Under the pieces are notes generated by a model. It saw only the letters and a program-made list of their open reading frames with translations, ran no database searches and was not told the DNA's origin. This document shows positions 1 to 32,000 of a DNA stretch of 32,000 bases, in pieces. This stretch comes from Candidatus Thorarchaeota archaeon (lineage in GTDB: Archaea > Asgardarchaeota > Heimdallarchaeia > Hodarchaeales > Hodarchaeaceae). Within the stretch, counting starts at the first letter, position 1; the number at the start of each line of letters is the position of its first letter. Position numbers and translations under genes: made by a program. The DNA is taken from positions 1 through 32,000 of the forward strand of contig JBHLRO010000006.1 of the NCBI GenBank assembly GCA_048882505.1, in the 5' to 3' direction.

Positions 1-2
1 AT

Positions 3-206
3 GGGCTTATTCTGAGGCATATTCGGGATATTCCTTCGCGATCGACGGGGGCGGTGAGGCAAAAGTCTGTATATTCCCTTACTTTAGAGGGACAGCTTGT
101 GTTACGCCAAATACGAGAAGAATGGGAGGAATTTTACCTTTTAATAAATCAAATAGTTGAGTCTGATGGAAATGAGGCTAAAGCGATTTGGAAAGAAGAG
201 AAATGA
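3..206 (+). CDS. PadR-family transcriptional regulator, 3' part (5' end lies outside the window; not in the ORF track)
   Basis: Frame from nt 3 reads GLILRHIRDIPSRSTGAVRQKSVYSLTLEGQLVLRQIREEWEEFYLLINQIVESDGNEAKAIWKEEK*. This matches the PadR wing and C-terminal helix pattern (GLI...RKxYxLTxxG...W..F). Its TGA (204-206) overlaps the next ATG (203-205) as ATGA. Confidence 0.8.
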   Translation, partial: GLILRHIRDIPSRSTGAVRQKSVYSLTLEGQLVLRQIREEWEEFYLLINQIVESDGNEAKAIWKEEK

Positions 207-1348
207 CGAAATCTCCCTCGTTTGAAAATCTTGGTTTGAGAGATTGTTTTACCAATGATGCTTGGAGTCTGATTAGTTCGTTCTTTTTGGAACTCCAGAA
301 GAAAATGCAGGAGGCAGCGGTTCCCACAGGTCTACAGGCCTCCCTTCTGGAGGGACTTAACGAATTCATTGTTGAATTTACGGAAGACGCCTCTAGCCCA
401 GATAAAGTAAACTATCAACGTGCATTAATCCTTTTACAAGAAATGGGATCCCCCACTGAAATCATTCTGACATTAGATGGCTCTAAATGGCGTGAACCGA
501 CCCCCAGCGAGACCACGATCTCTACGGAAAGGTTCTCTCGAACTTGTACTAAATGTCGCCAACCAAATCCAAATGACGCCTTTTACTGTGAGAACTGTGG
601 ATATAGCCTCTACGCCCAAAGAAGTTCAAAGGCGACTGTAAGTCAGATAATTATTGATCATCCCTATACCTTCAGTTTCCTTGCGCTTTATGGAACCCTA
701 GCCCTTCTGGCCTGGATTTGGGGAGAACAAACGGCCCCACACACCACGCTTGCATCCCATATAGCTCCGCTCGGGACGGCACTTTTCGTCGCGTTCTTTC
801 CAGCGATTTTCCTTGCGCTACTGTTCGGATGGGTTGCTGATCTCTTCTTAACAGACCAGAAATCCTTCACTTATCGGTATAACAAGATCTTAAACCACTT
901 CGAGGATAGTTTTGTCCTTGGCTTTGTAATGGTTTTTTTTGCTTGTTTCTTTTTATCAATAGCAGGTGGATCCGGGTTTTATGTATATATTCTCTTAGGA
1001 ATCGGAGTGCTTTTGTCTGCTTTTGTCTACGCTCCCATCACGCTGATTGCTAAACCTCAAGGCCTGCCTTATGTGACTCTATTGCGAGCCAAACAACGGT
1101 TGGACAATTACGCACTCAAAAAATTACGGATTCGCAATTTTTACCCCGGCAGTATTCTGTTCGTTTTTACCTTCCTGTGGGGGATGGTTCTCGCTCCAGT
1201 TTTTACCCCGAATTTAGCTTTTGAGGGTAAACTCTTCTTCACTTTCCTATTGTTGCTGGCTCTAGGACTCGGTTATAACGGGGGTTTGGTTATGTACTAC
1301 TATTCGTGGCCGATGGTTACGAGATTTATCCAGGAGCATGACCTTTAG
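203..1348 (+). CDS. Multi-pass membrane protein with N-terminal HAAS/DUF1700-like helical domain and a C4 zinc ribbon
   Basis: N-terminal '...ALILLQEMGSPTEII' resembles HAAS/DUF1700. Zinc ribbon CTKC-x10-CENC, followed by about 7 hydrophobic segments. ATG at 203 preferred over TTG at 188 because of the ATGA coupling to PadR. Confidence 0.65.
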   Translation: MTKSPSFENLGLRDCFTNDAWSLISSFFLELQKKMQEAAVPTGLQASLLEGLNEFIVEFTEDASSPDKVNYQRALILLQEMGSPTEIILTLDGSKWREPTPSETTISTERFSRTCTKCRQPNPNDAFYCENCGYSLYAQRSSKATVSQIIIDHPYTFSFLALYGTLALLAWIWGEQTAPHTTLASHIAPLGTALFVAFFPAIFLALLFGWVADLFLTDQKSFTYRYNKILNHFEDSFVLGFVMVFFACFFLSIAGGSGFYVYILLGIGVLLSAFVYAPITLIAKPQGLPYVTLLRAKQRLDNYALKKLRIRNFYPGSILFVFTFLWGMVLAPVFTPNLAFEGKLFFTFLLLLALGLGYNGGLVMYYYSWPMVTRFIQEHDL

Positions 1349-2182
1349 GATAAATAGCCTCTACCTCTCAGTGTCGGTCGTGGGCGTAAGAATATCTATT
1401 TGGAGGCTAAATGCAGAGAGTGAGGTAGTAGTATTTTTCGGATTACCTTTTGCAAAGAATTGGGCTTGATCAAAGGTTCTTCGCCTTCAGCAGGGAAAAC
1501 CATTACGACTCTAATCGCCGCATCTGGTTTTTTTGGAGGTAAGGAGATCGATCGGGCAATGGAATATCATTGGGACTTCATACGGAGGGAACACACTGCT
1601 CGGGGGGACACCTTCGCTTGGCACTGGAAATGATGATTGACGTTCCGTTAGATATATTTTGATTAGAATTAAATCTCTCTCATTTGCCAAAATAAGTTCA
1701 AGCAGAATCGAATCAAGGATTCTCCATATAGCTATAAAACCCAGCATTAAGCAGATAACGGAGGCCCCTCCCCGCAATATGGGCAGCAGTACGTTTATGC
1801 AACGAATAGAGAACAGAGGAATTTCATTGGAAACTCTAAGGATGTCTTAATCCGTAACTTGTGGAAGATCCTTAAAAAATTGGAGGGATAATAATTTCAC
1901 CATTTTTCTCCAGATCATAGGGAAGTAGTGGGCCAGTTTGGTATTTAAAGTTCAAAGCGGAATTCTTAAAATAGTCAATCTATGTTCCTGCTGCCAGAGA
2001 AGATGAACGAGGCATGCATAAAGAGACGATAACAGTAATGAAACTAGTTTAGGATTGAATGGATTCCTTGGTTCCTATTGGTTTTATAACAAGATCATAT
2101 ATTACACCTATATTGGCAATTAGAGGTGGTCGATTCGTTTATAATTCAGTAGGGGTGAGAAGGTCGAAAGGGGATTAACCCT

Positions 2183-3475
2183 ATGATAAAGCGAATTCTC
2201 TCATCATTGGGGGAGATAAAACTTGCGCAGAAGCTGTTCCTGCTTACTATATCTATGATATTTCTTCTCGAACTGCTAATCATGCTCTTCCTTGAATTCA
2301 TTTTCACCGCATCTCCAGCGGTTGAGGCTTTACTGGATGCGGTACTTATAACCGTATTGGTGTCTCCAATTTTATATTTTACGATTTTTAAACGCTTAGA
2401 ACAGGAGTTTGTTCAGCGAGAATTGGCCCACCGGAGATTAGAGGAATCCCGGAATCATTATCAGATGTTGGTGAACGAATTAGAAGAAGGGGTGGTTCTC
2501 GAAACTCATGAAGGGATTATTTCGTTTGTCAATCCACGCTTTCTCGAAATGGTCGGATATCAACAAGAAGATTTATTGGGGAAGCATAGAAAAGTCATTC
2601 TTCCTCAAGCGGGCCAAATTTCGGCTGATCCCTTTAATGGGGCAGTCAGGTTACAAGATCGGTATGAAACTTATCTCCTAACTAAAGGAAAAATTCGTAT
2701 TCCCGTTTTAGTTAGCTCTGCTCCAGTGTTGAATCATAAAGGAAGGTCTCAGGGAGTATTGAGTGTCTTTATGGATATTTCAGAGCAAAAAAAGTACCAA
2801 GAGTTGCAGGAACGGTTTATTTCCACGACTAGTCATGAATTACGTACTCCCGTTACCGTTATCAGAGGATACGTTGATCTATTGAAGCAGGGCGACCGCT
2901 TTCCGGCTGAGGAGCAAGATCGAATTTTTGGGAGTTTGACTCGGAATCTCGATAGACTTACCCAATTGATTGGCCAAGTTCATATGGTTACGCAAATCCG
3001 ACGGGAAAACTTTCAGATTTTTCCTCACTACTTTAATCTAGAGGAATTTATCGAAACTATTCGAGACCAATGTCGTATGGCATATCCGAACCGTGGAATT
3101 ATCGTTAACCATCTGAACAACGTTAATTACAGAGGGCTGATCCTGGATCAAGACAAAGTTATCCAGGCAGTTCATAATCTCCTTGATAACGCGGTGAAAA
3201 ATTCTCATCCTAGGTCTCTGGTGGAATTAACCTTCCAAACTATGGCGGATAGTTTCCAAATCAGCGTCGTGGATCATGGATCAGGTATTTCCTTTCATAA
3301 TATTTTGGGTTTATTTCACCCTTTTACCCATTTTGACACCCCGTATTCTGTGAGAGGATCAGGATTGGGACTCTACGTCGTGAAGAGCATCGCTTTTGCC
3401 CATCAAGGCCATGTAGAAGTACACTCGCAAGAACAAGTAGGGTCCAGGTTTATGGTTTATCTCCCGATCCAATAA
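2183..3475 (+). CDS. Membrane-bound PAS-domain sensor histidine kinase (2 TM - PAS - HisKA - HATPase_c)
   Basis: Two N-terminal TM helices, PAS (FVNPRFLEMVGY), H-box SHELRTP, N-box NLLDNAVK, G1 DHGSGI, F-box LFHPF, G2 GSGLGL. Confidence 0.93.
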   Translation: MIKRILSSLGEIKLAQKLFLLTISMIFLLELLIMLFLEFIFTASPAVEALLDAVLITVLVSPILYFTIFKRLEQEFVQRELAHRRLEESRNHYQMLVNELEEGVVLETHEGIISFVNPRFLEMVGYQQEDLLGKHRKVILPQAGQISADPFNGAVRLQDRYETYLLTKGKIRIPVLVSSAPVLNHKGRSQGVLSVFMDISEQKKYQELQERFISTTSHELRTPVTVIRGYVDLLKQGDRFPAEEQDRIFGSLTRNLDRLTQLIGQVHMVTQIRRENFQIFPHYFNLEEFIETIRDQCRMAYPNRGIIVNHLNNVNYRGLILDQDKVIQAVHNLLDNAVKNSHPRSLVELTFQTMADSFQISVVDHGSGISFHNILGLFHPFTHFDTPYSVRGSGLGLYVVKSIAFAHQGHVEVHSQEQVGSRFMVYLPIQ

Positions 3476-3629
3476 TGGAATAATTTCTTGAGAACACTAT
3501 TATATCGTTTTTGTTTAATATCAGGGAAAGAAAAATCCGAGATTCGTTGATCCAGAGCTTGGATTATATTAGCATGTTGTCCGTAGAAGCAACGAATCTG
3601 GTATTTTCACTGAAGCCAAAATATTCTTC

Positions 3630-4445
3630 TTAAGATTCCGCTGATCTTTCGTTGTTTGGAAATGTTTTCGTATTTGAGGTTTTTAAAAGCAAAGCAATTT
3701 CCTCAGTCTTTGTTGTGACCGAAGCCATTAATGTTGAAATCGCATCTAATTTTTCCTGAACCCGATCATCAATTATCGCCTTTGCTTCATTAATTGTCTC
3801 GTCAAGTTTATCTTGGAGGGCATTAGAATGGGCAATTTGCGTGCGAAATTTCTCGGAATCCACCTTGAATTCATTAGAAAGAATATCAATGTTTTTTTGA
3901 AGTCTATATTCAGAATTGATTAGTTTTGAGCGAAAATCGTCATGATACTGTTCAACAAGGTTGGTAAGTCTCTCAAACATCTGTTGTTGATCCTCAGCGA
4001 TTGAGCTCACGATCTCCCGCAACTTGGTTCTAACCTGATCGATATTTTCAGATTGTTGCTGCAATGAAGCTGCCTGATGACCTATAAGTCTATTAAGTTC
4101 TTCTAATCCGTTTCCAAGCATGTCCAGTGCTTGTGCTAAGCTTTTAACCTGATTCTGATTTTCACTTTCTTGAATATGGTTGGCGATTCTCTCCTCCAAC
4201 GCATCAATTTTATTAATGAGAGCATTTATTCTATTAGGACTCGTTCCTCCCGCATCTTCCCATTTCATTTTTCGAGCGTTTGTATCTTTAGGTGAAGCTT
4301 CCAGATTCTCTAAATATCGTTTGATTTCTTCTATCTTTATTGAATTGCCCTTTACAAGCCTCACCAGCTCTGGAATCGAATGGTGAAGGTCAACCGTCCT
4401 TCTGCCATATTCGTTTGAGTTGTTATTCATTTTAAAAATCCCCAT
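3630..4445 (-). CDS. Uncharacterised coiled-coil protein, divergent from the chemosensory cluster
   Basis: 271-aa ORF, mostly heptad-patterned L/I/E/Q/K-rich sequence, no TM segment. Alternative start at 4430 (MNNNSNEY). Confidence 0.7.
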   Translation of the reverse strand: MGIFKMNNNSNEYGRRTVDLHHSIPELVRLVKGNSIKIEEIKRYLENLEASPKDTNARKMKWEDAGGTSPNRINALINKIDALEERIANHIQESENQNQVKSLAQALDMLGNGLEELNRLIGHQAASLQQQSENIDQVRTKLREIVSSIAEDQQQMFERLTNLVEQYHDDFRSKLINSEYRLQKNIDILSNEFKVDSEKFRTQIAHSNALQDKLDETINEAKAIIDDRVQEKLDAISTLMASVTTKTEEIALLLKTSNTKTFPNNERSAES

Positions 4446-4777
4446 TAGAACGTGTCATGAATACGGAGAAAGTTCTAATCCAATTTCTCTTGAATTTTTA
4501 TATTTTGCTTTCAATATAGAAGTGGAAGGCCTTTTAAAAGCCAGACCACCCAATATCGTTCTCTTACTGTCCAAATGATGGTTTTTAGTAATTTCCAGAA
4601 AGATTTGAATCATTATTGAACCTTCAGAATTCTACAGCTGATTCAAATGAAGAACCACAAGATTTCCCGGCTTAAAGGGGGTGTCCGTTCCTCTTACTAT
4701 TAGATCACCCTAAGGTCAATCTTCTAGGGTGCAATTCGCGCAGGAGAATCTTTTAACACAACTCAGAAATTCAGTGC

Positions 4778-4799
4778 TTATATTTAAGTCATCTTAAAT
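4778..4799. promoter_or_regulatory. Candidate TATA-like element plus perfect 7-4-7 inverted repeat upstream of cheB
   Basis: ATTTAAG-TCAT-CTTAAAT at 4782-4799 overlaps TTATATTTAAG, 134 bp upstream of the cheB ATG. Could arise by chance in AT-rich DNA. Confidence 0.3.
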
Positions 4800-4932
4800 G
4801 AATCCAAATGGTTTAACTAAAAACAATAGAGGACAATTATGATTTAAAGAATGTGGGTATCGTACCCACTTGAATTCTCGTCCTCAAAACCAAATAATTG
4901 TAGTTATATACGGAATATGGGAAAATTCGATT

Positions 4933-6024
4933 ATGAAAGGTGTGGTAAGAGTACTAGTGGTAGATGATTCTGCAGTAGCTAGGCAAACGATTTCCAGGAT
5001 AATCAGCGAAAGTAATAAAGCCATTGAAGTGGTGGCAACAGCCCCTAATGGAAAAATCGCCTTGGAAAAGATGCCTATCCCTAAATTTAAACCCGATGTT
5101 GTCACTATGGACATTATGATGCCTGAGATGGATGGTTTTGAAACTATAGGCCATATAATGGATCGATTTCCTACCCCCGTAATAATTGTTTCTGCCCTAA
5201 GCCACAAGGACATCGACGCTGCCCTTTCAAACTCTGGTATGACTGCGTTCGAATCTGGAGCAGTAGAATTTGTAAAGAAACCAAACCCTCAGGTTTCATC
5301 TGACGAAAAACGTTTTAAGAGAGAATTGATTGACAAAATCATCAATCTATCGGAAACCAATTTACCACAGGCTCTGAGGGGGTTTGATTTCAAATCCTTT
5401 CTTAAGGAGGATGAAATGCCAAAGCCTATCGTAACACGGGAAACTAAAAGAACAGTGAAAGGATTTCATGAGACGCTAATTGTCATCGGTGCCTCTACGG
5501 GTGGCCCGAGAGCTGTCTCACTAATTCTATCTAAAATCCCTCCTGTTTTTCCTCCAATAATTGTTGTCCAGCATATGCCTGAGGAGATGGTGGAATCCTG
5601 GGCCAAAAGGTTACAAAGTTTATATCCTCATTTGAAAATCAAAATCCCCAGTGACAAGGAGTTCATAGAGCCCAATCGTGTTTATATAGCACCAGGGGGC
5701 AGGCATTGTGCCGTGAAAGATGGAAGGAGATTTCATTTGCATAATGGACCCAAAGTGAATTTTCTCAGGCCTGCCATAGATGTTACTCTCATTTCCGCTT
5801 CTGAAGTATATCGTGAAAATATTCTTGGAGTAATTCTCACCGGGATGGGAAAGGATGGATATGAGGGAGCAAAGAGAATAAAGGCGATAGGAGGAAAAAT
5901 TTTCGCAGAACATGAATCCACATGTGTGATTTATGGAATGCCCAAAGTCATAATAGAGGGTGGATTGGCAGATCGGGTTGCGCCATTACACACCATTCCA
6001 GCTATCATTCTCGGTCAAAACTAG
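4933..6024 (+). CDS. cheB: Chemotaxis response regulator / protein-glutamate methylesterase CheB
   Basis: Receiver domain (VLVVDDS, TMDIMMPEMDG, FVKKP) plus methylesterase triad GASTGG (Ser), VQHMP (His), LTGMGKDG (Asp). ATG at 4933 preferred over TTG at 4870. Confidence 0.97.
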   Translation: MKGVVRVLVVDDSAVARQTISRIISESNKAIEVVATAPNGKIALEKMPIPKFKPDVVTMDIMMPEMDGFETIGHIMDRFPTPVIIVSALSHKDIDAALSNSGMTAFESGAVEFVKKPNPQVSSDEKRFKRELIDKIINLSETNLPQALRGFDFKSFLKEDEMPKPIVTRETKRTVKGFHETLIVIGASTGGPRAVSLILSKIPPVFPPIIVVQHMPEEMVESWAKRLQSLYPHLKIKIPSDKEFIEPNRVYIAPGGRHCAVKDGRRFHLHNGPKVNFLRPAIDVTLISASEVYRENILGVILTGMGKDGYEGAKRIKAIGGKIFAEHESTCVIYGMPKVIIEGGLADRVAPLHTIPAIILGQN

Positions 6025-6293
6025 AAAAACTTGATCTTACCAAGCAATCCTAGCGTGTCTATCCCTTCGGATTGGGATTAACTTACCAAGGTACACCCTA
6101 ATGGACTTCGTGTACTTTTAGGGGTTTGGGGTTCGAAGATTTGGCTGGCCATTAAACCATTGATAGTATATGAGTAACCACCGATCGCCCTAGAGTTAGG
6201 ATCCCACTTTTTCCATATTTTTTTCCCAATGCCTTTCAAGTTGGAAAGAGTATTACAAATCAAACCATAAAGTTCAGAGAGGAAAAATCGAAA

Positions 6294-8234
6294 ATGGGAC
6301 TGCTTAAATTTCTAGATAATATTAAGGTTTCAAATAAACTTATTGGAACATTCTTTATAGTGGCATGTATTTCTGGCGTTGTAGGAATATTTGCAACGGT
6401 CCAGATCAACGGATTGAATACTTCGATAAAGGAGATTGTAGAAGTAAATGTAGAACAGGCAGATTGGTCAATGGAATCCATAATTGCAGTAGAATCCCAA
6501 ATTATGACCATCCACGCGTCTATGCTTGGAGAAACGGAGGCACGCGACGAATTCATTGAAGCTCATAACAAAGTGATGGATGGATTCCATAATTTGACCG
6601 TGCTTCTCAAAGGGACTTCACAGGAAACCGCTGTAACTGCCCTAGAAACACAATACCACAGCTTCCATATGGCCTGCAATGGTACTTCAGGGGTGTTTGA
6701 TTCAACAATTAAATATGAGGAGGCAAAAAGCGTAGCTGATACCCAATACTGGGCGCTGGATCAGCTTGAAGATGAAACGGACGAAAAATTAGCCTCATTG
6801 GAAGAATTAGTGACTGCCTATGCGTTGGATAATGCATTGACCCCTAATGCTACTCTCTCGGACAATGCAATGGAGCTTAATCTCATTGTGTGGAGGATGG
6901 TTGACCGAGCACGAATGTATATGGCAGTGCCATTGGATTATAGCCTCGAGAATAACAATACGCGAGAACAATTGCGTAATGAGTATGCCGATGAAATCTC
7001 AATCCTTGCTGAAACTGATTTCGTCCAATCTGGTCTTGAAAAAGACTTCACTGATCTATTGGGCCAGGCAGAAGCAAATTTTCAATGGGCACTTGCCAAT
7101 GGTTCGATGAACACTACAGCCTTAACCATCCTTGAAGATGTCCGGACTAGGGTCGTATTTAATTCGAGCAATCAGAATACGAGTCTTGCTGATGCCGTCC
7201 GGAGTCAGGAGGACGGGGTTTTTGTCAAACAAGATACACTCGTGGCTAATTGGGTCGCTGCTACTGATGCTATGGAAACTGCTGACTCGTTAGGGTCATC
7301 ATTACAAGCCGATCTTGAAGTTCTGGAGCTGTGGGTTGGAGACCAGTTGGATTTGGCAAAGATGGCCGCTGCACAGTCATTTAATGATGCCATCCTCTTT
7401 ATTCCCGTACTTACAGTTGTCGCGATCGTGATTGGGGCGCTATCCGGTTATTTCCTATCTAGATCGATAACCAATCCGCTTTCGAGGGTCGTTACAACCT
7501 CGGTTGAAGTTGCAAAGGGGAACCTGAAAGTAGATACTGAAGGAATAGATCGGAGAAGGAAAGATGAGATTGGGCAATTAGGTAGTTCCTTTGGAACCAT
7601 GATTGACGTGGTCATTTCACTGATAAAACAGGTTCAAATGACCGCTGAAATGGTTGCTTCAGCGTCCGAGGAATTAGCTTCAACATCAGAAGAGGTGAAT
7701 GCGCTATCAGAGGAAATCGCAGCAACAATTCAGCAGGTGAGCAGAGGCGCCTCAAACCAATCGGATTTGGCTACAAAATCAATGGATGATATTTTTAAAA
7801 TGTCCGAAGTAGTGGACCGATCACTTCACGACATAGAAGGGATATTACAGGTCATAGAAGACATAGCAGGGCAGACAAACATATTGGCCTTGAATGCCGC
7901 CATCGAGGCTGCTCGTGCTGGGGATTATGGCCGTGGTTTTGCCGTTGTATCCGATAATGTACGACGTTTGGCCGAAGAGACGAAAACAAACGCGGCGAAC
8001 ATAAGCACACTTACTGACAAGATTGTTTCCAATATCGGCGGAAACATCACTTCACTTCAAGAATCATTACAGAGTTTTGCCGCCCAGTCAGAAGAATTTA
8101 GTGCCTCCAGCGAACAAGTAGCATCAGCCGCAGAGCAGCAAACAGCGGCGATGAATCAACTTACGACCGCTGCTCAAGATTTAACCAAAATGAGCGAAAG
8201 CTTAGCCAATGAAATATCTGAATTCAAAACCTAA
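6294..8234 (+). CDS. Methyl-accepting chemotaxis protein (TM1 - large extracellular helical sensor - TM2 - HAMP - short signalling domain)
   Basis: TM1 near residues 15-38, TM2 [27 protein letters not shown] (ITNPL...[10 protein letters not shown]), hairpin [26 protein letters not shown], methylation-type heptads ([21 protein letters not shown]; [18 protein letters not shown]). Confidence 0.96.
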
Positions 8235-8280
8235 GAGAGTCATAACTCAGAATGCGAAGGAAAAAGGGTTTTGTGGTACA

Positions 8281-9000
8281 ATGGATACCGACGAGCGACT
8301 ACCCGAAGACATAGAGGATAACCTAGAAGAAAAACAGGATCCGCTCCTCAACGTCCAGGAGATTCTCCTCCTTAATAAGAAGAGCGGACTCCCAGTTTTT
8401 TCTAGGGTTTATAAAGAAACATCAGGGAAGGATCCCACTTTGATTGCTGGATTAATGGCTGCTATTGTTCAGTTCGGCGAAATGATAGGACATAATATGG
8501 AGTTAAATGACATCGGAGTACGAGAAGGCTCTCGTATATTCGTCCGAAGCCAAAAAAACCTGGTATGCTTACTAACGATCACTAATTTCCCTATATCTTT
8601 TTTAACCACTCGAAAATTTATTGAGATCGTTGATGATCTGGCCTCACGCATCTTTGAAACCATCCGAATGCTCGCATCATTGCCAATGTATGAAAACGGC
8701 GGATTGATCGAAGAGATCAGCTTTGATATAACTGATGAGGCATTAGAGGAAAATAAGGCTTCTATTTTTCCACAACTAGGAAAAACTGTCGACAATATTG
8801 TCATGGAGACAACTGCAACCTTATTTGTCGATGAGGGTGAAATAGAGGAGGAACTCAACGTTATGGAAGAGACTAATTCAACTTATCTCGGTTCCGAATA
8901 TTCCGGGACTTCTAACGATATTATTAATCCGATTTCATCAAATTTCAATAGAATGATGAAGAATTTCAGGAGATTATTGAAAAACTCTCTAAGGGAATGA
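8281..9000 (+). CDS. Longin-like domain protein with acidic linker and C-terminal amphipathic helix
   Basis: QEILLLNKKSGLPVFSRVY...DPTLIAGLMAAIVQFGEMIG..ELNDIG...RIFVRS..LVCLLTI matches the beta-beta-alpha-beta-beta-beta pattern of longin domains as seen in Asgard archaea. ATG at 8281 preferred over 8209, which overlaps the MCP. Confidence 0.7.
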   Translation: MDTDERLPEDIEDNLEEKQDPLLNVQEILLLNKKSGLPVFSRVYKETSGKDPTLIAGLMAAIVQFGEMIGHNMELNDIGVREGSRIFVRSQKNLVCLLTITNFPISFLTTRKFIEIVDDLASRIFETIRMLASLPMYENGGLIEEISFDITDEALEENKASIFPQLGKTVDNIVMETTATLFVDEGEIEEELNVMEETNSTYLGSEYSGTSNDIINPISSNFNRMMKNFRRLLKNSLRE

Positions 9001-9007
9001 TTTCTCA

Positions 9008-9757
9008 ATGTCGGCAATTCTACAACAATCTAGCACATATGTGATATTTCAAGTTTCAGACGACTCATACGGGATAGGAGTTGACTATTTAAAGGAAGTG
9101 ATCCAAACGGATAAGATTTTGAAACTTCCTCGCACTTCGGAGGCCCTTACAGGTATTATCAACCTTCGTGGTTATATTTTAAGCGTATTTGATCTCTTTG
9201 GTCTGCTTTGGAAATCTGGCCGTACTAGTCCGAATAATGACTCGCAAGATAATGCTCACAAACAATACACCATTCTTGTGAGTTCTATCCAAGACAAAGA
9301 TCTAGGAATTTTGGTGGACCATGTTCATCAACTTACAGAGGTTAATGAATTTAGGGAGGTAAAACGATCTGACTTTCACGGAAGAGATCTAGTCAATCCC
9401 TCATTTATAACACAGGTGGGTATATTAGACAAGACAAAAAAGATCTTCATTATTGATATGGAGAACGTTCTCGGTAATTATTTCACGATTGTTAGATCTC
9501 CAGAAGGTACGGCGTCTACGAAAGAAGATTTCGATTTTGACCTTAATCAATTTACTTTGCCCGATGAGGAACCCGTAGCCGATCTATCCGATCAGATAAT
9601 TTCAGGGATCCTTGTTGAGAATGAAAAAGGGGAAAAAAACAGAGAAGGTCATTCTAATGCCAAAAAAACAACCCGAAATGAATCTAAAACTACAGATTCA
9701 GATAAAAAAATAGTTAAGGGTGAAGAAAAGAAAAAAAAGTCAAGAAAAAAGGAATAA
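9008..9757 (+). CDS. cheW: Chemotaxis coupling protein CheW with long charged C-terminal tail
   Basis: YVIFQV...YGIGVDYLKEVI...LPRTSEALTGIINLRGYILSVFDL...LGILVDHV. The last ~90 aa are low-complexity, acidic then Lys-rich. Confidence 0.92.
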   Translation: MSAILQQSSTYVIFQVSDDSYGIGVDYLKEVIQTDKILKLPRTSEALTGIINLRGYILSVFDLFGLLWKSGRTSPNNDSQDNAHKQYTILVSSIQDKDLGILVDHVHQLTEVNEFREVKRSDFHGRDLVNPSFITQVGILDKTKKIFIIDMENVLGNYFTIVRSPEGTASTKEDFDFDLNQFTLPDEEPVADLSDQIISGILVENEKGEKNREGHSNAKKTTRNESKTTDSDKKIVKGEEKKKKSRKKE

Positions 9758-9803
9758 CCACGAACTAGACAGATAGAGGATAAAACGCAATCAAATTGAT
9801 ATA

Positions 9804-12080
9804 ATGGTGATAACGATTACCTACTCTAACTCCACCCAGCGAGCAAGGCCCAGATCAGAACCAAAAGATGATTTATTACTTTTTACTTTACAAGGGGACA
9901 AATACGCGGTTATAACCTTTGATGTCATTCAAATCGTTAAGAATCTCTCTATTAGCCCCATTGTAGACTGTACTCCGTATATGATTGGTTCAACGGCCAT
10001 CCACGGTGAAATTCTACCGGTAATCGATCTTCAAACCTTTTTCTACGGTAAAGGTTCATCACTGACTGAAGCTACCGCTGATAAAGAGCAAATCTTTATT
10101 ACGATCGGCCATCATGGAGAACACGCTGTATTTAAAGTAGAAACAGTGCTGGGAACCATTAAGAGACCCAAAAACGCGCTTGCACCAAACCTTGCCAACT
10201 TTTTTGATCTGGGGGAGGTAAACTATTTTGACGGGGCGTTTATTAGAAATTCGGAATTAATTGTTCAACTAGGATACGACAAGATTTTAGAACAGATTAC
10301 TTCTGATTTGGATGAATTTTATAATCAATTTAAGGCTGAGAATAAAGTTCGTACCATTCCTGTGGAGTCATTGGCCTCCAGAGAGGAATATAACATAGAA
10401 CTCCAATCGAATCTCTCCGTACCAGCTACAACAGTTGAATGGAAGATAAATCGTTTGGTTCATTCCGCCCATAAGGATAGATTTTCTGGAATGGTAATAT
10501 CAGTTCAAAATTTAGCCGTAATGGTTCCAAGTGATTATATCATAGAAATTTACAAGGTTCCGAACCTTACAAAAATCCCAAATACCTCTAGATCAATCGT
10601 CGGAGCGATAAGTTACCGTGGTGAGATTTTAAACGTCATAGACTTGTCAGAGCTTCTAAACATCATTCGGGATAACCAGAAAGAGCTAGGAGATGAATTC
10701 CTTGAAAATCAAACGGCCCTAATTCTTGAATTTGAGGATCGGAGGATTGCAATTTTCGTGGACGAGATTCAGAAGATTATCGAAATCGATAAAACTGAAA
10801 TCAAAGGCACTATCATACCCCAGAGCTCCAGTGAAGGAAGTTATCCATTTGAGGGGGTATTCCTGGATAGCCTTGGGCAGATTTACCCCGTGTTGAATGT
10901 CGGCCATCTGTTTACTGGATACTTTAATCCAAAGGCCTTGGAACAGAAGGACAATGATATTATTTTTTTTGAAAATCTTGTGGCTGATTCTTCACAACTG
11001 ATCCAAGAATCCATGCACGAGGGGTTGGTTTTCGAAGACGCAGGCATTTTCTTTTTTATTGACTCACACTTTATCGTTCAAGCTATCCGGCAAGAGACTT
11101 TTCTACTTAAAACTCACACACATTTTGCTATACTAGGAGCGACAATTCATCGGAATATTGTACCTATCATCGATTTTTTTTACCTTCTAAGCGGCATCAG
11201 ATCAAAACGCGAAAAAAAGGAAGAGTCAGTTGGAATTATTGTGGGTGCTTCTGATAGCGGCTTTGAAGCGGCTTTTGTGGTTGATAATGTCATAGAAAGA
11301 TTAAATGTTCGTAAATTAGATGTATTTCAAGTAGAAAAGGATTTTACATCAAAAACAGTGTCTCCAATTATTTCAGGATTCTTTTCCTATCATGGAAATC
11401 TCGGATTGATAATAAATCCATCTGCCTTAATTGAAGAAACATCGATTCTTTTAACGAGTAATCTGGGGCTTGAGGACATCAAAAACGACTTTATTTCGAC
11501 CCTCCTACCTGAGGAAATAGAATATCTGGAGGCATTTCAAGCTCGCAGAAAGGAACTAGAATTACTGCTATTTTCAGATAAACGAAGTGTCAAACTAGAC
11601 TACTTTGTCTTTAAATGGGGAGAACAGGCCTTTGCCATTGACGTGAATCTGGTACGCGGAGTTTTTGGCTCACTTCATGCTCAGAGCGTCGGTTTAGAAT
11701 ACCATCCAATCATAGGCGTTATCACAACTGAGAATGGAACGCAGCCCATTCTTGATTTAGAGGCTCTTATTCTAAATATCGATACAAAAAATAGCCTAAA
11801 CCTTAATAACGACTTCTTCTCCTTATGCTGCGATGAAAGGTTGTTTATTATTCCTGTTGATAGTTTGGAGGGAGTAATAACCACATTTAAAGACGAGATA
11901 CAACCGTGTAGAGATCCTAGTATCTTTTTAGGGGGAGAGGAGTGTTGTAAATATCAGTTTTCTTATGAAAAGGGTCAATTTTCAACGAATATAATTGAAA
12001 ATGATTTCTTAGCAAAAATAATTGTTCAAAGGGGAATAGATATGCTCCTAGGCAAATTACCACTTGATAAATCGAAATAG
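9804..12080 (+). CDS. Multi-domain CheW protein (four tandem CheW-like domains)
   Basis: Four CheW signatures: IGSTAIHGEILPVIDL (approx. aa 22-160), VGAISYRGEILNVIDL (approx. 225-372), LGATIHRNIVPIIDF (approx. 405-548), IGVITTENGTQPILDL (approx. 598-742). Each is preceded by an 'lvF..g...ai....v..i' strand and followed by a 'VD/VE.v' strand. Confidence 0.85.
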   Translation: MVITITYSNSTQRARPRSEPKDDLLLFTLQGDKYAVITFDVIQIVKNLSISPIVDCTPYMIGSTAIHGEILPVIDLQTFFYGKGSSLTEATADKEQIFITIGHHGEHAVFKVETVLGTIKRPKNALAPNLANFFDLGEVNYFDGAFIRNSELIVQLGYDKILEQITSDLDEFYNQFKAENKVRTIPVESLASREEYNIELQSNLSVPATTVEWKINRLVHSAHKDRFSGMVISVQNLAVMVPSDYIIEIYKVPNLTKIPNTSRSIVGAISYRGEILNVIDLSELLNIIRDNQKELGDEFLENQTALILEFEDRRIAIFVDEIQKIIEIDKTEIKGTIIPQSSSEGSYPFEGVFLDSLGQIYPVLNVGHLFTGYFNPKALEQKDNDIIFFENLVADSSQLIQESMHEGLVFEDAGIFFFIDSHFIVQAIRQETFLLKTHTHFAILGATIHRNIVPIIDFFYLLSGIRSKREKKEESVGIIVGASDSGFEAAFVVDNVIERLNVRKLDVFQVEKDFTSKTVSPIISGFFSYHGNLGLIINPSALIEETSILLTSNLGLEDIKNDFISTLLPEEIEYLEAFQARRKELELLLFSDKRSVKLDYFVFKWGEQAFAIDVNLVRGVFGSLHAQSVGLEYHPIIGVITTENGTQPILDLEALILNIDTKNSLNLNNDFFSLCCDERLFIIPVDSLEGVITTFKDEIQPCRDPSIFLGGEECCKYQFSYEKGQFSTNIIENDFLAKIIVQRGIDMLLGKLPLDKSK

Positions 12081-12093
12081 AGGATTGATGCAT

Positions 12094-12453
12094 ATGGCTA
12101 CAGTGCTAATTGTTGATGATTCGAAGTATTTACGATTGATGATAAGCAAGATCCTGAAAAAACGCGGTCATACAATTGTAGCTGAAGCTTCCACTGGTGT
12201 GGAAGCAATAGGACAATTTAAACAATTTTTGCCAAACGTTGTGACCATGGATGTCGTTATGCCTAAGATGAACGGTTTGTTGGCTATTAAGGAAATTATA
12301 GCAATGAATCCGAATGCCAATGTCGTCGTTGTTACAGCTCTTGGTCACGAACCTCTTGTTCGTCAAGCGTTGAAACTTGGCGCAAGGGATTTCGTTATTA
12401 AACCATTTAAGGTTGAACAGCTTGTTCAGGCAGTTGAAAACGTTCTCAAATGA
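12094..12453 (+). CDS. cheY: Chemotaxis response regulator CheY
   Basis: Stand-alone receiver: VLIVDDS, TMDVVMPKMNG (phospho-Asp), VTALG, GARDFVIKPF. Located directly upstream of cheA. ATG at 12094 preferred. Confidence 0.95.
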   Translation: MATVLIVDDSKYLRLMISKILKKRGHTIVAEASTGVEAIGQFKQFLPNVVTMDVVMPKMNGLLAIKEIIAMNPNANVVVVTALGHEPLVRQALKLGARDFVIKPFKVEQLVQAVENVLK

Positions 12454-12513
12454 GCTTTTTGGAAATCTATGCGAAAATTGACATTAGCTGGTCTAAAAGA
12501 AGGTAGGAATATA

Positions 12514-14415
12514 ATGGACGAATCGGAATCCAAAGAGTTTCAGGAAGTTATGCTGTTAGAACTAACTGAACGAATTGAGGATTTGAATACGGGACTATTG
12601 GCGTTAGAAAAAGATCCTACGAAAAAGACCGCGTTTGACGCCGTTCTTCGAACGCTACATAGTTTAAAGGGCCTCTTCTCATTGTCGGGATATCCACAGC
12701 TTAGCTCAATAACTCATAGCTTGGAGAACCTAGTGCTTTCCACAGATATGACGGGGATGGAAAAGCTAGTTACTCTACTTTTTCAGTATAACGATCAACT
12801 AAGCGAACTAGCTAGTACAATCAGGGGCGGTAAAAACCCTGAGTCGATTCATTTTGATCAATTGACCCAGCAACTAGCGGCCTTTGACGAGTTCATGGTA
12901 AATTTGGGAAATAAACTTCGTATCAGTGTTCTGTTCAGTCCCGAATGTAAAGTCGTAGGCGCACGTAGCCTAGTTCTCCTCCAAAGGTTGAAGGAAAAGG
13001 CAGCCATTGAGCGAACCATGCCCCCCCAAGAAGAAATTCAAGCAGGAGTCTCGTTCAAGGAGTTAATTATAGAAATTTCGACTCAAGAGGACGATGAAAC
13101 AATTGCCCAAATAGTGGAAGAAAGCCAGGATGTCATGAGCGCCTCGGTCTCTCGACTCCTCGATTCGGTCAGTACTACGGAAAAATTAGGTGGGACTAAA
13201 GATTCTCGGGAATCATTGACCGTGAGAGTCAATTTGGAGAGTTTGGATCAAATTATCAGATTCTTGGGTGATTTAGTGATATCAGGCCAGTTCATTCGAG
13301 AAATCGGAAAGCAACAGGCTTATTCGCGGTCATTCAAGGAAAACCTCGCGATGTATGAGCGTACGATTGCGAACATCCAAGATTTAGTAATTAGAATGCG
13401 CTTAGTTCCTCTGGAAACCATTTTTACTCGTTTTCCCCGGATGATTCGAGATTTAAGCCACAAGGAAGGCAAAAAAATTAACTTTATCATGACAGGTAAG
13501 CATATTGGCGTTGATCGTTCTGTTATTGAGCAACTTGTGAACCCTATTACGCATTTACTCAGAAATGCGGTCAGTCACGGAATAGAAGCGCCAGAAAAGA
13601 GACTTAAAACGAACAAAGATTCCACTGGGACCGTTAAACTAGCGGTAACGCACGAACGTTCCGATATAGTGATTGAAATCTGGGATGACGGGAAGGGAAT
13701 TGATTATAAAAAGATCGAGAAGAAAGCCGAGGAATTGGGTCTTGTGAATCCAGGGGCACTTCTAACAAATCACGAAATCCAGCAATTACTTTTTACTGAA
13801 TATATTTCGACTGCAAGCGAAACTACCGAAGTGGCTGGAAGAGGAATCGGCTTGAATATTGTAAAGGACATTATTACGAGCAATGGGGGAGCGATTGAGC
13901 TTGACTCTAAACCAGGACAATATACCTCTGTACGTTTGATCATTCCGATTTCCGTAGCTATTACAAAGGTTTTATTGATAAGCGTTAAGAATCAGCATTT
14001 CGCGCTCCCCATGGTCAACGTGGAACAGATACTTTCTGTTCCCATCAATAAAATTCTTGTTGATGCTAAAACTACCTCCAGATCTATCGTTGTAGAAAAT
14101 ACCTCTGTTCCGCTGGTCGATTTACGTGAGCGTTTGAAGTTTAATACAACAGATACAACCAAAAGAAACGATATGCAAACTGGAGCGAAGGAGCGGAACC
14201 GACAGAATGAAATCGTGGTATTATGGCGCAAAGGATCTCGTAGTTTAGGATTCCTAGTCAATGATCTTCTGGGAGAAAGGGAAGTGGTTGTGAAACCAAT
14301 TCATAACTTTCTCAGCCAACTAGGGGCTTTCTCTGGTGCAACTGTGTTGGAAGGGGGCCAGGTTGTACTGATAATTGAACCCATGAATTTTCTAGAGGCA
14401 AAAGGTCATGCGTAA
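12514..14415 (+). CDS. cheA: Chemotaxis histidine kinase CheA (P1-P2-P3-P4-P5)
   Basis: Hpt LHSLKG; P2 domain of the Bacillus/Thermotoga/archaeal type (ISVLFSPECKVVGARS...); dimerisation domain TVRVNLESLDQII; RNAVSHGIE; WDDGKGID; GRGIGL; C-terminal CheW-like P5. ATG at 12514 preferred over 12469. Confidence 0.97.
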   Translation: MDESESKEFQEVMLLELTERIEDLNTGLLALEKDPTKKTAFDAVLRTLHSLKGLFSLSGYPQLSSITHSLENLVLSTDMTGMEKLVTLLFQYNDQLSELASTIRGGKNPESIHFDQLTQQLAAFDEFMVNLGNKLRISVLFSPECKVVGARSLVLLQRLKEKAAIERTMPPQEEIQAGVSFKELIIEISTQEDDETIAQIVEESQDVMSASVSRLLDSVSTTEKLGGTKDSRESLTVRVNLESLDQIIRFLGDLVISGQFIREIGKQQAYSRSFKENLAMYERTIANIQDLVIRMRLVPLETIFTRFPRMIRDLSHKEGKKINFIMTGKHIGVDRSVIEQLVNPITHLLRNAVSHGIEAPEKRLKTNKDSTGTVKLAVTHERSDIVIEIWDDGKGIDYKKIEKKAEELGLVNPGALLTNHEIQQLLFTEYISTASETTEVAGRGIGLNIVKDIITSNGGAIELDSKPGQYTSVRLIIPISVAITKVLLISVKNQHFALPMVNVEQILSVPINKILVDAKTTSRSIVVENTSVPLVDLRERLKFNTTDTTKRNDMQTGAKERNRQNEIVVLWRKGSRSLGFLVNDLLGEREVVVKPIHNFLSQLGAFSGATVLEGGQVVLIIEPMNFLEAKGHA

Positions 14416-15061
14416 CGACAAGAATCAGTTTGGAAATCTGACTGAACTACAGCTTGATGCACTCCAAGAAGTAGGTAACATTGGTGCCGGTCATGCAGCA
14501 ATCGGTTTAACGCAATTTCTGAACCGATCAACATATATGAGCATTCCAAATGTGGCCCTCGACAACCTTCAAGCTATTTCTAGATTAGTCAAGATGCCTG
14601 GGGATCAAGATGTCGCGATCATTTCTTTACATACAATTAGTGATCTCCTGTATACCCTATTGGTTTTTTTTAATGGAGAAAGCGTTCGAAAGATCATTAA
14701 ACTGATGACTGTAACAACCAGCGTTGACAGTGAAGACCTATACGACATTTCTCCACTCTTCCTGTCGTTAATCAAAGAAACTGGTTCAATTCTCCTGTTA
14801 AAATATGTAGAAGCTTTGAATTACTTTTTGAAAGCTAATTCTTTCCCATCACCGCCGCGACTTCGAATCGGTACCATTGCTTCCCTCACTCAGAATGAAC
14901 TGAAGGATGTAATTCAAAATCTATCAACGGTCCTAGTAATTGAATGTGACATTTTTACCTCAGCAAAAAGCATCGCAATCGATTTAGTGATCGTTCCCCG
15001 TCTTGAGACGTTTGACCAGTTTATGCAGAAGTTGTTTTCAAAGGATACCGAAGATTATTAG
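14408..15061 (+). CDS. cheC: CheY-P phosphatase CheC
   Basis: DALQEVGNIGAGHAA...SIP is a canonical D/S-X3-E-X2-N-X22-P site. The second site is SLIKETGS-X22-P. 8-nt overlap with cheA. Confidence 0.93.
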   Translation: MRNDKNQFGNLTELQLDALQEVGNIGAGHAAIGLTQFLNRSTYMSIPNVALDNLQAISRLVKMPGDQDVAIISLHTISDLLYTLLVFFNGESVRKIIKLMTVTTSVDSEDLYDISPLFLSLIKETGSILLLKYVEALNYFLKANSFPSPPRLRIGTIASLTQNELKDVIQNLSTVLVIECDIFTSAKSIAIDLVIVPRLETFDQFMQKLFSKDTEDY

Positions 15062-15096
15062 AGATTTCATTTTTTAGTCTCTGAGGAAACCAGGCG

Positions 15097-15648
15097 ATGC
15101 GAGACCGTTCTTTCCAAGATGCTTTTTTAAATGATCCCAATCTCAAGGTGAACTATATCGAGATAGGTGAAATCTGCCTTGGCTATAATAACGATCTGCT
15201 TATAATTTCGGCCCTTGGATCTTGTGTAGGACTTACGATTTATCCCAAAAATCAGGTAGAATTGGATCGATGTGCCATAATGGGACATATAATGTTGCCA
15301 TTCTCCTCAAAAAGAGATAGTCATAAGTTAAAAAAGGCCAGATTCTCTCCTGCAAAATATGCGGATCGTGCAGTTCCAACTATGGTTGAAAAATTGGAAA
15401 ACTTAGGATTTAATAGAAAACATCTGGAAGCTAAAATGGTAGGTGGGGCAAAAATGTTTGGTTTCTTGTCAGACTCCTTGGATGTCGGAAAGAATAATAT
15501 AGATGCAACTAAAGTTCAGCTTCGTTCCTTTGGCATTCCCCTGGTAGGACAATATACGGGGGGCGCAACTGGTATGAAGGTAGTTTTTCATGTAAGGGAT
15601 TATAAATTGATTGTTACTCCAACAAAAGGGTCTCCAATGTTTATATAA
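15097..15648 (+). CDS. cheD: Chemoreceptor glutamine deamidase CheD
   Basis: ALGSCVG (catalytic Cys), GHIMLP (His), KYAD, AKMVGGAKMF, VGKNN. Confidence 0.95.
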   Translation: MRDRSFQDAFLNDPNLKVNYIEIGEICLGYNNDLLIISALGSCVGLTIYPKNQVELDRCAIMGHIMLPFSSKRDSHKLKKARFSPAKYADRAVPTMVEKLENLGFNRKHLEAKMVGGAKMFGFLSDSLDVGKNNIDATKVQLRSFGIPLVGQYTGGATGMKVVFHVRDYKLIVTPTKGSPMFI

Positions 15649-15858
15649 CTGGATCCAATGATTTATTTACGTTTGGTGGCATAGGAAATTAAGAATAAGA
15701 AATTTGGGAATGAAACCAGTTCGGAGGTAAACTCTACAAAAATCATTGAATTCCTTCGACAAAACGGATTTGATTTTAATCCCAATGATAAGAAAAGAAT
15801 TCTCAACCGTTTAAGGTTTGCAGCGATCTCCCTAGGCCTCAAGGACTGGAATGATCTT

Positions 15859-16881
15859 TTGAGTCACCTTAAATCAGACCGGAAAACCTATGAGAATATA
15901 TTTATGTGGTTAGAGAAGGGACGAACCTATCACGAGGCAGATCAATCGTTTGCACCCCTGTTAAAACGTAGGAAATCCCTAAAGGAGTACGTAGAGTCTT
16001 CTCAAAGGAAGTCCAAGAAAAAACAAAAGAAAAAAACAAAGATACTTCCAAATATAGATGTTTCTTTTGTTGGTCTTCCTCCCCCTGATCCAAAGAATCT
16101 ATCTTTGATTGTGGATTTTCTTTTACTAAAAAAAGTCAATTACGGCGCTTATAAGCCGAATTACTTTCTTAGACGATTGCAGGCTCGTATGAAAAGGGTT
16201 AATGCTGACACATACCAGGAATACCATACGATGCTGCGTACGGATTCTAGGGAGCTTGAACTGCTTCTAGACAGTTTTTCGATCAATGTCACTCATTTTT
16301 TTCGCGATAAAGAGTTGTTTGCACAATTAGAACGCGAGATAATTCCCCGAATATTTAGCGATAAGCGGGGATCCATTAGAATTTGGAGTGCAGGCTGTGC
16401 CATCGGTCCTGAACCTTATAGCATTGCCATTCTTATAGATAGCATTGAGCAAAAGAAAAGAATAGGCAAAGTTTTTCTTCTCGCTACGGATGTTAACATA
16501 GATCTTCTCAATCAGGCCAAAGAAGGAGTATTTGATAAGGAACTTCTAAAAGAAACTGATCCATTAAAGATTGCAAAATATTTTACACCTGTTAGCGCCA
16601 ATTTATTTTGTCTGGATTCTCAAATTAGAAAAATGGTGACGTTTCAGCAGCATGATTTGCGCTCGCCCCCGCCAGCACGTAATCTCGACCTAATCCTATG
16701 CCGTAACGTAATAATTTATTTTTCACGGCCCCAGGGGGAAAAGCTTTTTCGCAGATTTTATTCTGCTCTAAAACCTAATGGATATCTCATTCTAGGAAAA
16801 TGTGAAATTCTCCCGCAATCGATACGAAACAAATTTGAGATCATCAACACTCAAAATCGCATTTATAGACGTGTGAATTGA
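15859..16881 (+). CDS. cheR: Chemotaxis protein methyltransferase CheR (reading frame open from 15685; true start probably upstream of 15859)
   Basis: FSINVTHFFRD, IWSAGCAIGPEPYSIA, ATDVN, QHDL, DLILCRNVIIYF, LKPNGYLILG. The frame has no stop back to 15685 and encodes an extra CheR-N-like domain there. Confidence 0.95.
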   Translation: MSHLKSDRKTYENIFMWLEKGRTYHEADQSFAPLLKRRKSLKEYVESSQRKSKKKQKKKTKILPNIDVSFVGLPPPDPKNLSLIVDFLLLKKVNYGAYKPNYFLRRLQARMKRVNADTYQEYHTMLRTDSRELELLLDSFSINVTHFFRDKELFAQLEREIIPRIFSDKRGSIRIWSAGCAIGPEPYSIAILIDSIEQKKRIGKVFLLATDVNIDLLNQAKEGVFDKELLKETDPLKIAKYFTPVSANLFCLDSQIRKMVTFQQHDLRSPPPARNLDLILCRNVIIYFSRPQGEKLFRRFYSALKPNGYLILGKCEILPQSIRNKFEIINTQNRIYRRVN

Positions 16882-17194
16882 GGAAATCTAGGAAAAGTCA
16901 AATTAATGGCTTAGGTCCGATTCAGTCGTCATAGCAATCCTATATATAAATTCAAAATTTAATGGAATCTTTCTGCAATAACCATAACTTAGATAACATA
17001 ACAAGGTTTAAAGATAATTTTCACGCTAATCCTCTCCATAATCTTGATGAATGGTGGGTGGAGTCTAGTGAGGATCAGTAGTTTATGCTTGGGGGAAATG
17101 CAATAATAAAGAAAAATACGGTTACCTGAACAGAGAGGACATCTAATTGAATGTCTGCTGTCTCCCTCGATCCGTGTGTACGAAAATTGAAGCG

Positions 17195-17584
17195 TTAACT
17201 TTCCACAAAATAAAAGAAACTTCTCCAAGTATATTCAGTTTGAATTTCATCCATCAATCTTTCAAAAGGGCGAAGAAGACATAATTCGACATTTTCAAGC
17301 TTTTTAGGATTATAAGTTATGTAGGTTGAATCACCCATCAAATGGTGGATGCCCTGCGCAATATATAGCACCCCTTCACGGATTAATTGAAAAACTTCGT
17401 AGATACATTCTTGCATCTGTTGTGGCGTTCTAACACCGAGAACGTTTATTATAAACCTCAAATTTTGAGTGTTTGTGTCTTTGAAAGATAAAAATAGGAG
17501 AGTACGGTATATCAGTCGAATAGGAATATTTAATGCCTCTCTTCTTTTCGCTAAGCTATCATTTTCTCTTTCTGCGGTGTCCAT
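17195..17584 (-). CDS. Hypothetical protein (129 aa)
   Basis: Longest ORF in the gap between cheR and the MEDS regulator, same strand as the MEDS gene. No recognised motif. Confidence 0.45.
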   Translation of the reverse strand: MDTAERENDSLAKRREALNIPIRLIYRTLLFLSFKDTNTQNLRFIINVLGVRTPQQMQECIYEVFQLIREGVLYIAQGIHHLMGDSTYITYNPKKLENVELCLLRPFERLMDEIQTEYTWRSFFYFVES

Positions 17585-17723
17585 TCCATCTTTTCCTTAT
17601 GATCGCTTCTTTCTATTCTGCTATCAAGCAATGGATCAGGCCTCACGAATCGTCTCCGATTAAGATTACGATGCAATGATTGAAAACCATATGGAAAGAA
17701 AAAAGGAAAACCCCCAAAATGTA

Positions 17724-19511
17724 CTATTGATCATTCGTGAATAAATCAATTCCCCTCGGCGTCAGATCCACTTCTTTTCGCCTTCCTTTTCCAGTGATCC
17801 TTATGTAACCTGCAATGGACAGGTTCCCGATTCTCTTCCTAGCGGTTGGTCTGCTTATCTGTAGACGATCGCTTATATGTTTATAAGACGGTTTAATCCC
17901 CAAATTGTTTTGTCTGTATACGAATCTCAAAATCTCAACAAAGTCATCAGGAAGACTCGCGATAAACCTAGTGTCTATTCGTTTGGTTTCTTGCTCAAGC
18001 AATCGAAATTCTTCCTTATTTAAAGTCGAAGCGTCAATACAGAGAATGATTATTGAATTATATAGATATGCGATCTCTTTCAATTTACATACGAAAAGTA
18101 GAATGTTGTTGAATCCCTCGTGTGCCACAAGGTAGTCCATACGTTCTAGGAGGATAACGCTTTTAGCTGGCATCCCAGTAATAGTCACTTCGATTTCTTT
18201 AATGATTGTGGATGGATCATTATTCCAGATACAATTGGTCGCCATTTGAGCGAGCCATAAAAACTCATAGTTTCCTTCCAAGTCTCTTCTATAAACCTCT
18301 TCCGGAGTTCTAGAGATAGCTAGGCCCGAATAGCCTGTTTTCATGATATCACTAAAAACTGACTTGGCAAAGACTGGTTTTGTTTCCTCCACAAGATAAA
18401 CTTCTCCTTCTTGTATATTGAACTTCATCAAATGACTTTGTTTTTGAGCTTCAGCGGATTTGCGGGCAGAAATATCTCGATAATAAACAAGGGTAAAAAG
18501 CTCGCCTGACCTTTCAATAATTATCCCTCTGGCTTCGACTGGGATTATTTTTCCTTTCTTTGTGAGGAGAGCTGTTTCTCCGATGTAACATCTGCCATGT
18601 GTTGATACTCTTTTGATAAGCTCTTTTATTCTCTGATACTGGTTAATAGGGTGTAGATATTGCCATGAAAAGGTTGTTAGTTCCTCCTTATTATAACTTA
18701 GAAGTTCAGCCGTTGTTTTGTTAACATCAGCAATGTTGCCGTGTCTATCGAAAATCACTATGGCATCAAAAGAAGAATCAAATAAAAGCAGAAAATTACG
18801 GTCAACCTCCTTTAGGGATTGTGTGGTTTTTTCTTTCAATCTTTTTGTCAATAATTCTACCGTTTTGTTTTGCGTTTTCATGTAGTTTAATTCAAGTGTT
18901 AAATAAAATTCAGGATTAATGGGATGTGTTGAGGAGATTTTGGGATTAAAATATATGTTGGTATAAGATTCTGTCCCCAAAATGACAGTTGGATGTGAAA
19001 TTAAGACTCCGCGAAGTACGTGGGCATTAAAGCATTTACGGTCGTATTGGCAAAGAGATATGAACTTACCCCAAGGGAAAAACTTCGTAAGCCTCATCTC
19101 GTACTCAATTAGTCTTTCAGAGCCAATATTTGTTCGTAAGGCCCACGTCATTTCGCCAGTAAAACGTAAGGCCGCATAACCTTGATCTATGGCTTTTTCA
19201 GTCTCAATTCGTAGAGCTGCAATTATCCTTTTGATGTTTAACTCACCCTCCAGAGCCCAAATTTGGTCAGCTGAAACCACGGAGAGTTGTCCTTGATCGA
19301 TATACCTCTCACCATTCACTCCAATTTCACATAGATAACCCAGAACCTCCTCGGGGTCGTGACGGTCCGTAATATACAATATCCTCTCATCGTGCTCCAA
19401 TCCATCATAGATGAAACCAGTTGCGACGATTCGATGTTCGTTTTCTGTTTCATACAACCAGAGGGTATGGTCTCCCGCGCCTAATTCAGGGGATATTGAA
19501 GCTTTTGACAT
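17724..19511 (-). CDS. One-component regulator: MEDS - PAS - DUF835 - winged HTH
   Basis: MEDS (GDHTLWLYE...LRFTGEMTWAL...LIEYE...LCQYD...HPTVI); PAS (FDSSFDAIVIFD...VNKTTAELLSY); DUF835 (YLVEE...GLAISR...VILLERMDYL); C-terminal HTH-wing (PSYKHISDRLQISRPTARKRIGNL...LTPRG). ATG at 19511 preferred over 19550. Confidence 0.85.
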   Translation of the reverse strand: MSKASISPELGAGDHTLWLYETENEHRIVATGFIYDGLEHDERILYITDRHDPEEVLGYLCEIGVNGERYIDQGQLSVVSADQIWALEGELNIKRIIAALRIETEKAIDQGYAALRFTGEMTWALRTNIGSERLIEYEMRLTKFFPWGKFISLCQYDRKCFNAHVLRGVLISHPTVILGTESYTNIYFNPKISSTHPINPEFYLTLELNYMKTQNKTVELLTKRLKEKTTQSLKEVDRNFLLLFDSSFDAIVIFDRHGNIADVNKTTAELLSYNKEELTTFSWQYLHPINQYQRIKELIKRVSTHGRCYIGETALLTKKGKIIPVEARGIIIERSGELFTLVYYRDISARKSAEAQKQSHLMKFNIQEGEVYLVEETKPVFAKSVFSDIMKTGYSGLAISRTPEEVYRRDLEGNYEFLWLAQMATNCIWNNDPSTIIKEIEVTITGMPAKSVILLERMDYLVAHEGFNNILLFVCKLKEIAYLYNSIIILCIDASTLNKEEFRLLEQETKRIDTRFIASLPDDFVEILRFVYRQNNLGIKPSYKHISDRLQISRPTARKRIGNLSIAGYIRITGKGRRKEVDLTPRGIDLFTNDQ

Positions 19512-20102
19512 CTCAGAAGTTTTTTTTTGGAGAGAGTGATTTTCAATCAAACTTATTCCCTATGAAAACAAAGTTTGTCATCAGCTATAATTCGGCTATA
19601 AATTATAGATATAGAATTTTTTCATAAAAACGATATGATTTAGTTTTTTATATTAAAATACAGTGATCATTTAAAAATATATCATTATACCTCCCCCACA
19701 TGGCAAGCATTTAAGCCACCTGTCATAATGTCGTCCTTAATATTCCAAAACGAGAATTTCTTCTAATCAGGGGTCGAGTTTAAGCGAAAATTTGCGAAAA
19801 AACAAAAAGATTAAGAGATTTCAAAACTTACCGAAGTGATTTTCGTAACTAGTTCCGACGCCCGTCAAGAGTAGTTCATTTAACTAGATTTCCTTGTTTC
19901 TTAGTAAAGAATTCTTATTTTCAAAGGCTTGAAAATTCAGGAACTTCTTACGATCCAATCTTCACATCTTGGAAGCATTTAGGCAATATAAGAATATTCT
20001 TTCTCTCGAATGAATTTACAATCCAATTTCTGGCCAAATATGTGGGATTTCTACTACGTTAGAGGTTTTTTCCTTATTTCAGGAAAGTTACTAGAGAATA
20101 GG

Positions 20103-21092
20103 CTAAATCCCTGCCAGTTGCCGTTTTTGATTAACCCATTGTATTGGATCTTTAATTATCACTGGTTTTCCAGCCGCGCCACGTTTAATTTCGAGACTAC
20201 CTAGACCTAGTCTTCTCATCATTTCCTTACACCGATTTCTAATCGTTGTAGTTGTTATTTTCGCAGTTAATGCGATCTGTAGTTGAGTTCGTCGTTCACC
20301 AGTTTGAATGGATGCAAGGTAGAGCGCAGCAGCCGCCATTGATATTGGACTTTTACCTGATGTAATTCGCCTATTCTGAGCTTTTTTCAATAGGTTGATG
20401 GCTACTATTCGGGTATGCATTGTCAGTCTTAAGGTTTCTCCTATCCTATTCACGAAACCCGAAAAATTTGGATGTTCATTGCAAATTTTAAGATATTTAT
20501 GAAAAACGCGAACAGATCGAGCCAATTCTTTCTCAGTGATGCCCGTAATCGCGGCAATATCTTTTTGTGTGATGGATACCTGCTTTTTTCTACAGGCAAG
20601 ATAGGCAGCAGCACTTATCATTCCGATAAGAGAACGGCCTCTGATTAAGTCCTGGCCTTGAGCCTGCTGATACAAGCGGACAGCAATCTTGCAGATATCT
20701 TCTGAAACTGCTAAATGGCTTTTAATACGTCGAAGTTCCATTAGGGCGTTCTTCATGCAGCCATTGATTTCATATTGAATCCTTTTATTTCTGCGTGATA
20801 AACGAAAAAATTTGGATTGAGCTTGGGAATCCAAGATTTTTCCCAATGAATCGCTTCGTTTTCCTCCAATAGTAGTCCCCATTTCTCGATTGCTCAAAAC
20901 AGATCCTGGAAATTCCACTCGAATCCTCAATCCGTCTTCCTCTGCAGAATAGGCACGCCATTCTGGTTCCTGGCTAAAGAACAAGCTATCTGCTACCATT
21001 CCACAATCAGTGCAAGTGGTCTCTCCTCGGGGCTCGTCATAGAACATCTCTGTACCTCCACACTCCGAACATTTATTTAGGAACATATTCAT
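20103..21092 (-). CDS. tfb: Transcription initiation factor IIB (archaeal TFB)
   Basis: Zinc ribbon CSECG...CTDCG, B-reader EPEWRAY, two cyclin repeats (RGRSLIGMISAAAYLACR; GKSPISMAAAALYLAS...TQLQIA...TTTTIRNRCKE). Confidence 0.95.
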   Translation of the reverse strand: MNMFLNKCSECGGTEMFYDEPRGETTCTDCGMVADSLFFSQEPEWRAYSAEEDGLRIRVEFPGSVLSNREMGTTIGGKRSDSLGKILDSQAQSKFFRLSRRNKRIQYEINGCMKNALMELRRIKSHLAVSEDICKIAVRLYQQAQGQDLIRGRSLIGMISAAAYLACRKKQVSITQKDIAAITGITEKELARSVRVFHKYLKICNEHPNFSGFVNRIGETLRLTMHTRIVAINLLKKAQNRRITSGKSPISMAAAALYLASIQTGERRTQLQIALTAKITTTTIRNRCKEMMRRLGLGSLEIKRGAAGKPVIIKDPIQWVNQKRQLAGI

Positions 21093-22089
21093 CGTCTCTT
21101 TTGACTTAGATATTCAGTTTTAATTATAAGATCCCTTTGATCGGTGATTCCTCGACACGATTATTAGTTGTCAGTTGTCTGGACATTTTACGTGGTAGAT
21201 TACTTATCAGGGTTTATTTATGAACAGGAAAAACACTATTCAACTCCAAAGTCTGCAGAATTCAGAATCTGTCAATTATGGTTTGAATGTTTAGGTATTT
21301 CTAGTTAAAGACACCGACATTTTCAAATTGACGGTACTTTGCTACGTGGCTCGATTCTACCAATATCTGTGAGTTCATAGCTAGGATATCCCTTATTAAT
21401 TAGTTAAGGATTTGGAAAAAAATATGGAAAAGCCATATCAGCACTGCCAATAAGGCTACTAAAAGAGCCCTCGAACAATAAACATAATTGCCCAACTTCC
21501 TCGTAGATTTTGCGGATAAATCTATTGAATACCACGAGCTACCTATCTTTTTGTTTCCAATACCCTATATGATCGCTTCCTCTCATTGAACTTCACAGAA
21601 TCGGGAAAAACAGAGACACCAAAGATAAAATAAGATATTCCGCGGTAAAAACACCCATACAATCTCAGGAAACGCCATCAAACCCCAATTGATTTCAATT
21701 CATAGAAATAGATAATTCTGATTCCTTTGGTTCATGGATTGCTATATTAGATAGAATTTCACAATGCAAGAAACTATTGGAGCTGGCAGGGATATATTGG
21801 ACTCACTCTTGTGATCATCAATTCACGCGACGTGGTTGGTTAAATGGGTGTTTCACTTAATGTATTGAGATCTTAGGAGAAGAAATGCCTAAATGGATTG
21901 CCAACACCCGGATTGCCAGTATCAATTTCAGATAATCGGCCAATCTTATAGTCTTTGGTAAAAAAATCCTTGGATCCTACAGTTGATGATTGTCTACAGG
22001 ATTATGGGGATTTAGGCAGTAGTCGTGGACCTTCGAGAAGATCCCAATCCATCATATCATCCTGCTTCATGATACAGTTTAAGCTCATT

Positions 22090-22506
22090 TCATGCCGTTT
22101 CGATCGACCTTTCGAACGCAGCTTCTACCGTAGTAACGAAGGACTTTAAAAAAGGGAGAATCTTCGTCATAACAGCTGGAGCAGTATGTACAATGATATA
22201 AAGTCCCTGACTTCCACGAAGGTCGTCGATGTAAATTGATAGGTCTCCAGTATTCAAGATTTGGTAGTCCAACACTTCATTTAATCCAAGAAGCTCGGTC
22301 ATTGTGGATTCAAAAGACATGATCGCGTGTGCATTAAAACTTTCTAAAAGGATGGTTTCAAGACAATCGCCCACACTGTATACGACGAGTCCGTCTGTGT
22401 CGACCAATGAAATACACGCAGGAAGCTCCATGCCGGACAAAGCTTCCTCCATCACGGCAATTAGGTCACTGTGTGATAATGATGATATTTGATCATTGTT
22501 TGCCAT
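22090..22506 (-). CDS. Small roadblock/LC7-like (profilin-like alpha/beta fold) protein
   Basis: 138 aa: helix, ISLVDTDGLVVYSVG beta-hairpin, helix, three short strands (YQILNT, SIYID, LYIIVH), C-terminal helix. This is the roadblock/longin/profilin topology; the exact family cannot be fixed by eye. Confidence 0.55.
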   Translation of the reverse strand: MANNDQISSLSHSDLIAVMEEALSGMELPACISLVDTDGLVVYSVGDCLETILLESFNAHAIMSFESTMTELLGLNEVLDYQILNTGDLSIYIDDLRGSQGLYIIVHTAPAVMTKILPFLKSFVTTVEAAFERSIETA

Positions 22507-23036
22507 TTAATAAGCACCAGATTAGTCTATCGTGTTAAGAGATCCCTTTTCTGATAAATAAAACTGTACATGTGCATTTTATGCTGGGTCGATTTGATAT
22601 TTTAAAAGGCCTATCCATCTTGGATATTTTCTGAAGACAGAATTCCAGTCCAAACACCAGAAATCTTTATCCTAGTCAAACGCAATTCATGATAACGGTA
22701 ATTAATCTATGGGATCAAAATCCATAGGGCCGTCTGAAACAGGTCAAAAGGTCATTGATGCAAAAGTTTGAGTTGGAAAGTAAGATAAAGACCGTATCAA
22801 ATAGATACTATGTTTGTCAGCGATGTTCTATGTTTGGGGATTAATATTCTTCAAAGTTAAAACCTCCGTTAAGGAGTCTTCGGCAACTGATCTCTGGAAT
22901 CTTTGTTGCCGTGTTCGCTGCACTTGGAATCGTCGTTAGTAGCATTTGTGGATTTTGGTTCCTTTCTCTTCCTATGCGGGCATCTAACATAGTAGTTATT
23001 TTGTTATAAGGAAAAAAGATCTTTCTAAGTAGGCTA

Positions 23037-24137
23037 TTAAGCAAAGGCCTTTGTTAAACGAAGAGACTGCGCCAGTCTTATCCCAATATCCCAGATCTCG
23101 TCCGAATTCCAGATTTCTTTGATATTTTCGCTCTTATACGTCAGTTCAATAGATCTATTGATTGCGAATATGCTCGAAGGCAAGGATATTGTTTCACGTG
23201 TTTCTGTTTTCCGATTAAGATTATATTCGTAAAGCGTTGTTCCAGAAGCGATTAAAACTGATCCTAATCCTATGGATAGATTATAATTTGGAAAAAGATC
23301 GTTTAAATATTTTAAATAGGGAGTATGAAATTCCAAAAGTACATGAATACCGATACTAGAGCGTACGAGGGAGATCGAATGAAGTGGATTAGGGGATTGG
23401 GACTGATAGGTAATCAAATCCCAGGTTTTTTTATCGGAGGCTTTCCATTCTGTAGCTTCCCCATCATTCGTTGGAGGGGTGGATACCAATGGAATTTCAT
23501 CATAATGGAATTTTGAGGATGTCACATAATCACAAATCTCCTCCATACCAGAATAAATAGCAAACGTATCACTTTCTTCCCAAGGAACCGATAAAGGGGA
23601 AGGACCGAAAAGAAGATGATCCTGAGTGAGACGAAAACCAACGATCCCATCAGTAAGATTGAACACTTGATGACCCAATCGGAGTTGGGATCCAAACCAT
23701 AGTCCGTTTCTAAGAAATGAATAACTGATCCAAGAGCTCAGTTCTCCCGTCTCTGGACTTGGTGGTGATTTTCTCAACTCTAAGGAATATGACTCATTTT
23801 TAACCGACCATTCAATTCCTACCAAGCGGTCTTGACGCCAAAAGTGCTCAGCAAACGGGTCTCCTTGGCTCAAATTCTGTGGGAAAACGGATTGCCACCG
23901 GATGTGGAAAAAAATACTATCATCCACCACACCCATTCGAACTGATTCGACTTCTGACCAATGGCCAGTAGGATCTGTGGCTGAATAAATATTTCGCCAT
24001 TCGGTAGGTAAAGGAACAGCAGCGCTCAATTGTACAAAATTGTACAAACGAATAAACAAAGGAATTCCCGAAAACAAGAAAAATGCCAATACTAGAACAA
24101 AAACCTTTCGTTTTTTCTTGACTTGTGTGCCCATCAT
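23037..24137 (-). CDS. Membrane-anchored extracellular beta-rich protein, possibly DOMON/CBM9-like domains
   Basis: Basic N-terminus plus one TM/signal segment; 'TEW..', 'PPTNDGEATEW' and 'DDSIFFHIRW' resemble DOMON/CBM9-like motifs. Weak assignment. Confidence 0.5.
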   Translation of the reverse strand: MMGTQVKKKRKVFVLVLAFFLFSGIPLFIRLYNFVQLSAAVPLPTEWRNIYSATDPTGHWSEVESVRMGVVDDSIFFHIRWQSVFPQNLSQGDPFAEHFWRQDRLVGIEWSVKNESYSLELRKSPPSPETGELSSWISYSFLRNGLWFGSQLRLGHQVFNLTDGIVGFRLTQDHLLFGPSPLSVPWEESDTFAIYSGMEEICDYVTSSKFHYDEIPLVSTPPTNDGEATEWKASDKKTWDLITYQSQSPNPLHSISLVRSSIGIHVLLEFHTPYLKYLNDLFPNYNLSIGLGSVLIASGTTLYEYNLNRKTETRETISLPSSIFAINRSIELTYKSENIKEIWNSDEIWDIGIRLAQSLRLTKAFA

Positions 24138-24503
24138 TGTTTCGTCTCTTGGTTCTATGACTCCAACCTACATAACCGCTGCGAGGCCAAATCGCATGAA
24201 ATTTGTTGGTTCAGAATGAACATCCTGTTATTTAAATCCTGAGACTGCGGGCATCTACCCCCCATCTTCCCAGAGCAAGCATTTTCATCTGGCGCTAAGG
24301 TTATGATGCGTGAAAGGCGTTCATGGTAGCCTTATTCGGTAGTTCTCCTTTCTGGGCCTGATATGAAATACATACACCTGGAAAGATCCTCCCGCAAAAC
24401 ATATATCAGATAGTAAGGTGGCAGATCCTGTTCTTTCCAGAGAAACGAAACATTATCTTATAAAATTCTATCCACTGGAAATATCATCAAGAAGGGTGTT
24501 CTT

Positions 24504-25319
24504 TTGACAGGAAATGATTCTGAAACTCCATTCGCAGAAAAAGAAATTGTATACCGTATTCACGATTCAAAGAAGGTAAGAGTGAAGAAAAATCTGCAGT
24601 ACGGTGGCATTGAAGAGCCTTCTCTAGTGATGGATCTGTATTATCCTCCTGATATGAGAGAAAAGGCGCAGCTTCCAGTTGTTATTTTTGTATGTGGATA
24701 TTCGATTGCCAGAATAGTTGAAATGACCGGAGAGAAATTCAAAGATATAGGTCAATATGTATCTTGGGGGAAATTAATTGCGCAAACTGGATTAATTGGC
24801 ATCGCTTATGACACAGAACACCCAGAAGGTGATATTACTAAATTGTTGACTTTCATAAGCAAAAATGCATCTTCATTGGGCATTGATCCTGAGAAAATCT
24901 GTCTTTGGTCTTGTTCTGGAAATTCTCTCCTGGCGATATCTCTCTTAATGCAGGGAGACATCAAAGATTTCAAGAGTGCGGTTTTCTACTACGGTATCCT
25001 ATTCGATAAAGACCTGGAACTCGAAATTGCACGATTTGCCAAAGAAGGTGGTTTTATTTATCCTTCAATATTAGAAAAGAATGAGTTTTCACAACATAAA
25101 ATCCCATTACTAATAGTTAGAGCAGGTCTAGAGCAGAGTGCTGTCCTTAACAGGTCGATTGATCTCTATCTCGCTAGATTGATTGCTCTAAATAATCTCG
25201 TTCATTTTATTAACTATCCCAACGGCCAACATGGATTTGATGTCTTGGATGACAATAAGCAATCAAGAGACATTATTAGAACAACGCTCACATTCATCAA
25301 AGATAATTTTAACGAATAA
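24504..25319 (+). CDS. Alpha/beta-hydrolase fold esterase-like protein
   Basis: MDLYYPP...LPVVIFVCG, GIDPEKICLWSCSGN (nucleophile elbow), PLLIVRAG, YPNGQHGFD (His). TTG start; TATA-like TTATAAAA at 24458-24465. Confidence 0.85.
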   Translation: MTGNDSETPFAEKEIVYRIHDSKKVRVKKNLQYGGIEEPSLVMDLYYPPDMREKAQLPVVIFVCGYSIARIVEMTGEKFKDIGQYVSWGKLIAQTGLIGIAYDTEHPEGDITKLLTFISKNASSLGIDPEKICLWSCSGNSLLAISLLMQGDIKDFKSAVFYYGILFDKDLELEIARFAKEGGFIYPSILEKNEFSQHKIPLLIVRAGLEQSAVLNRSIDLYLARLIALNNLVHFINYPNGQHGFDVLDDNKQSRDIIRTTLTFIKDNFNE

Positions 25320-25606
25320 CGCATAACATCCACTTGTTTCTTGATTCCTCCATGCGGATTTGTCCCTCTTATCACCGCCTAGGGTGCCTCACCATCTGGC
25401 TAACTTCTGATAATAGGGGAGAAGTGCTTTTAGCGGCCGTAATACGAAGAAATCCGTTTTTGGAATCCCATTGAGAGAATTATCTGGAAACTTTCTCTAG
25501 AGAGGCCTTTATCATTTCTAGAACTTCTGCAAATCCTTTTCACCCATAATAGCAGATTTTTGGGCAGGCTGCTGCCGTGCATATACCGTGGGCCGGATGT
25601 ATGTTC

Positions 25607-26200
25607 TTACCGGATTTCAGGTGTGTGTTCAGCTCGTTGTACGAAAAAGTGCTTCTTGTATCTTAGAATGAGGAGGAGGGCTCCGATTGCGAGGAATACG
25701 ATCCCCAAAAAGTTAAGGTAAATGTCGAGGGCTGGAATTAGAGGGAGGGAAACTGATTCAGGTATCGCACGGGATAATAAAAATCCCGTAGAAAGCGAAT
25801 AATAATAGACAGGAGGTTGCAAACTCTTATGGGTTACCCAGATTAGACTGGAAATAGCGGATATCCGAAATGCTAAAGCGCCTGCTTGTTCGCGGGATTG
25901 AGCCCACTCTTCTTTTTCGTACATCAACGTCGATATAATTATCCCTAGGATAAAAATCCCAGTGACTTCGAGAAGGAGCATTTGGTTTAGAGAACTGGTT
26001 AGGGCGGGGAGGGTGGGAGCTATAAGGCTTAGAATACCCATTTTAATTAGATTTACAGCGCTTACCATGGACAGGACTTTTCCCAGGTATTCTTTGGGAA
26101 AAAAGAACCAAATAGCTGAAATTTCAACAAGAGAAATCAAAATCAAATCCAGTAATCCGATATTAGAAAAATACATTGGCGGAAGCAACATCTGAATCAT
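25607..26200 (-). CDS. Hypothetical multi-pass membrane protein
   Basis: 197 aa with about 5-6 hydrophobic segments; no recognised motif. Confidence 0.65.
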   Translation of the reverse strand: MIQMLLPPMYFSNIGLLDLILISLVEISAIWFFFPKEYLGKVLSMVSAVNLIKMGILSLIAPTLPALTSSLNQMLLLEVTGIFILGIIISTLMYEKEEWAQSREQAGALAFRISAISSLIWVTHKSLQPPVYYYSLSTGFLLSRAIPESVSLPLIPALDIYLNFLGIVFLAIGALLLILRYKKHFFVQRAEHTPEIR

Positions 26201-26711
26201 CTGCGCATAATGGTGTACCAGTTGCTAAAAAACCAAATTGTGTTCTCACGATCTGCTTGAGGTGTTTTTATCTACACCAATACCAGTGTTTAGAGCTGAT
26301 TTCTGGGAGTTGTAGGCTTCCCCCTTTTGCTCCGTTTCAGAATTTAATTGAGCATATGGAAGACGAGGCCATCATACAACTGTTTCACTTTGTGTTGCGG
26401 AGGATGCTGGTAAGTCTGAGCCCAATCGATAGTTTGAGACGCAAGAAATCTGAATTCACTAGTTTTGCGGTGTGAAATTCGCCCCTTAATGGAGACGATA
26501 CACTGGCGTTTTTCGTTCACTTTTATAAGACGGTGGATTCGGTTATACTCAGGATGCGCGAGGTTAACCTTATCTACCTACCCAGTTCTTTCGGAAATGT
26601 CAGCATTGCTGATCAAATCCTGCATTTTTATAATAAAGAACCTCTATCGCTTACCGATTCGGACTACATCCCAGCGTACCTTTTTTATATCTGAAGATGT
26701 TCACTTAGCTC

Positions 26712-27794
26712 CTAAAAGCTTCTGGGGGTCGGAGGAAATAGGCCATCTTCCGCTCTGGGATCATTCTGAAGGTGGGCATTGAAATCTGTATAAGATTCTG
26801 TTATTCCTTCCCGTACAGGCCTTGGTTTGTTGTTTAAGATTGCTTCGATTCTTTCCAGGGTCTCACTCGTTAAGGCGGTATTTACAGATGTACAGTTTTC
26901 CTCGATCCTATCTGGATTGCGTGTGCTCATCAATACTGTATCCACATGAGGAATTTGTAAAGTCCAGGCATGAACCAATTGAGGAAGGGTCAGATCCTGT
27001 TCTTGGGCTAATTCCAATAATCGGCCCACTTTCTCTAGCACCTTGGGATCCTTGCCTTTGTAACTGGAAACGTAACGTTTTTCTTCCTCTGGCAATTGAC
27101 TAATATCTACATTATTGTACGCACCTGTCAAAACTTTTTCAGCAAGGATTCTATAAGCAACGACCCCAAATCCATAGTAATCGGCAGTGTAGGGCAGTTC
27201 CACTTCCACGGCATATCGTTGGAACATATTAAACTTCATCTGATCGCATATGGGGCCTCTTAAACCTAATTTTGACGAAATCCCAAAAACTCGTTCTAAC
27301 TGAACTGCTCTCCAGTTAGATGTAGCCCAATGTAGAATTTTACCCTGGTCGATCAGATCATTCATAGCATAAAGCGTTTCATCAAGAGGTGTTGAAAAAT
27401 CATATCGATGACAGTAATATATGTCAAGATAGTCGGTTTTCAATCGTTTCAAAGTCTTGGATATTGAGTCATGGATGTGTTTTTTACTTAATCCCCTATC
27501 ATTCGCATTAATGCTCATTGGGAACATAACCTTGCTACTTATGACAAAATCAGACCGATCGTAATCTTGCAGAAATTTTCCGATTATTGCTTCTGCATTT
27601 CCGTAGGCCCCGTAAATATCGGCGCAATCTAGGTAGTTTATCCCAGATTCATGGGCTTTCTGAAGACATCTGAGTGCATCCTCTTCGGACACAGGAAAAT
27701 CTGTAAACTTGTATTGAGCTCCCCCATAAGCCATCGTTCCAAATCCTAGCAAGGATACATGCAGCCCACTATTTCCTAATTTCGTGTACTTCAT
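26712..27794 (-). CDS. Aldo/keto reductase (Tas / Kv-beta-like)
   Basis: LGNSGLHVSLLGFGT, DCADIYG (Asp/Tyr), ISSKV (Lys), RGLSKKHI, TDYLDIYYCHRYD (His), WATSNW. Confidence 0.95.
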   Translation of the reverse strand: MKYTKLGNSGLHVSLLGFGTMAYGGAQYKFTDFPVSEEDALRCLQKAHESGINYLDCADIYGAYGNAEAIIGKFLQDYDRSDFVISSKVMFPMSINANDRGLSKKHIHDSISKTLKRLKTDYLDIYYCHRYDFSTPLDETLYAMNDLIDQGKILHWATSNWRAVQLERVFGISSKLGLRGPICDQMKFNMFQRYAVEVELPYTADYYGFGVVAYRILAEKVLTGAYNNVDISQLPEEEKRYVSSYKGKDPKVLEKVGRLLELAQEQDLTLPQLVHAWTLQIPHVDTVLMSTRNPDRIEENCTSVNTALTSETLERIEAILNNKPRPVREGITESYTDFNAHLQNDPRAEDGLFPPTPRSF

Positions 27795-27833
27795 TATCTA
27801 TACCTCGAACTCTTCATTTTTATCACTAAAGAA

Positions 27834-28814
27834 TTAAACAACGATTCTAAGATCCCTAATTATTGAGTCTACCTCATTAATTAGATTTTGGGGTGGCGGG
27901 TTTTTTAAAATAGATGCATTTTCAGTTATTTGTTCCACCGTCTTTGCTCCAGGTATGGGAACAGTGGTTCTACTTGTCAACCACAGGTAGCTTAAAAAGA
28001 TTTGAACAGGAGTATATATGGATCCTTCTAGCAATTCTTTAATTTGATCAATTCGCTTCATTCTTTCAAGGTATTTTTCATCATCTACGAAGGCCCCATT
28101 ATACCAGATGTGATCTTTTGATATCGATCGTACATATTCTTTGGTATACTTCCCTGTTAAGGTACCACTACCTAAGGGCGATCGAATCACGCCAGCTAGA
28201 TCGTACTTTTCACATAGTCCAGTCATTTTAGGATTACTGCGGGTAATGTGAATCGCATATTGAACCGCAATGCAATTTTTCCCTTCAGCAAAGATTTGAG
28301 CCCTCTCCACATTATCTGTACTCCAGCCATATCCCCGTATTTTTCCTTCTGACGTCAGGTCTTCTAGGAGCGCGCGAACATTTGGTGCGCTCTCCAAATC
28401 ATGTTGACTATCATGTAATTGATATAAATCGATGTAATCAGTCCGCAACCGATCTAGACTTGCATCTAGCGCTTTTCTAACATAATTAGGAGATACATTC
28501 TTGCCAATGGCAGTTTTAGTAGTTTCATCAAACTCATTAGCGAATTTGGTGGCAATCACCAATTTTTTTCGGTCATATTCTTCTAAAACCTCACCTAGTA
28601 TACGTTCTGAATGCCCACAACCATAAACATCGGCAGTATCAAAGAAATTAATCCCTAGTTCTATCGCTTTACGGATGGTCCTTTTAGATTCAGCATCATC
28701 GACAGGGCCATATGCTAGTTTACGATCATTCGATCCTTGAAATGGCCCTCCTATTGCATAGCACCCCATGCCTATCTGACTGACCTTAAGTTTACTTTTG
28801 CCCAAGAGTTTCAT
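27834..28814 (-). CDS. Aldo/keto reductase (IolS/YhdN-like)
   Basis: LGKSKLKVSQIGMGC, FDTADVYG, IATKF, TDYIDLYQLH, SPLGSGTLTGKY, PIPGAKT. Confidence 0.95.
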   Translation of the reverse strand: MKLLGKSKLKVSQIGMGCYAIGGPFQGSNDRKLAYGPVDDAESKRTIRKAIELGINFFDTADVYGCGHSERILGEVLEEYDRKKLVIATKFANEFDETTKTAIGKNVSPNYVRKALDASLDRLRTDYIDLYQLHDSQHDLESAPNVRALLEDLTSEGKIRGYGWSTDNVERAQIFAEGKNCIAVQYAIHITRSNPKMTGLCEKYDLAGVIRSPLGSGTLTGKYTKEYVRSISKDHIWYNGAFVDDEKYLERMKRIDQIKELLEGSIYTPVQIFLSYLWLTSRTTVPIPGAKTVEQITENASILKNPPPQNLINEVDSIIRDLRIVV

Positions 28815-28872
28815 CTATATCACTTTAAGGATAGAAATAACATCCTATGAATCGTTAGATTTCCGAATTTAC

Positions 28873-28927
28873 GTTTCAATATCTATTTGAAACAAAACAG
28901 TTTTACGTTTCAATAGATACTTAAAAC
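28873..28927. promoter_or_regulatory. Two tandem palindromic operators GTTTCAA-N7-TT(G/A)AAAC
   Basis: GTTTCAA-TATCTAT-TTGAAAC (28873-28893, perfect) and GTTTCAA-TAGATAC-TTAAAAC (28907-28927, one mismatch), 34 bp apart, upstream of the AKR start. Confidence 0.75.
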
Positions 28928-29060
28928 AAAATATTATTAAAATATTTTTCGAATAAGGCCATTGGGATTTTCGAATCGTCTTTCTTGTTGAGCAAACAGA
29001 TTTAATTGAGGACCTGACGTATCTTACAAACGGAGACCCGATTTACATACCATTAGTTTC

Positions 29061-29081
29061 GTTTCAATTAAAGGTTGAAAG
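29061..29081. promoter_or_regulatory. Third copy of the palindromic operator, just upstream of the wHTH regulator start
   Basis: GTTTCAA-TTAAAGG-TTGAAAG, ending 4 nt before the ATG at 29086. Confidence 0.7.
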
Positions 29082-29085
29082 ATTA

Positions 29086-29832
29086 ATGAATGATGGAAGT
29101 GAAGAAAGCTTAGATAAGGCAATCTTCGATGATCATTGGGAGTCGCTTCCTCCAGCAAAATCATTTGACATTAGAAACTACGAAGATCATCCGCTCCGAT
29201 CAACAATTCTTCGTATATTATATGATGGGCTTTCTAATCAAGTACCAAGTGAGATCAAGAGAAAAAGGCATGTTCTCAACGCATCTGAGATTCTTGAGGA
29301 ACTCAACAAAAGAATTGAGGCGGGAAGGATAGTTGATTCCAAAAAAGGAAAGGAAACAACCTTAATAAAGCCTGTGAGTATTACCAATCTCTACTTTCAC
29401 CTAAATAAATTGATAGATTTAGGGCTTATCAAAGTAATAGCGGAATTACTTGAAGGATCCCACAAACGGAATAAAACAAAGTACTATGGACGAGTGGCCA
29501 GGCATTTGTTTATCAGTGATGAAGAGGAATCCCTACAAAAATATAGACGTCTGTTTGACGCCTTTCAACGAGTCGTAATGGCTATGGGTGTACCTCTTCC
29601 AGAAGATTATGAGAAACTACCAGTAAAATATCAAAGGATAAAAAACACTCGGTACAAGGCGATTGAGAACTGGTTCATCAAAAATGAAAAGATTATATAC
29701 GAAATCTCTGAACAAAACCGAGATTTAAGCGAAGTTTATGAGTTTTTGAAACTGATGGATTCGCATTTTAGTGATGCATACAGGGATCTATCATCCAGGT
29801 TTACGGAACTGATCCAACGAGAGCTTGGCTAA
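29086..29832 (+). CDS. ArsR-like winged-helix transcriptional regulator with C-terminal helical domain
   Basis: HPLRSTILRIL...LNASEI...SITNLYFHLNKLIDLGLI...KYYGRVAR. Divergent from the AKR pair. Confidence 0.85.
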   Translation: MNDGSEESLDKAIFDDHWESLPPAKSFDIRNYEDHPLRSTILRILYDGLSNQVPSEIKRKRHVLNASEILEELNKRIEAGRIVDSKKGKETTLIKPVSITNLYFHLNKLIDLGLIKVIAELLEGSHKRNKTKYYGRVARHLFISDEEESLQKYRRLFDAFQRVVMAMGVPLPEDYEKLPVKYQRIKNTRYKAIENWFIKNEKIIYEISEQNRDLSEVYEFLKLMDSHFSDAYRDLSSRFTELIQRELG

Positions 29833-29982
29833 ATCTGTACCCGTTTTTCTCCTCTCACTAAGGCCCCCACCGTCAGGTGAGCATGGGTAAGAAGAAATTG
29901 TATATCTAGGTCTCACATACAACAAAAATCCCACCTCAAACTGGAGGTTTTAAGGATAGATAGTCCTCTGAAAACTAATGTC

Positions 29983-30459
29983 ATGATCAGAAACGCCCAG
30001 AGGAGCGATGCACAAGAAATACATCACATTCTATCCGAGGCATTTGAATCGTATCGTGAGTATTATACAGAGGAAGCATATAAGGCTACGATTCTTTCCC
30101 CTCCTGAAATCGCAACTCGAATTAGCACTAAAGAAATAGAAGTGCTTGTGGTCTTTTATCAGAATAAGATGGTCGGGACAGTTACAATCAGATTGAAAAG
30201 AGCAGGCCAACTCCATATTCAAAGCATGGCGCTAAACCCTGACACTCAGAGGCAAGGAGTGGGGAATTATATGCTTGAAGAAGTGATTCGCTTGGGTAGG
30301 AAGAAACAAGTGAAAACTATCTCGCTTGAATGCTTTGAACCACTTAAGAAGGCCATAAACATGTATAAAAAGTTTGGATTCAAGAGAACGGGAAAAAAAA
30401 GAGATTTACATGGGAGTGAGGTCTTTGAGATGACCAAGACCCTAGAGTGTCATGGATAG
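29983..30459 (+). CDS. GNAT-family N-acetyltransferase
   Basis: IRNAQRSDAQEI; acetyl-CoA motif MALNPDTQRQGVGNYML; AINMYKKFGF. Confidence 0.92.
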   Translation: MIRNAQRSDAQEIHHILSEAFESYREYYTEEAYKATILSPPEIATRISTKEIEVLVVFYQNKMVGTVTIRLKRAGQLHIQSMALNPDTQRQGVGNYMLEEVIRLGRKKQVKTISLECFEPLKKAINMYKKFGFKRTGKKRDLHGSEVFEMTKTLECHG

Positions 30460-31092
30460 GAACAACTACCTATCAAGGGATCGCGGCCCCTGGTCCGTGT
30501 GATCTCAGAATGCAGCAGATCTGACAGTTTTCCTCGTGATCCTTATGCTTTTGGGCACCCCTCTTGTTACCGAAATGAATAGGTTGCTTCATCCCTAAGG
30601 AGATCCAAAGAACGAACAAGTATCAGTCAAGCTAATGCATCCCCATTAAAGGCAGAAGCAGCTCCTCCACGATGGAAATATCAAACGGAAGGTGACATTT
30701 CCTTATCTAACCTTACGAATTTAGATACAGATGAAGACGAGACAAATTCGTGAAAAACTGAAACTAGAACGGTTCGCTGAAGACATCTAGAAGAAGATTT
30801 CAGGATTGAAAACCCGCATCTCTCTTTTTTTTAGCCCAAATATGCGCAATTTGTGGTTCAAATAAAGATAGATCACGGAAGTTCCTAACACAAACACACG
30901 GAATAGAGAGGTTTGGAATGCGGAGCCATGGATGATAATCAGATCCTAAACCGGAGATTGAGCGATGGTCTCTCCCTTGCTACTAGTCGACTTATATCTA
31001 GATACCTTTGACCATTCGGTGTTTGCTCTTCAATGCCTACCGGCTAACTCATCGCAAAGTGGGCGTTCTTAACTTTATACAGGTTTCATTAT

Positions 31093-31108
31093 CCGAAAAA
31101 TTTTTATA
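31093..31108 (+). promoter_or_regulatory. Candidate archaeal BRE/TATA promoter for the last gene
   Basis: CCGAAAAA-TT-TTTATA fits the BRE + TATA arrangement, about 80 bp upstream of the ATG at 31186. Confidence 0.5.
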
Positions 31109-31185
31109 CCATATCAGCCGTAAATGCGTGCATTTAACCGTTTTTTTTTCGAATGGTTAAATATGAGAGAAAGAGGTGAAACAGA

Positions 31186-32000
31186 ATGAAGTCCCAAAAA
31201 GTTATTCCAATAGCTTTTTTGATTGTGATCTGCTCTCTGGCGTTTGCTACGCAGATCCCAATGATGTTCGGCCTTCCAACCGAAGGAGGGGGGAGTGGCA
31301 GTCCATCATACCCAAGAGTTGATGGAAACACCTGGATGAATAAACAAACTAGACCAGGTGACGACCATTATGGAACCTATCTGTCTGGCGCCACAGGTTA
31401 TATAAGCCCTTTGCCACACGTAGTTGAAGTCGATGGAGAAAATAGCCACGGGGCAATATCATTACAAGCTTCTATCGAACATTATGCAGGTATTGGTAAT
31501 TATGATGAAATTAGGGTTCGCTTTACAACATATTACAAATCAAAACTTCCTGATCCATCCTATCCCTCCGAAGCTGGCATTATTTACGGTCAAGGTGTCA
31601 TAGTAGAAGAGGTGGAGGCAACAAATCTGCTTCAGGTAGTCTGGTTTCGTGATTATAACAAGGATCAATGGGCCTGGCCAAAATACTTGAAAAGCGGTCC
31701 CTCTTACGAGGCAGCTCGTATAAGTTTCAACCAGGAAGTCATAGATTGGGTAACGGGAGTAGCGGTGCTTCGTATACTTAGTCGTCTTGATCTTACTGGT
31801 ATTGTTGAAACCGTGACAGATTATATTGTCGAAAGGACTGTCAAGGCAGCTTTTGAACCCCTTTTTGATGTTGGATATGCAGTATATGGAAATTCTGGAG
31901 TAACTGGTTCAGATATCCAAGCACAATACGCTTTCATTAACGGAGGTGGCTATCCTTGGACCACCTATCAGTATTATGACCGAAATTCCTATATAAACGA
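31186..32000 (+). CDS. Secreted protein of unknown function (3' end beyond the window; not in the ORF track)
   Basis: GAGGTGA SD at 31173-31179, then MKSQKVIPIAFLIVICSLAFATQIP (signal peptide). The frame stays open for 271 codons to the window end and is rich in Y, G and T. Confidence 0.85.
   Translation, partial: MKSQKVIPIAFLIVICSLAFATQIPMMFGLPTEGGGSGSPSYPRVDGNTWMNKQTRPGDDHYGTYLSGATGYISPLPHVVEVDGENSHGAISLQASIEHYAGIGNYDEIRVRFTTYYKSKLPDPSYPSEAGIIYGQGVIVEEVEATNLLQVVWFRDYNKDQWAWPKYLKSGPSYEAARISFNQEVIDWVTGVAVLRILSRLDLTGIVETVTDYIVERTVKAAFEPLFDVGYAVYGNSGVTGSDIQAQYAFINGGGYPWTTYQYYDRNSYIN

Follow-up and report, generated by a model that had tools for sequence, protein, structure and literature searches.

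Chemotaxis systems of the F1 class, in the classification of Wuichet and Zhulin, occur in Bacillus subtilis, Thermotoga maritima and the motile Euryarchaeota. In Myxococcus xanthus, the Frz system acts on a polarity module made of the Ras-like GTPase MglA and the Roadblock protein MglB, and thereby steers surface motility. In Euryarchaeota, phosphorylated CheY (CheY-P) acts through CheF on the ArlCDE switch (PMC9126983, PMC7534055), CheF being composed of two PH-like platform domains and a tail and binding CheY-P (PMC9126983). Che genes and receptor arrays have already been published in Asgard archaea (PMC9834061).

In this work we analysed a che gene cluster of a member of the Hodarchaeales, contained in a window of 32 kb (the whole stretch of DNA under study). 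A Pfam search of the window showed tightly packed che genes, all on the + strand. The CheB methylesterase, with receiver and catalytic domains (4933..6024; CheB_methylest 1.8e-54, Response_reg 3.9e-19), has its longest open reading frame from 4870 and a likely start at 4933, and its orthologues adjoin the che cluster in congeners. The MCP (6294..8234; 4HB_MCP_1, HAMP and MCPsignal, the last at 5.2e-33) is the single PF00015 match, and hence the sole MCP, of the genome. It consists of TM1, an ectodomain of about 330 residues with many N-x-S/T sequons, TM2, a HAMP domain and a short signalling domain, the approximately 208 residues after HAMP looking too few for 44 heptads. A CheW with a Lys-rich C-terminal tail (9008..9757; Pfam CheW 1.2e-17) precedes a CheW scaffold of 758 residues (9804..12080), which Pfam CheW matches in four stretches and whose repeat period is about 195 residues. 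A custom CheW HMM found four domains in this scaffold and four or six in its relatives, which makes these proteins of interest for the construction of receptor arrays. The stand-alone receiver CheY, of 119 residues (12094..12453, with an open reading frame from 12064; Response_reg 2.3e-28), conserves D8, D9, D53, T81 and K103. CheA (12469..14415; Hpt, P2, H-kinase_dim, HATPase_c and CheW) comprises P1 to P5, with H64 of P1 lying in an HSLKG motif. The CheC phosphatase (14408..15061; CheC 3.3e-07) has an intact active site 1 and, by motif reading, an N to S substitution in site 2. CheD (15097..15648; 7.8e-25) and the CheR methyltransferase (15859..16881; CheR 1.2e-50, CheR_N) follow. The first-pass annotation had described a complete CheA-B-C-D-R-W-Y system between 4933 and 16881, with catalytic motifs intact apart from substitutions in CheC and CheA; all of these genes were recovered by Pfam, with the key residues given above, which confirms the observation. 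It listed no longin gene, and a conserved one sits at 8281-9000, between the MCP gene and cheW.

The order CheB-longin-CheW-multiCheW-CheY-CheA-CheC-(CheD)-CheR is kept in 10 related loci, and the flanks are not. A PAS kinase, a coiled-coil protein, a MEDS-PAS-DUF835 protein and a 129-residue open reading frame flank the cassette here; none of them is conserved beside it in congeners, and they were therefore not counted as parts. Comparison of the related loci revealed no further conserved gene of unknown function in the cassette besides the longin gene. The only receiver proteins of the cassette are CheB and the stand-alone CheY, which carries no output domain.

From its gene content and nearest relatives, and not from a tree, the system appears to be F1-like. 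It shares with F1 systems a P2-containing CheA, CheW, CheY, CheB/CheR and CheC/CheD. Identity of CheA is 47-70% within the Hodarchaeales/Heimdallarchaeaceae clade and then drops sharply to 28-32%, the nearest non-Asgard relatives, also P2-containing, being found in Bacillota (Caloramator, Halanaerobium, Alkaliphilus) and in Methanoperedens; the Lokiarchaeial CheA belongs to a different lineage, at about 30% identity. The locus differs from F1 systems in that no flagellum or archaellum genes and no CheF were found, and in its built-in CheW scaffold of four or six domains, its longin gene and its single receptor with a short signalling domain.

CheF and the archaellum were searched for in six frames over the whole genome (4.32 Mb in 83 contigs, 94.55% complete, 3.7% contamination). 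Among the other open reading frames of the window none matched CheF or any arl/fla family, as had been noted in the first-pass annotation. Genome-wide, CheF (PF04283) gave no match at E ≤ 1, archaellin (PF01917) none better than E 0.05 and ArlD/E (PF04659) none at all; bacterial flagellin and FliM/N were not found in these searches. KaiC-like proteins of this genome reached at most 47 bits with the ArlH model (cut-off 215), and single-domain KaiC-like ATPases were rejected as ArlH since KaiC models match them far better. The class-type ATPase scored 420-422 bits on the ArlI model NF058587 (cut-off 550). The ArlD/E and ArlH searches covered this genome only; CheF and archaellin are also absent from a closed congener with a single contig of 4.94 Mb (CP070695.1), which carries the same cassette, and none of the 24 species genomes that represent the order has either of them. 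The 301 genomes sampled across the phylum yielded no CheF, with control genomes giving matches.

Within the class, CheA is present in 30 of 83 genomes and ArlI exceeds its curated cut-off in one, another Heimdallarchaeia genome (G163, 596 bits). Its arl operon, with genes for archaellin, ArlG/F-like proteins, ArlH, ArlI and ArlJ, served as positive control and indicates that the same models can detect an Asgard archaellum. With this control, the absence of CheF and archaellin from the genome, the congener and the order supports a non-archaellar output, which the first-pass annotation had deduced on condition that the genome lacked cheF and arl genes; neither cheF nor a complete archaellum operon turned up elsewhere in this genome. 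The data thus support a che pathway whose signal does not reach an archaellum by way of CheF.

The longin gene (8281..9000, + strand) was recognised by predicted fold, synteny and phyletic link with che. It codes for a protein of 239 residues, with an alternative start at 8209, which has no Pfam match of its own. The protein is predicted to have a longin fold spanning residues 22-183 approximately, with a disordered insert; the AF2 models, whose confidence is low to moderate (pLDDT averaging 54 and 61), show a bbabbbaa topology by DSSP. Against solved structures, the model matched about 40 longin domains at VIA Z scores from 14.0 to 8 (Z ≥ 8), among them synbindin (Z 14.0, rmsd 2.8, 120 aligned residues), sedlin (13.6), VAMP7 (12.4) and the Lokiarchaeal longin 8yqg (11.0). 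Foldseek matches were restricted to longin and Roadblock proteins, MglB structures among them, and two distant profile matches (P0063 and P0069) fit Pfam Fuz_longin_1 and MAPKK1_Int near the cut-off. A motif rich in S/T/Y is conserved in the protein, and at its C-terminus lies a basic amphipathic helix, which is common to most members of the family. Its I-I-D-N-I-V-x-E motif was considered as a CheY-binding peptide resembling the EIDALL of FliM and rejected, since in the better model this helix forms alpha-3 of the fold. The C-terminal domain of a receiver protein encoded in the GTPase island downstream (L063:8849-9748) showed no similarity to the longin profile (hhalign probability 0.14).

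This family is very narrow, with 21 matches in 1.84 billion representatives. Members occur in 26 of 30 CheA-positive and 5 of 53 CheA-negative genomes of the class, a correlation that counts related, non-independent genomes; some rows of profile A4 were chosen from che loci. In three families or more, a member gene is located within a che cluster or adjoins one. Of the 22 congeneric genomes, 12 are che-positive and 10 che-negative. Diverged relatives adjoin CheR in some loci, CheD/CheC/CheA in all three genomes of one family (f6), CheC in G163, whose che cluster holds a tandem-longin gene, and the MCP in G243. No member was found at E ≤ 1e-8 in the che-positive genomes G024, G303, G020 and G115, the contigs of the last two ending where the longin gene would be expected. 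These patterns of sequence and gene order single out the family as a putative dedicated, lineage-specific che component, of which no mention was found in the papers searched. Eukaryotes employ the longin fold in the regulation of Rab, Rag and Arf GTPases.

The course of the pathway up to CheY follows from what is established for these families, together with the intact motifs. The single membrane receptor, organised by CheW and the four-domain CheW scaffold, controls CheA, which phosphorylates CheY, while CheR/CheB together with CheC/CheD serve adaptation and signal termination. We infer that CheY-P may then be read by the operon's own longin protein, which would take the place of CheF, offering a globular protein-interaction platform and a helical tail, and would relay the signal to a non-archaellar effector. 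That effector could be small-GTPase control of actin-based protrusions and crawling, or else the type IV filament machine of ArlI/ArlJ-like kind that occurs throughout the class. Prediction of the CheY-longin complex lent this reading weak support, with a median ipSAE of 0.43 (best control 0.00, runs agreeing in at least 66% of contacts, partner pLDDT 84), which lies in the range up to 0.60 that holds only 7 of 80 solved complexes and both of the passing mismatches, and where passes are wrong more often than right; 58 of the 80 solved complexes attained the mark itself, as did 2 of 110 mismatched pairs. No fused form of the longin protein that would name a partner was found among 1851 candidates. 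Together these data hint at a functional, complete F1-like operon without CheF or archaellum, in which CheY-P would act through the longin protein on a non-archaellar effector, a tentative model whose chances we place somewhat short of even.

Pil-Chp and Tax systems act on bacterial pili, and by analogy the output could be a type IV filament machine encoded on contig C15, with CheY-P tuning how its filaments are assembled, retracted or rotated, be it directly or via the longin protein. The locus is complete for the core machine: it encodes an ArlI-like ATPase, an ArlJ-like platform split into two halves and about five pilin-like proteins, with a separate prepilin peptidase; a coiled-coil protein of 150 residues also belongs to the locus. 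For the ATPase the FlaI model gives the highest score (422 bits, versus 208 with BasE), and for both halves of the platform the ArlJ/UpsF models do. The combination found in G163 of a true archaellum, che genes and tandem longin without CheF would fit a longin adaptor to this motor superfamily, and surface filaments have been reported on cultured Hodarchaeales (10.1101/2025.02.26.640444; PMC13705601). Against this reading, the accessory proteins resemble the pilin-like DUF7288, DUF7289 and DUF7262 clusters, and ArlH, ArlF/G, ArlCDE/X and archaellin were not found. To our knowledge, no archaeal pilus is under Che control. Across the order, 23 of 24 genomes carry the ATPase at about 90% identity, and its type occurs in 78 of 83 genomes of the class, with or without che, so that there is no specific co-occurrence of che and pilus machine such as would mark a Tfp-class system; at about 420 bits, and with the two-part ArlJ-like platform and the pilin-like genes alongside, this type is essentially class-wide. 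We therefore consider the filament a possible, rather unlikely output.

The longin protein might also serve the receptor array as an accessory for structure or localisation, for instance as a membrane anchor acting through its amphipathic C-terminal helix, CheY-P having an unlinked target or the system an alternative cellular function. The basic helix of most family members, the position of the gene as a neighbour of cheW and of the multi-CheW scaffold, and the presence of one receptor in the genome agree with this, single receptors being common in Che-like systems that do not serve motility. So does a che locus examined in G109, which has no longin gene, the only match in that genome being a short N-terminal one on another contig. 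However, receivers limited to CheB and a CheY without output domain require some protein partner, the cassette offers no other conserved gene of unknown function for this role, and the weak complex signal is with CheY; an accessory role seems unlikely. Ordinary archaellar chemotaxis, with cheF and arl genes either unassembled in this draft genome or too divergent, is very improbable: archaellum components and some CheF homologues do occur in a minority of Asgard genomes according to arCOG-based models (PMC13705601), but the complete congener and the rest of the order lack CheF and archaellin, and the same types of model detect the archaellum of G163.

Returning to a CheY-P signal read by the longin protein, its most far-reaching version would wire a bacterial-type receptor-CheA-CheY pathway to small GTPases steering both actin-driven protrusion growth and crawling. 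Hodarchaeales have been filmed crawling by actin-dependent protrusions, in a paper that does not mention chemotaxis (PMC13716822). In the 20 loci examined, neither the cassette nor its flanks contain a small GTPase gene, the nearest GTPase island being about 31 kb away, and there is no gelsolin gene in the cassette here; we regard this wiring as quite improbable. If it were true, longin-GTPase-actin wiring would foreshadow in a prokaryote the directed cell migration of eukaryotes; the order is one of the known archaeal lineages most closely related to them. As to the output of Asgard che systems, the canonical CheF/archaellum answer is excluded for the whole order and one narrow family is singled out, which offers a testable route from chemical sensing to actin crawling or to the class-wide type IV filament.

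Compared with the euryarchaeal switch from CheY-P through CheF to ArlCDE (PMC9126983, PMC7534055), ArlCDE, ArlH, ArlF/G and archaellin are absent here. In both systems the che operon holds an adaptor gene, a candidate one here, and CheY stands alone and depends on a protein partner. Like CheF, the longin protein pairs a globular platform with a helical C-terminal part, whereas its predicted fold is that of a longin in place of two PH-like domains, and there is no sequence relation between the two. The Frz system and its MglA-MglB module differ in that no GTPase gene is linked to the cassette studied here and that the longin gene is part of the che operon, which mglB is not. As in Frz, the arrangement proposed here would be a Che-type pathway whose CheY-like output passes through a protein of the Roadblock/longin superfamily and not through a rotary motor switch.

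Ten genes lie on the plus strand at positions 4870-16881 of the window, joined by overlaps or gaps of less than 50 bp from the MCP gene through cheD. Pfam families were assigned to CheB, an MCP (4HB, HAMP and signalling domain), CheW, a 758-aa protein with four CheW domains, CheY, CheA (Hpt, P2, dimerisation, ATPase and P5), CheC, CheD and CheR; the remaining gene, between those of the MCP and CheW, has no Pfam family. CheA carries the phospho-histidine motif HSLKG (H64), CheY retains D8, D9, D53, T81 and K103, and CheC (14408-15061) has a canonical site 1 and a site 2 reading S-x3-E-x2-S, with the final N replaced by S. The other genes of the window encode a PAS histidine kinase, a coiled-coil protein, a MEDS-PAS-DUF835 protein, TFIIB, aldo-keto reductases and several unknowns, and family searches found no CheF-like or archaellum-like gene among them. 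The Pfam assignments and the motifs in CheA, CheY and CheC site 1 thus bear out the first-pass annotation, which had described a complete Che set with no CheF or archaellum gene within the 32 kb. The MEDS-PAS-DUF835 protein (17724-19550, minus strand; possible C-terminal winged helix) adjoins the cassette and is not kept beside che in congeners.

The genome contains a single MCP (6294-8234), whose ectodomain of about 330 aa is rich in N-x-S/T sequons. Beyond the HAMP domain it has only about 208 residues, apparently a smaller size than that of the 44-heptad receptors which F1 systems usually have. CheW (9008-9757) ends in a tail of about 90 aa, acidic and then strongly Lys-rich, and its length among congeners varies from 190 to 321 aa. 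CheW-only rings of receptor arrays comprise six CheW. The concatenated CheW protein (9804-12080) contains four domains in this genome, and its counterparts in relatives (L013:11674-15126, L029:7102-10539 and L040:5431-8859) contain four or six, spaced by about 195 residues, giving proteins of about 750 aa with four domains and about 1145 aa with six. Since six linked domains match the size of a CheW-only ring, these proteins may be single-chain rings or lattice staples. CheA shares 47-70% identity within the Hodarchaeales/Heimdallarchaeaceae clade, and its next relatives are P2-containing CheAs of Bacillota and Methanoperedens (28-32% identity), which fits an F1-like origin by sequence without thereby making a class assignment.

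The first-pass annotation had reasoned that the pathway must drive a different output if cheF and arl genes were missing genome-wide. Homologues of the window's proteins carry the names Hodarchaeales, Hodarchaeota, Heimdallarchaeota or Promethearchaeota, and the TFIIB gene marks the source as archaeal. The source genome (4.32 Mb, 83 contigs, 94.55% complete, 3.7% contamination) was searched in six frames. Over the whole genome, CheF gave no match at E<=1, archaellin, ArlF and ArlG nothing better than E 0.05, ArlD/E none, and bacterial flagellin and FliM/N none above cut-off. Four single-domain KaiC-like ATPases scored 118-180 bits or less on KaiC models, and none exceeded 47 bits on that of ArlH (cut-off 215 bits). 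CheF and archaellin were likewise not found in a closed relative with the same cassette (CP070695.1, one contig, 4.94 Mb), nor in any of the 24 species genomes of the order, 14 of which have CheA. Of 301 genomes sampled across the phylum, 45 encode CheA, none encodes CheF (Pfam) and two have archaellin above cut-off. CheA is encoded in 30 of the 83 class genomes, and ArlI passes the NCBI cut-off in G163 alone (596 bits). Genes for archaellin, ArlG/F-like proteins, ArlH, ArlI and ArlJ stand there in a row, so the models do find an Asgard archaellum where one is present. These search results, together with this control, support the conditional reasoning.

The gene without a Pfam family (8281-9000; an alternative upstream ATG at 8209 overlaps the MCP gene) encodes 239 aa with no Pfam match even at E 10. 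Two AlphaFold models, built from 23 and 43 sequences, had mean pLDDT values of 54 and 61 and pTM values of 0.46 and 0.60. Both have the topology strand-strand-helix-strand-strand-strand-helix-helix, with a disordered insert at 136-160 and two helices after. In an exhaustive structural comparison about 40 longin domains came first, led by synbindin (Z 14.0, rmsd 2.8, 120 aligned), sedlin (13.6), VAMP7 (12.4) and Sec22 (12.0), followed by a Lokiarchaeal Roadblock-longin protein (Z 11.0) and then SRX, FLCN/FNIP, Mon1-Ccz1, DENN and C9orf72-SMCR8. Foldseek returned longin and Roadblock proteins only, including MglB (E 2e-4 to 8e-3), and distant sequence relatives retrieved with the family profile match Fuz_longin_1 and MAPKK1_Int (Pfam) near the cut-offs of these models. 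By its modelled fold, the product is a longin protein. Most family members end in a basic amphipathic helix, which may bind membranes.

The family is narrow, with 21 matches at E<=1e-3 among 1.84 billion representatives, and no longer, fused forms were found in it. Within the genus, all loci with enough sequence have the order CheB-longin-CheW-multiCheW-CheY-CheA-CheC-(CheD)-CheR, or one beginning longin-CheB-CheW; this order is kept while the flanking genes differ, indicating that the cassette moves as a unit. The longin gene is present in 11 of 12 che-positive congeners, and in the twelfth the contig ends at the expected position. In the congener G017, the longin gene (L038, C118:2035-2760) is on another contig than the che cluster (L037, C123; CheB-CheW-multiCheW-CheY-CheA, without a longin gene), and a neighbouring 352-aa product (L038:919-1977) weakly matches the longin profile. 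Diverged members (E 1e-17) adjoin CheR and receiver genes. In family f6 a member of 191-194 aa follows CheD-CheC-CheA in all three genomes, the member in G243 neighbours an MCP gene, some 9 kb downstream of CheD within the che cluster, and in G163 the cluster ends, after CheC, with a gene for two tandem longin domains (archaellum operon and che cluster, L070:5-6092 on C52 and L071:6719-11002 on C79). Across the class, the family at E<=1e-8 occurs in 26 of 30 CheA-positive versus 5 of 53 CheA-negative genomes, counts in which related genomes are non-independent and for which a few profile rows were taken from che loci; four of the five CheA-negative occurrences have other architectures (132-150 aa or more than 550 aa). 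The contrast is nevertheless seen again inside the genus, inside family f3 and when families are compared. We assign the longin family to the che system.

Within the cassette, receiver domains occur only in CheB and in CheY; the latter (119 aa), having no output domain, needs a protein partner. Complex predictions of CheY with the longin protein from two alignments gave ipSAE values of 0.45, 0.38 and 0.43, whereas none of three controls exceeded 0.00; the runs shared at least 66% of contacts, with a partner pLDDT of 84. In calibration, 58 of the 80 solved complexes met the mark, as did 2 of the 110 mismatched pairs, and those meeting it with ipSAE <=0.60 comprised only 7 solved complexes and both passing mismatches. 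The prediction is a weak hint that CheY may bind the longin protein.

One candidate target of the pathway is a type IV filament encoded on the minus strand at C15:40072-48098 of the source genome (L010:6072-14098). This locus comprises two pilin-like genes, an ArlI-like ATPase (502 aa), an ArlJ-like platform split into two genes matching the N- and C-halves of ArlJ/UpsF, a 150-aa coiled-coil protein and three more pilin-like genes; five proteins have N-terminal pilin-like hydrophobic segments, and a prepilin peptidase gene lies on contig C18. The FlaI model fitted the ATPase best (422 bits, under its cut-off of 550), and the accessory proteins look like those of the pilin-like DUF7288, DUF7289 and DUF7262 clusters known from Thermoproteota and Bathyarchaeota. 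Judged from these matches, the locus encodes a core type IV filament machine and agrees with the "simple T4F" reported in some Heimdallarchaea (PMC13705601). Its ATPase keeps about 90% identity across 23 of the order's 24 genomes, and its type occurs in 78 of the 83 class genomes, che or no che, which is unusually strong conservation for the motor of a surface filament. The type has no specific association with che. This class-wide filament may be the target of the pathway.

Docking or regulating small GTPases is the typical role of longin and Roadblock domains, and the structural matches of the longin protein include MglB, TRAPP, Mon1-Ccz1, FLCN and Ragulator. There is no GTPase gene within the cassette; the nearest island of them begins about 31 kb downstream on the same contig (C6:47409-58298; L063:1409-12298), where Ras-like, Arf-like, Rag-like and Ras-like GTPases are interleaved with two-component genes: a GAF-PAS histidine kinase, a receiver standing alone, another receiver joined to an unassigned C-terminal domain of 180 aa, and a hybrid kinase. 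Crawling by means of actin-dependent protrusions is described for Hodarchaeales strain HC1, in an account that does not mention chemotaxis (PMC13716822). Such motility is a candidate output beside the filament, and the evidence favours neither of the two; the full route, from the pathway through the longin protein to small GTPases steering such crawling, seems improbable.

Che genes were reported in 27 of 97 Loki- and Heimdallarchaeia MAGs, with putative arrays (PMC9834061); our full-text literature search found no published account of a che-linked longin protein in Asgard archaea. Our results support a chemosensory pathway of a known, F1-like kind whose longin component is specific to the lineage and whose output is non-archaellar. 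In G163, an archaellum and a longin-bearing che cluster occur with no Pfam CheF, which fits a longin protein holding the place of CheF in Heimdallarchaeia. CheF combines two PH-like platforms with a tail binding CheY-P (PMC9126983); the architectures of the two proteins are parallel, but their folds differ.

Follow-up and report, generated by a model that had tools for sequence, protein, structure and literature searches.

Poly-CheW, a multi-domain CheW protein of Heimdallarchaeia chemosensory operons and a putative tethered baseplate scaffold

A che operon encoding a four-domain CheW protein

The window analyzed here, a stretch of 32,000 nucleotides from a Candidatus Thorarchaeota archaeon, carries a co-oriented operon with the gene order cheB-mcp-longin-like-cheW-polyW-cheY-cheA-cheC-cheD-cheR. 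The CheW adaptor domain normally holds chemoreceptor arrays together, and polyW encodes a protein, hereafter poly-CheW, built of four such domains in tandem. The operon and the parts of poly-CheW are as follows:

4870..6024, forward strand: CheB, receiver and methylesterase domains (Pfam)
6294..8234, forward strand: MCP with 4HB sensor, HAMP and a short signaling hairpin (Pfam)
8209..9000, forward strand: longin-like protein, in this genus associated with the che system
9008..9757, forward strand: single-domain CheW with a charged C-terminal tail (Pfam, 64.3 bits)
9804..12080, forward strand: poly-CheW gene, D1-D2-D3-D4, an ORF of 758 aa
9873..10295, forward strand: D1 CheW domain (Pfam, 53.5 bits)
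10275..10475, forward strand: D1-D2 linker, a long helix at aa 158-181, then predicted disorder
10488..10916, forward strand: D2 CheW domain, the canonical one (Pfam, 81.7 bits)
11013..11438, forward strand: D3 CheW domain, diverged, first half of the C-terminal cap (Pfam, 29.9 bits; fold)
11418..11570, forward strand: D3-D4 linker, three confident helices, 0.37 mean identity
11592..12029, forward strand: D4 CheW domain, diverged (Pfam, 27.7 bits; fold)
12064..12453, forward strand: CheY (Pfam)
12469..14415, forward strand: CheA, Hpt-P2-dimer-HATPase-P5 (Pfam)
14408..15061, forward strand: CheC (Pfam)
15097..15648, forward strand: CheD (Pfam)
15859..16881, forward strand: CheR (Pfam)

An earlier note on this DNA had described four CheW signatures, the first two conserved and the last two divergent, in a protein devoid of receiver or kinase domains and located alongside an ordinary CheW. 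This description is borne out by the Pfam scan. CheW (PF01584) is the sole family in the 758-aa protein, where it covers four stretches (E 2.8e-52) rather than one or two, and with the domains cut apart each one scores above the PF01584 cut-off of 23.5 bits. Based on these per-domain scores, D1 and D2 are nearer to the CheW consensus and D3 and D4 are more diverged. No receiver, Hpt, HATPase, CheR or kinase domain was found in poly-CheW by the same scan, and the single-domain CheW lies directly upstream. The note had also proposed helical linkers, which applies to the linker preceding D4 (high-confidence AlphaFold2 helices at residues 539-589) and only in part to the D1-D2 linker, which after one long helix is mostly predicted to be disordered (residues 183-224) and carries a conserved N-I-x-L motif (aa 197-200).

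Contigs from four runs revealed no indel or joint in the poly-CheW gene, with independent cover that is only patchy. The same four-domain layout is present in close relatives, which rules out an assembly artefact. These relatives are labeled Hodarchaeales or Promethearchaeota, placing the host among the Heimdall-group Asgard archaea. The genome is 94.6% complete and contains a single MCP, the one at 6294-8234; no CheW-like domain was found elsewhere in it, beyond this operon. The C-terminal tail of the single CheW is long, acidic and then lysine-rich, and varies in length among relatives (ORFs of 192-322 aa). Just downstream of the operon, positions 17724-19550 encode a MEDS-PAS-DUF835-HTH sensor; the operons of L009 and L011 are likewise followed by MEDS proteins. 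Upstream of cheB, the region 2183-4445 encodes a histidine kinase with a PAS domain and a coiled-coil protein, the gene of the latter adjoining cheB in L009 and L038 as well.

Distribution of the family and variation in chain length

Using a profile search, strong full-length matches to poly-CheW were obtained in 16 of 83 Heimdallarchaeia genomes, belonging to three families. A fourth family is represented by eight genomes in which divergent proteins of 600-925 aa occupy position X of the gene order cheW-X-cheY-cheA-cheC, and two further families probably carry divergent proteins in the same slot. The profile of the divergent group is collinear with that of poly-CheW over ~550 columns (probability 99.6, E 1.6e-24). 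Overall, relatives occupy this slot in at least 24 of the 83 genomes, and the order cheW-polyW-cheY-cheA-cheC is constant in all operons read, which represent five or more families. Since such divergent, collinear forms exist in the same slot, the gene is probably an ancestral component of this operon in Heimdallarchaeia. Confinement to three families had been considered and was dropped once divergent orthologues were found in further families. The search of the other Asgard classes yielded no close relative: the remainder of the 400 Asgard genomes covered, with two candidates scored per genome, gave single-domain matches only, and poly-CheW is absent from two fully read Lokiarchaeia operons (L114 and L115). 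These two operons encode in its place a CheW-CheC fusion of 555-663 aa (L114:8279-9943 and L115:10644-12632). Two che operons per genome were observed in one family (f6; L044, L046 and L054 versus L102-L108), one encoding CheB/CheD together with a canonical single CheW, the other with the order cheW-divergent polyW-cheY-cheA-cheC.

Chain architectures were read with one model per domain in about 40 sequences. Every member consists of alternating D1 and D2 domains followed by one D3-D4 cap, and neither D1-D1, D2-D2 nor a doubled cap occurs among them. Most members have four domains (D1-D2-D3-D4). A three-domain form, D2-D3-D4, is found in L042, five-domain forms starting with D2 in L050 and P0025, and six-domain forms in P0003, P0004, P0026 and UCG01188.1; both four- and six-domain forms coexist in one genome (G051). 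The complete D2-first genes with three and five domains, which directly follow cheW in L042 and L050, rule out that the number of domains is always even. At L003:334-5990 (JGI contig Ga0452209_012945), a three-domain ORF is followed by a seven-domain ORF, and comparison with the sister repeat shows a 22-base gap between them; this split may represent one broken ten-domain gene or an assembly error. Our search found no form longer than 1327 aa. In four loci with six-domain or longer forms (L001, L003, L008 and L037), the operon ends with a second, oppositely oriented cheB, and cheD is missing from the cluster.

In a tree of D1-D2 pairs, copies cluster within lineages, and those of L003 are 70-85% identical. 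Two histories would fit the sequences: at least three independent duplications, or a single old duplication with subsequent gene conversion and losses. The D1/D2 alternation could accordingly derive from one ancestral duplication and gene conversion, and not from repeated selection.

It had been suggested in the earlier note that a covalent chain of CheW domains pre-forms part of a baseplate ring. A rigid arc or ring of this kind, which would fix the stoichiometry, is consistent with several observations: six-domain forms are common and match the number in one ring, the strict D1/D2 alternation resembles that of P5 and CheW, and Atlas models of the D1-D2 part match proteins with two CheW domains (280-300 residues, TM ~0.5), a comparison of predicted model with predicted model that gives a weak hint of pairwise packing. 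However, orthologues exist with three, four, five, six and seven or more domains, and two lengths are found together in G051. The predicted structure also argues against rigidity. AlphaFold2, run with a 38-row alignment, gave a mean pLDDT of 74.6 and a CheW strand pattern common to all four domains; the best solved matches found by Foldseek were CheW and CheA-P5, with no solved multi-CheW chain among the structure matches. The pTM was 0.38 and 0.36 in two runs, the deeper alignment raising pLDDT but not pTM, so that no fixed four-domain arrangement is predicted. With the disordered D1-D2 linker, these data speak against a pre-formed ring segment, and a rigid chain appears unlikely.

Domain classes and a putative role in the baseplate

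Each domain was mapped onto E. coli CheW, the mapping of D3 and D4 being less certain (HH probability 92-97%). Residues E38, I39, R62 and G133 contact the receptor, and G57, N60 and R117 the ring neighbors (PMC13098124). Across the family, D2 largely retains both sets (E38 77%, I39 91%, R62 77%, G133 92%; G57 100%, N60 87%, R117 64%). The ring face is also kept in D1 (N50 88%, G57 96%, P67 96%, together with G63), in which the receptor residues are partly altered: position 38 is Q in 74%, and R62 is kept in only 54% (His in the 758-aa protein). D3 has Q38 and lacks R62, and D4 has lost the equivalents of both E38 and R62. For the receptor set E38, I39, R62 and V105, the pattern is thus presence in D2, partial presence in D1, and absence from D3 and D4. 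The local CheA-P5 has Q at position 38, as do D1 and D3, a single-site likeness that provides a weak hint at the sequence level.

Conservation is equal across the four domains and the helical D3-D4 linker (mean identity 0.36-0.39), which indicates that D3 and D4 are under selection and rules out that they are decaying pseudo-domains. The four classes are only about 16% alike and each forms its own clade. In two trees, D1-D4 fall outside the supported CheA-P5 clade, and they keep G57, which is missing from the local P5; descent from CheA-P5 is hence unsupported. Nor do the profile scores (121 for D1-D2, 75 for D1-D3 and 50 for D2-D4) support the view that D3-D4 is simply an older duplicate of D1-D2. 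The domains are likewise apart from those of bacterial triple CheW proteins in two trees, although a joint clade is not rejected (p-AU 0.13) and the deeper branching is unresolved.

From domain content, operon, conservation pattern and length variation, we infer that poly-CheW is a tethered baseplate scaffold which would staple neighboring CheW positions, a reading that we hold to be modestly probable with regard to both its binding and its effect on the array. In the proposed mechanism, the single CheW would link receptor and CheA in the core unit, and poly-CheW would serve as a second, structural scaffold occupying further CheW positions. D2-type domains would hold receptor tips and one ring neighbor, D1-type domains would chiefly provide ring contacts, and D3-D4 would be a fixed cap ending the chain. 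Neighboring positions or core units would be pinned together by the tethered chain; since the domains would be tethered and not rigidly joined, the chain would act as a staple, and stepwise changes in its length would leave the lattice intact. This mechanism has a precedent in the concatenated triple CheW VC1402, which builds the F9 baseplate with CheA (PMC7534058). Against it, D3 and D4 lack the canonical receptor residues, and the single CheW already has E38 and R62 (retained in 14 of 14 copies), which leaves the need for a second scaffold unexplained. The baseplate role envisaged in the earlier note is therefore retained as a scaffold, in view of the operon position and the receptor and ring residues of D2 and D1, and abandoned as a ring segment of fixed size. 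A complex prediction of poly-CheW with CheA-P5 scored 0.18 against a mark of 0.32; it gave no verdict and was counted neither way.

Another possible function concerns the receptors of the class. Unusual MCPs have been proposed as the clients of multi-domain CheW proteins (10.1101/2022.05.07.491037), and poly-CheW could, in agreement with this hypothesis, adapt the unusually short receptors of Heimdallarchaeia. The hairpin arms of the MCP encoded here have ~102 and 103 residues and are 28H-like, with one signaling domain, and the C-terminal arms of receptors sampled across the class are mostly 101-110 residues long and 28H-like too, whereas 44H predominates in archaeal receptors (PMC9680633). 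Nevertheless, the receptor tip sequence is canonical, arm length leaves the tip surface unchanged, and the receptor residues are intact in the single CheW, making an adaptor for short receptors quite improbable.

Relation to known systems and pathway output

CheW proteins with two or three domains are established, four-domain ones are catalogued as rare, and the V. cholerae triple CheW is the sole studied case. This F9 protein (VC1402; CheW.III, Vass et al. 2022), whose baseplate role has been shown in V. cholerae arrays (PMC7534058), likewise consists of tandem CheW domains only and is encoded with CheA. In contrast to it, poly-CheW has four classes only ~16% alike, a fixed cap and three to seven domains, and its operon, which is F1-like, also encodes CheC/CheD and a membrane receptor with one signaling domain, without the double-headed DosM. 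As detailed above, phylogeny separates the two in both trees without rejecting a joint clade. Poly-CheW matches the architecture CheW.IV, with four PF01584 domains and no other, a rare type of four CheW-like domains that has been listed without study (10.1101/2022.05.07.491035). Bacterial four-domain CheW proteins were also found, for example in Pelagicoccus, and are not orthologues of the poly-CheW family. A published account of Asgard che genes and putative arrays does not mention CheW architecture in its main text (PMC9834061), and no paper on the poly-CheW family was found in the literature searched, most subscription journals being outside it. The principle of tandem CheW is known; what is new here is the lineage-wide presence, the fixed domain classes and the stepwise change in length. 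With one studied case, the action of tandem CheW in arrays is almost untested, and a natural series of three to seven domains with specialized classes makes ring order and stoichiometry testable by reconstitution.

A further CheW variant located beside a classical CheW, with potential extra ring interfaces, is the F2 CheW-CheR-like fusion of Treponema denticola (PMC7666581), although it combines one CheW domain with a CheR-like domain and its sequence kinship with poly-CheW is limited to the CheW fold. The rings of T. denticola have three components, which restrict P5 to two of the six positions (PMC7666581). By analogy, the domain classes of poly-CheW might limit the entry of CheA-P5 into rings and produce a non-hexagonal, curvature-tolerant lattice, and the five CheW classes plus P5 found here, as well as the ~340 nm width of the protrusions of cultured Hodarchaeales, would fit such a lattice. 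This proposal draws on analogy alone and we regard it as doubtful.

As in archaeal F1 systems, the operon comprises CheA with P2, CheB, CheR, CheC and CheD, and the best NCBIfam matches of CheA and CheY are haloarchaeal, below cut-off. It differs from them by its 28H-like receptors instead of 44H, by the additional poly-CheW and by the output components. CheF (PF04283) was found in none of the 83 genomes by profile search, archaellin (PF01917) exceeded the cut-off in one of the 83, and ArlD/E (PF04659) was found in none of five; neither archaellin nor ArlD/E was found in this genome. Archaellum parts and CheF homologues have been reported in some Asgard genomes (PMC13705601; 10.1101/385732), so divergent forms may escape these profile searches. 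A simple type IV pilus locus (G000:C15:40074-48097), unlinked to the che operon, encodes an ATPase below the FlaI cut-off, a platform split into two TadB/C-like halves, and several pilin-like genes, and could serve the che system as an output. Poly-CheW is also a marker of a chemosensory system in the archaeal class nearest to eukaryotes, in which the usual motor link is mostly missing; cultured members of this class crawl using protrusions (PMC13716822).

The longin-like protein gave a weak Fuz_longin_1 match and an Atlas TM of 0.74, and is 64% conserved. Of the 12 poly-CheW genomes of the genus, 11 have its gene, which occurs in none of the 10 other genomes of the genus and in no other family, and is doubled where the che operon is doubled. 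The longin-like protein had been put forward in the earlier note as a possible partner of poly-CheW. This neighbor is confirmed, and within the genus it goes together with the che system, but it is missing from the poly-CheW operons of other families and is therefore not an obligate partner; we regard it as a candidate accessory component of the pathway. These data also bear on the possibility that the D3-D4 cap and its helices left the lattice and recruit a non-Che partner, for example the longin-like protein or a module that takes the place of CheF in the output. D3 and D4 have lost E38/R62 yet are conserved and never duplicated, their helical linker is conserved, and CheF was not found, in line with such recruitment, as is the distribution of the longin-like gene in the genus. 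This gene is nevertheless absent from the poly-CheW operons of three other families and is linked to the whole operon, not to poly-CheW, and a recruiting cap is, in our opinion, a remote prospect. A joint reading, in which a covalently stapled baseplate of specialized CheW classes would give Heimdallarchaeia a non-canonical lattice suited to thin protrusions and the pathway would steer an output independent of the archaellum (type IV pili or actin-based protrusions), in this genus via the longin-like protein, seems improbable as well. In two genomes (G060 and G063), the longin-like gene lies outside the operon, beside a gene for a protein with a longin-like N-terminus (L120 and L121).
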